Program-made: the position numbers and the translations under genes
In this document: positions 1 through 64,000 of the stretch, piece by piece
How the letters are laid out: every line of letters begins with the position of its first letter
How positions within the stretch are numbered: the first letter of the stretch is position 1
Notes under the pieces: generated by a model
What the model was told of the DNA's origin: nothing
The model's database searches: none
Seen by the model: only the letters and a program-made list of their open reading frames with translations
Assembly (NCBI GenBank): GCA_963750165.1
Contig: CAVVPN010000004.1
Coordinates: 1,216,001-1,280,000, forward strand
Reading direction: 5' to 3'
From: an uncultured Gemmataceae bacterium
GTDB taxonomy: Bacteria; Planctomycetota; Planctomycetia; Gemmatales; Gemmataceae
DNA length: 64,000 nt

Positions 1-1005
1 TGGTCAGTTCGCCGCCCTTGAAAATGAACTTCCGGGCGCTGCCGGCACCGGCACCGACCTGCTGTTGCCGGCTGACGCGCCATTCGCCCTGGAGCGCCGT
101 GGCGTCGTCCTTCGGGCGCTCTCCAGCGTTTTCAGCCGCAGCCGCAGGGCTTCGACTTCTTTCCTGGCGGCGTCACGTTCCTTCCGGGCGTTGTCCGCGT
201 CCACCTTGGCCAGAACCACCTCCTCATTGAGTTTGCTGTTTTCCTTGCGGAACTTGTCGAGGTCGGCATTCTTGGTCTGGAGCGCCTGCTTTTCCTGGGT
301 CAGCTTGGCCTTGACGGCGAGCAGGTTCTTGACTTCCTTCTCCTTGACCTGAACCTGCTTGTCCTTGTTGGCCAGCGCATCTTGCAGTTTCTTTTGCTCC
401 TCGTCGCGCTTTTTCAAGGTGAGCGCGAGCGCACGGATTTCCGCCGTCAGTCGCTGCTGCTCTTGCAGGGACTGGGCCAACTCCTTTTCCGCCTTGGCCA
501 GCAGTTTGGTTTTCTCCTCCAGCTTCCTGTCCACGCCCGTGCCGGTCGATTTCAACTTGGCCAGCTCAGACTCGGCGGCCTTGCGCTTCGCTTCGAGGTC
601 GGCCACCTTCGCGGCGTGGGCTTTCTGCTGCTGTTCCAGTTTCGCCGCCTGCTGCTGGGCGGCTTCCAGGTCCTTGAGCAACGGCTGTAACTTTTCGGCC
701 GCCTGCTTTGCGTCCGCGGCTTGTGTCACCGCCTCGTCCCTGGCCTGCTGGATTTCGGCTTGCAGTTTCTTGATCGCGGACAGCCCGGCGGTCACCTTCT
801 GATCCCGGGCGTCGCGTTGCTTCTTGAACTCCGCTTCCGCCTTCTCCTGCTCCTTCTTCAGGGCTTCAATTTCCCTGGCCCGGTCGGCGAGCTTCTGCTC
901 CTTGTCGCGGTTGCCGTTGAACGCCACGATCAGAGCCACGGCCAGGATAAGCACCATCACGATGGAGCCGCCGCCCAGCAGCCGCATCAGTATTGTGTTG
1001 TTCAT
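1..1005 (-). CDS. Membrane-anchored long coiled-coil protein; after a probable frameshift at ~115 it continues into a TIGR03067-like planctomycete domain that runs off the window
   Basis: ATG at 1005. N-terminal hydrophobic helix (IVMVLILAVALIVAF), then ~270 aa of K/E/Q/A heptads. The alternative frame near 115 reads PKDDATALQGEWRVSRQQQVG...KFIFKGGELT, matching the D..LQG.W start of TIGR03067. Confidence 0.7.
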
Positions 1006-1241
1006 GGGATTCTCGTTCGCGGGTTGGGGGGTGCGTTGCGGGTTGGCCCGTCTCCGGGCGGTTGCTTCGATGTTGGCGAACGCCGCGGCGCCTGTCAAGC
1101 GAACCGGCAAAATTTTCCGCCGGCACCGATTGTGCCGGACGCTTTTATGACGACAGTGCCGGCCGGAGCGTTTGCGGCAGAAACCGCGTGTGCGGTTGCT
1201 ACAATATCCGCACGTCCTTTTGTTGGCTCAGGAGAGCGTCC

Positions 1242-3592
1242 GTGGCGAAGAAGAAGAAGCCCCTGCTGCACGTTTCGTTGCCGGAGTTGCGCGCCGCGTG
1301 GAGCGCGCCGGCCGCGAGGGCCGCTACCACCAGGCGCTGGAGCTGGCCAATTCCCTGTACCGTCGCGAGCCCACCGAGCAAAACCGCGAGCTGCTCAAGA
1401 CCATGACGCTCGGCCGCGCTCGCCAGCTGCGCACCGAGGGCAAGACGCGCGACGCTTATCAGATGTTGCAGAACGCCTTCTCGCACGACACCGCCCCCGC
1501 CTGGCTGGAACAGCTCGCCCAGGAGATGGCGCTGTGCGGCCACCCCGGCGAGGCGCTCAAACTGCTGGAGCGTGTGCCCAACTCGACAATCCGACTGGGC
1601 CTCTATGGCCACAGTGCCGACACGGCACTCGCCCAGGGGCCGGCCGGTCGCGCCACGCTGCCGGCGGAGTTGCAGCCGCAGTTCGACCTGGTCATCCAGG
1701 CGTTCGCCCGGCTGGAGACGGGCCAGGACGAGGAAGCGAAAACGCTGCTGCAAGGCATTGGGCTGCAGTCGCCGTTTCTGGAGTGGAAGGTGTTTGCCCG
1801 CGGCCTGTCGGCGTTCTACCAGGGCGACGACACGCGGGCCATCGAGAACTGGCAACGGCTCAATGCCGACCGGCTGCCGGCGCGCGTGGCGGCGCCGCTG
1901 CGCTTCCGTATTGACGCCGACTACCGCGTCGCCCAGTCACCGGCCACGCAGACGGTGTTGCAGCAGCAGAGCGACCGGTTGCAGGGTTCGACGCTGATCC
2001 AGGCGCTGCGCGGCGTGCAGAAGGCCGTGGCCAACGAGCGGCAGCTGAGCGACGCCTTCCGCCAGGCGGAAAAACTGCTGCCCAACCTGCAGCGCGAGGC
2101 GCCGCCGATGGTAACGCGGCTGGCGCGGGCGTTTTACTGGGCGATCATCAGCCACGGCCAGCCGGAGGACCTGCGCCGCTACCAGCGCATCTTCGGCCCG
2201 CCGGCGGACGACCCGAAACTGGCGCGGCTGGAGGCTCTGGCGCTGGAGCGGCGCGACCAGCCGGCCGACGCCCATCAAAGCTGGCAGGTGTACGAGCAGT
2301 CGGTGGCCGCCGACCGCCACACCTGGCCCGGCGATCAGGCCGACCGCGTCCGTGCCCTGGTCTGGCTGCACATGGGCCACAACGCCGCCGACGCGGCCGA
2401 GCTGCCCGAGCTGGACGAGTTGCCGCCGTTCTTCCGCAACCGGCCCGGCAAACCGCGGCCGCTCAAGCCGAGCGCCGAGGAGTGCTTCGAGAAGAGCATC
2501 GCGCTGGCCCCCGATCAGCTGGAGCCGTACATCGCGCTGGTGGCGTATTTCCTCGACGAGAACAAGGACGGCAAGGCAGAGAAGGCGGCGCGGCGGCTGC
2601 TGGCACACTTCCCGGACCATGTGCCGACGCTGGAACAGCTCGGCGAATTGCGCATGAAGAAGCGCGACTACGGCGAGGCACTGGAGTTGTACCAGCGAGC
2701 GCTGAAGGGCAACCCGCTGGAGCGGCGGCTGCGCAGCAAGGTGGCGAACGCCCACGCTTACCACGCCCGGGTGCTGGCCGAGGCGGGCCGCTTCGACGAG
2801 GCGCGGCAGGAGTACCAGGCGACGCTGAGCTTCGACGACGTGGGCGGCGGCGCGTCGATTCTGTGCAAGTGGTCGGCGTGCGAGTTCAAGGCTGGCGACG
2901 CGGCGCGGGCGGAGGAGCTGCTGGCCCAGGCGTACGTGCGGCAGGGTCATCGGCTGCCGGTCGCGTTTCACATGCTCATCGAGACGATCCGCTTCAAACT
3001 GGGCCGGACGCTGAAAAGCCGTTTCGACAAGGAATTCAAGGAGCAACTGAAGGAACCACCGGACGCGAAGGCGGCAGCGGCCATCGCCGAGACGGTCGCC
3101 GCCCTCCGGGCCGCGGGCGTCGAGTACACCGGTCAGAAGACGCACGAGAAGCAGGTGACCGCCTACCTCGACCGCGCCAGCGAGGCGACGTTCAGCGAGC
3201 AGCAGTTGACGGACATTTGCGAGGCGCTGCGGCGCGTGAAGTCGGTGCGGCTGTTCACGCGCTTCGTGCATCGCGGCCAGGCGCTGTTCCCGAACAGCCC
3301 GACGTTCTACCTGGCGGAGGCGGAATTCCTGGTTGAACAGGGCAAGCGTCGCTGTCCGATCTACGAGGCGCGGCAACTGCTGGAGCGGGCGCGAACGCTG
3401 GCGACGGCGCTGCCGCCGGACGACCGTCAGCGGCGCATGCTGGAGCGCATCGCCGACCTGCTGGACCAGGTGCGGGCCTTCAATCCGTTCGCGGCGCTCA
3501 TGGACGAGGTGCCCGGCCGGTTCTTCGAGAGCTTCTTCGGCGGCGGGCCTGAGTTCGACGACGACGACGATTACGAAGACGATTGGGAGTGA
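1242..3592 (+). CDS. Large TPR-repeat protein (probable frameshift at ~1295)
   Basis: GGAG RBS at 1231 and GTG at 1242 give MAKKKKPLLHVSLPELRA, which joins the 1172..3592 frame at RVERAGREG. Multiple TPR-like units (AEECFEKSIALAP, ALELYQRALKGNP) and an acidic tail DDDDDYEDDWE. Confidence 0.8.
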
Positions 3593-3598
3593 GGAACG

Positions 3599-3892
3599 AT
3601 GTCCGACCCGTATCAAGTGCTGGGCCTGCCGGCGGACAGCGATGACGACGCCATCCGCCGGCGGTATCTGGAGTTGGTCAAGCAGTTCTCGCCGGAGAAA
3701 CACCCGGAGAAATTCGCCCAGGTGCGGCAGGCGTACGAGAGCCTGCGCGACCTGACGACGCGGCTGCGGCACCGGCTGTTTGAGGCCGGGAAGAACGAGA
3801 GTGTAGACGTGATCATTGAGGAGCTGTCATGTCGGAACTTGCGCCGCCGCCTGTCCCTGCAGACGCTGCTGACGGCCGTCAAGGCCCCCTGA
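3599..3892 (+). CDS. Small J-domain (DnaJ-like) protein with a non-canonical HPD loop
   Basis: DPYQVLGL...IRRRYLELVKQFSPEK...FAQVRQAYESLRD fits the J-domain pattern. SPE occupies the HPD position. Confidence 0.85.
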   Translation: MSDPYQVLGLPADSDDDAIRRRYLELVKQFSPEKHPEKFAQVRQAYESLRDLTTRLRHRLFEAGKNESVDVIIEELSCRNLRRRLSLQTLLTAVKAP

Positions 3893-4827
3893 GTCCCTCC
3901 GAGATCGATGCGCTGCTGAACGACTTCCGCGCCTGGCTCACGCAGCACGGGGAAGCCGTGGTGGGGCCGGCGCCGGCGGAGGTGGTGGACCTGGCGACGC
4001 TGGTGGGCCAGTTCGTGGCGCTGCGGCACGAGGTCAACCTGCAAACGAAGGCGACGCGCGCCCAGCAGCAGCAGAACGCCGACACGTTGCAGCAGCTCGG
4101 CCAGGCCCTGGACGTGCTGGCGGCACGCGGGGCCGCCGTCGAGGAGGCGGAGCAAATCGGCCAGGACGAGCAGTTGAAACCGCTGCTACGCACGCTGGTC
4201 GATCTGTGGGACGCGCTGGCGCTGGCCCAGCGTGAGACGCAACGGCTGCAGGACGGTCTGCAACCGCTGCCGGAACCCGAGTCCGTGGCGGAGCCGGAAG
4301 CGGAGCCGATCGCGCCGCCGACGCTGGAGTCGGCCCCGCTGCCGAGGCCGAAGCCGCGTCCGTTCCTGGCGCGGCTGTTCGGCGGCGCCGGCGACCCGGA
4401 GGACGAGGCGGCGGCGCTCGCCGCGCACCAGGATTTGCAGGAAAAAGCCCGCAAGTTGCTCGCGGAGCAGCACGCGCGGCTGGCGAAGCAGCAACAGCAG
4501 CTGGCAGAGCAGCACGCCCGGCTGGCGGCGCTGACCGGGCAGCAGCGGGACGCGCGGCAGAACGAAGCGCGGCTGCGGCAGATGCTCGCGTCAGTGCTGA
4601 CGGGCTATACAATGAGTTTGCAGCGGCTGGAACGCGCTTTGCAACAGCACGGCCTGGAGCCTATCGCGTGCGTCGGTCAGCCGTTCGACCCCGAGACGAT
4701 GGAAGTGGTGGACGTGGTGGCGCAGCCGGGCCGTAATGGCACCGAGGTGCTGGAAGAGGTGCGGCGCGGCTACCGGCGGCGCGGCCGCGTCTTCCGCTAC
4801 GCCCAGGTGCGCGTGGCGCGGCCGTGA
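3829..4827 (+). CDS. grpE: GrpE-family nucleotide exchange factor, extended paralog (start uncertain)
   Basis: C-terminal GrpE signature GLEPIACVGQPFDPETMEVV...VLEEVRRGY...RVFRYAQVRV, preceded by a long coiled coil with a Pro-rich insert. Directly upstream of Hsp70. Confidence 0.85.
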   Translation: MSELAPPPVPADAADGRQGPLSPSEIDALLNDFRAWLTQHGEAVVGPAPAEVVDLATLVGQFVALRHEVNLQTKATRAQQQQNADTLQQLGQALDVLAARGAAVEEAEQIGQDEQLKPLLRTLVDLWDALALAQRETQRLQDGLQPLPEPESVAEPEAEPIAPPTLESAPLPRPKPRPFLARLFGGAGDPEDEAAALAAHQDLQEKARKLLAEQHARLAKQQQQLAEQHARLAALTGQQRDARQNEARLRQMLASVLTGYTMSLQRLERALQQHGLEPIACVGQPFDPETMEVVDVVAQPGRNGTEVLEEVRRGYRRRGRVFRYAQVRVARP

Positions 4828-4834
4828 TGTATTT

Positions 4835-4941
4835 CTCCCCTCTCCCCTCTCAGGGGGAGAGGGGTCGGGGGTGAGGGGGTCAGACGCTTGGCCCTGGAAA
4901 ACCACCCCCTCACCCCCGACCCCTGAGAGGGGAGAGGGGAG
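4835..4941. repeat. Purine/pyrimidine-tract palindromic REP-like element (PSPLRGEG-type)
   Basis: ctcccctctcccctctcaggggg-agaggggtcgggggtgagggg ... ccccctcacccccgacccct-gagaggggagaggggag forms nested inverted repeats between grpE and the Hsp70 gene. Confidence 0.8.
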
Positions 4942-4959
4942 TAAGAACAGGAGACCCCA

Positions 4960-6798
4960 ATGGCAGACCTCATCGTCGGCATTGACCTGGGCACCACCAA
5001 CAGCGAGGTGGCCCTGGTGCGTGATGGCCAGCCGCACGTCTTCGCCGAGGACGGCGATCCCATCCTGCCGTCGTTCGTCGGCCTGTCCGAGGACGGCCGG
5101 CTGCTGGTCGGCAAGGCGGCACGCAACCAGTGGGTGCTCGCCCCCGAGCGCACCATCAAGTCCATCAAGCGCAAGATGGGCCAGGACGTGAAGGTCAAAC
5201 TCGGCGACCAGGAGTATCGGCCGCAGGAAATCTCCGCCATGATCCTGCGGGCCCTGCGCGACCGTGCCTCCCAGGAGCTGAACCAGCCGGTGACGAAGGC
5301 GGTCATCACGGTGCCGGCGTACTTCAACGACGCCCAGCGCCAGGCGACGCGCGAGGCGGGCGAACTGGCCGGCCTGGAAGTGGTGCGCATCCTCAATGAG
5401 CCGACGGCCGCGTCGCTGACCTACGACCCCAACCAGCGCGACCTGCGGCGCATGCTCGTCTACGACCTGGGCGGCGGCACCTTCGACGTGTCCATCGTGC
5501 AGTCGCAGGAGGGCGTCATTGAAGTGCTGTCCAGCCACGGCGACACGCAACTCGGCGGCGACGACTTCGACGAGCTGTTGCTGAACCACGTCTGTACGCT
5601 GTTCCAGGAGGAGCACGGCATCGACCTGCGCCAGAACGTGATCGCGAAGGCGCGGCTGCTCAAGGCGGTCGAGGAGGCGAAGAAGCAGCTATCCTTCCAC
5701 CCACTGACGCGCATCGAGGAGGAGTTCATCGCCGAGAAGGACGGCCAGGCGCTGCACCTGAACGTGGAGGTGTCGCGTGAGGAGTACGAGGCGATGATCC
5801 GGCCGCTGCTCGACCGCACGATGGAGTGCGTGCAGCGGGCGCTGGACGACGCCCGGCTGACCGGCCGCGATGTGAACAAGGTGGTGCTGGTCGGCGGCGT
5901 CACGCGGACGCCGCTGATCTCGCAACTGCTGGAGGAGCGCCTCGGCCAGACCGCCCACCAGGAGGTGAACCCGGACCTGTGCGTGGCGATGGGCGCCGCC
6001 ATCCAGGCGGGTCTGATCGCCGGCGTCGAGGTCGGCGCCGTGCTGGTGGACATCACGCCGCACACGCTCGGCATCAAGTGCCTGGACGTGGTCGGCGGCT
6101 TCGACTTCCCGTTCCGCTTCGCGCCGATCCTGCACCGCAACACGCCGCTGCCGGCCAACCGCAGCGAGATGTTCCGCACCGTCCACGACAATCAGACGGA
6201 AGTCGAGATCGACGTGTACCAGGGTGAGAGCGACGACGTGCGGCAGAACTTCCGCGTCGGCAAGTTCATGGTGCAGGGCCTGGCGCGAGTGCCGGCCGGC
6301 AATCAGATCGTCGTGCAGCTGGACCTGAACCTGGACGGCATCTTGAAAGTGTCGGCGCGCGAGCGGGCGACGGGACTGCACAAGCAGGTTACCATCGAGA
6401 ACGCCATGGCGCGCTTCCAGCGCGACGAGCGTTCGGTGGCGCGCGAGCGGCTCGACCAGTTGTGGGAGGCCGCCCAGGGCAACGGCGATGAGGACGAGGA
6501 GGGTTTTTACGAGAACTTCGAGGACGAGGGCGACGAGGTTGAGGCGGAGCTGCCGAGCATGCCGGAGGCGCCGGAGCTGGTGTCCGGGCCGCGCGAGGGC
6601 CAGCGCGAGACGGTGCAGGCGCGGGCGCTGCTGGAAAAGGCGGAGCGGCTGCTGTCGGGCGTCTCGCCGGAGGACCGCGTGGAGGTCGAGCGGCTGATGA
6701 CCCGGGTGCGCACCGCGATGACCGACCGGCAATGGGATAAGCTGACCACGGCCAACAACGAACTGAGCGACATCCTCTTTTACCTGGAGGACGTGTGA
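4960..6798 (+). CDS. dnaK: Hsp70/DnaK-family chaperone (accessory paralog, probably not the housekeeping DnaK)
   Basis: Motifs GIDLGTTNS, TVPAYFNDAQRQAT, NEPTAA, DLGGGTFDVS, GGDDFD. Divergent linker GAVLVDITP, a substrate-binding domain and an acidic insert in the lid. GGAG RBS. Confidence 0.93.
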   Translation: MADLIVGIDLGTTNSEVALVRDGQPHVFAEDGDPILPSFVGLSEDGRLLVGKAARNQWVLAPERTIKSIKRKMGQDVKVKLGDQEYRPQEISAMILRALRDRASQELNQPVTKAVITVPAYFNDAQRQATREAGELAGLEVVRILNEPTAASLTYDPNQRDLRRMLVYDLGGGTFDVSIVQSQEGVIEVLSSHGDTQLGGDDFDELLLNHVCTLFQEEHGIDLRQNVIAKARLLKAVEEAKKQLSFHPLTRIEEEFIAEKDGQALHLNVEVSREEYEAMIRPLLDRTMECVQRALDDARLTGRDVNKVVLVGGVTRTPLISQLLEERLGQTAHQEVNPDLCVAMGAAIQAGLIAGVEVGAVLVDITPHTLGIKCLDVVGGFDFPFRFAPILHRNTPLPANRSEMFRTVHDNQTEVEIDVYQGESDDVRQNFRVGKFMVQGLARVPAGNQIVVQLDLNLDGILKVSARERATGLHKQVTIENAMARFQRDERSVARERLDQLWEAAQGNGDEDEEGFYENFEDEGDEVEAELPSMPEAPELVSGPREGQRETVQARALLEKAERLLSGVSPEDRVEVERLMTRVRTAMTDRQWDKLTTANNELSDILFYLEDV

Positions 6799-7082
6799 GC
6801 GTGCGCTGCCCCGCCTGTGGTGCCGAGAACACGCAAGGGCCGCAGTGCCGCCGCTGCCGGGCGGACCTGGCGCTGCTGTTCGCGCTGGAGGATCAACGAC
6901 AGCGAACGCTGGCGTCGTCGCGGCGGCACCTGATGCACGGCGACGCCACGGCGGCGCTGGGCCTCGCCGAGGACGCCCACCGGATGCGGCGCGACGCGGA
7001 GTCGTGGCAGGTGCTGGCGCTGGCGCACCTGTTGCGCCGCGACTTCGCCGCGGCGCTGCGCTGTGCGCGGGCCGGGGCGTGA
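6795..7082 (+). CDS. Small Zn-ribbon plus TPR-like helical protein
   Basis: GTG start overlaps the Hsp70 stop (GTGA). CPACG-x7-CRRC double CxxC, then a TPR-like helix pair. Confidence 0.75.
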   Translation: MSVRCPACGAENTQGPQCRRCRADLALLFALEDQRQRTLASSRRHLMHGDATAALGLAEDAHRMRRDAESWQVLALAHLLRRDFAAALRCARAGA

Positions 7083-7090
7083 GCGGGTGT

Positions 7091-7157
7091 CTTGTCCGAG
7101 CCCGAGCGCCAGCGCGGGGCACAGCTGGTCCCTCGCTGGCGCTCGGGCTCGGACAAG
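7091..7157. repeat. REP-like palindrome, family A (GAGCCCGAGCGCCAGCG-loop-CGCTGGCGCTCGGGCTC)
   Basis: 24-bp perfect inverted arms. The same core occurs at 13848, 33494, 36611, 39765 and 43449. Confidence 0.9.
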
Positions 7158-7206
7158 GCGAGCAGGATCATTTGAGAAAGGGTGTGGTGCGGAGAGGGGA
7201 CGACGC

Positions 7207-8480
7207 ATGGCGCAACGACCAGAGCCCGCGGACACCGTGCTCATCGTGGACGACGAGGAGCCGGTGCGGCGCACCTTCCGTGAGTGGCTGGAACGCGCCA
7301 ACCTCGGCGTCCGCATTCTGGCCGCGGCCGACGCCGAGGGGGCGCTGCGGTTGGCCAACGAGCAGCCCATCGACCTGGCCATCCTCGACTGGGCGCCGGC
7401 GCCGGCGAGGACGGCCTGACCCTGCTGCGCGACCTGCGCGAATATCAGCCCGACGTGGTCGCCATCATGATTACCGGCTACGCCAACAAGGCGACGCCGC
7501 TCGACGCCATGCGCATGGGCGTCCGCGATTACCTCGACAAGAACCAGGACCTCAGCGAGAAAACCTTCCTGGCGGCGGTGCGCAAGCAACTTGACCAGAT
7601 CCGGCCCGCCAAGCGCGAGCGGCAATTGAACCAGAGCCTGCGAGCGTTCCGTGAGTCGGTCGAAAAGATCCTGCCGCTGGTGCAGTCCACGGCGGCGCTC
7701 AACGACCCGGTGCCATTGCCGGACGCCGTGCGCGGCCTGTTCCGCTTCCTGCTGGAGGCGACGCACGCCCAGGGCGGCGTGCTGCTCGCGCGCCACTACG
7801 ACACCAGCAGCCAGCCCAGCGAACGGCTGCGTGCCTACGACGTGCAGGGCGATGCGCTGGACGCGCCGCTGGTGCCGTTCGCGCGGTCGCTGGCGGCCAC
7901 GGTGGTCAGCCGGCAGGAGCCGTGTGTCCTGGAGCATCTGGAGCAGACCGCGGCGGCCGGCAACGTACAGTTGCAACCGTTCGAGCGCAATCGGCGGTCG
8001 CTGCTGGCGGTGCCGCTGACGGTGGCGCCCGGCGTCCATGTCGTGCTGGAACTGTTCGACAAGCGTGGGCCGGGCGGCGCGGCGGTGGCGTTCACCGACG
8101 CGGATCAACGGCTGCTGCGGGCGGCGGCGGGCTTCGGCACGGAATTGCTACGGCAAGTGCTGGCCAACCGGCAGACGAATCAGGTGTTGCTGGACGCGGT
8201 GGCGGCGGCGCTGCGGGCCAGCGACGGCGTGACCGCCAGCCTCGGCGGTGACGTGGCCCAGCGGTTGCAGGAACCGCCGCCGGACGCCGTGCTCGACCAG
8301 CTGCGCCAGGGCCTTCGCGCTGCGCCGGGTGGCGCCGTGGACGCCGACGAAAGTTTGCGGTTGGCCGAGGCGATCCGCGTGCTGGCGCTGCGGCACGGCA
8401 GCCCGGCGCTGCGGCACTGCACGCGCCTGGTGGAGCAACTGCGCGAACTGCTCGACGCGGTCAGTGGTGTGGCGATGTAA
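7207..8480 (+). CDS. Response regulator: receiver + GAF + C-terminal helical region (frameshift at ~7392)
   Basis: VLIVDDEE...IDLAILDW (ORF 7063..7419) joins GAGEDGLTLL...IMITGYA...DYLDK (ORF 7284..8480). GAF-like SLLAVPL...VVLELFDK...FTDADQRLL follows. Confidence 0.85.
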
Positions 8481-8599
8481 AGGTTTGACGACCGAGATCG
8501 GCAACGGGGGCCTGGGTGGCATGGCACTCCGCCCCCCGCTCACCGATCTTGGTAGTCATGCCTCACGAGGCGGAACTGCGCACGAAGACAAGAAATCCC

Positions 8600-10577
8600 A
8601 TGCTCGACGATGCCATCCTGCACCCGTTGTTCGCGGACGCGCTGCACCCCGCGCACTTCTTCCTGGGTCCGGATTTGCGGCTCGAATGGTCGCACGTTCC
8701 GGCGGCCGTGGAGCCGTGGGAGGTGTTTCAGGGCCGCCTGCTGGAACCGCGCTTCACACGCCAGCAGCGCACTTTTTCCACCTGGAACGTCTTCGTCATC
8801 GACCACGGCGAGCGCTCGGGCGAACCGCTCCTGTCGCTGAAGCTGGACCGCGCCGCCGGCCAGCTGCATGTCGTGCGCGGCCTGCACTGCCACGTCTGGG
8901 AGAACTACACCGAGGCCGGCAATGTCCTGCTCAGCCGCGAGACGACAGCCTGGCTGCGCGAGTTGGTCGGCACCATTGATCTGGCGCCGCCCCGACGCCG
9001 CAGAACTGCGCGCGGAAGTTGCGGAGTTGTTGTTTCACGCCGTCATCGGCACGAGCCGGCTGCCGCTGAGTTCTGTGGAGGCGCCGCACACGCTGTTTAC
9101 GTTCGGCCGGCTGGCATACTTCCCGCACATCACGTCGGCCGACGCCGAGCCGATGCGCACGCCGCAGGAGTTGATCGAGCGCGGCCTGACGGCGACCCTA
9201 CCGCGACGCGAATACGTCAAATTGCTGGAAACACTGCTGCGGGCGACGCCGGTGGACGAACTGGCCGAGATGACACGCCAGTTGATGGTACGCTGCCTCG
9301 CACTTGGCCGCGCGTGCCAGGACTGGTGCAGTGTGCCGCACGCGCTGCGGTTGCTGTTCCTGGAAGTTTCGCTGTCGCCGTGGACGGGGTTCGTCGAGAA
9401 CGCCCTCGCGTTCGTGCGGCAGCTGGAGGCCGAGGGCTGGCACTCGCTCGCCGAGCGGCTCGACCTGTTGACGGAGCTGCTAACACTCCTCGCCGACCAC
9501 CTCACCGCCTACGACCTGATTACCTTCCACTACCGCGGTGCGAACTATCCAGACGCACTGTTTCTGGACCTCCTTCTGAAGGAGTGCTTGGACCTGGCGG
9601 AGCGGCGGCCCGAGCTGTTCCGGGCGGAGGCCGCACCCGCGAACAGGCAGGACGCCCCGTGCAAGCGCCGCCAGGCACTGCTGCGCGGCTGGCTGCTGCG
9701 CCGCTGCTACGAGGGTCATCCGGTGCCGGACGCGCCGACCTCGCCGGGCGAAAACACGCGCGTCCTGCCGCCGCCGCACGTCCACGTCCCCGAGGAGCAA
9801 ATCCTGCAAACGACGCGGCGTCGCCGCCGGTTGTTCGAGAACGACTCGCTGCCCATCGGGTCCGAGTCGCTGGGCGTGCTGCACCAGGGCGTGGCGAACC
9901 TGTTCGACCCGAGGCTGCTGGCGGACCTGGGCCGGGCCGTGTTCATCGACCGTCCCCTGGGCGTCTTCAAGGCGCCCGCGGAGCCGGACCTGACGCGGCT
10001 GCTGGCCTACCGGGCCGTGAGCCCGTCCATCGCGGCGCGTCGGCTAGAGCAGTTGCTGCGCGACCCAATACTGGCGGCGCCGCCGGCGCTGGCAGAGCAA
10101 TTGTGTGCCAAAATAGCCGCAGGACTCACCGTGCGCGGCCTGCCGATCCGCGACGTGCCGGAGGAGTCGAGACCCGTCGTCGCGCTGGCCGACGCCCGCA
10201 AGGTTGCCGCGGATTTCGTCGTGGTGAGTACGCTGCCTGCCGGGCGGCACTGGCTGCGCGACCAACTGGTCGCTGCGGACCTCCATATCCGTTTCGACCT
10301 GAACTACCTGGCCTACGACACACAGGTGTTGATCGTCCGCGTGGCGCCGCACGGCACCGAATGGGAACCGGTGCTGGCCGTCTATGATGGCGAGTACCGC
10401 AAGCGCCTGGAACTGGGCGTGCGTCCAGCGGACGGCTACGAGCGGCGCGGAGTGCGGGAAATGCCCGCGTCAGGATTGCGATTGCTGCGCGTGTGGCAGG
10501 AGGAGGCGGGCGGGCTGCGCGAGATCGATCTGACGGGGGAAATGGTGATGCTGAGGCCGCCGCCGCAAGCAGGGTAA
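8600..10577 (+). CDS. Hypothetical protein of ~660 aa (frameshift at ~8990)
   Basis: Protein-like frames 8600..~8990 and ~8990..10577 join into one gene with coherent codon usage. No family recognised. Alternative start at 8558. Confidence 0.65.
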
Positions 10578-10766
10578 TGTCGGCGGGCGCGGGACCGGGC
10601 AAACCGGTGGGGCGGCGCCGGTTGTGCGGGCGCTGCGGGCCGTGCCGGGGGTAGGGAATCAGTGACAAGGGGTTGTCACCGAGCGAAGCGGACTGCACAA
10701 TAGCAGCAGGGACAGCGACGACCGCCCAGGCGCCGGCGAACGAATCACCAACCCAAGGAGACCGCG

Positions 10767-11327
10767 ATGCGACGAACCACTTTGTGGTGCGGGCTGAGCC
10801 TGCTGGGCCTGTGTGCGTGGACCGGGACAAGCGCGGCGCAGGTGGTGGTCCGCGGGCCGTTCGGGCGGACGTGGGTGGCGGTGCAGCCGACGCCGACCGG
10901 CGGCACCGTGGTGAAGGCGCCGCTCGTGCTGGTGCAGACGGGGCCGCCCGTGGTGGTGCCGCCACCGCCGCCCGTGGTCATTCAACAGCCGCCGCCGCCC
11001 GTGATCGTGCAACCGCCCCCGCCGCAACCGCTGGTGCAACCGCCGCCGCCCCAGCAGCTGGTCGTGCCGCCGCCGCCCGCCGTGGTGCTGCCGACCAAAC
11101 CGCTGACGCACGCGGAGTTCGCCCGCATCTTCCAACCGCTGCCCGGTACCTATAGCGTGGTGCTGGTCCACCCCGGCAGCGGGGCGCCGGTCCCCGTCAC
11201 CTTCACGCTGCCAGCGGGCAACCCCCGGGTGCGTGTCCTGCACCGCAACCTCATCTTCGACTATGGCCGTCATGAGGTGGACATCCGCTTCGCCATCCAC
11301 GGCAAGGTCAAGGTGATCGCGCGCTAA
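10767..11327 (+). CDS. Secreted proline-rich protein with a small C-terminal beta domain
   Basis: AAGGAG RBS, signal peptide ending SAA-Q, poly-Pro tracts (VVVPPPPPVVIQQPPPP). Confidence 0.8.
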   Translation: MRRTTLWCGLSLLGLCAWTGTSAAQVVVRGPFGRTWVAVQPTPTGGTVVKAPLVLVQTGPPVVVPPPPPVVIQQPPPPVIVQPPPPQPLVQPPPPQQLVVPPPPAVVLPTKPLTHAEFARIFQPLPGTYSVVLVHPGSGAPVPVTFTLPAGNPRVRVLHRNLIFDYGRHEVDIRFAIHGKVKVIAR

Positions 11328-11371
11328 CCGCTCCCGTGCTGAAGGGCGTGCAGCCGATCCCTGGCCTGGCG

Positions 11372-12808
11372 TCAATCCAGCCGCAGTACCCAGATCGCCA
11401 GCGCGACGAAGCCGGCCCCGAACGCGGTCAACACGCCGCAGGACTGCGCCACCAGCGCCAGGTTCGGCGTCGGGCTGGCCAGCAGCTGGCGGTAGGCGTC
11501 CAGCGCCCAGGCGTGCGGCGTGATCCGCGACAGCTGCTGCATCTGTTCGGGCATCAATGAGCGGTCGCCCATCAGGCTGCCACTCAGGCCCGCCAGCACC
11601 AGCACCAGCAGCGTGCCATAAATGGCCACCTGCGTCTCGGTTTGCGCCAGTGCCGCCACCAGCAGCGCCAGGCCCATCGCCGCGAACGAGGTCGTCAGCA
11701 CCAGCGGCACCAGCCACAGCGGGTCCGGCCCCCAGCTCATGCCGAACAGCAGCCGGCCTGCGCCGAGCAGGAAAAAGCCCTGCGCCAGCGACAGCAAAAA
11801 GCACGGAATCAGCTTGCCCAGGACGATCTGCCAGCGCGTCAGCGGCGCCGCCTTGAGGCGCTTCAGGGTGCCCTGCCGCCGTTCACCGACGAACAGCCAG
11901 CCGACCGTCAGCACCAGGAAGAACGCGAACATCACCAGGTACGACGGCACCAATACCTGGTAGCGCCGGGCGCCGAGCTTGAGCAGGCCCGAGCCCTCCT
12001 CGTGGTAGCGGGCCACCTCGGCGGTGCCGCGTTTGGCCTCGCCCTCCGCCTTCGTCAGCGACGCCCAGGTCTTGCCCGTCAGGTTGTACTTGGAAAACAG
12101 CGCCTGCAGTGCCTTTTGCACACCGTCCGCCAGGTCCTTTCGGTCCTTGTCCGTGACGAACGCGCTGTTCAAGCTTCGCAACAGGAACGATTTGCTGCCC
12201 GTCTTTTGTGCCTCCTCGCTCAGCAATTTCACGAACTCCGGTTTGCCGATCTGCTCGAACGCCTTGCCGATCATCCACGGCATGACCACGCGCATCAGAC
12301 TGACCTGTGCCACCTGGTCGATGATGGCGGACGCGGTCGCCTGGGTCGGATCCTTGAGGATTTCCACGTCGAGTTCCTTCAGCCGCACGCCATCGCGGCC
12401 GAAGGGGTTGATGCCTTCCGGCGTGTTCAGGAACGACGAGCGCGACACGCGGCGGCTGAAGTCGGGGCCGAACACCAGGATGGCCGCTCGCTGACTGTTG
12501 TGGATCAACTCGTTCGCCTTGTCAAGATTGTCCACGACTTCCAGGCGGATGTCGGCGGTCTGGGCCAGGTCGTCGCGCACCACCTCGGACCACTTTTTCT
12601 TGAAGTGTTCCTTCGACTGGCTGTCGCCCTCGTCCAGGTCCAGGATAGTGACGCGCAGGCGGTCGTCGGGCTTCTGGCCGAAGCCCTCGCCCAGCGAGGC
12701 GCCCAGCACCAGGATGAAGATGAGAGGCATCGCCAGCAGGATGACCATGGCGCGGGCATCGCGCAGCAGCAGCCGCAGGTCCTTCTTCGCCAACGTCCAG
12801 ATCACCAT
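11372..12808 (-). CDS. ABC-2 type exporter permease
   Basis: AKKDLRLLLRD start, large extracytoplasmic loop, ERRQGTLKRLKAAP motif and six TM segments. Confidence 0.9.
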   Translation of the reverse strand: MVIWTLAKKDLRLLLRDARAMVILLAMPLIFILVLGASLGEGFGQKPDDRLRVTILDLDEGDSQSKEHFKKKWSEVVRDDLAQTADIRLEVVDNLDKANELIHNSQRAAILVFGPDFSRRVSRSSFLNTPEGINPFGRDGVRLKELDVEILKDPTQATASAIIDQVAQVSLMRVVMPWMIGKAFEQIGKPEFVKLLSEEAQKTGSKSFLLRSLNSAFVTDKDRKDLADGVQKALQALFSKYNLTGKTWASLTKAEGEAKRGTAEVARYHEEGSGLLKLGARRYQVLVPSYLVMFAFFLVLTVGWLFVGERRQGTLKRLKAAPLTRWQIVLGKLIPCFLLSLAQGFFLLGAGRLLFGMSWGPDPLWLVPLVLTTSFAAMGLALLVAALAQTETQVAIYGTLLVLVLAGLSGSLMGDRSLMPEQMQQLSRITPHAWALDAYRQLLASPTPNLALVAQSCGVLTAFGAGFVALAIWVLRLD

Positions 12809-12809
12809 A

Positions 12810-12841
12810 GTAGTGGCCAGTGGTCAGTGGTTAGTGGTCAG
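12810..12841. repeat. Short tandem heptamer repeat (AGTGGY(C/T))4
   Basis: agtggcc agtggtc agtggtt agtggtc ag fills the gap between the two ABC genes. Confidence 0.7.
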
Positions 12842-13773
12842 TCTCGCAAGCCGCGCCCGGTCAAATGCAGGAACACACGCTCCAAATTCGGCTCCTCCGT
12901 CTCCAGGCTCGTCAGCTCGATGTGCAGTTCCGTCAGCAGCGCCAGCGCCTCGACAAGCACGTGCTTGATGTCACGGCTGCTCAACTCCAGCGTGCGGCGG
13001 TCCGCCTCGCGCACGCGCACGCCCGGCAGCGCCTCCAGACGCTGCCGCAGCGCTGGCGTCACCTCCGGTACGCGGATGCGGATGAGCCCCTCCAGCCGCG
13101 TCAGCAGGTTTTCCAGCGTGTCACAGGCGATAATGTTGCCGTGATCCATGATGCCGATGCGCGGGCACAGCGCCTGCACCTCTTCCATGTAATGGCTGGT
13201 GTAGATGACCGTGACGCCACCGGCGTTCAGGCGGCGGACGCCCTCGAAGATGTGGTTGCGCGACTGCGGATCGACGCCGGTGGTCGGCTCGTCGAGCAGC
13301 AACAACCGCGGGCCATGCACCAGCGCCGCGCCCAGGTTCAGCCGCCGTTTCATGCCACCGGAGAATGTGTCCGCCCGGTCGCCGGCCCGGTCCTCCAAAC
13401 CGATGGCCGCCAGCACTTCCTCGACGCGCTGGCGCAGCGGTTCGCCGCGCAGGCCGTACAGCTCGCCGAAAAACAGCAGGTTTTCGCGGGCGCTCAACTC
13501 GTTGTAAATGGCCAGTTCCTGCGGCACGATGCCGATCTGCCGCCGCAGTTCGCGATCACGGCGGACGAGCGGCCGGCCCTCCAACCGGGCCTCGCCAGCG
13601 GTCGGCTCCAGCAGACAGGAGATGATGGACAGCAGCGTGGTTTTGCCGGCCCCGTTCGGCCCGAGCAGGCCGAACAGCTCGCCCTGGTAAACCTGGAGAT
13701 TGACCTTATCCAGGGCGACGAGTTTGCCGTAGCGCTTGCACAGGTCGTGCAGTTCGAGCATCACCGGGGCCAT
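12838..13773 (-). CDS. ABC transporter ATP-binding protein (DrrA/CcmA-like exporter)
   Basis: Walker A GPNGAGKT, signature FSGGMKRR, Walker B LLLDEPT, H-loop TSHYM. Confidence 0.95.
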   Translation of the reverse strand: MAPVMLELHDLCKRYGKLVALDKVNLQVYQGELFGLLGPNGAGKTTLLSIISCLLEPTAGEARLEGRPLVRRDRELRRQIGIVPQELAIYNELSARENLLFFGELYGLRGEPLRQRVEEVLAAIGLEDRAGDRADTFSGGMKRRLNLGAALVHGPRLLLLDEPTTGVDPQSRNHIFEGVRRLNAGGVTVIYTSHYMEEVQALCPRIGIMDHGNIIACDTLENLLTRLEGLIRIRVPEVTPALRQRLEALPGVRVREADRRTLELSSRDIKHVLVEALALLTELHIELTSLETEEPNLERVFLHLTGRGLRD

Positions 13774-13847
13774 GACTACCTCACTCGGGCGGCGCCTCCC
13801 CGGTCATGATAGGACAAGCGTGAGAACGTGTCTGCCGGATGGGTCAA

Positions 13848-13898
13848 AGCCCGAGCGCCAGCGAGGGGCAGCGCTGCCCCCACGCTGGCGCTCGGGCT
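13848..13898. repeat. REP-like palindrome, family A
   Basis: agcccgagcgccagcg...cgctggcgctcgggct. Confidence 0.85.
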
Positions 13899-13914
13899 CC
13901 GACGCGATTTGGGA

Positions 13915-15564
13915 TCAGTCGTTGTCGAAGAACTCCTGCGAGTTTAGGAACTGAATTTCGATCTGGTCCAGGTCCATCCCCGACTGCACCCAACCCTGCA
14001 GGCCGTGGTCATCGGGGTCGCGGTGCAGGAAGTTCTGATAGAACGAGGTGATGACGTTCGTGCGGTACTCCGCGGACACCAGGAAGTCCAGGGCCACCGT
14101 CTGCCGGCCCTGGCGCTGCACGTCGGTCAGCCAGGCGTTCAGGTCCGTGGTGCTCGGCGTGCGGTAGAGCACCAACTGATACACGGCGAGGATGAAGTTC
14201 TGGTCGGCGTTGCTGCCGCCGGTCAGGCCGTTGGCCCGGGCGGCGAACTCGGGCGTCGCCAGCAACTGCGCGAGCAACTGCTCCTGCGACATGCCGTTCT
14301 GCAGCCCATGCACCCAGCCCATCTCCTCGTTGCCCTGCGGCGCCCGGTTCAGGAACGTCTGATACAGGAAGCGGACGTAATCGTCGAAGTACTCCTCGGA
14401 GTGCAGGATCGCCTGCAGGGCGGCGGTCTGGTCGTGGCCGTTGAAGAACTGCTGCCAGCCGGCCAGTTCGTGATCGTCGGCGTCGCGGTTCAGCTTCAGC
14501 TGGTACAGGTTCTCGATGAAGATGTCGTCGTCGTTGGACAGCACCTTCTCGACGTTCACCAGCGTGGTCGTGACGCCGTTGCCCGGCAGGACGCGCGCGG
14601 ACAGGTAATCGGTGCCGGTGCCGCCGTCCAGCGTCAGGTTCTGCAGGCCGGTCGGCGTCGCCGTGAGGGTGAGCGCGAACAGGTCGTTGCCACCCAGGCC
14701 GTTGACGGTCACGCTGGCCTTGTTGGCGAAGGTGATGGGCACGAAGCTCTGCGCCTGGTTGGGCATCGGCGGCATCTGGCCAGGGGCGCCGGCATGTCGC
14801 CCTGGGCCAGGGCCTGGTCCTCGTGGTCCTTGTCCACCACGACGGGTTGCGGGCCGTGGCCGGGGGGGCCGCCGGGCGGCGGCGGTTGCAGCACGACGAT
14901 CGGTTGGTCGCTGTTCAGCGGTTGGATGGTGGCCGTGGTCACGCCGGGCGGCGCGCCGGCGCCGGCATGCCGTTGGTGATCTGGATCAGGTCGCGGCCAT
15001 CGGTGCCGTTGACGGTCAGATTGGCCGCCGTCGCTGTGTCCTCGAGCGCTTTGACCTGGCTGAAGGTGACCGTCAATGCCGGCGGGGTGGCGCTGGCGCC
15101 GCCGCTGAAGGTGAGCGTGCCGGAGGTGCCGTCCGCCCCGAAGGTGTAGGTCTCGTTCAGACTCACGCCGCTGGGGTTGCCCTGGATGGTGATGGTGTTC
15201 TGGCCAATGCCGCCGACGATGTTGATCGGCAGGGTCGAGGTGCCGTTGGCGTTGATCAGGCCGTTGCCCAGGTTGAGCGTGATGTTATCGTTGCCGCCTG
15301 CGCCGTTGACGTTAACCTGTGTGACGCTGGTCAGAGCGAAGCTTTGAGTGCTGCTGCCGTCACTGACCTGAATCATGGTGTTGTCGCTGGGGTTCAGCTC
15401 GACGCGGAGCTGGTCGGGGCCGGGGGTGCCGGTGACGGCCAGGGTGCCGTTGGTCAGGGTGATGGTCGGCACCGTACGGTCTTCCAGCGCCTCCACGCTG
15501 GGCCGCGGGCTTATCCGGGCAGAACGGCGGCGAATCGGGGACAACGTTGCGCGAACAGACCCAT
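13915..15564 (-). CDS. Extracellular protein with a planctomycete export motif and C-terminal DUF4214-like repeats (three apparent frameshifts at ~15540, ~14945, ~14780)
   Basis: AAGGAG RBS and ATG at 15564. EALEDRTVP motif, a G/N/T-rich beta region (NGAGGNDNITL, NGLGGNDLF), then four LYQxxLxRxPD...W...SxE repeats typical of DUF4214. Confidence 0.75.
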
Positions 15565-16071
15565 GGGTGAACTCCTTAAAAAAAGGCCTGAAAAGGACTC
15601 CGCAGGTTGAACCCAGGGCAATGCCGTGCGCAGACTGGGCGGGAGCTTGGTTCCGTGGACGAGACGCACCGGGATCATGGAATGCGAGAAGAACCCGGGC
15701 GCGGTGGCTCGTGCAGTGCGGCCCCGCCCTCGCGGCGCGACCGGCCAACCCGCGACGGGTTGCCTTTGGAGTGTAACGTTGGTCTTTTCGGCAAGTGCAA
15801 CCAGCATGCCAGGGGCGGCGAGCCTGGCCGAAATGCCTGGCGGCGCGGGGAGTCCGTCAACCAGGAGCGCTGGGACGGCGGTGTTTCATTTAAGACAATA
15901 GGGATGGGGCCGCATATGGATGCAGGCGTCCGGTCAGTCGTTTCCCGGCCCGAGCGGTTCCACGCCCGAGGTCGCATCCCGGTTGCCTGGCAAGGTAGTG
16001 CCAACCCCCTGGCACTGCCTTGCCCAGGGAGTGGATACTGCAAGATATTTATGAACGTTGATGTGTTTGAC

Positions 16072-16449
16072 TTAGCTGCCGTGCGCGGCCTGCCGCCGCC
16101 AGGCCGCCAGCACCTCCGGCAGCGGGTACTCCGGGATCGCCAACCCGAGCGTCGGCAACTCCTGCAGGCGTCGCCAGCCGCGCGTCACACGCCGCTCTTC
16201 CTCCGCCACGAAGGCCGCGTCCAGGTGCTCCTTGGCGAACACCCCGTCGCAGCGCACCGGCGCGAAGGCCGGATCGACCACGTACTGCGCCACCGCCGGG
16301 TTGCAGCGGATGTGCCGTTCGCGCTGCGTCGGCAGCGCCAGCGGGTGGACCTCACCGAGAACGTAGCGCAGGTACAGGTCCGACTCGGTGATCGCCTCCA
16401 CGTCGTGACCGCATACGTCGCACAGATAGCCCTGTTCGCACCGGACCAT
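16072..16449 (-). CDS. Hypothetical protein, putative Cys/His metal-binding
   Basis: GGAGG RBS. MVRCEQGYLCDVCG...HIRCNP...RC. Confidence 0.75.
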   Translation of the reverse strand: MVRCEQGYLCDVCGHDVEAITESDLYLRYVLGEVHPLALPTQRERHIRCNPAVAQYVVDPAFAPVRCDGVFAKEHLDAAFVAEEERRVTRGWRRLQELPTLGLAIPEYPLPEVLAAWRRQAAHGS

Positions 16450-16496
16450 GCTCCCTCCATTGCGGACTGAAAGGCAAATCCAGCATAGCAGGTTTT

Positions 16497-16530
16497 CAAT
16501 CCGCAATCGGCAGCTCGCAATCCGCAATCC
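16497..16530. repeat. Degenerate heptamer repeat (CAATCCG)n
   Basis: caatccg caatcgg cagctcg caatccg caatcc. A related reverse-strand array lies at 36541-36577. Confidence 0.55.
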
Positions 16531-16609
16531 AGATTGCCAGCCGGATGTACAATACGGGTGGAGCCCGTTCCCGGCCGACCGGCCATTCTCTTTACGTCAT
16601 GAGGACCGC

Positions 16610-18518
16610 ATGAGCATTTCGACCCCGCCCGAGCGCGACGCCAGCTTCGCCGAGACCGCCCTCCGCCAGGCCGGCAAGACCGAGGAGGAAGCCCGCCGCA
16701 CCGGTGCCGTGGACAAGGCCGACGAACAGGTCGAGTCCCTGTTCGCGCAGCAGTATCAGACCGTCCATAGCCCCGTCCACAAGGCGATCTGGGAGGGCCG
16801 CATTCCGCTGGAACTGTTCAGCCCGCCGCCGCTGCCGCCGACCGCCCCCTGTGACGCGGCCATGCAAAAGTCCCTGGACATCGTCAGCAAACGCCGCGCC
16901 GAGGGCCGGCTTTACGACGCGCACGGCAAGATGGAGCCGGAGCTGCTGCAGGAGTTGGCAGTGGCCGGCTACTGGGGCATGTTGATCGATCCCAAGTACG
17001 GCGGCCAGGGGGCGCCGTTCGCGCGCTTCACGCACTTCCTGACCCGCGTGGCGGTGCAGGACGCAATGATCGCCGGCCTGGCGTCGGTGCACGGCTGCAT
17101 CGGTGCGGTGGACCCGGTGCGCAGCTTCGGCAACGCTGAGCAAAAGGCCCGCTTCCTGCCGCGGCTCGCCAGCGGCCAGTCGCTGTCAGGCTTCGCGCTG
17201 ACGGAGCCCGGCGCCGGCTCGGATCTGACCGCACTGCGCACCACGGCAACGCCCGTCGGCGACGACTTCGAGGTCACCGGCGAAAAGTTGTTCATCACCA
17301 ACGCCATCCCCGGCCGCACGGTCGGCCTGGTGGTGATGCTGGAGGGCAAGCCCGCGGTGCTGATCGCCGACCTGCCGGCCCAGGAGGATGAGCACTTCCA
17401 GGTGGTGCCGTATGGCCTGTACGCGCTGCGGCACGGCCACAACAACGGACTGCGCTTCAACCGCTTCCGGGTGCCGCGCCAACCTGCTGAAGCCGCCGGT
17501 GGGCGACGGCCTGACGATCGCCTACCACGGGCTGAACCTGGGCCGGCTGGCGCTGTGCGCCGGGGCGGCCGGCACCATGCGCGTGCTGCTGGCGAACCTG
17601 CTGCCGTGGGCACACTTCCGCCGCACTTACGGCCAGCCGATCGACACGCGCGAGCTGGTGAAGCGGCGCATCGCCCGGTTGGCGGGGTTGATCGCCGGCG
17701 CGGACGCGCTGGTGGCGTGGGGCTCGTGGCTGATCGACCAGGGCTACCGTGGCGAGCTGGAGTGCGTCATTGCCAAGATTTTCGGCAGCGAAGCGCTGAA
17801 GGAGTCGGCGATTGAATTATTCATGAAGACGCACGGCGGCCGCTCGTTCCTGAAGGGCCACCTGTTCGGCGACAACGTGTACGACTACCTGGCGCCGTGC
17901 ATCTACGAGGGCGAGGGCGAGATGCTGGGCCTGGCGTTCTTCAAGTCGCTGGTGAAGGAGCACGGCAAACAGTTCTTCGAGCCGATCGGCAAGGTGCTGC
18001 AACAGCACCACATGAAGACGTTGGTGCCGTATAACCCGATCCACCTGTGGCGGCTGCGGCGCGAGTTGACGGCGTACAGTCAGTGGTCGCTGGGCCAGCA
18101 GTTGCGGCGCCGCGACCGGCAGACAGTGCCGGGGATGGACGCCCGGCTGCGCGGCCACCTGGAGTTTGTGCAGGACTTCTGTGGCCGCCAACCGCTGGAG
18201 ATCAGCGCGGCGCTGCGCAAGCATCAGTTGAAGCTGGCGGATCGGCAGTGCCGCATGGCGGAGCTGTCGCAGCGCGTGCAGGACGTGATGGTGCTGCTGG
18301 TGACGACGCTGTGGGCGCACGGGCAGCAGAACGAACCGGCGGTACTGGCGGCGGACATTCTCTGCCAGGATCTGCGCCGCAAGTTGACTGGTCAGCGGCC
18401 CGAGGACCGGTACTATCGCGATTGCAGCAAGCTGGCGGATGTGATCATCGGCGGCGGTTTCGAGGCGCTGGCGGGGGCTCCGCAGCAAGAGATTTTGATG
18501 CCGTATGAGAACCGCTGA
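16610..18518 (+). CDS. Acyl-CoA dehydrogenase family protein (frameshift at ~17480)
   Basis: GFALTEPGAGSD, GEKLFITNA, LNLGRLALCA, RRTYGQPI, GGRSF and IYEGEGE motifs across two frames. Confidence 0.9.
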
Positions 18519-18532
18519 GGCGGCGGGCTCTA

Positions 18533-18588
18533 CTGCCCCCGTGTACGTTTCGCGCGGACTCGAGCTGCGCGAAACGTACACGGGGCAG
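18533..18588. repeat. Palindrome, family B (ACGTTTCG...CGAAACGT core), between convergent genes; possible bidirectional terminator
   Basis: ccccgtgtacgtttcgcgc-loop-gcgcgaaacgtacacgggg. A related hairpin lies at 30362-30424. Confidence 0.75.
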
Positions 18589-18613
18589 GGTTGTACGCCA
18601 ACTCTGAAGGTGG

Positions 18614-20200
18614 TCACGACCACTGACCCAGAATGGTCCGCGCCGCGTTCCAGCCGGCGGCGCCGATGACGCCGCCGCCCGGGTGCGCCGCCGAACCGCA
18701 CAGGAACAGCTTCTTGATCGGCGTCTTGTAACCCGCGTATCCCGGCACCGGCCGCATCACGAACAGCTGGTTCAGCAGCATCGAGCCCTGGAAAATGTTG
18801 CCGCCCGTCAGGCCGAAGGTCCGCTCCAGGTCCAGCGGCGTCACGATCTGCCGGTCGATCACCGCCGATTTGAAGTTCGGCGCGTACTCATTGAGGATGT
18901 CGAAGCAGCGATCCGCGAACTGATCCTTGATCTCGTCCCAGGTGCCTTCCTTGAGCTTGTAGGGCGCGTACTGGATGAACATCGACATCAGATGCTTGCC
19001 CGGCGGCGCCACGGTCGGATCGACCACGGACGCCATCGTGCATTCCAGCACCGGGTTCTGCGATGGCCGGCCATACTTGGCGTCGTCGAAGGCGTGCTCG
19101 ATGTAATCCTGGTCCGGGCAGATGTGGATGGTGCCGCGGTGCTGCGGCCCCGGAACGCCAGGACACGCATTGAAGTTCGGCAGTTCCGACAGGGCCACGT
19201 TGATCTTCAGCGAGGCGCTGTCGTAGTTGATGTTGGCGACGACCTCGGCGAACTCCGGCGGCAAAATCTTCGGGTCGATCAACTTCTGGAAGGTCCAGCG
19301 GCAGTCGAGATTGCTGGCCACCGCCCGTGTCGCCTCGAACTGCTCGCCGCTCTGCAGCACCACGCCCACCGCGGTGCCGTTCTGCACCAGAATCTTCGCC
19401 ACCTCCGCCTCGGTGCGCACCTCCACGCCGAGGTCCTTGCCGGCCTTCGCCAGCGCCTGCGTCAGACCGCCCATGCCGCCGCGTGTGTAGCTCCAGACGC
19501 CCTTCTTGCCGTTGGTCTCGCCCATGACGTGGTGGAACAGCACATACGCGGTGCCCGGCTGCGACGGCGCTGCGAAGGCCCCGATGATGGCGTCGGTCGC
19601 CAGCGTCGCCTTGAGCTGCTCCGACTCGAACCAGCGGTCCAGCAGTGGCCGGGCGGCGCCGGTCAAAATCTCGACCGCCTCGGCCATCTTGCTGCCCAGG
19701 CTCTGAAACTTGCGGCCCAGCTGGAACAGTCGCCAGGCGTCGCCGATGCCCGGCCAGACCACGTTCGGCGGCCGCTGAATGATCGTCGGCTCGATCACCG
19801 CCGCGACGCGCTCCAGCATCTTTTCGTACTTGGGGTACGCCTCGGCATCGCGGGCGCTGAACTTGCTGATCTCGCGCTGGTTCAGCTGGGCGTCGGGCCC
19901 CATGAGCAGATAGCGGCCGTCCAGGAAGGGCGAGAAGGACGACGGGTTGCGCTCCAGCGACTCGAAGCCGTAGTCGCGCAGCTTGAGGTCGCGGACGATT
20001 TCGGGGCGGAAGAGACTGTTGACGTAGGCCGCCGTGGACACCTTGAAGCCGGGGAAGACCTCCTCGGTGACGCAGGCGCCGCCGACCACGTAGCGGCGTT
20101 CGAGCACCAGCACCTTCCAGCCGGCCTTCGCCAGATAGCAGGCCGTCACCAGCCCGTTGTGACCGCCGCCGATGATAATCGCGTCATACTTTCCAGCCAT
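18614..20200 (-). CDS. Phytoene desaturase-family NAD(P)/FAD-dependent oxidoreductase (PYROXD2-like)
   Basis: Rossmann motif IIGGGHNGL, ERRYVVGGA, GGMGGL and C-terminal LFLCGSAAHPGGGVIGAAG. Confidence 0.9.
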   Translation of the reverse strand: MAGKYDAIIIGGGHNGLVTACYLAKAGWKVLVLERRYVVGGACVTEEVFPGFKVSTAAYVNSLFRPEIVRDLKLRDYGFESLERNPSSFSPFLDGRYLLMGPDAQLNQREISKFSARDAEAYPKYEKMLERVAAVIEPTIIQRPPNVVWPGIGDAWRLFQLGRKFQSLGSKMAEAVEILTGAARPLLDRWFESEQLKATLATDAIIGAFAAPSQPGTAYVLFHHVMGETNGKKGVWSYTRGGMGGLTQALAKAGKDLGVEVRTEAEVAKILVQNGTAVGVVLQSGEQFEATRAVASNLDCRWTFQKLIDPKILPPEFAEVVANINYDSASLKINVALSELPNFNACPGVPGPQHRGTIHICPDQDYIEHAFDDAKYGRPSQNPVLECTMASVVDPTVAPPGKHLMSMFIQYAPYKLKEGTWDEIKDQFADRCFDILNEYAPNFKSAVIDRQIVTPLDLERTFGLTGGNIFQGSMLLNQLFVMRPVPGYAGYKTPIKKLFLCGSAAHPGGGVIGAAGWNAARTILGQWS

Positions 20201-20220
20201 GGAATACTCACTGAAAGAGG

Positions 20221-20312
20221 AAATTGCAAATTGCAGATTGCAAATTGCAGATTGACAGACAGCGAATTGAGATGATTTTCAATTTGCAATCTGCAATTTG
20301 CAATTTGCAATT
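20221..20312. repeat. Inverted pair of AT-rich heptamer arrays, (ARATTGC)5 / (GCAATYT)5
   Basis: aaattgc aaattgc agattgc aaattgc agattga - spacer - caattt gcaatct gcaattt gcaattt gcaattt. Confidence 0.85.
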
Positions 20313-20314
20313 TT

Positions 20315-21292
20315 TCACGGTTGACGCTGGTACGCGCGGCCGACATCCACGCGCTCGAAGCCGAGGCCGCGGCATAGTTGCAGGGCGGTGGCGTTGTCGT
20401 CGGCGATCTGCAACTCCGTGATGTCAAAACACTGGTCCTGCAGCCGCTTGAGCACCTGCACCATCAGGAATTTGGCCAGCCCCTGCCGGCGCAGGGTCGG
20501 CGTCACGAACAAATCCAGCACGCCCGCCGCCGGCCGCTCCCAGCGGCAGCTGAAGCCCTCCATCTCCCAGACCAGGACGGAGGCGGTGAAGGCGCCGCTG
20601 GCACGGTCGCGCAGGGTAAAGGTGAGCGGCTCGACCAGGCCGCAGACGCATTCGCGCCACCAGGTCCCGACGCGGGCCAGGGCGTCCTCGCAAACCTCGT
20701 AGCGCGCCCGCAGTGCCGAGAAGCGGGCGTCGGCCACCCGGAGCGCCACGTTGAGCCGCCGCTGCAGCACCGAGACCGTGCGCACCGGCCGGTAGCCGTG
20801 GCGGAGCAGGAACGGTTCGACGGTCTCGTCGCTTTGCAGCACGCCCGGCAGGGCGCTGCCGCCGTACAGGCCGAGGTAGAACGGATCGAACGGCGCCAGT
20901 TCACCGGCGAAAAAATGCTGCGTACCACGAGCGCGGAGGTAGTCCTCGGCACGGCGGAGCAGTTCGGAGCCGATGCCCTGGCGGCGGCGGCCGGGCCGCA
21001 CGACGACGAGGCACACGACGCCGTTGGTCGGGTCGAGGGCGGTCTCGTCGGCATTGGGGCCGAAGCCGGCATGGACGAAGCCGACGAGCTGGCCGGCGTC
21101 CTCCGCCAGGATGAGGCCGTCGGGGTCGAAGTAGGGCTTGGCGAAGACGTGCCGTTCCAGAGGCGTGCTGGTACGCAGGGCGACGGCCCCGCGGCCGCGC
21201 AAGGCGTCGTTCCACACATCCAGCAAACGAGGCGGATCGGTGTTGCGGAATCGGCGGAACTCAACCACGTTGGCACCCTTCTCCGCGGCCAC
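20315..21292 (-). CDS. Tandem GNAT-family acetyltransferase
   Basis: Two acetyl-CoA binding motifs (VRPGRRRQGIGSELL; VTPTLRRQGLAKFLM) and N..A..L...LGF. Confidence 0.88.
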   Translation of the reverse strand: MAAEKGANVVEFRRFRNTDPPRLLDVWNDALRGRGAVALRTSTPLERHVFAKPYFDPDGLILAEDAGQLVGFVHAGFGPNADETALDPTNGVVCLVVVRPGRRRQGIGSELLRRAEDYLRARGTQHFFAGELAPFDPFYLGLYGGSALPGVLQSDETVEPFLLRHGYRPVRTVSVLQRRLNVALRVADARFSALRARYEVCEDALARVGTWWRECVCGLVEPLTFTLRDRASGAFTASVLVWEMEGFSCRWERPAAGVLDLFVTPTLRRQGLAKFLMVQVLKRLQDQCFDITELQIADDNATALQLCRGLGFERVDVGRAYQRQP

Positions 21293-21419
21293 GGCACTCG
21301 GCCCGACGGTGTGACGGCCTTCATAAACTCATCTCATTATAGGCAGCCGGGGGGGCGACGCAAGGAGTCGCGCAACGGCCTGGCGGAAGGGTAAACGCGG
21401 GATCATATCATTCATCCGA

Positions 21420-22319
21420 TCATTCCACCCAGACCCGGTGCAGAATCACAATACGCGGCTCGTCCGGCCGATAAATGAACAGCTGGACGCTGCGCACGTC
21501 GCTGAGGTCCAGCGGTTCCGGCCGCGCCCGCCGCACCGCCTCGGCCAGGTCCAGGGTGATCTGATGTTCGCCGGACGGGTAGCGCTTCTCGAACTGGAAG
21601 TGCGTGGTTTCCCCGGGGCCGCCGCGGGTGCGCAGCGAACAGACGACGACCAGTGGGCCGCCGGTCACGGTGAAGGTGCAGCACAACCGCCGCCGGCCCG
21701 ACCAGTCGTGCACGACCGGCTCCAGCGCCGCGTCCGGGTAGTCGTGCGGCCCCGGCAGCAGTTTCAGCCGCGCCACCCCGTCCGCCTGCCGCGTCAACGT
21801 GGCCTGGCGACACTCCCAGCGCAGCAGTTGCCGATCCGTCGTGAAGTCCGCCAGGATCGGAAACGCGGCGTGGCCCTCCGCGGCGTCCAACAGGTACGGC
21901 CCGGCGTCGGCGACCGGCCAGGCCACCAGCGCCAGCAACAGCAGCGCGTGCAGCGCCAGGCGGCCCCTGGTGCGCGGCGGTCGGCAGGCGTGGACGAGGA
22001 CCACGGCGGCGGCGACGCCCAGAGCACTGCGCACGAAGTCCTCCACATTGCCAGTACGGCCGAAGTGGTCCTGCACCAGCTCCGTCAGCCCCGCGAGGGT
22101 CAGGGCAAGTAGCACCGGCCACCGCCAGCGGCGGCCCAGTGTCAACCACAGGCCGACGGTCAGCGCCGCGAACAGCGGCACGTGGCCAAGGTCGAAGAAC
22201 TTGCTCTGCCAGCGGCCGTGCCAGGACTCCGGCAGCGGCGTCAACAGCACCGCGACCGTCAGGAGCACCGCCACGACCGCCACGGCCAGGGGCCACTTGC
22301 GCGCCACGGGTTGCCTCAT
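21420..22319 (-). CDS. Membrane protein with an N-terminal VanZ-like domain and a C-terminal beta-sandwich
   Basis: DLGHVPLFAAL...TELVQDHFGRTGNVEDFVRSALG is VanZ-like. About five TM helices, then a soluble domain. Confidence 0.7.
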   Translation of the reverse strand: MRQPVARKWPLAVAVVAVLLTVAVLLTPLPESWHGRWQSKFFDLGHVPLFAALTVGLWLTLGRRWRWPVLLALTLAGLTELVQDHFGRTGNVEDFVRSALGVAAAVVLVHACRPPRTRGRLALHALLLLALVAWPVADAGPYLLDAAEGHAAFPILADFTTDRQLLRWECRQATLTRQADGVARLKLLPGPHDYPDAALEPVVHDWSGRRRLCCTFTVTGGPLVVVCSLRTRGGPGETTHFQFEKRYPSGEHQITLDLAEAVRRARPEPLDLSDVRSVQLFIYRPDEPRIVILHRVWVE

Positions 22320-22422
22320 TTCCAGCGACGAGTGAATGCCTTCCTCGCGTGCATCGGGTGAGCGGTGTGCCACTGCCCGGCACTGCCTCAATACAATAGC
22401 GGCATCACCAAGGAGACACCTT

Positions 22423-24186
22423 ATGAAACCCTGGCTGCCCGTGCTGCTGCTCGCGGCCGTGTTTCCGGCCGGCACCCTCCTCAGTCACGTCGAGATCACG
22501 CAGGAAGTCCCCGGCCCCGCGGAGGCGGCGGACCTGATCGTCCACAACGGCAAAGTGCTGACCGTGGACGCGAAATTCACGGTCGTGCAGGCCGTCGCCA
22601 TCAAGGGCGACCGCGTTCTGGCCGTCGGCGCCGACAAGGCCATCCTGCGTCACAAGGGACCGAAGACCACGCTGCTCGACGCCGGCGGCAAGACCGTGCT
22701 GCCGGGCCTGTACGATAGCCATGTCCACCCGGTCGGCGCCGCCACCAGCGAGATCACCGCCCCGCTGCCGCCGTTGAAGTCGCTGGACGACGTGTTCGCC
22801 TACATCCGCGCCCAGGCCAAAGCCAAACCGAAGGGCGACTGGATCGTGATGCGTTTCGCGTTCCCGACTCGGCTGAAAGAAGGCCGGTTCCCGACGAAGG
22901 CCGAGCTGGACGCCGCAGCACCGGAACATCCCGTGCTGTACCACGCCGGCCCCGCGGGCATGGTCAACAGTTACGCCCTCAAAATCTCCGGCGTCACGAA
23001 GGACGCGAAGAACCCGGCGGCCGGCGTCATCGTCCGCGACCCGAAGACGGGCGCGGCGACCGGTATGCTCCGCAACGCTTACGGCGTGCTCAAGGGTGTG
23101 CCGCCGGCCAACCCCGCCGGCAAGGCGGCGACACGCGCCGCGGTGAAAAAACTGTTCGCGCTGTACAACGCCCAGGGCCTGACCAGCGTCGCCGACCGCA
23201 ACGCCGACCGGGCGGCACTCGATCTGTACCTCGATCTGCACGCCAAGGGCGAGCTGACGCTGCGCGTCAACGTGGCCCGCGGCGTCAGCCCCTACGGCAC
23301 ACGCGAGGAGGTGGCGAAACATCTCGACAAGCTGCCGGGCAAGGATGGTAAGGGCGGGCCGACGGGCGTTGGCGGCGTCTGGGTGCGGATCGGGCCGATC
23401 AAGTTTTTCCTGGACGGCGGCATGCTCAACGGCACCGCGTTCATGCGGACGCCGTGGCCGCCGGGGCCGACGTACCAGATTGTCGAGAGCGACTACCGCG
23501 GTCTGCTGTTCGTGCCGCCGGAGCAGGTGAAAATGCTGGTCGAGGAGGCGGCGAAGCGCAAATGGCAGGTGACCGCGCACACCGCCGGCGAGGGCGCCAT
23601 GGACGTGCTGCTCGACGCCTACGACTTCGTGAACCGGTCGATTCCGATCAAGGACCGCCGCTTCTGCATCACGCACGCCAACTTCCCGTCGCAGCGCAAT
23701 CTGGAGCGCTGCCGTGACCTGGGCGTCTGCGCTGACGTGCAGCCGGCGTGGCTGTACAAGGACGGCAGCACGCTGTTGCAGGTGCTCGGCAAGGAGCGCA
23801 TGCGCTGGTTCCAGCCGTACAAAAGCTGGCTGAAGTACACGACCATCGGCGGCGGCAGCGACCACATGATTAAACTGGACGACCTGGAAGCGACGAACCC
23901 GTGGAACCCGTGGCTGGGCATGTGGGTGACGCTGACGCGGCGGACGGCGGGCGGCGACGTGCTGTTCCCCGAGGAGCGGCTGACGCGGCCGGAGGCGCTG
24001 CGGCTGTACACGATCAACAACGCCTACCTGAACCATGAGGAGAAGGAAAAAGGGAGCCTGGAGGTCGGCAAACTGGCGGATTTGATTTTGATCGACCGCG
24101 ACTTCCTGACGTGCCCGCTGGAGGATTTGCCGCGGACGCAGGTGCTGCTCACGATGGTCGGCGGGCGGGTGGTGTATCGGCGGTGA
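22423..24186 (+). CDS. Exported amidohydrolase (Amidohydro_3 / YtcJ-like)
   Basis: AAGGAG RBS, signal peptide, PGLYDSHVH, KFFLDG, HTAGE, ITHA, GGSDH and KGSLEVGKLADL. Confidence 0.92.
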   Translation: MKPWLPVLLLAAVFPAGTLLSHVEITQEVPGPAEAADLIVHNGKVLTVDAKFTVVQAVAIKGDRVLAVGADKAILRHKGPKTTLLDAGGKTVLPGLYDSHVHPVGAATSEITAPLPPLKSLDDVFAYIRAQAKAKPKGDWIVMRFAFPTRLKEGRFPTKAELDAAAPEHPVLYHAGPAGMVNSYALKISGVTKDAKNPAAGVIVRDPKTGAATGMLRNAYGVLKGVPPANPAGKAATRAAVKKLFALYNAQGLTSVADRNADRAALDLYLDLHAKGELTLRVNVARGVSPYGTREEVAKHLDKLPGKDGKGGPTGVGGVWVRIGPIKFFLDGGMLNGTAFMRTPWPPGPTYQIVESDYRGLLFVPPEQVKMLVEEAAKRKWQVTAHTAGEGAMDVLLDAYDFVNRSIPIKDRRFCITHANFPSQRNLERCRDLGVCADVQPAWLYKDGSTLLQVLGKERMRWFQPYKSWLKYTTIGGGSDHMIKLDDLEATNPWNPWLGMWVTLTRRTAGGDVLFPEERLTRPEALRLYTINNAYLNHEEKEKGSLEVGKLADLILIDRDFLTCPLEDLPRTQVLLTMVGGRVVYRR

Positions 24187-24319
24187 CCCATCTTGTCTGC
24201 CGCTTGCGGCTTGGGCAAGCAATATAAATTGAAGTCGTTTCAAGCCAGGTTGACGGTGCTTTTTCCGGGCAAGGCGGCTATTCCCTCCGCCTGTTTTTCC
24301 TGACAGGTGAGGGAGTCCC

Positions 24320-24428
24320 ATGCGAACCGTCGCCCTTGTGCTTGCCGGTCTGCTTCTGTGTGCGGCGTGCGGCTGCGGAACGGTGGCGAACCTGCGCGGC
24401 GAAAACCTTGCGCTGATCGGCGGTGGTG
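24320..24428 (+). pseudogene. 5' fragment of a YceK/YidQ-like lipoprotein gene, truncated against antisense pyrF
   Basis: GAGGGAG RBS. MRTVALVLAGLLLCAACGCGTVANL...IGGGV has a lipobox-like GC. The frame then runs into the antisense strand of pyrF. Confidence 0.45.
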
Positions 24429-25090
24429 TCGGCGGCGCTGCCGCCCTGGGCGCCGAAGCCCGGCACCAGGAAAAGCACATCCGGCAACAGCTGGCGCACC
24501 GCCGCCCAGGCGCCGACCGCGGCGGCGACGTGCTGGTAGAGCGGTTTGCCGTCGCAGAGCAAATCCTGAAAGAGACTGGCGCCGCGGTTGCTGGTGCGGA
24601 CGAGGACGAAGACGCCACGGCCGTCCTGGCGGGCGCTGCGCAGGAAGGGTTCGACGGCGTCGCGGCCGAGGTAGGGGTTGACGGTCAGGGCGTCGGCGTC
24701 CCAGACGGGCAGCGGCGGGCCGCCGTGGCGGACGCCGGCGAAGGCGGCGTCGGCGTAGGCGACGGCGGTGTCGGCGATGTCGTTGCGCTTGCCGTCGAGG
24801 ATGGTGAGCACACCGCGTTCACGAGCGCGGCGCAGGACGCGCTGCAGCGCGGCCAGTCCGGCTGGACCACACGCCTCGAAGAAGGCGAACTACAGCTTGA
24901 CCACCGGCACGACCACTTCCAGGATGCGCAGCGATAATTCCTCAAAGGCGGCGACGGCGTCCAGGGTAGCGTTACCATGCCGGCGGCGCAGCTCGTCCGG
25001 CAGCAGGGCCCAGCGCGGGTCGAGGCCCACGCACAGGGCGTTGCCGCGCCGGCGGCTCAGGGCGGTCAGGCGGTCGGCGAAGTGGTCGAT
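24426..25090 (-). pseudogene. pyrF: Orotidine-5'-phosphate decarboxylase pseudogene
   Basis: HFADRL...LCVGLDP...VK(L*)FAFFE...ILDGKRNDI...ALTVNPYLG...VFVLVRTSN...LVPGFGAQGG. ATC replaces the start codon after a GGAGG RBS, there is an in-frame TAG at 24892-24890, the GAVVGAT segment is missing and the C-terminus is lost. Confidence 0.88.
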
Positions 25091-25515
25091 GACAGGCCTC
25101 CAGATGGAACCGAAAGTACTTCCATACCCTTACAACAACCGGGCAGATTTTTACCTCACCCCACAGCTACCGTCCAGAGATTTCTGATGAATTTGCCTTT
25201 TCGTGCTCGCGCTTTGAAAAACCCCCCTTTTTTGTGCATTCTCTCTTGTTTACGCCTTTTTGCCTGATTATCATACGTGGATGAATTTGGTGAGGAAGAA
25301 AGTCATCCGAGGTGCAACCGGACTGGCGAACGAAGCATCGGCTCCGTTTATGCCAAGTCAAGCGCTTGTGGTCGTCGGAAATTGCGGGAGAAGGTAGGCG
25401 TTTCTTGTCGGCAGCGCGGTATGTTTCCAAGAGAAAAAGGCCCGGAAGGCCAAGCGTTGAACACCCTGACCAGCGGCGCGAGCCGCTCCGGGATCTTGTT
25501 AAGGAGAGAACTGCC

Positions 25516-26235
25516 ATGCGATTTGTTGCCCGATTCGCAGTGATTGTCATCGTGGTGGTTGGTGTGACCGCTGCCACGGCCCACGGATGGTACGGACAGA
25601 AGACCGTGGTACATACGCACATCCGCACCTGGGGTGGGGCGACCCCGACATCGAGTTCGCCAGTCTATGGCTCCCCAGTCTACGGTTCGCCCGTGTACGG
25701 TTCGCCCGTGTATGGCTCGCCGGTGTATGGCTCGCCGGTGTACGGTTCGCCCGTGTATGGCTCGCCGACCTACGGTTCCCCGACGTACGGTTCCCCGACG
25801 TACGGTTGCTCTGGCGGGTCGTTTGGCTCGCCAATGTACGGTTCGCCAATGTACGGTTCGCCATCCTTTGGATGCACAGGCGGTAATGCCGGGTTTTTCT
25901 CGCAGGGGTTCGGGAACCAGGGGCTCATTGATCCCCAGGGGCTCATGACCTGGTTCAAGTTTTTTAAGGATTTGCAAGGCACCATTGGCGGTGGCGGTAC
26001 GACGCCCTCCGACTCCAAGTTGCTCAGCCGCATTGAGGCCTTGGAGAAAAAAGTCGATGCCTTGAAACCGTCCGACTTGCTCCCCGCCGACTACAAGGAG
26101 TTCAAAGCGAATACGGAACAGGCGTTCAAGGGAATTAACGCCTACCTGGATCGTTTGGACTCCAAGTTAGACGGCATCCAGGGTCGGCTGAAGGTTCTGG
26201 AAAACAAAACAAAAAATCTGAAGGAACAGCCTTGA
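25516..26235 (+). CDS. Exported repeat protein: signal peptide, (YGSPV/T/M)n pentapeptides, amphipathic helix, C-terminal coiled coil
   Basis: AAGGAG RBS at 25501. Signal ends ATA/AHG. Nine tandem YGSP(V/T) units at 25666-25800, then FGSPM-YGSPM-YGSPS. Heptads include RIEALE and RLKVLE. Confidence 0.88.
   Translation: MRFVARFAVIVIVVVGVTAATAHGWYGQKTVVHTHIRTWGGATPTSSSPVYGSPVYGSPVYGSPVYGSPVYGSPVYGSPVYGSPTYGSPTYGSPTYGCSGGSFGSPMYGSPMYGSPSFGCTGGNAGFFSQGFGNQGLIDPQGLMTWFKFFKDLQGTIGGGGTTPSDSKLLSRIEALEKKVDALKPSDLLPADYKEFKANTEQAFKGINAYLDRLDSKLDGIQGRLKVLENKTKNLKEQP
25666..25800 (+). repeat. Coding 15-bp tandem repeat x9 (YGSPV x6, YGSPT x3)
   Basis: Units differ mostly at synonymous positions (tat/tac, ggc/ggt, tcc/tcg, cca/ccc/ccg). 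Confidence 0.95.
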
Positions 26236-26258
26236 TGGGGCGTCGCTGAAGGCTTGTT

Positions 26259-26314
26259 GAAGCGCCGCGCGACGAATCGGACAGAACCCCTGTCTGTTCT
26301 CCGCGCGGCGCTTC
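26259..26314 (+). terminator. Long hairpin downstream of the YGSP gene, possible terminator or mRNA stabiliser
   Basis: 13-bp arms gaagcgccgcgcg ... cgcgcggcgcttc with an inner stem, followed by tgtttgtt. Confidence 0.5.
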
Positions 26315-26543
26315 TGTTTGTTGGTGGCCTCAAGGTAACGCCGGATTTCTCACCGCACCAGCAAGTTTTTTTGTTTTTTTATTGCTTCCGCGACTGCGCC
26401 GACGGTATTTTCACATCCTGTGTCAACCCTGACGTGAAGACGACGGTTAGGCTCGGCTTTTTCCGGCCGGCCCCTGCCCGTTCGTGGACTCCGTACGTCC
26501 CAGGGAATTTCCAATCTGTTGACCCTCTTTTCCAGGATGAAGC

Positions 26544-27809
26544 ATGGCCAAAGCGAAGCCCGGTGCCAAAGCAAAGACCGGCGCGAAGGCGAAATCCGGC
26601 GCCAACGCGAAATCCGGTAGCAAGGCGACGACCAGTGCTAGGGCGGTGGCATCCGCGCCGGGGGCGGGAGTTCCCCTGGCACAACCTTGTGACTTCTGCG
26701 TGGTACTGACCCTATCCCCGGATGCCCAACCCGAGGCCGCCCTCCGCGCCCTCCAAAGAAACGCGCGTGCCAACCAAGGTGCTCTCAGCGCGCCGCTAGC
26801 GGGCACGGACCCGGAAGTCGCGCGGGCGGTGGTTCAGGCGTCTAAAAAATGGGCGAAGAACGACACCATCACCATCGGGTTTATGAACGGCACCGCGTCG
26901 GATCGGGACTTTGTGGAGAAGGTGTGCCGGGAGTGGTTTGACGGCGTCGAGACGGACCTCCAGCTGGATTTCGGCCGGTCCCCGGGAGGCGCCAATGTCC
27001 GGATCGAGTTCGTGCCGAACGGCCCGAACCAGTCCGCCATCGGTCTGGACGCGGAATCGCCGCAGTTCGCCGGTAAGTCCACCATGACGCTCGGCTTCAT
27101 CCCCAGTTCCAGTAACCTTCCCGAGAAGGAGAAACGGCGGCTCACCCTCCACGAGTTCGGCCACGTCCTGGGCTTCCTCCACGAGCACCAGCGCTCCGAC
27201 CGGCCGTTCACGCTCAACATGCAGGTGCTGCGGAACACGTTCGGTGTGTCGCCAAATTTCTGGAATGACGACCAGATCAACTTCAACATCACCAACACGT
27301 TTCAACTCGACAGCAGCAATTTCCTGACGACCGAGTTCGACCACAACTCCATCATGGCCTACTTCATCCCGGCGGCGGCGGCGAGCGACGGCATTGGCAC
27401 GCCGATCAATAACGACCTGTCCGACGACGACCGGAAAATGCTGAAGCTGGTGTACGGCAAGGGGAACGGGCAGACCCAGGTCACCCCCCTGAGCAAGAAA
27501 GACTTGCCTCTGGGCGCGACCTCGCCCACCCAGGTGTCTCTGAAAGCCGGCCAGGTACAGCCCCTGACCCTGACGATTCCCAAGGCCCGCATGTATCAAA
27601 TCCGAACGGTCGGCGACAAGCACACTGACCTGGAGGTCTTCGGGCCGGATAACGACAGCGCGTCGATCGGTCGAGGCGTTCTGGATTTGGAGAGTTTCAA
27701 CATGGTGGCCAATCTGTTTCTGGAACCCGGCGCCTACCTCGTCAAGGCCGCGCTCAAGAGTCAGACGGAGAGCGGCGACTTCGGCGTGACCGCCAAGCTG
27801 CTGTCCTGA
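26544..27809 (+). CDS. Metzincin zinc metalloprotease (astacin/M12A-like) with an N-terminal Lys/Ala repeat and a C-terminal PPC-like beta domain
   Basis: HEFGHVLGFLHEH (HExxHxxGxxH), Met-turn SIMAY, KW..N.TI.IGF..G start of the catalytic domain, and C-terminal YQIRT.G...TDLEVFGP...LEPGAYLVK. Confidence 0.9.
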   Translation: MAKAKPGAKAKTGAKAKSGANAKSGSKATTSARAVASAPGAGVPLAQPCDFCVVLTLSPDAQPEAALRALQRNARANQGALSAPLAGTDPEVARAVVQASKKWAKNDTITIGFMNGTASDRDFVEKVCREWFDGVETDLQLDFGRSPGGANVRIEFVPNGPNQSAIGLDAESPQFAGKSTMTLGFIPSSSNLPEKEKRRLTLHEFGHVLGFLHEHQRSDRPFTLNMQVLRNTFGVSPNFWNDDQINFNITNTFQLDSSNFLTTEFDHNSIMAYFIPAAAASDGIGTPINNDLSDDDRKMLKLVYGKGNGQTQVTPLSKKDLPLGATSPTQVSLKAGQVQPLTLTIPKARMYQIRTVGDKHTDLEVFGPDNDSASIGRGVLDLESFNMVANLFLEPGAYLVKAALKSQTESGDFGVTAKLLS

Positions 27810-28083
27810 GGCCGTTCCCCAGCGGCCTCAACAGAGAGTACGTATTATTCCCCGCCCCGGCCCTCCCACCGGGGCGGGGCGGGGGCCGCCAACCCACTTG
27901 CCAGTGTGCCGCCCTCAGCCGCCTTTGCCAGTTCTGCCGCAAGCCCGGTTTTCACCGGCACTATGGAAATTGACCAAACTTCGGCGCGGTGGATAGTCGA
28001 AAAGAAGAAAGCCCGCCGCAGCCGGCTTTGGTGTCGGCCCGCGTTGCCGGGTTCCTTCCCCACCCAGTCGAAGGATCGACCCC

Positions 28084-28995
28084 ATGCGTGCCCCGCGCGC
28101 GTTCACCTTTGTGGCGGCAGGCCTAGGCCTGCTGCTGGCCCACACCGGTAGTCACGGCCACCCGCCCCAGGATCCCTGTATCACCCCGTGCCAACCGGTT
28201 ACCGTTAACGCCCCACCGCCCAAGGTGGTGGTCCACCTCTCGCCGCCCGAGGTTGTCATCAAATCGGACTGCGACTGCTGCACCAAGCCCGCGCCCCGCT
28301 GTGCCCCTTGCTGCGCTCAACCGGCCGCCCCCTACTACCCTGCGGCTCCGATGGCGTACTACCCGATGGCCGCGGCGCCGACCATGACCATGATGCCCAT
28401 GGCCTCGTACACCTACGCCGCGCCCATGCAGTCCGCTCCGATGATGATGCAGTCCGCCCCGATGATGACGCAGGCGGCCCCGGTCATGTCGCCAATGTAC
28501 TCCGCTCCGGTGATGGCGGCCCCCACCATGGTTCAGGCTGCCGCCCTGACGTACCCCGCGGCTGCCCCCACCTTCAACGCGCCGGCCGCACCCGTGATGA
28601 TGCCGTCCTCCCCGAGCATGCCAGCGTCGCCGTTCTGTGGGTCCGGCTTCTCCAGCCCGTTCAACTCGTCGTCGGCCAGTTCCGCGGCCACGCTGGCCGG
28701 CATGAAGGCGTTTCACGAGACGAACCTGAAGAACCAACTCAACGCCCTGGAGGACACGCGCCGGACCCTGGAGTTCCAGATGTCGATGGTCAACCCCAAT
28801 CTGTCCGGTTCGCCGACAGTGGGCAAGGCGGCCGCGCCACGGCAGACCGGTACTGACGATGCCACAACCCGTAAAATCAACGAGATTGAAACGACCATTC
28901 ATCGCCTCATGGGCATCATCGAAACCCACGCCGACACCCTGAAAAGTCACCAGAATCGCCTGAAGGAACTGGATAAAAAATCTGGAGGCTCTTGA
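28084..28995 (+). CDS. Exported Cys-cluster, Met/Ala/Pro-rich low-complexity protein with a C-terminal coiled coil
   Basis: Signal peptide MRAPRAFTFVAAGLGLLLAHTGSHG. CITPC, CDCC and CAPCC clusters, degenerate (Q/S)APMM repeats, and heptads ending RLKELD. Confidence 0.82.
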   Translation: MRAPRAFTFVAAGLGLLLAHTGSHGHPPQDPCITPCQPVTVNAPPPKVVVHLSPPEVVIKSDCDCCTKPAPRCAPCCAQPAAPYYPAAPMAYYPMAAAPTMTMMPMASYTYAAPMQSAPMMMQSAPMMTQAAPVMSPMYSAPVMAAPTMVQAAALTYPAAAPTFNAPAAPVMMPSSPSMPASPFCGSGFSSPFNSSSASSAATLAGMKAFHETNLKNQLNALEDTRRTLEFQMSMVNPNLSGSPTVGKAAAPRQTGTDDATTRKINEIETTIHRLMGIIETHADTLKSHQNRLKELDKKSGGS

Positions 28996-29281
28996 GTCCT
29001 TCGGGGGCCGCGAAGGCGGGGCGAGCCGTCACGGACACTTGATGAAGCCCTGCCGCGCGGATTCCCGCACGGCAGAGGTGGCGAACTGGGGGCGCGTGGC
29101 GCCCCCTCTTTTTTTCCGACGTTGGCGGGCCGCGCTCGCTTTCACCGTCACGGACAAACCGCGCGGGGTTGTCGATCTTCTCAAGCGTACCGAAGAAACC
29201 GACGATAACGGAGTTAAGGCGAACAACGGTTTTTGCCACCCGGACTGCCGGGCTGGCGCTTACCATTACGGGGAGAGTCAC

Positions 29282-30346
29282 ATGCGTCCATGGGTCGCCT
29301 TACCCATTCTTGTGTTCGGGCTGGGCTGTCACCAGTGCTGTACTCTCCCCCCCGAATGTTGCCCGCCCAAGACGTGTGATTCCTGCTGCGGCCCCTGGGG
29401 GACGACACCGCCAGGCTTGCCCCAGCAGGCGCCGCAGCCGTGCCCTCAGCCCGCGCCGCCGGTTGCCGTACCAAAACGGCCTGTGACAGCGGAGGTACAG
29501 CAAGCGCCGCCCTGCCCGCCGCGGGTGAAGCTGTTGCCGCCGGACGTGGAAGTCAAGGGTCAGGAGGTGATCCACGTCAACGTTCCCCCGCAAAAGGTGT
29601 ACCTGACGCCCCAGCAACTGGCCGCCCACCTGCCGCCTCAGCAGGCTCCGGCTTACCAGGCGCCGCAGATGATGACGCCGATGGCCCCGACGATGATGAT
29701 GCCTGCGGCCGCGCCGATGCAGATGGCCAGTTCCACGGTGGAGTCGGTGCCGAGCAACCGGGCCACACCGGCTCTGGGCATTGACTGGGTTAAGATACGC
29801 ATCCCCGTCCTGCGCCTGTTCGCCATCCCCAACCAGGAACAGGTCACGGTCACCATGCGTCAGTCAACGACGTCGCAGAGCCCCGTCCTGGCCGCCCCGA
29901 TGGTCCAACAGGCTACCATGTACCAGGCAGCCCCCGTGATGCAGGCGCCGATGATGCAGGCCCCTGTCATGCAAGCGCCGGTGATGCAGGCCCCTGTCAT
30001 GCAGGCGCCGGTGATGCAGGCGCCCGTGATGCAGGCCCCTGTCATGCAGGCGCCCGTGATGCAGGCGCCCGTGATGCAGGCGCCCGTGATGCAGGCGCCC
30101 GTGATGCAGGCCCCTGTCATGCAGGCGCCCATGATGCAGGCGCCCATGCAAATGGCTCCCGCGGCGCCACAGCAGCAGGCCCCGATGGCCTGCCCGCCGT
30201 GTCCACCCTGCCCGCCGTGCCCGCCCAGTGCGTCGCCCGAGGACCTCCAGCGACTCAACCAACAGCTTCAGACGCTACAACAGATGCTCCAGCAACGGAC
30301 GCAACAGAACCCCTGTCCGCCGCCGTGTCCGCCGCCCTGCCAGTGA
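29282..30346 (+). CDS. Exported/lipoprotein-like protein with Cys-Pro termini, (QAPVM)n repeats and a short Gln-rich coiled coil
   Basis: GGAG RBS. MRPWVALPILVFGLGC, then CHQCC..ECCPPKTCDSCC, 13 QAP(V/M)M units, CPPCPPCPPCPP, LQRLNQQLQTLQQML and C-terminal CPPPCPPPCQ. Confidence 0.88.
   Translation: MRPWVALPILVFGLGCHQCCTLPPECCPPKTCDSCCGPWGTTPPGLPQQAPQPCPQPAPPVAVPKRPVTAEVQQAPPCPPRVKLLPPDVEVKGQEVIHVNVPPQKVYLTPQQLAAHLPPQQAPAYQAPQMMTPMAPTMMMPAAAPMQMASSTVESVPSNRATPALGIDWVKIRIPVLRLFAIPNQEQVTVTMRQSTTSQSPVLAAPMVQQATMYQAAPVMQAPMMQAPVMQAPVMQAPVMQAPVMQAPVMQAPVMQAPVMQAPVMQAPVMQAPVMQAPVMQAPMMQAPMQMAPAAPQQQAPMACPPCPPCPPCPPSASPEDLQRLNQQLQTLQQMLQQRTQQNPCPPPCPPPCQ
29942..30136 (+). repeat. Coding 15-bp tandem repeat x13 (QAPVM/QAPMM)
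   Basis: Alternating variants caggcgccggtgatg, caggcccctgtcatg and caggcgcccgtgatg. Confidence 0.95.
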
Positions 30347-30361
30347 TGAGCTCGACCGGAC

Positions 30362-30424
30362 AACAGCGGACCCCGTTGACGTTTCGTGCTCCCGCAGCGC
30401 GAAACGTCAACGGGGTCCGCTGTT
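30362..30424. repeat. Palindrome, family B, likely terminating the island genes
   Basis: aacagcggaccccgttgacgtttcg-loop-cgaaacgtcaacggggtccgctgtt, with ~25-bp perfect arms. Confidence 0.8.
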
Positions 30425-30440
30425 ATCCAGCCGCTTTTAT

Positions 30441-30745
30441 TTACGGACGCTGAGCAGGATCGGCGGGCTGGCGTAACTGACCTTCACCACAAAGTTGATC
30501 GATACGTGCGCCAGCACGCTGATCGCACGTGCTCGATGGGGCCGTGTTGGGAGCGCACTTCAGGACGATATGGCCCTTGCTGCCGCCGCCCAGCAGCGTC
30601 TTGCTCTTGCCCGCCACCACGGTCACGCCCGGCGGCAGCCCCTGCACGTCGATTTTCACCGGCCTTGTCCGGGTCGCAGCGTGAAGTCCGGCCAGACGAA
30701 ATCCGCCTCGACGTGGTAGACGAAGTGGTCGCCGCCCTTCGGCAT
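30441..30745 (-). pseudogene. Internally deleted remnant resembling planctomycete PPC-domain peptidase-like proteins
   Basis: KGGDHFVYHVEADFVWPDFTLR jumps frame to PVKIDVQGLPPGVTV. No intact gene. Resemblance recalled from memory, not searched. Confidence 0.45.
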
Positions 30746-31323
30746 CACTTCTTGGTCTTCTGCACGGTCATGGCCTGGATGCGATGCCGTTCAAAGTCGG
30801 TGTAATAACGGATGGTGACGGTGTCGCCTTTTTTCAGCGTCTTGATCTTCGCGATGGTGGCGTCCCAGTGCTCCTTCGGGTAGGTGGCGGCGAAGCCCTC
30901 GGGCGGTCCGTTCTTCGGCTTGATTTCGACCCACCACTGGTGCGTGGCGAGCACCTTGCCCGTCATCACGCCCATGTTGTTCGGGCTGTTCGGGTTTTTC
31001 GTGCCGGTGCGCACGATGCTGGTGAGCTGCTGCTTGTCGCCGGTCATCTTGTAGGTCAGGCGGACCCGCGCCACCGTGAAGATGCCGTCCACCGCCTTGA
31101 GCAGTTTCTTGTCGGCGCGGTCGAAAATGTAGGTGGCCGGCTCCTCCTTGCCGTCGAGTTTCACCTTGATCCAGTTGTCGCGCTTGTCGAGCACGATGCC
31201 GGAGACGGGGGCGCCAGGCTTCGGTTGCCCAGCCTTGCCGCCGGTGCCGCCGGCTTCCGTCCAGCCGACCGCAACGAGGCCGAACAGCCCCAGCAAACCG
31301 AGCCAGAAAAGACGCCGTGCCAT
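30745..31323 (-). CDS. Secreted basic hypothetical protein with two OB-fold-like repeats
   Basis: GGAGG RBS, signal peptide, and two similar G.V......WI/VE/VK...D/G...V.I/L.Y halves. Confidence 0.75.
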   Translation of the reverse strand: MARRLFWLGLLGLFGLVAVGWTEAGGTGGKAGQPKPGAPVSGIVLDKRDNWIKVKLDGKEEPATYIFDRADKKLLKAVDGIFTVARVRLTYKMTGDKQQLTSIVRTGTKNPNSPNNMGVMTGKVLATHQWWVEIKPKNGPPEGFAATYPKEHWDATIAKIKTLKKGDTVTIRYYTDFERHRIQAMTVQKTKK

Positions 31324-31356
31324 GATCCTTCCTCCAATCGATGTAAGGCGAGCGTA

Positions 31357-32631
31357 CTACTTCTTGCCGACACAGGTCAGACTTTTTGGGCCGCGCAGGA
31401 AAATCCTACCGTCCGAAACCGCTGCGGACGGGCCGGAAAGCGTCCACTCATTCCGCTCGCCTTCGCCCAGGTCGTTGCGGGCCAGCACCTCCAGTTTCGG
31501 CCCGGCCTTGAGGACGCAACTCTTGCCGGAGCTGGCGAAGTAAATCCGTCCGTCCTTGGTGGCGATCGGGCTGGGGAAGGTCGGAATGCCCTCCACCGGC
31601 TCCTCGTACACCAACCGGCCGTCGGCCACCGTCCAGCAGCGAACGGTGCCGGGCGGCGACGCGCGGTACAGATAGTCGCCGACGATCACGGGCGAGCCGA
31701 AGCCCTTGGGGCTCGTGGCATGTCGCCACTTCACGTGCGTCTTGCTAACGTCGCCAGTACCGGTGGGGTCGATGGCCAGGGTTTCGCCCCCCTCGCCGCT
31801 GGCGATGACCAGGCCGGCGCCGGCGACCAGCGACGCATAACGGTTGCCACGCCACTTGCACCACCAAACATCCTTGCCGGTCTTCGCGTCCAGGGCCACC
31901 ACGCCGCCCTCACTGGCGACCACGATCTGCGGCCGGTCCTTCGCGATCACCAGCAGCGGCGAGCTGTTGTGCGCCCGGTCGTGCTGCTTGCGCCGCGCCT
32001 CCCACTTGACCGCGCCCGTCTTCGTGTCCAGCGCCCGCAGCCAGAATTCGCTGCTCACGTCGATGAAGAGGAAGAGGGTGTCCTCGTACAGAATTGGGCT
32101 GCTGCTGAGCCATTCGGCCTTGGCCGGGCCGGGCAGTGTCTTCTGCCAGAGGCGGTTGCCGTCCAGGTCCAGCGCCGCCACGGTGGCCGAGCCGAACAGG
32201 GCGAACAGCCGTTTGCCGTCGGTGACCGGCGTCGCCGCGGTGAAGCTGAACTCGGTGTCCCACGAACCGGGCTCGATGTCGGTTTGCCAGCGTTTGGTGC
32301 CGTCGGCCGCCCGGTAACAGGCGACGCGGTGCAGGTGATTGGCCGCGGAGCGCTCCGGTCCCTTCTGGACTTTGCGCACCGAGGCGCTGAGGAACACGCG
32401 CTCATCCCAGACGATCGGGCTGGAGTGGCCGAAGTCCGCGGGCACTTTCCACAGCACGTGCTGGCGCGTCTTGCCGTCCCAGGTGAGCGGCAGGTCCGTC
32501 TCGTCGGTGTGGCCCGAGCGCTGCGGGCCGCGCCACTGCGGCCAGTTGCCCGCCCAGCACAGGCCGGCGGAGAGGAGCAGCGCCGCACCGCAGCAGACGG
32601 CCAGCAACCGGTGAGTCTTCGTGAGCATCAT
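31357..32631 (-). CDS. PQQ-binding-like beta-propeller protein (planctomycete-expanded family)
   Basis: NWPQWRGP, HSSPIVW, ATPVTDG and repeated ALD..TG...W motifs. Confidence 0.9.
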   Translation of the reverse strand: MMLTKTHRLLAVCCGAALLLSAGLCWAGNWPQWRGPQRSGHTDETDLPLTWDGKTRQHVLWKVPADFGHSSPIVWDERVFLSASVRKVQKGPERSAANHLHRVACYRAADGTKRWQTDIEPGSWDTEFSFTAATPVTDGKRLFALFGSATVAALDLDGNRLWQKTLPGPAKAEWLSSSPILYEDTLFLFIDVSSEFWLRALDTKTGAVKWEARRKQHDRAHNSSPLLVIAKDRPQIVVASEGGVVALDAKTGKDVWWCKWRGNRYASLVAGAGLVIASGEGGETLAIDPTGTGDVSKTHVKWRHATSPKGFGSPVIVGDYLYRASPPGTVRCWTVADGRLVYEEPVEGIPTFPSPIATKDGRIYFASSGKSCVLKAGPKLEVLARNDLGEGERNEWTLSGPSAAVSDGRIFLRGPKSLTCVGKK

Positions 32632-33224
32632 GGCAATTCCTTGTAACGAATCCGGCGAAACTCAAACTTGCCGATCTCGGATTGCAGGCCGATGGTGCCG
32701 GTGGCCGGCACTTTCATGGCCTTGCCGACCTGCTCACCGTTGCACTTGCAGACGGCCTCGGTGCCGCGCAGGGTGATGTCGATCTCGTTCCAGTCACCGG
32801 GCTTGAAGTGCTTGAGCTTGCGGAATACGCCCGTCAAGCCGCCCTCGGTGACCGCGTCCAGTTGCAACTGCGGGCCGCGGATGTAGATGCCGCTGTTGTT
32901 CTTCTTGTTGTCCGTGCTGGTGCGAAACTCCAGCTTGAACTGGAAGTCCTTGTTGAACTGCCGCGCGGTGTACAGGGCCATGATGCGCTTGCCGCTGGCG
33001 ACGATGACGCCGTCGCTGACCGCGAAGACCTGGTCCTTGGTGGTCGTCTTGCCGTCGAGTTTTTCGATGATTGGCTTCTTCGTCACCGGCACCGGGCCGT
33101 ACTCCCAGCCGGTCAGGTCCTTGCCGTTGAACAGGTTCGTGTAGCCGTCTTCGGCGGGATTTTGGGCGGCGCTGACCAGGGCAGTCAGGCCGGTAACGAG
33201 CAGGGTGCAGAGAAAGCGGTACAT
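32628..33224 (-). CDS. DUF1080 (3-keto-disaccharide hydrolase-like) protein
   Basis: Signal peptide, LFNGKDLTGW, NSGIYIR, GDWNEIDI and GTIGLQSE...FRRIRYKEL. Confidence 0.92.
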   Translation of the reverse strand: MYRFLCTLLVTGLTALVSAAQNPAEDGYTNLFNGKDLTGWEYGPVPVTKKPIIEKLDGKTTTKDQVFAVSDGVIVASGKRIMALYTARQFNKDFQFKLEFRTSTDNKKNNSGIYIRGPQLQLDAVTEGGLTGVFRKLKHFKPGDWNEIDITLRGTEAVCKCNGEQVGKAMKVPATGTIGLQSEIGKFEFRRIRYKELP

Positions 33225-33493
33225 GGTGGGATCTCGGTAGGGGACAAACACGGTCTACAGTTGCAGGTCTTCCGGCCTGTCCAGTTGCGTAACCTGGGCG
33301 GCGGCGAACAGGGTGACGGCGAGACTGGCTGTGAGAGAGCGCATCGTCACGGTCATGAGTCCTCGGTAGGCGGGCCGGCGCGGCGGCTCGGTGGCAGGTC
33401 GGTGAGCAGGGGAACTGGTTCTATGGTGCGAACTGGGCGCGGGAATGTCAAGAAAAAGGCGGCGGGAATTCAAGGGCGGCGGTGCTGGTTTCT

Positions 33494-33556
33494 GGACGGA
33501 GCCCGAGCGCCCGCGCGGGACTTGCTTGGCCGCGCGCTGGCGCTTGGGCTCCGTCC
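33494..33556. repeat. REP-like palindrome, family A (degenerate)
   Basis: ggacggagcccgagcgcccgcgcg...cgcgctggcgcttgggctccgtcc. Confidence 0.8.
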
Positions 33557-33663
33557 TACCACGAAAATCCAGGGCGCTGCCGCCTGAGCCCGCCGACCGC
33601 GCCGGCAAATCCGTGCTAGACTTTTGCAAGGGACGGTGCAACCGCCGGGTTCGGGGTACGGCC

Positions 33664-34494
33664 ATGTCCATGTCGAGTGTGCCGGGTTGGATCGGTCGGG
33701 CCTGTCGTCTGGCGGCGTTGACCATTCCGGTCCTCGCGGCCCTCGCGGGCAGCACGCTACTGGTCGCGCTGCCGCTGGCCTGGGCCACCGGCGGCGACGT
33801 TATCGAACCGGGCCATCTGCTCGCGGGCATCGTCTGCGGCCTGGCCGTCTGGCTGTCGGTCACTACCTTCCACCTCAAGGGACAAACGATCACGGTGCCT
33901 TTCCAGGATCGCCACGCCTTCGCGGAGCGCCTGGTCGCCCAGCTGCAGGATCTGGGCTACGAGGTCCGTCGCGCGGGGCCGGACCTGCTGGTGTCGCGGC
34001 CGACGTTCTGGTCGCTGCTGCTGGGCGGCGGCTTGCAGGTGCGCTTGCTGGCCGAGACGGCCCAGATCACCGGGCCGAAGCTGTTCGTGACCATTCTGCG
34101 GCGGCGGTTGCGGGTGGCGGCGCACCTGGACCGCGTTCACCAGGCGTTTAACGCCGCCCGGCAGCGCCAGAACGAGCGCCTGCTCAAGCGCGTGCAGCTC
34201 AGCCTGCGGTTCGCGCCGGATCAGTGGGCTGCGGTCGCCGCCAGCATCGTGGACCTGCTGCGGCTCAGTGGTGCCGACGTGCTCTGCGACCTGCACCTGC
34301 TGGTCGGCAACGACACCGGCGTTCCCGAGGGCCTCATCGACGGCCCGGTGCGCGACTGGCTGCAGAAGCACGCCCTGCAATTCGAAATTCACAAGGATTT
34401 GCCGCAGTGGGAGGAGCCCGGTTGGCGGCACACCCTGACCGGCGGCCACGGCGACACGCCCGTGTGCCGGCCCGCCGATTTCGAGTCGGCCTGA
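33664..34494 (+). CDS. Hypothetical membrane protein (2 TM segments plus a soluble region)
   Basis: Two hydrophobic segments followed by an alpha/beta-like region. No family recognised. Confidence 0.65.
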   Translation: MSMSSVPGWIGRACRLAALTIPVLAALAGSTLLVALPLAWATGGDVIEPGHLLAGIVCGLAVWLSVTTFHLKGQTITVPFQDRHAFAERLVAQLQDLGYEVRRAGPDLLVSRPTFWSLLLGGGLQVRLLAETAQITGPKLFVTILRRRLRVAAHLDRVHQAFNAARQRQNERLLKRVQLSLRFAPDQWAAVAASIVDLLRLSGADVLCDLHLLVGNDTGVPEGLIDGPVRDWLQKHALQFEIHKDLPQWEEPGWRHTLTGGHGDTPVCRPADFESA

Positions 34495-34641
34495 CGCATC
34501 GGCGGCCGAGGCGCTATGGCAAGCTGGAAAGCCTGCCCCACGAAAGCGGGCCGTTCCCCGGAAGCGGCCTGGGCGGTGTAATAGAGGTAGTGCCAGGGAG
34601 GGCTTTCATCTCCTGGACGTGGGGAAGGACAACGGGGTCAG

Positions 34642-35061
34642 GTTAATTGAGAGCGGTTCACACTTGGTTTGCGCACAGCCTGTGGGACGGCTCTCCAGAG
34701 CCGTCCTTGTCTCGGAGACGGCTCTGGAGAGCCGTCCTACGGGGCGTGATCCACGCGGCTGTGAATCGCTCTGGAGCGGTTCGCGCACGGTTTGCACACG
34801 AGTGGGCGGCGGGCACGGGCTGACCACCAGCGGCCTGCACTGCCACAGCAAGGGGGCCAAGGGGGCCAAGGGGGCCAACTTTTTCACACGTCGAGAATCG
34901 GCCCCTAACTCCGTGGGGATGGCACGGCGCGACAACCACTGGCGGCGGTTGCCACAGCAAGGACGCCAAGAACGCCAACTTTTTTGCATGTCGAGATTCG
35001 GCGCCGGGGAGCGCCGTCCTGCCATTCGTGGTCCACGCGACTGTGAACTGCTCTAATTAAC
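34642..35061. mobile_element. MITE-like composite element with ~21-bp terminal inverted repeats and GTAG-REP cargo
   Basis: Left end gttaattgagagcggttcaca; right end tgtgaactgctctaattaac. An internal junction tgtgaatcgctct|ggagcggttcgcg splits it into two units. REP doublet at 34682-34740. Confidence 0.6.
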
Positions 35062-35253
35062 GGCTTTCGGGATAAATCAAGAGGAACAAGTTCGCCAACT
35101 CCTGGACCAGCTGGCTGCCGGCCGTGCGGCCTCGTCGCGCAAGCCCCGACGGAAGAAGTGACAGATTTTCCCTCAACCCGCCGCTCGCCAGGTTCGACCA
35201 TGCGGCGGCTGAGTTGAAAACGGCCCTTCCAGACGAAGGAGACGTGGCGAACG

Positions 35254-36005
35254 ATGGCACAACCCCGGCACAAGCGCGTGCTGTTCCTTTGCACCGGCAA
35301 CTACTACCGCAGTCGGTTCGCCGAAGTCCTGTTCAATTCGGTGGCCGGCAAGATGGGCCTGCCCTGGCGAGCGTCGTCCCGGGGGCTGGCGCTGGAGCGG
35401 GCGCCGGCAACATTGGCCCGATGGCGGTGGCGGCGGTCCAGGCGCTGGAGGCGCTGGGCGTCCGAGCCCCGGATGCCGTGACGCGCTTGCCGGCGCAGGT
35501 AACGCTGGAAGATTTGGCAGCGGCGGATCGGGTGGTCGCTCTGAAGGAGGCCGAACACCTGCCACTCCTCCAAGAGCGGTTCCCGACCTGGGCCGAGAAG
35601 GTCGAGTGCTGGCACGTCGATGACGCACCGGAAGTCCTGGGCCTCATCGAGCGAGAAATCATGGGCCTCGTCGCGCGCCTCCTCGGCGGAGGTGAGCGCC
35701 AGGACCGTCAACCGACCGCGGCCGTCGCCACGGAACGGCCCGGCGCCGCGGAGCCGGCCAGGAAGCCGCGGATCGTGAAAGTCGGGCGGGAGACGGCGGG
35801 CCGGCGAGGGAAAGGCGTGACCACGGTGTTCGACGCGCCCCTGGATGAAACCGGCCTGAAGGAACTCGCCGCCCTGCTCAAGCAGCGCTGCGGTACGGGC
35901 GGGACGGTCAAGGATGGGCGCATCGAAATCCAGGGCGATCAGCGGGAACGCATCGTCGCCGAACTGGAGAAGCTGGGCTACAAGGTCAAGCGCGTCGGAG
36001 GCTGA
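35254..36005 (+). CDS. Low-molecular-weight phosphatase (LMW-PTP/ArsC-like) fused to a SUI1/YciH (eIF1-like) domain (frameshift at ~35400)
   Basis: AAGGAG RBS. VLFLCTGNYYRSRFAE, ASSRGL, ADRVVAL and WHVDD, then in frame RETAGRRGKGVT...LKQRCGTGGTVKDGRIEIQGDQR...GG. Confidence 0.85.
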
Positions 36006-36042
36006 CCGTGGCGCGCCGGCAGCCGGCGCGCCGCGGTGGTGG

Positions 36043-36378
36043 TCAGCGGCTGACGCTCGACGGCATGGTCGGCACCGGCACGGCCTGCGGCGGCATCGTC
36101 TGCAGGCGCGGCGTCGGCGATGGCGAGCCGGGGAACGGACCCGTCTCCAGAGGCACCCCTGGTTGCGGCACCAGCGGCGGCTGTGCGTACTCGGCGCCGG
36201 GGGACGAATACACTCCCAGTTCGCCACCGCCGCAACAGCAGCCGGGCGTCGCGGCCGGCACCGGACTGCCGCAGCACCCCCCGGGCCGACTGCAGAACAG
36301 GTTGCAAAAGCCGTTGCAACCGCTGGTGAAACTCAGGCTGCCCGCCACAACGAGCGCAGCCAGACGTGTGCGGAACAT
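36043..36378 (-). CDS. Small Cys/Pro-rich lipoprotein
   Basis: AAGGA RBS, lipobox TSGC, CC and CCC clusters, Pro-rich tail. Confidence 0.7.
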   Translation of the reverse strand: MFRTRLAALVVAGSLSFTSGCNGFCNLFCSRPGGCCGSPVPAATPGCCCGGGELGVYSSPGAEYAQPPLVPQPGVPLETGPFPGSPSPTPRLQTMPPQAVPVPTMPSSVSR

Positions 36379-36610
36379 AGTTGGTTCCTTTGCGGTGAAA
36401 GAGCCGAACGCTTGCGCGACGGTTGCGACAGGACAGGGGACAGGGTTTCCACCCCCATTTCACTTCGGGCTCACGCCCCCTGCTACCAGATCATGCGCCA
36501 CGCCCCCGGCGCGGGCAAACCGGTCTACAGCAAATTCCCGTGCGATTGCGGATGGCGGCTGGCGGATTGCGGATTGGCGGCGGAAGGCGCAACGCTGGTA
36601 AAAAGCGTCA

Positions 36611-36663
36611 GGTCGGAGCCCGAGCGCCAGCGCGGCGCCCGCGCTGGCGCTCGGGCTCCGACC
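36611..36663. repeat. REP-like palindrome, family A
   Basis: ggtcggagcccgagcgccagcgcgg-cg-cccgcgctggcgctcgggctccgacc. Confidence 0.88.
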
Positions 36664-36695
36664 CGTGTAAGCCGCCAGCCGCAGAAAAAGAACGC

Positions 36696-36727
36696 AAAAG
36701 CCGGCGCGGACCTAAATCCGCGCCGGC
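36696..36727 (-). terminator. Rho-independent terminator downstream of the S41 protease gene
   Basis: 11-bp stem gccggcgcgga/tccgcgccggc followed on the minus strand by ttttgcgttctttt. Confidence 0.65.
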
Positions 36728-36747
36728 CTTGCTTCAATCCGCCAGCC

Positions 36748-36954
36748 GCTAGAGCGGCTTGCGGTTGGGTGTAGCGGTCAGGGGTAGGTGCCGCGAGCCG
36801 AGCGGCACCCAGCGCGGGTCCGGCTCGGCTCGCCGGACCTACCCCCAGCGCCGCCAGTCCCAGTAGGTGCCGCGAGCCGAGCGGCACCCAGCGCGGGTCC
36901 GGCTCGGCTCGCCGGACCTACTACACGCTACACGCACCTGCAATCCGCTCTAGC
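36748..36954. mobile_element. MITE-like element with 29-bp terminal inverted repeats (GCTAGAGCGG...) enclosing two identical 59-bp GTAG...CTAC REP units
   Basis: TIRs at 36748-36776 and 36926-36954 match at 25/29 positions. Identical units at 36784-36842 and 36863-36921. Confidence 0.7.
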
Positions 36955-36959
36955 CGCCA

Positions 36960-39557
36960 TCAACCGGCCTTCTTCTTGCCGTTGCCCTGCGCGATGCGGA
37001 TCTGGCCGCGCAGATACCCCAGCGCGATGTCCAGCTGGCGGTCCCGGAACTCCGGCCGTGTCTCCCGCGGCCGGTCGGGTCGATGTATGATTTCCTGGTC
37101 TCGTTGCGAGTCCTGCAGGTCGTTTAGCTCCTTGATGCTGAGCTTCAGGTTGTAGCCCTTGTTGGGCGTGACGCCCCACTCGTCCTCGTCCTTGCCGGAC
37201 GTGCTGGCCTTGTTCAGGTTGCGGCCGTTGGGCCGCCAGAACGTGGCCGTCGTCACCTTCAGTGCCGCGTTGCCGCCCTGTGTCTCGAACGGCAGGATCG
37301 TCTGCACACTGCCCTTGCCGTAACTGCGCGAGCCCATGACCACCGCCCGGTTGTGGTCCTGCAGACACGCGGCCACGATCTCGCTGCCGCTGGCGCTGAA
37401 GCCGTTCACCAGGCACACCATCGGGAAGACCGTGTAACTGCCGTCACTCTTGCCCACGTAGGACGTCTCCGGGCCGTTGCGCGGCTTGATCGTCACGATC
37501 ATACCGTCATCAATAAACAGGTCGGAAATCTTCACCGCACTGTCGAGCAGGCCGCCCGGGTTGAAGCGCAGGTCGAGAACGAAGCCCTTGATGCCGATCT
37601 TGCTCAGCCGCTTCATCACCAGTTCGAGGTCGCGCGCCGTGCTCCGCGCGAACTGCGTCAGCCGCACGTAGCAAATCTTGTTCTCCGGATCGATCACGTA
37701 GTCCCAGCTGTCATCCTGGTTGCGCTTGAAGCCGACCACGCTTTCCAGTTCCACGCGGCCGCGGATCAGGTTGAACTCCAGCGGCTTCTCCGAGCCCTCA
37801 CGCTCGACAATCAACTTGATCCGGGTGCCGGCGTCGCCCAGAATCTTCTTGACCGCGTCCTCGGTGCTCATGCCCTTGGTGGAAATCACCTCCGGCACCG
37901 CGAACTGCTTGCCGTGCTCGTCGTTCTCGCGGATGATCGTGGTGATGATGTCGCCGGCGTACATCTTGGCCTTGTAGGCCGGGCTGCCCATGATCGGCGT
38001 CACCACCTGCAACATGTCCTTGGTGAAATTCTTGCGAATCTGCACGCCGATGCCCGAGAAGTTGCCGAACAGAATGCCCTGGCTCTTGCGCACCTCCTCG
38101 GGGTCACTGTAGTCGGTGTGGCGGTCCAGCTTGCCCAACATCGAGTGCAGCGTCAGCGTTACGTCCTTGCCGTCTTCCAGATCCTCGCGCTTGCCGAGGT
38201 TGCGCCGCGCATCGGTCAGCAACTTGAGCAGGTCCGCCGGCTGCATGCCCTTGGCGTTGTCCAGCCGCTCCTTGATGCTCGGCGGCGTCACCGCCTCGAT
38301 GCGCTTGTACAGGCCCTTGATGCCGTTCTCGACCATCTGGCCCTGGTTGAGTTCCTTGAAGTAATTGCGCTTCACCACGTCCGCGGCTTCCATCACCGTG
38401 CGGGCGAACTTGCCGGCCTCGGCCTCGGTCATGCGGGTGCTGGCCCGGATGTCGGCCCGCTCCTTGTTGAACGCGGCCAGGGTGATCTTGTCGTCGGCCA
38501 GCTTCTGGTACGCCTTGCGCAGGCTCTGCTGGGCCTCCAGCTTCGGCATGCGCGTCAGCAGGGCGCGGCCCTCTTCCTGCACGTCTTTCGGGAGTTTCGC
38601 CTTGTCGGCGAGCTTCTCGAAGGCGGCGACGCGCGCGGCGGTCTTCTTCGTGACGGCGGGGTTGAGGTCGATGACGAAGTTGCTGGACTGGCCCTCCAGG
38701 ACGATGGCCTGCTGGGCCTTCTCCTCGTTGGTCTTGCCGATTTTGCGGTTCAGTTCGCCCACCTGCTTGCGGACATACTTGGCCAGTTCGTCCACGGTCA
38801 CCAAGCCATCGGATTCATAGCCCTCGGTGTCGGCCTTGCCCTTGAGGCCGTCGATGACCACGTGCGCGAAGACGCCGTGATCCTTCAACTTCAGCGACGG
38901 CTTGAGGCCGTTGTTGGCCAGGAAGACGACACGGCTGGCGATCGGGGCCTTCTCATCTTCCTTGCCCATGAACTCCTTGTAGAAGTTGCCCAGATTGGGG
39001 TCCGGGGCGGTTTCCTTGGCGCCGAGGTTGAAGCCGCGGAAGTTCACGTCCAGGAAGGCGACGAAGCGCTGACTCTTGAGCTTTTCCAGGGCGTGCTCGA
39101 TCTCGGCGCTGAGCACGGCGTTCTCGGAGCGGTCCTTGAAGGTGGAGTCGGCGGCGAAGTAGACGGCCTTGTTGGCCAGCGGAGCGCCCTGGCCGAAGAA
39201 GGCGAAGATTGCCAGGTCGTCCTTCTTGGCTTTGCTGCCGAGCCACTGCACGGCCTTGACGATGTTGGCCTTGGTGGCTTTTTCGCTGGGGCGCTTGTCG
39301 TCCGGAGTGCCGAGTAGCAGCTTGATGTGCTTGGCGTCCGCGCCGAGGTAGTCCTTGTTGACGAAGATGTCGTAAAGGGCCTTGGCGTCTGCCTCGGCGA
39401 GGGGGCGGGGGGTGATCTGCGGGTCGGCGTATTTGCTGACGCCGACGATGACAATGTAGGGCTGATGCGGTTCGTCCGCGGCGGCCGCGGTGGGCCGGCC
39501 GAACAGGGCGGCCACCACGACCGCGACGAACAACCCCAGGAACTTGGCCTTGGTCAT
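36960..39557 (-). CDS. ctpA: Exported S41A C-terminal processing protease (PDZ + S41) with an N-terminal catalytically degenerate caspase-like (C14) domain
   Basis: Signal peptide. IVIVGVSKY...ADAKAL...ATKANI...FAFFGQG...FLDVN is caspase-fold. PDZ GIGVQI...SPA. DLRFNPGGLL, SASGSEIV (Ser) and SYGKGSVQ (Lys). Confidence 0.88.
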   Translation of the reverse strand: MTKAKFLGLFVAVVVAALFGRPTAAAADEPHQPYIVIVGVSKYADPQITPRPLAEADAKALYDIFVNKDYLGADAKHIKLLLGTPDDKRPSEKATKANIVKAVQWLGSKAKKDDLAIFAFFGQGAPLANKAVYFAADSTFKDRSENAVLSAEIEHALEKLKSQRFVAFLDVNFRGFNLGAKETAPDPNLGNFYKEFMGKEDEKAPIASRVVFLANNGLKPSLKLKDHGVFAHVVIDGLKGKADTEGYESDGLVTVDELAKYVRKQVGELNRKIGKTNEEKAQQAIVLEGQSSNFVIDLNPAVTKKTAARVAAFEKLADKAKLPKDVQEEGRALLTRMPKLEAQQSLRKAYQKLADDKITLAAFNKERADIRASTRMTEAEAGKFARTVMEAADVVKRNYFKELNQGQMVENGIKGLYKRIEAVTPPSIKERLDNAKGMQPADLLKLLTDARRNLGKREDLEDGKDVTLTLHSMLGKLDRHTDYSDPEEVRKSQGILFGNFSGIGVQIRKNFTKDMLQVVTPIMGSPAYKAKMYAGDIITTIIRENDEHGKQFAVPEVISTKGMSTEDAVKKILGDAGTRIKLIVEREGSEKPLEFNLIRGRVELESVVGFKRNQDDSWDYVIDPENKICYVRLTQFARSTARDLELVMKRLSKIGIKGFVLDLRFNPGGLLDSAVKISDLFIDDGMIVTIKPRNGPETSYVGKSDGSYTVFPMVCLVNGFSASGSEIVAACLQDHNRAVVMGSRSYGKGSVQTILPFETQGGNAALKVTTATFWRPNGRNLNKASTSGKDEDEWGVTPNKGYNLKLSIKELNDLQDSQRDQEIIHRPDRPRETRPEFRDRQLDIALGYLRGQIRIAQGNGKKKAG

Positions 39558-39764
39558 GAAAACGATCCTTTCGTCTTGGATGGGAGGGTCGGTCCTGGGC
39601 GGGGCGTCCGAGGGTGCAAAGCTTGTGACGGTGGGACCGATCCCTGTCATGCTCCATCTGCCATTCTGACTAACCCGCCAGGACAGTCAATGGAGATTCG
39701 GCGAAGTGGACCGGGGATGGGATGAACGCCCGTGCGGCGGTGGTGGACGCCAGTTACGGAATCG

Positions 39765-39822
39765 CGAGTCCGAGCCCGAGCGCCAGCGCGGGGCCCCGCG
39801 CTGGCGCTCGGGCTCGGACTCG
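39765..39822. repeat. REP-like palindrome, family A
   Basis: cgagtccgagcccgagcgccagcgcggggccccgcgctggcgctcgggctcggactcg is a perfect palindrome. Confidence 0.9.
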
Positions 39823-39841
39823 AAACAAGAACCATCAGCGC

Positions 39842-41350
39842 TTATGCCCGCGGCTTCGGGCCGGGCACCTCGAAGACCACCGCACCCCACGCCGGCAGGT
39901 CCACCAGCAGGCCGCGCGTCTGCAGTTCGCTGTCCGGCTGATAGACCATGCCGGTCAACAGCTCGCGCCACGGCTTGCCGCCCACGTCGGTCCAGGGCGA
40001 CGCCACGTATCCCTTGCCCGGCTCCGCCGCGTAGTTGACGGCCGCCAGCAACCGCCGGCCTGCACCCTCCCAGCAGAACGCCACCAGCTGGTTGAACGAC
40101 CGGTTCTCCGGCCACACCGGCGCCGCCTCCAGCAGTCGCCAGTTACCGCAGCGCACCTCCGGCCGCCGCAGCAACTCCAGCACGCGCCGGTAAATCGCCT
40201 CGACCTCCGGGTCCGGCGCCTCCGGTGGGCGGCGCCGCACGTGCAGCGACGCCTTCCGTCGCCGACCCTCCAGTTCGCCCTCGTGGAAGAAGCGCATCCC
40301 CGGCACCAGAAACGTCAGCAGCGCCGCCGCCTGGTGCGCCGCCGGCGTATACAGCGTCGCGACCCGCGGCTCGTCGTGGTTCTCCAGGAAGCGGACGCTG
40401 CGCCGCTGGAATTCCGGATCCGCGTGCAGGTGGCCGCGCACCGCCGCCGGGTCGCGGGCTGCAAGCCGGTCGTAGTGCCGCTTGTCGTAAGTGTAGTCGA
40501 AGCCGCGCTGTTGCAGCGTCCACTCCATGTCCCAGTACACCTCTGCCACGAACAGAAACTTCGGTGCGTACTGCAACACCCGACTGATGGCCTCGGGCCA
40601 GAACGGCGTGTCCACCGGCGGCGAGCCATCGCGCGGCCGCGAACGCTCGCCCCAGATTTGCAGGATGATCTCTGTTAACAGCAGCATCGCCATGTCGCAG
40701 CGAACGCCGTCGCACAGGTCCATCAGTTTCGTCAGCTCCTCCATCATCGCCTCGCGCAACACGGCATGGCGGTAGTTGAGCTGCAGCGTGTCCTGCCAGG
40801 CCGGGAAGTACGGATCACGGCCGTGGGCGATCACCACCGGGCCGCGCTGTGACATCACCAACCGGTAGTTGTCCGGCTCGCGCTGCAGGTCGGCCTGGTC
40901 GCCCAGGATGTAATACTCTGGATATTCCGTGGCCCAGCGGTGATCGACCGCGGTGTGGTTGCCCACGAAGTCCAGCAACAACCGTACACCACGCTTCGCC
41001 AGTCGATCGCGGAACGCTTGCAGCGCCGCGTTGCCGCCGAAGTCGGTGTGGACGGTGTAGCTCCGCACGGCGAACGGCGAGCCGCACACGTCGTCGTCGG
41101 TGAAGTTCGGCAGGGCAGCCTGCATGTCGCGCCACCACTCGGGATGGCTCAGCGACACTTTGCGGCCCGCCGGCCCCGTCTGCCAGATGCCGAGCAGATA
41201 CACCCAGTCGAAGCCGCGCGCCGCGACCTGGTCGAGGTAGGCGTCCGGCACGTCGGCCAGGGTGGCGGGCCGGCCGCACTGCTGGGCCAGGTCCGCCAGC
41301 CAGACGCGGGTGTTGATTTCCAGGAGCGCTGGGTAGGGAGCGTTCGCCAT
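39842..41350 (-). CDS. Alpha-amylase family glycoside hydrolase (GH13)
   Basis: LDFVGNH, DGVRCDMA (nucleophile), AEVYW (acid/base) and FLENHDE. Confidence 0.92.
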   Translation of the reverse strand: MANAPYPALLEINTRVWLADLAQQCGRPATLADVPDAYLDQVAARGFDWVYLLGIWQTGPAGRKVSLSHPEWWRDMQAALPNFTDDDVCGSPFAVRSYTVHTDFGGNAALQAFRDRLAKRGVRLLLDFVGNHTAVDHRWATEYPEYYILGDQADLQREPDNYRLVMSQRGPVVIAHGRDPYFPAWQDTLQLNYRHAVLREAMMEELTKLMDLCDGVRCDMAMLLLTEIILQIWGERSRPRDGSPPVDTPFWPEAISRVLQYAPKFLFVAEVYWDMEWTLQQRGFDYTYDKRHYDRLAARDPAAVRGHLHADPEFQRRSVRFLENHDEPRVATLYTPAAHQAAALLTFLVPGMRFFHEGELEGRRRKASLHVRRRPPEAPDPEVEAIYRRVLELLRRPEVRCGNWRLLEAAPVWPENRSFNQLVAFCWEGAGRRLLAAVNYAAEPGKGYVASPWTDVGGKPWRELLTGMVYQPDSELQTRGLLVDLPAWGAVVFEVPGPKPRA

Positions 41351-41639
41351 GTGCTCGCCGCGGCGTACCGGGGGACCGCGGCCCTTTCGCCTCATCGGTG
41401 TGTATGGTCGCGCCGCGGCGGTTCGCCGCGACGGCCTCAAATTCCGTCTGCGCGGTACTATATGGCTGCCACGTCGGGAAGCAATCAGTCGCACCGCGGC
41501 CAGGCTCAGGTGTTCAATGGATCGTGAACGGCACACGCTTTGCCCCTGGAGGAGATGAAGCAACAAATGGGGAGCGCCTGGAGCGGCCCCAACCGAACCC
41601 AACCACTCACGAGGGGTGGCATCATGAACTCCGAAACGA

Positions 41640-42041
41640 GTGGCCCTCCGGCGTGCGCCGCGGCGGGTTCTGATCGTTGAGGATAACCCTGACTGCCGGG
41701 AATCCCTGCGTATCTTGCTGACGCTGATGGGCTACCGGGTGGAGACGGCCGCGGATGGGTTGGAGGGGGTGCGCCAGGGCCTGGCGTCGCCCCCGGATGT
41801 GGCGGTGGTGGATCTGGGGCTGCCCGGGCTGGACGGTTTCACGGTCGGCCGGCGGCTGCGCGAGGCGCTGGGGCCGGGCCTGGCCCTGATCGCCCTGACG
41901 GGCTACGGCGACCCGGAGACGACGCGTGCGGTGGCCGCGGCGGGTTTCGACGAACACCTGGTCAAGCCGCTGAAACTGGATCGGCTGGCGCCGTGGCTGG
42001 AGGGACGGGCGGACAACCGCGCAACATTGAGAACTGAATAG
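41640..42041 (+). CDS. Single-domain response regulator receiver protein (true start may be ATG 41624 with a frameshift)
   Basis: VLIVEDN...DVAVVDLGLPGLDG...IALTGYG...GFDEHLVKP. Confidence 0.88.
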   Translation: MALRRAPRRVLIVEDNPDCRESLRILLTLMGYRVETAADGLEGVRQGLASPPDVAVVDLGLPGLDGFTVGRRLREALGPGLALIALTGYGDPETTRAVAAAGFDEHLVKPLKLDRLAPWLEGRADNRATLRTE

Positions 42042-42062
42042 AGCCCTGTGCGGGCAACCGAT

Positions 42063-43304
42063 TCACGATTTCAAGATTTGCTGATCGAGCCACCCGCGCA
42101 GATCCTCGTCGCTGAGGCGCGTCGGCAGTTCGCAGCCGTGGACCCAACCGCCCGATTCGGGCTGCAGGCGAACCACCTTGACCAGCAGTGTCCGGGGGCC
42201 ATGCGTCAGCGGTTCGATCACCAGCAGCGTGCCTGAGGGAAACGGCGTCTCCAGGAACAGCCCGACACCTGCTTCCGACAGATCACGGACGGTGACGAAC
42301 ACCTCCTCCGCCTCGCCCTCCAGGCGGGCAAATGCCGGCCGATTGCACAGCACCCGACCACAGGCGCGCCGCTCCACATGGACCGTGGCGGTGCCCACCT
42401 GGCCCTGGGCCTCGCGCTCAACGGCGTGAATCAGGCGCGCCTTGCCCTGCCGCTTGGCCCGGTACATCAGCGCATCGACCCGTTGGACCATCACGTCCAC
42501 CTCCCAGGCCGGCCGCAGATACGTGATCGCGCCGATACTGATCGTCACCGGCCAGCCGTGCCGGGCCATCTCCTCGGCCAGGGTCGTCTGCACGCGCGTC
42601 AGCAGCACCACCGCACCGGGGCCGTCGGTCTCGGGCAGCAGCAGGCCGAATTCATCGCCGCCCAGTCGGGCCAGCAAGTCCGAAGACCGCAGGTGAGCCC
42701 GGGCCGTGCGCACCACGTGTAGCAGCGCCGCATCGCCGGCGGCGTGGCCCAGGCGGTCGTTCAGCTGCTTGAAGTTGTCCAGGTCGAGGTAGGCCAGCGT
42801 CAGCGGCCGGTCGGCACGAAAAGCCCGCTCCGCCTCGACAGCGGCGGTCTCGTAGAAGGTGCGGGCGTTGGCGGCGCCGGTGAGCGCGTCCGTCCGCGCC
42901 AGCCGATGCTCACGGAGCATGCCGGTGCGCAGCCGCGATACCAGGCTGGAGACCAGCACCAGCGTGGCGAAGCGCGTCAGGCCGTTCCAGCAGGCGATGT
43001 GGTTCGGCAGCGCCGGGTTTCCCAGCACATCGACCAGGTGCCAGGCGACCGAGCCGGCCAGCGCCAGCAAGATGCCGTGGGGGAACCCGCTCCACCAGGC
43101 GCAGCCCACCACCGGGATCAGGTAAAAGATGGTGAATGAGAGTTGCGGCCCCGTATGCCAGTCCAGCACGCCGATGAGCACGACCAGGAGCAGGCCGCCC
43201 AGGACCAGGCCGCCCTCCCGCAGGCCAGCGAGCAGCCGCGCCGCCCGCTGCGCTGGCGGGTTGCTGGCGGACACGACGGGCGGGGACGGGATAGTGGGCA
43301 TCAT
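42063..43304 (-). CDS. Membrane diguanylate cyclase (TM-GGDEF) with a C-terminal PilZ domain
   Basis: Four TM helices. DLDNFKQLND..GH, I-site RSSD and GGDEF. PilZ motifs RACGR (RxxxR) and DLSEAG (DxSxxG). Confidence 0.92.
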   Translation of the reverse strand: MMPTIPSPPVVSASNPPAQRAARLLAGLREGGLVLGGLLLVVLIGVLDWHTGPQLSFTIFYLIPVVGCAWWSGFPHGILLALAGSVAWHLVDVLGNPALPNHIACWNGLTRFATLVLVSSLVSRLRTGMLREHRLARTDALTGAANARTFYETAAVEAERAFRADRPLTLAYLDLDNFKQLNDRLGHAAGDAALLHVVRTARAHLRSSDLLARLGGDEFGLLLPETDGPGAVVLLTRVQTTLAEEMARHGWPVTISIGAITYLRPAWEVDVMVQRVDALMYRAKRQGKARLIHAVEREAQGQVGTATVHVERRACGRVLCNRPAFARLEGEAEEVFVTVRDLSEAGVGLFLETPFPSGTLLVIEPLTHGPRTLLVKVVRLQPESGGWVHGCELPTRLSDEDLRGWLDQQILKS

Positions 43305-43448
43305 GGGCTCACAGGGGTCAGGGAATGAACTCAGGCCACGGGCGCAAAATTCCTCATAACGGTATATACTTCACAACCGGCCTGCGGGTGTCCGATTCTG
43401 CCGCGGCATTCCCCCTTTTCGCAAAAACCCGCCACGCCTGGTTTGTGA

Positions 43449-43507
43449 TCGGAGCCCGAGCGCCAGCGCGGGGCCAGCGCTGCCCCGCGCTGGCGCTCGG
43501 GCTCCGA
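43449..43507. repeat. REP-like palindrome, family A
   Basis: tcggagcccgagcgccagcgcgggg...ccccgcgctggcgctcgggctccga. Confidence 0.88.
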
Positions 43508-43608
43508 CCTCCCACGACAATTCAAGGCGCCGCCGCTGGACGGATTCCTGTTTCCTGTTTTGACCGGGGTACAAACTCGCGGTATGCTTCAAAAGACGCC
43601 CAAACTCC

Positions 43609-44891
43609 GTGACCGTCGCGACAGGGCAGGACGGTCACCCGTACCGGAGAATTGTTAGCGTGAACATGGGGCCATACGAACTGCTTGAGCAGATCGGACG
43701 CGGCGGCATGGGCAGCGTCTATCGGAGCCGGCACCGCCAGACCGGCCAGGTGGTCGCCGTCAAGGTCATGACCACCGAGGCTGCCAGCGACCGCGTGCTG
43801 CTGCAACGCTTCGAGCAGGAGTTTCGTGTGGCGGCCCGCCTGGACCACCCGCATATCGTTCGCGGTCTGGACTTCGGCGTGGAGGCCGGCCAACCCTACC
43901 TGGTAATGGAATACGTCCAGGGCCAGAACCTGACCCAGCGCGTCAAGGAACTGGGGCCGTGCCCGCAGGCCCTGGCGCTGCGATTGTTCCTGCAGCTCGC
44001 CGACGCCCTGGACACGGCCCACTGCCATCAGCTGATCCACCGCGACGTCAAGCCCGAGAACATCCTGCTGACGCCGGACGGTCGGGCCAAGCTCGGCGAC
44101 CTCGGGCTCATCAAGGACCTCGGCAGCGAGGAGGCGAACGTCACGCGGTCGCGGACCTGCCTGGGCACGCTCGTCTTCATGTCCCCCGAGCAATTCGAGG
44201 ACGCCAAGCGCGCCACCGCCCGCTCGGACATCTACAGCCTGGCGGCGACGCTGTACTACGCCCTGACCGGCCTGATGCCGTTCCAGGGCCGCGGCCAGTT
44301 AACCATTTTGAAGAAGAAGCTGCAGAGCGATTTTGTGCCGCCGGCGCGGGCGGTCCCGGACCTGCACCCGTTGGTGGATGCGATGATCTGCCGCGCCCTG
44401 GACCCGCGCCGAAGAAGCGGCCGGCGTCGTGCGAGGAGTTCGCGGCGCCGCTGCGCGAGGCCCTGCAGACCTGCGCGCCGACGGTGCGCGTGACGGCCGC
44501 CCCGGTCGCGCCGCCGCCGACGGAGGAGCGGCGGGGGAACCCGCGCTTCAAGTCGGAGCAGGAAGCGTCCTGCCGGCCCGTCCAGCAGAGCACCGCTTTG
44601 CCCTGGACCGCCACCATTGAGGATGCCTCGCTCACGGGCCTGCGGCTGCACATCAGCCGGCGCTTCGAGGCGGGCACGGTCCTGATCATTGAGGTCGCGG
44701 ACGCGAACACGGCGGCGGTCGCGCAATGGCTCGCGCGGGTGTGCTGGGTGCGCGAGGTCGGTCCCAACCAGTGGGGGGTCGGCTGCCTCTTCAACCGCAC
44801 GCTGACCGAGCACGAGTTGAATCAGCTGCTGGGCGGCACCTCCACGGTGGTCACGGCGCCGTCGTCGTCGGCGAACCCGCAAGCGCACTGA
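43609..44891 (+). CDS. Hanks-type Ser/Thr protein kinase with a C-terminal PilZ domain (frameshift at ~44405; start uncertain, 43609-43666)
   Basis: GRGGMG, VAVK, HRDVKPEN, DLG, SPE and SDIYSL. The second frame gives PKKRPASC then ERRGNPRF...DASLTG (PilZ). Confidence 0.88.
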
Positions 44892-44902
44892 CGCCACCGC
44901 CG

Positions 44903-45562
44903 TTACGGCTTGCTGGTGCGGTACGTCGCCAGACTGAGCGTCGGCCGCTCGCGGAACTGCTTGCAGCCCGAACACTCCACCGTCCGCTCCCACTGCGCCA
45001 CCTCCTCCGCCTCGGTGAGTTGCCGCACGAACTCCGCGTAGCGCTCGGACGCCTTGCCGTTGAAGAAAATGAGTTGAATGGTGCCGTCACCGCCGACGTG
45101 GAAGCGCAGGCTGTAGGGCCGGAGCAATTCAACGCGCCGCGCCCGCACGCGCGACTCGGACCACCAGCCGGCGCCGGCGTGGGCCAGCACCTCAACGCGA
45201 TCCAGCAGGACGGTGACCAGCAGGCGGAACTCGCGGATGCTCTCGCCATCGACGGGCAGGGGCGGGGCCTGGCCGCGGACGGTGCGACCCTCGACCCTGC
45301 CGCCCTGGTTCCAGGCGGCGATCCAGGCGTTGAGGCGACCCTGCCAGTCGGGCCGGGCATGGGCGGTGCGGACGAGGATGACCGGATCCTGATTGACCAG
45401 GGCCGATTCCAGCAGCGCATCGAAGGCGTCGGTGTCGGCGTAGTCCAGGGTGGTGGCGGCGAGTTCGGACGGCGGCGCTTCGCGGTAGGGGCGGGGCGGC
45501 TCGTGGCGACAGCTGAGCACGGCCGCCAGGGCCAGGGCGAACAACGGCGTGGCGCGCTTCAT
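44903..45562 (-). CDS. Hypothetical lipoprotein
   Basis: MKRATPLFALALAAVLSC lipobox and a C-terminal CSGC. Confidence 0.7.
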   Translation of the reverse strand: MKRATPLFALALAAVLSCRHEPPRPYREAPPSELAATTLDYADTDAFDALLESALVNQDPVILVRTAHARPDWQGRLNAWIAAWNQGGRVEGRTVRGQAPPLPVDGESIREFRLLVTVLLDRVEVLAHAGAGWWSESRVRARRVELLRPYSLRFHVGGDGTIQLIFFNGKASERYAEFVRQLTEAEEVAQWERTVECSGCKQFRERPTLSLATYRTSKP

Positions 45563-45810
45563 GGCCGGAGTCCCATTCGAGGTTTCCGTCAACTTGTTTC
45601 GGGGGGTGGGCTTATCGCACAGCGCCGATGGCGCGTCAAGATCGCTTCGCGGTGTCCGTGGTCCGTTACAAAGAAGCTGGGAAGTCCTCGGTGATTACCG
45701 GGACTGGAACCCTGCTGGCAACGGACCACGGACAACACTACCTTGATTCGCGACGGCCGCCCGACCTACAATGCCACAGTCATCACTGCCCCCAACCCGA
45801 GGCGCCGCCG

Positions 45811-46836
45811 ATGCCGATTATCGAGGCCCACAACCTCACCAAAACCTACCGCGTCTATCAAAAGAAGGATGGGTTCCTGGGGGCGCTGCGCGGTCTCGTG
45901 CGCCGCCAGTACAAGGAAGTGCGCGCCGTCGAACACGTCAGCTTCAGCATCGAACCCGGCGACATGGTCGCGTTCCTCGGCCCGAACGGCGCCGGCAAGA
46001 CCACGACGCTGAAAATGCTCTCCGGCCTTATCTACCCGACTGCCGGCAGCGCTCAGGTGCTCGGCTTCGTGCCGTGGGAGCGGCAGGACGCCTTCCGTCG
46101 TCGCTTCGCCCTGGTCATGGGGCAGAAGAATCAGCTGTGGTGGGACCTGCCCGCCGCCGACAGCTTTCAACTGCACCGCGAAATCTACTCACTCTCCCTG
46201 GCCGACTTCACGCGCACCCTCGGCGATCTGACCGAACTGTTTGACGTGAAGGAACTGACGCGCCAGCCGGTGCGCGAGCTGTCGCTGGGCGAGCGCATGA
46301 AGATGGAGTTGATCGCGGCGCTGCTGCATCAACCGCAATTGCTGCTGCTCGACGAGCCGACCATCGGCCTGGACGTGCTGGCGCAGGTAAAAATCCAGAA
46401 GTGCCTGAAGGAATACAACGCCCAGCGCGGCGTCACCATGCTGCTGACGAGCCATTACATGCGCGACGTGGAGGCGCTGTGCTCGCGTGTGCTGGTCATC
46501 ACGCACGGCAAGGTCGTTTACGACGGGCCGCTGGCGCGGATCATCGAGCAGTTCGGCAGCGCCAAGCTGGTCAAGCTGCAGTTCGACGGCGCGACGACGC
46601 CCGACGGCCTGGAGCGCTTCGGCGAGGTGACGCGCCGCGAGGGCCCGGCTGCGGATTTGAAGGTGGACCGCAACCGCGTCGCGGACGTGCTGGGCGCCAT
46701 TTTGAACCAGTACACCGTCGTGGACATGAGCGTGCAGGACCCGCCGCTCGACCAGGTGATCGCCCGTGTTTTTGAAGAAAGTCGAGCCCAGCATGAGTCC
46801 GAGCAACGCGCTGAGCTTGAGCGGCAGCCCGCTTAG
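45811..46836 (+). CDS. ABC transporter ATP-binding protein
   Basis: GPNGAGKT, LSLGERMK, LLLDEPTIGLD and TSHYM. Confidence 0.93.
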   Translation: MPIIEAHNLTKTYRVYQKKDGFLGALRGLVRRQYKEVRAVEHVSFSIEPGDMVAFLGPNGAGKTTTLKMLSGLIYPTAGSAQVLGFVPWERQDAFRRRFALVMGQKNQLWWDLPAADSFQLHREIYSLSLADFTRTLGDLTELFDVKELTRQPVRELSLGERMKMELIAALLHQPQLLLLDEPTIGLDVLAQVKIQKCLKEYNAQRGVTMLLTSHYMRDVEALCSRVLVITHGKVVYDGPLARIIEQFGSAKLVKLQFDGATTPDGLERFGEVTRREGPAADLKVDRNRVADVLGAILNQYTVVDMSVQDPPLDQVIARVFEESRAQHESEQRAELERQPA

Positions 46837-47647
46837 GCGGTCGCTGCGCAAGTACTGGAACATCTTCCGCGCCGCCCTGGTCGAGCGCATGGCCTATCGC
46901 GGCGACTTCTTCCTGAGCACGCTGCTGCGCTTCCTGCCGCTGTTGACGACGCTGCTGCTCTGGCAGGCCGTCTACGCCAGCAACCCCGACAGCAAGCCGG
47001 GCGGCTTCGCGCTGGCGCAGATGATCGCGTATTTGCTGCTGGTGCAGATCAGCCGGCTGTTCTCCAGCATGCCGGGCCTGGCGCACGGCATCGCCCGCGA
47101 CATCCGTGATGGCTCGCTCAAGAAATATCTGCTGCAACCGATCAACATGCTGGCGTATCTGCTGTCGTACCGGCTGGCGCACAAGGCGGCCTACATCGTT
47201 ATGTCGGCGCTGCCGTACGCGCTGCTGTTCTTCCTGTGCCGGGACTATTTTACTACCTGGCAGCCGGTCGAAACCTATGTCGCCTACGCGGCGGCGCTGC
47301 TGCTTGGGTTTTTGATCGGTTTCTTCTTTGAAGCCAGCATCGGCATGATTGGCTTCTGGTTCCTGGAAGTGGGGTCGTTTCTCTACGTTGTGAACACGTT
47401 AAGTTTCTTCATCTCGGGTCATATGTTTCCGCTGGACCTGCTGCCGGAGCCGTGGGCGGATGTGCTGAAATGGCTGCCGTTCAAGTATCTGGCCTATTAC
47501 CCGGCGATGATCTTCCTGGGCAAAATCCAGGGGCCGGCGCTGGTGGAGGGGCTGTTGATCGAAACGGTGTGGGCGGCGGTGTTCATCGGACTGGCGTGTC
47601 TGCTGTACCGCGTCGGACTGCGGCGCTACAGCGCCTACGGGGGCTGA
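46793..47647 (+). CDS. ABC-2 family permease (DUF990-type)
   Basis: MAYRGDF, IARDIRDGSL..YLLQP, SGHMFPLDLLP and multiple TMs. Confidence 0.88.
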   Translation: MSPSNALSLSGSPLRRSLRKYWNIFRAALVERMAYRGDFFLSTLLRFLPLLTTLLLWQAVYASNPDSKPGGFALAQMIAYLLLVQISRLFSSMPGLAHGIARDIRDGSLKKYLLQPINMLAYLLSYRLAHKAAYIVMSALPYALLFFLCRDYFTTWQPVETYVAYAAALLLGFLIGFFFEASIGMIGFWFLEVGSFLYVVNTLSFFISGHMFPLDLLPEPWADVLKWLPFKYLAYYPAMIFLGKIQGPALVEGLLIETVWAAVFIGLACLLYRVGLRRYSAYGG

Positions 47648-47651
47648 GGCG

Positions 47652-48466
47652 ATGGTGGGCACCCTGCGTTATTTGCGACTCTGGCTGGCGCTGTGCGCTT
47701 CGGCCTGGTGCGCGAGCTGGCCTTCCGCGCCAACTTCCTCGTCAAGGTATCGGTCGAGGTGATGTGGCTGGTCTTCCTGCTGATCTTCTATGAAACCATC
47801 TTCCGCTCGACGGCGGGCGCCGCAGTCGCGGGCTGGGCGGAACCGCAGTACATGTTCTTCGTCGGCTGTTACTTCGCGCTGGAGGGGTTGATTGAAACGC
47901 TGTTCATGAGCAACTGCGGCGAGTTCGCCGATTTGATCCGCAGCGGTGACCTCGACTTCGTGCTGCTGCAGCCGATCGACGAGCAGTTCCTGGTCAGCTG
48001 CCGCTACCTGGACTGGACCACCGTGCCCAACGTCTTCATGGGCGCTGGCGTCATGATCTACGGTCTGGTGAACATGGGCTGGCAGTTCGACGCCGGACGG
48101 GTCGCGCTGTTCCTGGTGATGTTCACCTGCGGTGTGGCACTGGCGTACAGTTTTTTGTTGCTGTTAACCTCGTCGTCGGTGTGGCTGGTGCGCAATCAGA
48201 GCCTGTACGAACTGTGGTGGCTGTTCACGACGCTGATGCGCTATCCACGCGAGATTTTCGAGCGCTCGTGGGCCATGCCGCTGGGCCGGCTGTTCACCTT
48301 CGTCATCCCGATCATGCTGATCGTCAACGTGCCGGCGAACGTCATGGTGGGGGTGCTGGAGCCGGGCTTCGTGGCGCTGGCGTTCGGCTTCACCGTGGTG
48401 CTGGTGGTGCTCAGCCGCAAGGTGTTCCGGGCGGCGCTGCGGCGCTACCGCAGCGCGAGCAGTTAA
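47652..48466 (+). CDS. ABC-2 family permease (DUF990-type; frameshift at ~47694)
   Basis: MVGTLRYLRLWLAL joins RFGLVRELAFRANF. IRSGDLDFVLLQP, RYPREIF and C-terminal RYRSASS. Confidence 0.86.
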
Positions 48467-48560
48467 ATCTGATTGTACTGGCAACCGCACCCGCATCGGA
48501 TATACTTCTTTTACCCTCCCACCGTTGCCCCCCTGCGCTCATGCCTTGAGGAGAACCGCC

Positions 48561-49948
48561 GTGACCCCCACCCCGCACCACCGACACACCGCCGGCATCC
48601 ACCGCCGTGAATTCCTGCAAGTCGGCTACTCCGCCGCGCTCGGCGTCGGCCTGTCCGCGCTGGCTTCACCACGGGCGGAGGGCGGGGCGCGCAGCCGAAC
48701 CGCCGGCAAAAGTCCGTTCTCATTATCTGGCTCACCGGCGGCCCCAGCCATCACGACACCTTCGACCCGAAGCCAGACGCGCCGGCCAACATTCGCGGTG
48801 ATTTCCGGCCGATGGCGACGCGCGTGCCCGGCCTGCAAATCTGCGAGCACCTGCCACGACTGGCGGCGCGGGCCGACAGGTACGCGCTGGTGCGCACCCT
48901 GTCGCACCGGGACAACAACCATCTGATGTCCACGCACCACCTGCTGACGGGCCACTTCCAGCCGGGGGCGTTCTTCGACAAGGTGGCCTCGCGCGACGAC
49001 TGGCCGAACTACTCCGGCGGCCTGGACTACCTGCGGCCGCGCTCCGACGGCCTGCCGACCGGCGTCAACCTGGCGACCTTCCTCATGGAAGGCCCGCTGA
49101 CCTGGCCGGGCCAGCACGCCGGCTTTCTGGGGCCGCGGCACGACCCCTGGCAGATCAGCCGCGACCCGAACCTGCCCGGCTTCGGCATGGACAGTCTGCG
49201 GCCGGCCGAGGGCATCGACGTGACCCGGCTCAACGACCGTCGGGCGCTGCTGGCGGAGGTGGACCGGCAGCGGGCAGCGCTGGCGGCCACGGCGGAGTCG
49301 CGGCGGCTGAGCGATCAACAGAACCTGGCGTTTTCGGTCCTGACCTCGGGCCGGGTGGCGCGGGCCTTCGCCATCGACCAGGAGCCCGCCGCGATCCGCG
49401 ACCGCTACGGCCGCCACCTGTTCGGCCAGTCGCTGCTGCTGGCGCGACGGTTGGTGCAGGCCGGCGTGCCCGTGGTCCAGGCGAACATGGGTCGCGTCCA
49501 GAACTGGGACTCGCACGGCAACATTTTCGGCACGCTGCGCAACCGTCTGCTGCCGCCGCTGGACCAGGGCGTCAGCGCCCTGCTCGACGACCTGGAGGCG
49601 ACCGGGCTGCTCGACGAAACCTTCGTGATGCTACTGGGCGAGTTCGGCCGCACGCCGCGGATCAACGGCACCTCGCCGACGGCGGTGCCCGGCCGCGATC
49701 ACTGGGGGCCGTGCTTCTTCGGCCTGTTCGCCGGCGGCGGCGTCCGCGGCGGCCAGGTCATCGGCCGCTCGGATCGCATCGGCGCTTACCCCGCCACGAC
49801 GCCGTATGCGCCGGATGATGTCGGCGCGACGGTGTACCATGTCCTGGGCGTCAACCCCACCGCCGAGGTGCGCGATCGGCAGGGCCGGCCGGTGCAGCTC
49901 AACCGCGGTGAGGTGATCCGGCCGCTGTTTACGGGGCGGGCCGGGTGA
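48561..49948 (+). CDS. DUF1501 family protein (frameshift at ~48710)
   Basis: GAGGAG RBS and GTG. Tat-like RREFL. KSVLIIWLTGGPSHHDTFDPKP in the second frame, then LLARRLV, WDSH, GEFGRTP and RDHW. Confidence 0.9.
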
Positions 49949-49970
49949 GCGCGCGAACCACGGGGGCACC

Positions 49971-51371
49971 ATGTTCACCATCCACGACCAGGGCGCACCG
50001 CTGTGCGACGGCCTGTCGCGCCGCGAGTGGCTGAAAATCGGCAGCCTGGGCCTCGGCGGCTTGACCCTGCCCGTCCTGCTACAAGCCCGCGGTGCCGCCG
50101 CCACGCCGACGCAAAACCGCGGCGGCCGGGCGCGGTCGTGCATCGTCCTCTTCTTCCTCGGCGGGCCGCCGCAGCACGAAACCTGGGATCCCAAGCCGAA
50201 CGCCCCCGCGGAAGTGCGCGGCGACCTGCGGCCCATCGCCTCGGCCGTCCCCGGCGTGCAGGTCGGCGAACTGATGCCGCGCACTGCCCGCCTGCTGGAC
50301 CGCATCTGCGTGCTGCGCGGCGTTGCCACCGACGACAACGCCCACTCGTCGAGCGGCTACTACATGACGACCGGCCACCCGCACGTGCCGATGGGGGCCG
50401 AGAACGCCCGCACCGGCGCCCCGAACAACTGGCCGTGCCTGGGCGCCCTGGTCAAGAAGGTGCTGCCCGGTTCGGGCGGCCTGCCCGCGGCGTTCACGTT
50501 GCCGGAGCAATCCGCCAACGACGGCAACCTGACCTGGCCGGGCCAGGACGCCGGCTTCCTCGGCCGCACCGCCGACCCCTGGTTGCTCAATTGCACTCCG
50601 GAAGCTCCGAATTTCCAGATTGCGGGCCTGGCCTTGCCGCCGGGCGTGACGCCCGACCGGCTCGGCGGTCGCCGCACGCTGCTGGCAGAGGCGAACCAGC
50701 GCCTTGACAGCCTCGTCCGCGCCGCCAACGTCGGCCTGCTCGGCGCCCAGCAACAGCAAGCGCTCGACCTCATCACGGCCAGCGCGGCGCGGCGCGCGTT
50801 CAACCTGCACGAGGAGCCGGTCGCCGTCCGCGACCGCTACGGCCGCACGCGCTTCGGCCAGAGCTGCCTGCTGGCCCGCCGGCTGACGGAGGCGGGCGTG
50901 CCGCTGATCCGCGTTAACTGGACGCGCCTGCCAGGTGCCGTCAACAACGGCCACTGGGACACGCACAGCCAGAACACGCGCGGCCTGCGGCAACTGATGC
51001 CCGTGATGGATCAGGCATATTCGGCGCTGCTGGAAGATTTGCACCTGCGCGGTCTGCTGGACGAGACGCTGGTGCTGTGGACGGGCGAGTTCGGCCGCAC
51101 GCCGCGCCTCAACGGCGCCGGGGGCCGCGACCACTGGGGCCGCGTTTTCTCGGTGGCGCTGGCTGGCGGCGGCGTGCGCGGCGGCACGGTCCACGGTGCG
51201 TCCGACAGCATTGCCGCCTTTCCGCGCGACGGCCGGGTGGCGCCGCCGGACCTGCTGGCGACCGTCCTGCATTGTCTCGGCGTGCGGCCTGACGCGGAAA
51301 TCCACGACGCGCAGGGCCGGCCGCTGCCGCTCACCCGCGGCGACGTGATCCGCCAGATCATCAATGGGTAG
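49971..51371 (+). CDS. DUF1501 family protein
   Basis: SRREWL, LFFLGGPPQHETWDPKP, LLARRL, WDTH, GEFGRTP and GRDHW. Confidence 0.93.
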   Translation: MFTIHDQGAPLCDGLSRREWLKIGSLGLGGLTLPVLLQARGAAATPTQNRGGRARSCIVLFFLGGPPQHETWDPKPNAPAEVRGDLRPIASAVPGVQVGELMPRTARLLDRICVLRGVATDDNAHSSSGYYMTTGHPHVPMGAENARTGAPNNWPCLGALVKKVLPGSGGLPAAFTLPEQSANDGNLTWPGQDAGFLGRTADPWLLNCTPEAPNFQIAGLALPPGVTPDRLGGRRTLLAEANQRLDSLVRAANVGLLGAQQQQALDLITASAARRAFNLHEEPVAVRDRYGRTRFGQSCLLARRLTEAGVPLIRVNWTRLPGAVNNGHWDTHSQNTRGLRQLMPVMDQAYSALLEDLHLRGLLDETLVLWTGEFGRTPRLNGAGGRDHWGRVFSVALAGGGVRGGTVHGASDSIAAFPRDGRVAPPDLLATVLHCLGVRPDAEIHDAQGRPLPLTRGDVIRQIING

Positions 51372-51501
51372 GACGGCTCTCCAGAGCCGTCAAAGTCATC
51401 AATGGGTAGGACGGCTCTCCAGAGCCGTCAAAGTCATCAATGGGTAGGACGGCTCTCCAGAGCCGTCAAAGTCTCCCGACGGCTCTGGAGAGCCGTCCTA
51501 C
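51358..51501. repeat. BIME-like array: three identical 38-bp units containing GTAG-REP plus one inverted REP
   Basis: (tcatcaatgggtaggacggctctccagagccgtcaaag)x3, then gacggctctggagagccgtcctac. Same REP family as 34682-34740. Confidence 0.9.
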
Positions 51502-52907
51502 AGTTCGTGCTTCACGCAACCGTGAAGAGCTTTAACCGCCAGAAACTCCGGCACCACCCGCGAGCTGGAGAACTGATACTTGCCCGAACTCTGGGCCGGG
51601 ATCTCGTCCACCAGCTCCCACTCCACGCGCGTCCCCTCGCCGAGATATTTTCGCGTCGCGTCTTCAAGATAATGCAGGTCGCTTTCCAGCGAAAAGCCAG
51701 GCCCCGGCTTGATGCGATAGGTCACAGCGCCGGCCCGCTCCTGCACAATCTGCACCTGGCCCAGGCTGGTGCGCTGGGCGACGACGCCAATGGTCAGAAA
51801 CGCCCCGGACACCGCCCGGCCGTCGGCGCCGACCAAGAAATCGGTAACGCGCCCGGCCACCTCACCCAGCCGCGGCAGCCCGCGGCCGCACGGACACCGC
51901 CCCGGCAGCCACGACGCCACATCGCCGATGCGGTAGCGGAGCAGCGGCATGGCGTAGTTCAGCAGGTCCGTGACCAGAACCGCCCCCAACTCCCCCGGCT
52001 GCGCCGGCCGGTCGCCGTTAACGATCTCCAGATACAGCCCTTCCGCCATGACGTGCAGCCCCTCGTGAGCCGGGCACTCGCTGGCGATGACGCTGAACTC
52101 ACGCGAGCCGTAGCGGTTGAACACCGGGCAGCCGAATACCTGTTCGAGCAAGGCCCGCTCCGCCGCCGTGAGCACTTCCGCGGAGGTGACCAGCGCCCGC
52201 GGCCGCACGGGCGGCAAATCGTGCGCCTGGAGGAAGCGCGCCAGCAGCACCGCCGAGCGCGCGTAGGCCAGCATGACGCCGGGCCGGAAGCCGAGCAGCC
52301 GGCGGTGGAATTCGCGTAGCCGCTCTTCGGTGAGGTGGCCGGTGTCGAGGAACAGCTGGCGATCCAGCAGCAGTTCGCGCAGCCAGGTCAGCCAGGAGCG
52401 CGGCGGCCGGTCGCGCGGCGCCCCCCACAGGACCGCCACCTTGTCGCCGACCTCCCAGCCGGCCCAGCGGTTGTGCCGCAGCGTCGCCGCGGCCCGCGAC
52501 TGCAGCCGGTCCTGCGTCAGGTAAAAGGACACGGGTGTACCGGTGGAGCCGCCGGTGTGGTTGAGCACGAGCCGGCCGCGGTCCTGGTTCGTGGCGACCA
52601 GTTCCTCGCGGTGCCGCTGCAACTCCGCCTTTTCCAGCGGTGGCAGCAGCCGCAGGTCTTCGGGACAGCGCAGGTCTGCCGGGTGCAGCCCCGCCTGCCG
52701 GAAGCGCTCGCCGTAGAACGGGCTGTGTTTGTAGGCGTGATGCAGCAAGGCCCGCAGGCGTGACCACTGCAGCGCGTGCAGCCGGTCGGGGGAATCGAAC
52801 TGCGTCCGTTCATATTCCCGCAGGTATTTCAACTGCCCGAGTTCGCCGCGCCGCCACAGGGCCGCGGGGAAAACCACCTGCCGGGCAAACGATTGGTAAA
52901 TACCCAT
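51498..52907 (-). CDS. Phenylacetate-CoA ligase-like / CapK-family adenylate-forming enzyme
   Basis: TGGSTGTP P-loop, NRYGSRE, TDLLNYAMPLLRYRIGD and SGKYQF. Confidence 0.88.
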   Translation of the reverse strand: MGIYQSFARQVVFPAALWRRGELGQLKYLREYERTQFDSPDRLHALQWSRLRALLHHAYKHSPFYGERFRQAGLHPADLRCPEDLRLLPPLEKAELQRHREELVATNQDRGRLVLNHTGGSTGTPVSFYLTQDRLQSRAAATLRHNRWAGWEVGDKVAVLWGAPRDRPPRSWLTWLRELLLDRQLFLDTGHLTEERLREFHRRLLGFRPGVMLAYARSAVLLARFLQAHDLPPVRPRALVTSAEVLTAAERALLEQVFGCPVFNRYGSREFSVIASECPAHEGLHVMAEGLYLEIVNGDRPAQPGELGAVLVTDLLNYAMPLLRYRIGDVASWLPGRCPCGRGLPRLGEVAGRVTDFLVGADGRAVSGAFLTIGVVAQRTSLGQVQIVQERAGAVTYRIKPGPGFSLESDLHYLEDATRKYLGEGTRVEWELVDEIPAQSSGKYQFSSSRVVPEFLAVKALHGCVKHEL

Positions 52908-52945
52908 GTTAGCTCCCGTGGGCGTGAACGGGTTTAAGTGGCGCG

Positions 52946-54425
52946 TCAGGAACGTTGCTGAAAATAAAGCGCCCGTCGCATGGTGGACCGGAAGACTCCC
53001 GCCCGCAGCCGGAGGGAGTCCCGGGCCCACTGTTTCTCGTCCGGGGTCAGCAGGCCGAGGGACCAGACCAGCGCGGCCCAGCCGGCCCACAGCAGCACCT
53101 TCACCAGGCTGCCCACCAGGCTGTGCGGCAGCCAGCGCGAGGCGGCCCAGACGAGGATCGCCAGCACCACCATGCCAAGGACGCGGGCGAACGGGTAATG
53201 GATGCGGTAGGCCCGCTGGGCGAAGAGGTACGTCAGGCCAGCGTGAAAACCAAACCCGGCGAGGGTCGCGACTGCTGCTCCGATAATCGACCAGCGTGGG
53301 ATGAGCCAGCAATAACAACCTAACATAACAACAGTGGTCGCCAGCGCGACGAGGGATTTATGAAGTGTCTTGCGGCGGATATAGAAACTACAATCCATGA
53401 AGTCCGCGGCGGCGAGGCAAAAATAAGCGAGCACCACCGGCCCGATGACCTGAGCCGCAGAGCCGTAGTCCGGTGGCCCGAGAACACCAATCACCTCATC
53501 CTGAAAGAGACAGCAACCGAGGCCCACCAATAGATAAACGCTGAGGATGCGAGCGAACACCTGGCCGAACAGGACCGGGGCGTGCGGCGCGTCGGCCAGC
53601 TGGTAGGCGCGGCCCCCAGGCCATCATGAGCGGGGCCCGTGAAAACATGCTCACGGCGAGCGCGACCTTGTAGCCCAGCGCGTACACGCCAACGGTGGCC
53701 TCGCCGCAAATCCGCAGCAGCAGGAAGCGGTCGCCGTGGTTGAGGATGAAAAAGCCCAGACCCGCGGGGATGAACGGTAGGGCGAAGCGCAGCATGTGCG
53801 GGGCGGCGGCGAGGCTGAAGGAGCCGCGAATGATTTCCCGCAGACCGAGTGCGGCAAACACCAGACCGGCGGCCGTGAGCGAGGCGAGCAGCACGCCCCA
53901 GAGCCCCAGACCCGCGCCGACAACCAGGGCGACGCACCCCAGCGAGCGCAGCACGACCTGACCGGCGATGCAGAGCACGAACAGGCCGGATTGCATGCGG
54001 GCCTGGGCCAGCCCGAGCAAGCCGCTAGCAGCGGCTTCCAGCAGCACCGTGGCCAGGGCGAGCAGCCCCAGAGACGGGTCCGCGTGTGGGATGATGAGCT
54101 GGACCGCCGGCCGGCAGAGCCAACCCAGCAGCAATCCCAGAACGACCATGCCCGAGACGACGGCCAGGACGGAAGGCCCCAGCGAATCCTGATAGCTTCC
54201 GGCGGTTCGCTGCCCGGAGAAAACTAACACCGCCTGGCGAAGTCCGTTGAACAACAGGCAAATGATGAACAGTTCTCCCAATCGATTGAGGATTTCAAGT
54301 ATCCCGAACTCAGCGGGGCTCAGATAATGAGTGTAAAGCGGGAGCAAAAGCAGGCCCGCGACCTGGGGCAGCACATTGCCCAGGAAGAACAGGAGGGAGT
54401 GCCCAAGGATGGTCCGGGCGGCCAT
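52946..54425 (-). CDS. Wzx-type oligosaccharide flippase (frameshift at ~53605)
   Basis: LLLPLYTHYLSPAEFG, DRFLL...VGVYALGYK and LIPRWSIIGAAVAT. Many TMs across two frames. Confidence 0.88.
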
Positions 54426-54444
54426 GCAATTCCCTTCGCGGAAG

Positions 54445-55725
54445 TTAGTACGCTGGCCGTCGGGCAGGCCACGAAGCGGTAAACACCGCGGGCGCAAGAC
54501 GGCGGGCCAACGGCGGGACGGTCGGGAGGGCGGGCCGTTGCAGGACACAATACCGGGTAATGATAAAAAACCCGCCATACCAGAGCCAGGTAAAGCGGTA
54601 CAGATTGTGACTGAAAACGCCGTTCAGCAGCAAGAGCAAAGTGGCGATGGCCAGGCAGTCCCCCAGGTGCCCGAGATAGTCGATACCCGGGACCGGCCGC
54701 TGACGAACCATCTGGCGAATTTGCAGGTAATTCCAGAAGAACAGCAGAACGACGCCCGCCAGGGCTAAGGCGCCAAGAGTGCCCATTTCACCGATAACCT
54801 GGCCGTACAGGTTGTGCGCTTCCAGTTTACTGCCAGAGGAAATTTTCCAGGCACCGGGGCCACAACCGGTCAGGGGATATTGAGACCATAGTTCGGCACC
54901 GAGTCGGAGCCCTTCGAGTCGGCCCTCGGCGGAAACCTGTGCGTTGGCGGGACCGACTTTCGGGTTGATGATGGTTTCAAAGCGATTTTGCAGGGAGGGG
55001 GGCAGAGCCATCCAGAGGAACGGGGCTGCGATGACGGCGCAGGCCGCGAACACCCATCGATGTCGGCTGCGGGCGATCTGTAACGTGGTGGAAAAAACCA
55101 GGGCGACGAAGCCGCCGCGCGAGCCCGTAAGCCCCACGCAACCGATACTGAGCATGGCGAAAAAAATCAGAAAACAACGCCAGTATTTGGAACGATTGCC
55201 GACCCAGGAGGCCGGCACCAGGGCCAGGAAAAGCAAAATGTTGGAGGCGAAGGCGTTGGGGTCGCCCATGGTGTTGTCCACACCAATGAGGCGGTCAATG
55301 CCCATGCGGTGGACGTGTCGGCCGTTCTTGTACTCCCACAGTGAGTGCATCATGTAAAGCGCCATGAAGACGAGCAAGCAGTTGATAATTTGTTTGAGGT
55401 CTTTCTCGTCCTGAATCGTGGTTACGAGGTAGCCGTAGATGACGACGAGTGTGAGATACTTGTACACGTGAAAGAAGCCGTCATCGATCCACGGACTGGC
55501 GAGCCAGCAGAGCAAAAAGCAGGTGATGAAGAAGCCGAACGCCGCATGCAGGGGGTTGGGAAGCCAGCGTTTGGGATTGGACAGCCAAACGCAACCGACG
55601 ACGAGTGCATACAACAATTCGATGCGCAGGACGCCCAGGGCCGGCCAAATTTCAAACGGCCGGTGGATGAACAGATACATGTAACCGATGAGAAGTAATC
55701 GCATAAGGGCCTTTGCATCCGGCAC
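54445..55725 (-). CDS. O-antigen ligase / Wzy polymerase family protein
   Basis: GDPNAFA, LTGSRGGFVAL, YPLTGCGPG, AHNLY..GEMG and multiple TMs. Confidence 0.87.
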   Translation of the reverse strand: MPDAKALMRLLLIGYMYLFIHRPFEIWPALGVLRIELLYALVVGCVWLSNPKRWLPNPLHAAFGFFITCFLLCWLASPWIDDGFFHVYKYLTLVVIYGYLVTTIQDEKDLKQIINCLLVFMALYMMHSLWEYKNGRHVHRMGIDRLIGVDNTMGDPNAFASNILLFLALVPASWVGNRSKYWRCFLIFFAMLSIGCVGLTGSRGGFVALVFSTTLQIARSRHRWVFAACAVIAAPFLWMALPPSLQNRFETIINPKVGPANAQVSAEGRLEGLRLGAELWSQYPLTGCGPGAWKISSGSKLEAHNLYGQVIGEMGTLGALALAGVVLLFFWNYLQIRQMVRQRPVPGIDYLGHLGDCLAIATLLLLLNGVFSHNLYRFTWLWYGGFFIITRYCVLQRPALPTVPPLARRLAPAVFTASWPARRPAY

Positions 55726-55735
55726 GTGTCAAATG

Positions 55736-56833
55736 TCAGCCGCGAACCAGTTGGTGATACAAAGCTTGATACCGCGCCACCGCCCGTTGCCGGCTGTAGT
55801 TTTGCTGAACAAACGACCGCGCTGCCGTCCCCAGGCGCAACCTGAGTTCGGGGTCATCAATGAGGGTTTGCATGGCGCTGGCGAGGGCAGCCGTGTCGTT
55901 GCTCGGAACGAGCAATCCAGTGGTCCCGTTGTTGATCAGTTCCGCGTTTGCCCCCACCGCCGTGGCGACGACCGCGCGGCCGGCTGCCATGTATTCGAGG
56001 ACGGCGTTGGACATCCCTTCGGAAACCGAGCAGAGGACGGCAATGTCGAGACGCGCAAGATACTGCGGAATGTTTGCGATCCGACCCAGCAGGGTCATGC
56101 GCTCTTCCAGACCCAGTTGACGAATCTGGCGTTCCAGCAGTCCCCGTGAAGGCCCCTCTCCGGCGATGGAGAAACGCAGATTTGGGTAGCGGTCAACGAG
56201 CAGGGCGGCCGCCTGAAGAAACATTCCCAGATTCTTAACAGGCCGAAGGTTGGCCACGACCCCCACCGACACGCTTTCGTTGCTCTGAAAAGGACCGACG
56301 TATCGGTGCAAATCCACGCCATTTTCGATCACGGCGACGGGCTTAACGGCGTCGTAGCCCTCGGCGACGAGAGAGTCGCGGCAAGCGCGACAGTTGGCCA
56401 CAGTGGCGCGAGCCAGTCGATCGTAGAGTTGATTGAGCCGTCGTTGCGCCGCGGATTGTGAGTAGCCCAGGTTATTTCTGGTGCGGACCAATACCGGCAC
56501 GCGAACCAACCAACCGATGAGAAACCCCACTAGAGTACTGTCCGGGAAGTATGTTTGAAGAATGTCAATCTGGTTGCGCCGCAGAAAGAACCCCAGTTGC
56601 ACCAGTTTCATCAACGAGGACGGATGACCAATGGGCCCCATTCCAAGCCGAAGAATCGGGCACTGTCTGGGCTCCAGCTCCCGGGAGCGTTTGGCGCGGC
56701 CGCGCAGCAAGCACAGGTACGGCTGGACCCGAGTCCGATCCAGGTGCTCAATCAAGGAGAGCAGATGCATTTCCGTACCCGCCTTGCTGAGTTCATCAAT
56801 GAGAAAGCACACGCGAATTGGTTGTGGTGTCAT
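55736..56833 (-). CDS. Glycosyltransferase, GT4 family
   Basis: VIENGVD, VANLRPVKN and SEGMSNAVLEYMAAG. Confidence 0.9.
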   Translation of the reverse strand: MTPQPIRVCFLIDELSKAGTEMHLLSLIEHLDRTRVQPYLCLLRGRAKRSRELEPRQCPILRLGMGPIGHPSSLMKLVQLGFFLRRNQIDILQTYFPDSTLVGFLIGWLVRVPVLVRTRNNLGYSQSAAQRRLNQLYDRLARATVANCRACRDSLVAEGYDAVKPVAVIENGVDLHRYVGPFQSNESVSVGVVANLRPVKNLGMFLQAAALLVDRYPNLRFSIAGEGPSRGLLERQIRQLGLEERMTLLGRIANIPQYLARLDIAVLCSVSEGMSNAVLEYMAAGRAVVATAVGANAELINNGTTGLLVPSNDTAALASAMQTLIDDPELRLRLGTAARSFVQQNYSRQRAVARYQALYHQLVRG

Positions 56834-56867
56834 GTGTAAACCGAAATGATAACGGAGTACTGATTCA

Positions 56868-58007
56868 TCATGCGACCTGGTCAGCAGAAGTTGAACACCT
56901 GAGAATTTCCAGAAAAACGCCGTGATAATACTGGGCCTGGGCATCGAAGGAGAAATTTCTTTCCATCAAAGCTCTGCCGGCATCCCCGACGGCCCTCCGC
57001 AAATCCGCGCTGTGAGACAGGCGGCGGATATTGCTGGAGAGGGCCCGAACATCACCGGGTGGGACTAAAAATCCGTTCACGCCCTGGGAAATGACATCGG
57101 GGATGCCGCCGACGTTGGTGGCAACGACGGGAAGGCGCGCCGCACAGGCTTCCAGCAGCACGTTTGGCATGCCCTCGGTATACGAGGAGATCGCAACGAA
57201 GTCGCTGGCCGCGAGCAACTGATCCAGGCGCGCGGTAAAGCCAGCAAGAACAAAGTTTTGCTCCACTCCTAGCCGGCGAATGTCATCGCTCAACTCGGAA
57301 CGGAGAGGGCCGTCTCCAAAAAGAATGAACCCAACACCACGGTCCTCCCGAATCACGTCAGCGCTCGCGCGCACAAGGTCCGAGAACCCCTTCTCGGGGC
57401 TAAGCCGGCCGGCGGAGCAGCAGACTAGCCGTGGACGGGTTGAAAAAAAGGCAGAAAGCTCGGCTCGATGGGCGTCGGTAGGAGGAGGAAACCGGCTGAT
57501 CGCGATGGCGTTGGGAATAAGTCGGACCCGACGACGGGGAACCCCTGCGTTGATAACCGATTGGGCCTGTGCTCTGGAGAGGCAAACCACCATCTCGAAA
57601 CGTGTAAGAACAAGTTGATCAAAACGCTCATACACTTTTACCTTGCAATTCTCACCCGTCCACCCCCGGAGAATGCACAGGGTCGGTAAGCCGACGGCGC
57701 GGCCGGCGAGCGCGCCGATCAGGTTCGCCTTGTAGCCGTGACAGCAGAGGACATCCGCATCCAGTCCGACGAGCGTTTGGTTCAACACGTCAACGGCGTG
57801 GACGGTGCCGCGCAGGTCATCGGGGATGACGCGCATGTCAACCCCGCAACGACGAGCTTCTTCCTGAAACCGGTGACAGCCACCTGCCTCCGAAAAAACG
57901 ACAATGGAACTGTGGTAGTGCAGGGGAAGGTGCGCGCACAGTCCAAGGATCTGACGCTCCGGTCCGCCGAAAAAAGTCGAACTGGTAAGGTGGACAACAT
58001 GAATCAT
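56868..58007 (-). CDS. Glycosyltransferase, GT4 family
   Basis: FGGPERQ, GRLSPEKG and EGMPNVLLEA. Confidence 0.9.
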   Translation of the reverse strand: MIHVVHLTSSTFFGGPERQILGLCAHLPLHYHSSIVVFSEAGGCHRFQEEARRCGVDMRVIPDDLRGTVHAVDVLNQTLVGLDADVLCCHGYKANLIGALAGRAVGLPTLCILRGWTGENCKVKVYERFDQLVLTRFEMVVCLSRAQAQSVINAGVPRRRVRLIPNAIAISRFPPPTDAHRAELSAFFSTRPRLVCCSAGRLSPEKGFSDLVRASADVIREDRGVGFILFGDGPLRSELSDDIRRLGVEQNFVLAGFTARLDQLLAASDFVAISSYTEGMPNVLLEACAARLPVVATNVGGIPDVISQGVNGFLVPPGDVRALSSNIRRLSHSADLRRAVGDAGRALMERNFSFDAQAQYYHGVFLEILRCSTSADQVA

Positions 58008-58057
58008 GGTGACGATACCTGTAGCAATTCACCCAGGGAACACACACAACTTCGGAG

Positions 58058-59233
58058 TCAGGCCGCCGCCGGTGATCGGAAGCGTCGCTCCAGCGTGTTA
58101 ATAAACCGAAGCAGATCATTGACTCGGGCGTGCCATGAGTTGCTGCGGGCGACCTGGACGGCCTGTCGGTGCACATCAGGAGAGCGGCTCAGCAAAGTGG
58201 TTTCCAGGGCGGCGCGAAAACTTTCCCGCGAATCAGCCAACCGAATCGGCCCCGGAAAGCTCTCAAGTTCGGGAAGCCGCGTGGCCACTACCGGCAAACC
58301 AAGTGCGTAATACTCCAGGAGCTTGAGCGGGTTCACCGCTCGGGTCAATTCGTTGAGCACAAACGGGATCAGGCCAACGTCAAAATAGGAGGCGTAACGC
58401 GGCAGATCCTCGTAAGGAACATGGTTAAGGATCTTGATATTTTTCTTCCTGTCGATCTTTTCGAGGGAAACCTCAGCGCGGCCGATAATGAGAAAGGAAA
58501 CCTGTGGGAAGCAATCCGCAAGGAAGGCGAGAAGGTCAATGTCGATCCATTCGCTCAGTAAGCCGAAAAAGCCGACGACCGGCCGCGGCAGTTGCTCCAA
58601 CTCTGGAATGGGAAAGCCGCTGGCAGGTCGGTGAAAGTGATCGAAGTCAACACCGTGGGGCAGGCGTAGCAGCGGCAAGCCGTGCGGGCGTTTGCCCGCC
58701 AGGTATTTGCTGGTGACGGCCAGACCGTCCACGCAACCGAGCAGGTCGCTTTCCAGCGTGCGCCAGCTGCGGTGATCGATGCCGGGGTAATTCAGGAAGT
58801 CGTCCACACAATAGTACAATTTGATGTTGTCGGGAAAGCACTGGAAGAAGTCAGCCGAGACCGGAAACGTGGTCAGGAAAATCGGATCCCGAATATCATG
58901 ACGATCTCGCAACCGGGAGAAACTCCGCAGAAGTAATGATCGATTGATGTTCCGAAAAAATGGCCCGAACAGGGGCGCCAGAACAGGCGAAACCGGATGG
59001 ATGCCCGATGGTTCTGCCGAAACCGGGCCGTGCGCACGGCGGAACGAAAGCCAGGACCAAACGGTCCTCCCGACCTTCCAGAAATCCAGGCGAGCCAACT
59101 TCGGCATCCGGCACAGAGTGTTGAACCAAAAAACGCGGTTGTCGCGGGCGATGTACTTGAACAGGTGAAACGCGGAGGACGGCAAATCTCCCAGCGTATC
59201 GGAGAACACGACGAAATCCCTTCCCTTAATCAT
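58058..59233 (-). CDS. GT-B glycosyltransferase (TuaH-like)
   Basis: YYCVDD, HGVDFDHF, GFFGLLSEWID and NPLKLLEYYALGLPVV. Confidence 0.85.
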   Translation of the reverse strand: MIKGRDFVVFSDTLGDLPSSAFHLFKYIARDNRVFWFNTLCRMPKLARLDFWKVGRTVWSWLSFRRAHGPVSAEPSGIHPVSPVLAPLFGPFFRNINRSLLLRSFSRLRDRHDIRDPIFLTTFPVSADFFQCFPDNIKLYYCVDDFLNYPGIDHRSWRTLESDLLGCVDGLAVTSKYLAGKRPHGLPLLRLPHGVDFDHFHRPASGFPIPELEQLPRPVVGFFGLLSEWIDIDLLAFLADCFPQVSFLIIGRAEVSLEKIDRKKNIKILNHVPYEDLPRYASYFDVGLIPFVLNELTRAVNPLKLLEYYALGLPVVATRLPELESFPGPIRLADSRESFRAALETTLLSRSPDVHRQAVQVARSNSWHARVNDLLRFINTLERRFRSPAAA

Positions 59234-60464
59234 GGCGGTTACTCCGCGTCCTGGAACATAACTTCTGCTGGAGGGATTGCACAATGCGTTGCGCAGCCCG
59301 ACCGTCCCCGTAAGGGCTGCCGGCGTTCGCCATGCGCTCGTAGTCCGTCTGGTTTGTTAATAACCCCACTGCGGTGGCGACGATCGCTGTCTGGGAGGTG
59401 CCCACGAGCACGGCCCCGCCCGATCGGACCACTTCCGGACGCTCGCTGTTGTCTCGCAAAATCAGCACGGGTTTCCGTAGTGCCGGCGCCTCTTCCTGCA
59501 CTCCACCGGAGTCGGTCAGGATCAACGTGCTGACACTCATGAGGAATGAGAACACTTCGTAATCAAGCGGAGGTAGCAAGATCACGCGCTCTTGATTGGC
59601 CAGCAGACTTCTCACGACGCCTGACACCGCCGGATTCGGATGGACTGGGAACAGGACCATGATGTTATGTACCCGGCGAATGAGTTCCAGCAGAGCCCGG
59701 CAAATGTTGGTCAACCCCTCACCGGCAAGGTTCTCGCGCCGATGGCTGGTGACCAGCACGAACCGATAGCCTTGCTTCGCGCGTTGATAGTTCTTCCAGA
59801 GCGATTGAATCTTTGTTTCACTCTCACGACGCCGGGTGGCCACGACATGTAACAAAGCGTCAATAACCGTGTTGCCGGTGTTAACAATGCTATTGGCCGG
59901 CACGCCCTCCCGGGTAAGTTGCAACACCGCCTCCCCCGTCGGGGCGAAGAACAGGGAGGACACTGAGTCAATGGCCCGGCGATTGAACTCCTCGGGGAAC
60001 GGCGAATCCGGGACCCCGGAGCGCAGCCCCGCCTCGACGTGGCCGACCGGAATCCTCCGATAAAACGCAGCGAGTGCCGCAGCGTAGGCCGTGGTCGTGT
60101 CACCATGAACCAGCACCAGCGCTGGTCGCGCTTCCGCGAAGAACTGGTCAAACCCCGTCACCATGCGGGCCGAGATGGCGGCCAGCTGCTGGTTTGTGGT
60201 CATGACGTTCAGGTCGTAGTCCGGTGTGATACCGAACAGGGCCAGTGCTTCATCCAGTAATTGCCGATGTTGGCCCGATAGAAAGACGATGGGCGTCAGA
60301 GCCGGCGTGTGACGCGCGGCCCGGAACAATTCATTAATGACCGGGGCCATTTTGATGGCTTCCGGCCGAGTGCCGATCACCACTCCGACTTTGCCGGTAG
60401 CCGACGCCCCCGCCGTCGTGGTGCTGAAAACCTGTGGCGATTGCAGTAATTTTGGCATCAACAT
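59226..60464 (-). CDS. wecB: UDP-N-acetylglucosamine 2-epimerase (non-hydrolysing)
   Basis: GTRPEAIKMAP, GQH, VHGDTTT, GHVEAGLRS, HRREN, TDSGGVQEEA and PYGDG. Confidence 0.95.
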   Translation of the reverse strand: MLMPKLLQSPQVFSTTTAGASATGKVGVVIGTRPEAIKMAPVINELFRAARHTPALTPIVFLSGQHRQLLDEALALFGITPDYDLNVMTTNQQLAAISARMVTGFDQFFAEARPALVLVHGDTTTAYAAALAAFYRRIPVGHVEAGLRSGVPDSPFPEEFNRRAIDSVSSLFFAPTGEAVLQLTREGVPANSIVNTGNTVIDALLHVVATRRRESETKIQSLWKNYQRAKQGYRFVLVTSHRRENLAGEGLTNICRALLELIRRVHNIMVLFPVHPNPAVSGVVRSLLANQERVILLPPLDYEVFSFLMSVSTLILTDSGGVQEEAPALRKPVLILRDNSERPEVVRSGGAVLVGTSQTAIVATAVGLLTNQTDYERMANAGSPYGDGRAAQRIVQSLQQKLCSRTRSNRHD

Positions 60465-60498
60465 TTCCCGTCGTTCTCGGAGCGGGCGCCAGCGAACT

Positions 60499-61416
60499 TT
60501 ACACTACTACCGCTTCCGGTTCGGCCGTCCGGTGAGCACCGGCCAGTTGAGATACCGTGCCGAATGAAAAATCCTTCAACAGCCGGGCGAACCGGCTTGC
60601 AGTCTTGCCGATATTCAAATAGTGGCGCCAGTTCGACAGGAAGCCACCCTTTATCCTCGGCTGCTGGGGGTCAAACTCCCAGGGGTGTAGGTAGACCACG
60701 GCCGGGCGCCCTTCCCTGTTCAACTCGGCCAGGAATCTCCGGTTCATGGCATAGGGCATCATGCGAAAATAACCGCCGCCACCAACCGGCAGCGAAAACT
60801 GAAACCACTTGACGACGCTCAAGGGTATTTCGGTGATCATTCCAGCCCGCCGGAGCATCTGATAAGGCATTCCCGGGGAATGATTGATGCCGTATCGGTC
60901 GTGTTTGATCGGAAAAATGCTGGAATCGATGGTGAACCCCTCCTCAATGAGCACGTCCAGGGCCCAGAGGCTGCTGGCGTCGATGGAGAAACTCGGCGCC
61001 CGAAAGGCGCAAATCGCCGAGCCGCTGGCGTCTTCAATCACGCGCCTGGCCAGCCGAAGATCGTTCCGAAACGTCGCCGGTAATTGCCGGTATACCAACT
61101 GGTGCCAGTAACCATGACAGCCAACTTCGTGGCCTTCCTCTACAATTCGCCGGATGAGCTTCGGGTAGCGGTCGGCCACCCAGCCGAGGACAAAAAATGT
61201 GCCCTTGCTCGGCGTCTCCGCCAGTAAATCCAGGACGATGTTCGTCGCAAACTCGACCCGGGATCGGTAGCCCTCCCAGCTCCGCGGGCGGATCATTCTG
61301 GAAAACCCAGAAACGTGATAATAATCCTCAACGTCAATAGTGAGCGCGTTGGGCGGCAATGCGATGTTGCCAGTCCCCTGTGCATAACCCGTGACGGGCT
61401 CAGTGGTGCCGATCAT
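60499..61416 (-). CDS. Polysaccharide deacetylase (exosortase/XrtA-system type, DUF3473)
   Basis: TIDVEDYY, TFFVLGW, HEVGCHGYWH, FRAPSFS, GGGYFR and YLHPWEFDP. Confidence 0.9.
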   Translation of the reverse strand: MIGTTEPVTGYAQGTGNIALPPNALTIDVEDYYHVSGFSRMIRPRSWEGYRSRVEFATNIVLDLLAETPSKGTFFVLGWVADRYPKLIRRIVEEGHEVGCHGYWHQLVYRQLPATFRNDLRLARRVIEDASGSAICAFRAPSFSIDASSLWALDVLIEEGFTIDSSIFPIKHDRYGINHSPGMPYQMLRRAGMITEIPLSVVKWFQFSLPVGGGGYFRMMPYAMNRRFLAELNREGRPAVVYLHPWEFDPQQPRIKGGFLSNWRHYLNIGKTASRFARLLKDFSFGTVSQLAGAHRTAEPEAVVV

Positions 61417-62462
61417 GAATGCTCTCTCCTCTCTGATCGAAAGCTGCTGGCCCCCAAGAACAGTTCCTTGACCAGCCCCGTCGCGGTACCGAGGTGTACC
61501 GTGAGAAAAGCCGCGAACACCAAGAGCAACGTCAGCACGTCCGGTCGTCGCCGGTAATAGATACGAACCGTTTCCAGCAGCAGGGCCAGGAAGTATGCCA
61601 GCACGGCGGCCAGTTGCGGCAGCAACAACCAACGGCAAAACAGGACCGATAACGGGACAGCGATGAACAAAACCCACACCGCGAGCGGGCAACATAACGC
61701 CACGGAAAATGCGTCCGGATGTTTACGAATCAGCCGCGCCCGACCCCGCCCATACCGGACCATCTGGCGGAACAATCCCGCCAGAGTCGTCCGCGGCGCG
61801 TAGTCAAGGCGGATGGCCTCCGAGAAGAAACAGCTAAACCCCTTCCGGCGCAGGCGGTGATTCAGTTCCACGTCCTCACAGGCATCGAAACGTTCGTCGA
61901 AAAGGCCAGCCCTCGAGAACACGCCGCGGCGGTAGGCCACCGCGACACTGGTTGGGTCGGCGTACACGCTGCCGCCGGAGTAGATCAGGGACGATGGATT
62001 GTGACCGACCCAGGACGACCGCGCCAGCGCGATCGCGCGCTGAGCACGGGTTACACATTCACCCTCCAGCGGTTGGGGACGGCCCAGGCAGTCCGCATCG
62101 GAGATCTCAAACAGCCGAATAATTGACTTCAAATACTTCCGATCCTTCAGGTCGCAGTGGCCGTCCACGATCACCACGTAATCGCCGCTGGAGTTGTTAA
62201 CGCCGATATTCCGACCAGAACTGGCCAGCTTGCCGGGGTTATCTACCAGCGCCACGCAGGGGTAACGGTGCGCGAACCGGCGGACGACCTCTCGCGTATC
62301 GTCCACTGAGCGGCCGTCGGCGACGACCACCTCCAGAGCCCCGGTCGGCAAATCCTGCGAAACTAACTGGCTCAGGACTTTCTCAATGTAACGGGACTCG
62401 TTCCTGACCGGGACAACCACGCTGACCGTGGGGGCAATGGGCATGCGGTGTTTTCCTCCCAT
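61413..62462 (-). CDS. Glycosyltransferase, GT2 family (ExoA-like)
   Basis: VSVVVPVRNE, DGRSVD, VDGH, EDVELNHR, QMVRYGRGR and C-terminal TMs. Confidence 0.9.
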   Translation of the reverse strand: MGGKHRMPIAPTVSVVVPVRNESRYIEKVLSQLVSQDLPTGALEVVVADGRSVDDTREVVRRFAHRYPCVALVDNPGKLASSGRNIGVNNSSGDYVVIVDGHCDLKDRKYLKSIIRLFEISDADCLGRPQPLEGECVTRAQRAIALARSSWVGHNPSSLIYSGGSVYADPTSVAVAYRRGVFSRAGLFDERFDACEDVELNHRLRRKGFSCFFSEAIRLDYAPRTTLAGLFRQMVRYGRGRARLIRKHPDAFSVALCCPLAVWVLFIAVPLSVLFCRWLLLPQLAAVLAYFLALLLETVRIYYRRRPDVLTLLLVFAAFLTVHLGTATGLVKELFLGASSFRSERREHS

Positions 62463-62501
62463 GGAATGGACCCGTCCGTATTTGGTGATCGCATCTCGGT
62501 C

Positions 62502-63143
62502 TTACCGAGCCAGCGCCAATACTTCCTCCTCCAGGGCACGCGCCAGGCGGGGCAGGAGGTCGCCGCACACATCCGGGCTGGGCGCGTCGTTGAGGTTCTC
62601 CAGTTCGTGAAGGACGTATAACTTGTGCAACACCTTGTTGCGATGAAAGCTCAGGCGCGGGTTTTTGGAAACCGTCCAGTTCCCGTCGGCGTACCACGTC
62701 CAGTAGATGCGCAGGTTGTTCTGTTTACCGGTTCGGTTTTTCTTGAACCGGGCGGTATACACGTCTCCGGTTCGACCGTCGGTACAGGTAAACGATTCGG
62801 TGGATTGCGGATCCATGTCATAGCCGATGGCGGCATAACAGACATCGGGCGTGTGAATCGACACCTTGCCGGGCCGGCCGCACCCCAGGAACACCTTGAT
62901 GCGCTTGCCCGTCTCCGCATGCTGGTAAAGCACCTCAATGCTGGCCGCCAGACCGCTGGCCTTACCGGTGTGATTGTCCAGCACCTCGCCCTTCCACGGG
63001 CCAAGTTCCATCGGGAAGTGCTGGAAATTGTTTACCGCCGCCTCCAGGTCCTGCGGGTCCATCCAGCGGTCGGTCCACATCCCGTGGACGATGCCCGAGG
63101 CAAGAATCAGGCCGCCACAGGTCAGCAACGCGAGAGCCTTCAT
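62502..63143 (-). CDS. Exosortase-associated EpsI-family protein
   Basis: N-terminal TM, GMWTDRW, P...GPWKG, HTPDVCY..GY and LRIYWTW. Confidence 0.8.
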   Translation of the reverse strand: MKALALLTCGGLILASGIVHGMWTDRWMDPQDLEAAVNNFQHFPMELGPWKGEVLDNHTGKASGLAASIEVLYQHAETGKRIKVFLGCGRPGKVSIHTPDVCYAAIGYDMDPQSTESFTCTDGRTGDVYTARFKKNRTGKQNNLRIYWTWYADGNWTVSKNPRLSFHRNKVLHKLYVLHELENLNDAPSPDVCGDLLPRLARALEEEVLALAR

Positions 63144-63166
63144 GGCTATTCCTTTCGTCATTCCGT

Positions 63167-64000
63167 TTACGCGCTCGCCATCTCCGCCGGGATGCCGCTC
63201 AGCACCGCTCCCAGCACCGGAACCTCCAGGGCGATCAGGCGGTTCAGGGCGTTACCCACCCAGGGCGACCGGCTTACGTTCCGCATCAGGGAAATCAACA
63301 CCGCGTCCACATGCTGGGCAATCAGCAGCGAGTCCGTCGCGGCCAGGAGCGGGTGTGAGTCGATGATGATAAAATCATATTCCTCTTTCAGTTGGCTAAT
63401 GAACTCCGAGAGGATCGGCGTGGCGAGTTCCTGGATCACCTCGCGGTCCCACTGACCAGCCGGAATGAATGACAGGTTCGGGTGCGTCGTCGTGGGCCGG
63501 ATGGACGCCTCCACCGGCACCTCGCGGGCCAACACCTCACAGAACCCGGGCTGCAACGTCTGCTCAAACACCTGATGGAGCGTCGGCCGGCGAAAGTCGC
63601 AATCGACCAGCAGCGTCCGCTTCCCCGTTGCGGCCAGGCTCACGGCCACGTTGTAGGCGAAGGTGGATTTTCCCTCGCCGGCGGCGGCGCTGGTCACCAT
63701 GATGAGGCGGGCCGGGTCGGACGTTTGGCGGCGCAACAACATCGTGCGAATGCAGTCCACCGACTCGATCAGGTCGCGGGAACTACTCATGTCCATTTCA
63801 AAGAAACTGCACACCTTCCGCGGTCGAGCGATCCCCAGGGGCGGGATGGTACCGACCACGCGCAGGCCGAACTGATTCGTTACCTCGTTGGGGGATTGGA
63901 TCTTGCCCATGCGGCATTCAAAGTATGCGATGCCCAGGCAAACCGAACCCGCCGCGAACAGCGGGGCCAGCAGGATGATGATGAGTCGCTTCTTCGCGTC
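63167..64000 (-). CDS. wzc: Wzc-type polysaccharide biosynthesis tyrosine autokinase, C-terminal part (5' end outside the window)
   Basis: TM helix at the window edge. ESVDCIRT, Walker A AAGEGKST, A' DCDFRRP and B IIIDSHP. Confidence 0.88.
   Translation of the reverse strand, partial: DAKKRLIIILLAPLFAAGSVCLGIAYFECRMGKIQSPNEVTNQFGLRVVGTIPPLGIARPRKVCSFFEMDMSSSRDLIESVDCIRTMLLRRQTSDPARLIMVTSAAAGEGKSTFAYNVAVSLAATGKRTLLVDCDFRRPTLHQVFEQTLQPGFCEVLAREVPVEASIRPTTTHPNLSFIPAGQWDREVIQELATPILSEFISQLKEEYDFIIIDSHPLLAATDSLLIAQHVDAVLISLMRNVSRSPWVGNALNRLIALEVPVLGAVLSGIPAEMASA

Follow-up and report, generated by a model that had tools for sequence, protein, structure and literature searches.

Three unannotated protein families beside an exchangeable protease gene suggest a protease-switched cell-surface material in Gemmataceae

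A four-gene locus and its products

The window, a stretch of 64,000 nucleotides from an uncultured Gemmataceae bacterium, contains a locus of four genes: gene A (25516-26235; 239 aa), a protease gene (26544-27809; 421 aa), gene C (28084-28995; 303 aa) and gene D (29282-30346; 354 aa). As the initial annotation had stated, the genes are co-oriented, all on the + strand, with intergenic spacers of 308, 274 and 286 nt, and 420 nt upstream of gene A. Its description of the intergenic DNA as AT-richer holds for the DNA ahead of A and ahead of the protease gene (GC 0.52 and 0.56, against 0.656 for the window) and not for the spacers ahead of C and D (0.66 and 0.65). The hairpin that it placed downstream of each gene was recovered by folding in all four cases. 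A long hairpin follows gene A (26254..26319, + strand), a GC-rich hairpin follows the protease gene (27850..27884, +), a terminator-like stem-loop with a T-tract lies between C and D (29088..29106, +), and a long inverted repeat with 38-nt arms closes the locus (30353..30433, +). Terminator-like sites are no more frequent than chance, with 6 observed against 6.0 in shuffles.

The protease is a myroilysin-like M12A zinc protease, matched by Pfam Astacin above cut-off, with a basic, low-complexity N-terminal tail, a catalytic domain at about residues 95-306 and a C-terminal PPC/collagen-binding-like domain recognized in the model and by Foldseek. The metzincin motifs reported earlier are both present, as the signature HExxHxxGxxH followed by Glu occurs as HEFGHVLGFLHE from residue 203 (zinc-binding motif HEFGHVLGFLH, 27150..27182, +) and the Met-turn SIMAY at residue 269 (27348..27362, +). 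The likening of the enzyme to BMP1 is not supported as it stood: its closest solved relative is the bacterial elastase myroilysin (PDB sequence match, E 1.5e-22; astacin fold of the model, Foldseek E 1.3e-17) and it carries no export signal here: a heuristic check found neither a hydrophobic N-terminal segment (score 1.16) nor a twin-arginine motif. Cys52, invariant in 3/3 sequences and situated in a prodomain modelled with pLDDT<50, is a putative cysteine switch of the protease. Scanning the genome collection with the protease as query gave no match; a word-based homologue search returned 2 distant matches for the protease and 7 for C, mostly at already-known loci.

Proteins A, C and D share a plan, in which a low-complexity tract is followed by a C-terminal coiled-coil-like helix. 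Export signals were judged by hydrophobicity and lipobox pattern, and coiled coils by sequence pattern and, for D only, by an AlphaFold helix. Protein A combines a predicted Sec signal (about residues 1-24), a (YGSPV/T)n tract, an amphipathic segment and a C-terminal coiled-coil-like region with two RhxxhE motifs; its YGSP tandem repeats (25666..25797, +) number 9 in the tract and 11 in the whole protein. Protein C carries a predicted Sec signal, a Cys/Pro cluster, a conserved K-hydrophobic-x-PPEVV motif, an [AS]P-hydrophobic low-complexity tract with 12 [AS]P[MVT] counted in the protein, and a C-terminal His-containing coiled-coil-like segment. Protein D, a predicted bacterial lipoprotein (Cys16), contains a Cys/Pro cluster, a VxVPPxKV motif, a conserved, family-defining predicted beta-hairpin (29765..29827, +; residues 162-182, pLDDT ~90), a (QAPVM)n tract (29942..30151, +) of 14 consecutive QAP units out of 19 in the protein, and a C-terminal helix with CPP repeats on both sides. 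A periodicity of 15 nt is found in the DNA of genes A and D. The Pro-periodic repeats first noticed in all three proteins are thus borne out by these counts, as are the Cys clusters in two of the three (9 Cys in C and 17 in D, against 2 in A). The export signals claimed for the three are indeed predicted, that of D being of the lipoprotein type, which the initial annotation overlooked. In alignments of D, the Gly-Cys of the lipobox is invariant in 17/17 rows, and 79 of 150 retrieved representatives begin with Met and fit the lipobox pattern, many of the others being fragments.

The RhxxhE sequence is a trimerisation motif of coiled coils. It was counted in 11 of 19 C proteins, 3 of 16 A proteins and 0 of 20 D proteins; at the studied locus it occurs in A and not in C. 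Coiled coils are predicted throughout the trio, those of C putatively of trimer type. No Pfam or NCBIfam family matches A, C or D above cut-off, Extensin (Pfam), AbsR1 and LegP (NCBIfam) having been rejected as identities with scores far below it. Foldseek with the mostly disordered D model gave no match at E<=0.001, and the ESM Atlas held no usable match for D and, for one homologue, only hypothetical clusters scoring below 0.9.

A conserved trio and an interchangeable protease slot

The families of A, C and D, all of them unannotated, constitute a conserved trio. At least 32 of 252 Gemmataceae genomes contain the D motif (E<1e-7), in a patchy distribution, and it recurs in 180 protein clusters at 50% identity. 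The order A-C-D was seen in 17 loci, and another genus has the same four genes in identical order. Within the trio, A diverges fastest. In five genomes D has no C upstream, and a scan of these with profile A9, used without a positive control, gave no C either. Since a protease gene adjoins the trio in 15 of the 17 loci found via D alone, the linkage proposed in the initial annotation is conserved, and homologues are not scattered independently of a protease. Two complete trios (G078 and G123) have no adjoining protease, and no neprosin was found in either genome.

The partner itself is exchangeable. Five unrelated families occupy the protease slot (M12A, Nal1-like, V8-like, papain C1A and neprosin), with a subtilase additionally in one locus, and swaps occur even among close relatives; astacin is therefore excluded as a fixed partner, and the enzyme first taken to define the system is one of five alternatives. 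Protease classes are scattered over the D tree, and loci G232 (M12A) and G239 (Nal1) have D proteins 74.5% and C proteins 68% identical despite their different proteases. A single clade of trio-linked M12A proteases is rejected (p-AU 0.006), and monophyly of the trio-linked Nal1 proteases is not (p-AU 0.12, with 4 of 28 rows omitted for want of the anchor motif). Trio-linked proteases sit on long branches. As background, the Nal1-like family gave 51 matches in 252 genomes, and 19 of 201 genomes gave M12A matches.

None of the 13 proteases scored, including that of the studied locus, has a hydrophobic signal (maximum 1.85), and a convincing Tat-like signal was seen in only 2 of 19, both M12A. 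Enzyme and substrate consequently appear to begin in separate compartments. At other loci, stand-alone prodomain-like genes adjoin neprosin and Nal1-like proteases, and two loci adjoin CHAT or trypsin-nuclease genes. These features, together with the long branches and the patchy distribution of D, would also fit a conflict or defence module, in which an inhibited cytoplasmic effector protease acts upon envelope breach on the exported trio, itself a sensor, decoy or plug. We consider such a module unlikely, given that the trio has no recurrent companion among NTPases, nucleases or known defence genes, that small prodomain-like genes also lie beside Nal1 genes without a trio, and that two M12A proteases bear Tat-like signals. 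Those same two signals weigh against the idea that the trio alone builds a structural or adhesive polymer while the protease serves as a cytoplasmic quality-control guard, destroying unexported, aggregation-prone precursors. The zymogen features of the protease and its PPC/collagen-binding-like domain, of a kind usual in enzymes that act on insoluble substrates outside the cell, fit a guard poorly as well; we regard it as quite improbable, even though it would account for the absent signals, the match of dialects described below and the two protease-less loci.

Repeat dialects and a possible function

Repeat dialect tends to be common within a locus and to be associated with protease class. 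When one genome was drawn per genus, same-locus 3-mer cosines were 0.246 against 0.152 for C-D and 0.14 against 0.073 for A-C, composition and kinship accounting for part of this sharing in shuffle controls; at the studied locus, no 3-mer of A is common to both C and D. [AST]P is enriched in 6 M12A loci over 9 Nal1 loci (p=0.004), which fits the published preference of astacins for a small P1' residue and Pro at P2' (PMC3186203), and every YGSP repeat of A contains a Ser-Pro pair of this type. Myroilysin digests elastin, a Pro/Gly/Val-rich protein, and its reported preference is for hydrophobic P1/P1' residues rather than specifically for Pro at P2' (PMC4377995). The V8-like locus ranks top in E[ASFG] among 25 loci. 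Between the related loci G232 and G239, the A protein changes from 0.9 to 5.5 Q[ASG] and from 4.2 to 2.5 [AST]P per 100 residues, whereas C and D hardly differ in either motif. In G250, the neprosin carries, just before its catalytic domain, a 16-residue repeat in common with its own C protein. The association has exceptions, as [QN]P is as high in the Nal1 locus G011 as in neprosin loci and only 10 of 19 loci have the class-expected motif as their highest-scoring one. Because of the latter, and because the class motifs were picked after data inspection and each of three classes is represented by just one or two loci, the permutation p of 2e-5 overstates the association.

Could the linkage be incidental? 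The trio may lie in variable, protease-rich islands, its dialect matches arising from composition, from kinship and from motifs selected post hoc. The composition controls and the choice of motifs lend this some weight, as does the unsupported expectation that every protease would bear its own locus's repeat word (not significant over 17 loci, p=0.15, G250 being a single case). It is nevertheless very unlikely, as a protease adjoins 15 of 17 trios while the families concerned occur at only ~0.1-0.2 genes per genome, and the repeat common to the G250 neprosin and C stands against it.

The repeats are plausibly protease substrates. Their resemblance to tandem cut sites somewhat strengthens the alternative raised in the initial annotation, namely multi-copy peptide precursors from which the protease would free locus-specific peptides (of the APVMQ or SPVYG type) that signal kinship or density, the coiled coils and the lipoprotein serving as scaffolds for their display. 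Near-perfect pentapeptide repeats in the studied locus and in G070, G241 and G199 are in keeping with such precursors, as is a dialect that is specific to the locus and follows protease class. Many homologues (G075, G247, G083, G663) have irregular tracts without a repeated core, and conservation falls on Cys clusters, beta motifs and helices rather than on peptides. The earlier remark that no RiPP tailoring enzyme lies nearby also extends to the other loci read, where neither a tailoring enzyme nor a peptide transporter or receptor is a recurrent neighbour. Peptide precursors, whether of the multi-core RiPP type or otherwise, hence appear rather improbable.

The explanation that we favour, tentatively and at somewhat less than an even chance, is that the trio forms one lipoprotein-anchored, disulfide-stabilised assembly of the envelope or surface, whose tracts are tandem cleavage sites for the slot protease. 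D would anchor the assembly, and beta motifs, coiled coils and compatible repeats would hold C and A to it. The protease would be kept as a zymogen, by its putative cysteine switch here and by the extra stand-alone prodomain genes at other loci, and would reach the periplasm or surface via Tat export in two loci and elsewhere probably through cell damage or lysis. There it would cut the spacers, switching the material by condensation or shedding. The chief difficulty for this explanation is the lack of an export signal in most of the proteases, including that of the studied locus; the two trios with no adjoining protease and the D genes without C also count against it. A cross-linked fibre, stalk, holdfast or coat matured by the protease, as first proposed, would be one candidate form of the material, with shedding or degradation as alternatives to maturation. 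At the studied locus, an astacin-type cut may fall before Ala/Ser-Pro in QAPVM, YGSPV and SAPMM, and the repeats, those of A earliest, would adapt to any protease newly swapped in. A more specific version, bolder and in our judgement unlikely, is a bacterial 'clotting' in which a lipid-anchored, three-chain periplasmic precursor, with repeats evolving to match the recruited protease, would become a plug, glue or coat once damage or neighbour lysis frees the cytoplasmic protease.

Taken together, the trio and its protease slot suggest a cell-surface material of a new type, switched by a protease. Three unannotated protein families are defined, along with a cassette whose enzyme has been replaced across metallo, serine, cysteine and glutamic classes and whose candidate substrates seem to adjust their repeats to each replacement. 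A literature search found no description of this cassette; most subscription journals and supplements lay outside its scope, and tables linked to PMC8567305 could list a homologue. If cleavage takes place, such loci would constitute a natural record of protease-substrate co-evolution, in which the specificity of uncharacterised proteases (e.g., bacterial Nal1-like enzymes) could be read from their neighbours. They would also supply enzymes that act on Pro/Gln-rich polymers, and would offer a specific candidate for the protein part of the Gemmataceae envelope, which is poorly defined.

Likenesses to known systems

Streptomyces umbrella toxin particles assemble three secreted proteins with coiled-coil parts into one particle. 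No toxin, lectin or ALF-repeat domain was detected in the studied locus, where the protease looks catalytically intact and is encoded by a separate, variable gene. Fibrinogen with thrombin, and procollagen with BMP1, combine three coiled-coil chains, Cys clusters and variable low-complexity linkers in materials switched by a protease. The trio resembles them by analogy only, as no sequence or fold match was found, and differs in its lack of Gly-X-Y repeats, its predicted lipid-anchored chain and its interchangeable protease.

Within the same lineage, the planctomycete wall is described as protein-dominated, with exported, Cys-rich and repetitive YTV proteins (PMC8567305, PMC12673574). The trio is likewise exported (by prediction), Cys-rich and repetitive. 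No YTV repeat matches A, C or D, and the YTV proteins are described there as conserved class-wide, whereas the trio is patchy. A separate YTV-type repeat protein is encoded on contig C11 of the studied genome.

The Pseudomonas Fap amyloid system (FapA-F) is an operon of exported repeat proteins with a trimeric coiled coil and a required protease (PMC5557850), and the trio locus likewise combines predicted exported repeat proteins, coiled coils and a protease. No Pfam or NCBIfam match above cut-off links A, C or D to the amyloid subunits or outer-membrane pores of Fap or curli operons, and there is no FapF-type barrel. The repeats of the trio are Pro-rich rather than Asn/Gln amyloid repeats, the Pro content of C and D (14-22%) arguing against cross-beta repeats, and whereas the slot protease varies in family, the place of FapD is always taken by a periplasmic C39 peptidase.

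For the protease itself, myroilysin (M12A; PDB 5gwd, 5zjk) is the nearest counterpart, with the same catalytic domain fold (TM 0.89), the HExxHxxGxxHE motif, a Met-turn with Tyr and a prodomain Cys that may correspond to the myroilysin cysteine switch (PMC9848320). The two differ in setting: myroilysin is a secreted digestive elastase, whereas the studied enzyme has no export signal, carries a PPC-like domain and is encoded beside its own dedicated candidate substrates.

A conserved trio of predicted exported repeat proteins

The source genome of the window (G000; 9.6 Mb, 66% GC) encodes here three predicted exported repeat proteins, A, C and D (the trio; A and C with predicted Sec signals, D a predicted lipoprotein), and a protease lying between A and C (26544-27809, + strand). 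The initial annotation, which proposed a matrix or fibre system built from these four genes, described the genes, repeats, zinc motif and Met-turn correctly, and the spacers (274-308 nt) and downstream hairpins are also as it stated. The AT-richness that it ascribed to the spacers is confined to the first two and is lacking in the remaining ones, and terminator-like sites show no excess in the window (6 vs. 6.0 by chance).

No Pfam or NCBIfam family scored above cut-off for A, C or D, nor did any Pfam family for 17 D and 12 C aligned homologues. A rough search for repeats across the genome gave 20 frames, A and D included, and none of the others has the A/D plan. A further repeat region (G000:C3:3311012-3311515) matches the YGSP tract of A by tblastn, and a cysteine-rich repeat protein of the YTV type, the known kind of planctomycete wall protein, is encoded on the - strand of contig C11 near 512340. 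Divergent from A, a gene that we take to be pyrF-like (24278-25095, - strand) contains an in-frame stop and deletions; together with a very similar copy on C11 (~505 kb), this damage hints that a duplication or rearrangement brought the cassette.

The trio is conserved. Of 252 genomes of the family (Gemmataceae), at least 36 have a 50-residue D motif at E<=0.005 (at least 32 at E<1e-7), counts that are lower bounds as 27 candidates were scored per genome. It is rare elsewhere, with 3 marginal matches in a phylum sample (n=400), and 2 clear and 1 marginal among non-family genomes of the class (n=308). Public records with a D match are labeled Gemmatales/Gemmataceae (3), Planctomycetota/Planctomycetaceae (2) or unrelated taxa (5, one a weak cyanobacterial match); typical D genes lie in records labeled Acetobacteraceae or Alcaligenaceae (L117, L120-L122), perhaps wrongly by their depositors. 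The D profile matches 180 clusters at 50% identity, and 79 of 150 retrieved representatives combine a lipobox pattern with a Met start. A, C and D follow in order on a single contig at 17 loci (G000, G075, G069, G078, G123, G120, G101, G250, G247, G011, G239, G027, G221, G232, G131, L107 and G663); two more have A inverted (L125, G828), five show C-D without visible A (three at contig ends), and five genomes with readable upstream sequence have D without a C upstream of it. At L084, L057 and L083, D lacks an adjacent C; its Glu-Ser/Glu-Ala dialect resembles that of locus G663. At L125:6790-7479 a C-like gene is spread over two frames (frameshift or assembly error).

AlphaFold (149-row alignment) predicts for D a confident beta-hairpin (162-182) and C-terminal helix (319-342), the remainder being disordered. 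RhxxhE, a trimer motif, is found in 11/19 C, 3/16 A and 0/20 D proteins.

An interchangeable protease slot

The window protease belongs to the M12A metzincins, where it comes closest to myroilysin (E 1.5e-22; Foldseek E 1.3e-17), and its C-terminal domain is similar to collagen-binding PPC domains. A prodomain Cys of the enzyme, kept in 3/3 aligned homologues, may correspond to the cysteine switch of myroilysin (PMC9848320). The enzyme belongs to M12A but lacks the family's usual signal: its N-terminus is a basic low-complexity tail, with neither a hydrophobic nor a twin-arginine signal seen. A second M12A gene of the genome (L041; G000:C4:423628-424333), apparently frameshifted past the zinc motif, falls in another, tightly knit clade with L025, L030, L032 and L039, whose neighbors appear by eye to include thermolysin-type metallopeptidase genes; these look like another protease cassette.

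M12A matches occur in 19/201 family genomes. All four genes keep their order in G075, of another genus, and G070 has A and the protease at a contig end. Seventeen loci found via D have at least C-D and an upstream sequence long enough to read (G131, G241, G012, G233 and G249, with short upstream sequence, being left out); a protease gene adjoins the trio in 15 of them. Eight are Nal1-like (G069, G120, G239, G027, G221, G247, G011, G199; two recognized by sequence similarity without a Pfam match), three M12A (G232, G828, and L125, with an additional subtilase), two neprosin (G250, complete; L107, prodomain only), one papain C1A (G101) and one V8-like serine protease (G663). G078 and G123 have no protease beside the trio, and neprosin was searched for elsewhere in both genomes and not found.

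The slot is interchangeable: protease classes are scattered over a D tree of 22 proteins, and G232 (M12A) and G239 (Nal1) share 74.5% identity in D, 68% in C and 35% in A. A single clade of trio-linked M12A is rejected (p-AU 0.006), and a single origin of the trio-linked Nal1 set is not. Nal1-like genes number 51 matches in 40/252 genomes, and as only 2 of 20 further loci chosen from these have an A-like gene next, they mostly occur elsewhere. No trio was found at 16 other family M12A loci among the matches listed; in G052 a lone D lies ~3 kb from an M12A gene.

Most family Nal1-like genes directly adjoin an 80-110 aa gene whose product is similar to the N-terminal domain of the protease itself and may act as a free-standing inhibitor (L128-L133, L135, L136, L138, L141-L145, L072, L076, L086, L126), and stand-alone neprosin activation-peptide genes adjoin trios at L082:7033-7473 and L107:323-841. 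Two non-family loci (L167:536-5351, L166:8958-10817) have in their flanks trypsin-like genes, a fusion of trypsin with an endonuclease, and a CHAT protein, suggesting conflict-gene islands.

Repeat dialects and protease class

Repeat wording is locus-specific. Comparing 3-mers with one genome per genus, word sharing was higher within than across loci for C-D (0.246 vs. 0.152, p 5e-5), A-C (0.14 vs. 0.073, p 1.5e-4) and A-D (p 0.005), gaps that persist but are smaller in shuffled controls. [AST]-Pro is richer with M12A (6 loci) than with Nal1 (9 loci; p 0.004), and astacins favor Pro at P2', then small residues at P1' (PMC3186203); the preference reported for myroilysin (PMC4377995) does not single out Pro at P2'. 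Gln-[ASG] is enriched in Nal1 loci (p 0.03), and Ala-Gly peaks in the papain locus. The V8-like locus (G663) tops 25 loci for Glu-[ASFG]; its protease has Thr and His as S1 residues and is presumably Glu-specific. The G250 neprosin, an enzyme type reported to be a prolyl endopeptidase, carries just N-terminal to its catalytic domain a 16-residue Pro-containing repeat also present in the G250 C protein (42/48 bases identical).

Dialect and protease class were associated in a joint permutation test using class motifs picked post hoc on data already seen (p 2e-5; holding without same-genus pairs), and the expected motif ranked top in just 10/19 loci. A general test found no significant sharing of repeat words between a protease and its trio (p 0.15), and in the G232/G239 pair the dialect shift is confined to A. 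The repeats may alternatively be cut for peptide release.

A tentative mechanism and its relatives

The most economical mechanism, to which we give slightly less than an even chance, is a Cys-linked assembly anchored by the predicted lipoprotein D, with spacers that would serve as arrays of cleavage sites and a zymogen protease that would act as the switch. The sequence data show that the trio is conserved, linked to proteases and subject to protease swaps; signals and folds are predicted, we infer co-assembly, location and cleavage, and the switch may either set or shed the assembly. Myroilysin digests elastin (PMC4377995), which shows that polymers of this sort are within reach of such enzymes. 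The difficulty is that most slot proteases, judged by their N-termini, appear cytoplasmic: none of 13 scored has a hydrophobic signal, and 2 of 19, both M12A, have a Tat-like one. The protease might instead reach the trio through release on damage, act as a cytoplasmic guard, or have a role in defence.

The lipoprotein-anchored assembly would be somewhat alike in its working to fibrinogen. It likewise recalls Fap, which needs a periplasmic peptidase (PMC5557850). By membership tests the cassette falls outside Fap/curli, multi-core RiPPs and the YTV wall proteins (PMC8567305, PMC12673574). Some Gemmataceae have stalks (PMC3327967), and the present analysis yielded no evidence tying the trio to them. 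The literature searched gave no description of the cassette, and the trio with its protease is real and, as a system, apparently undescribed.
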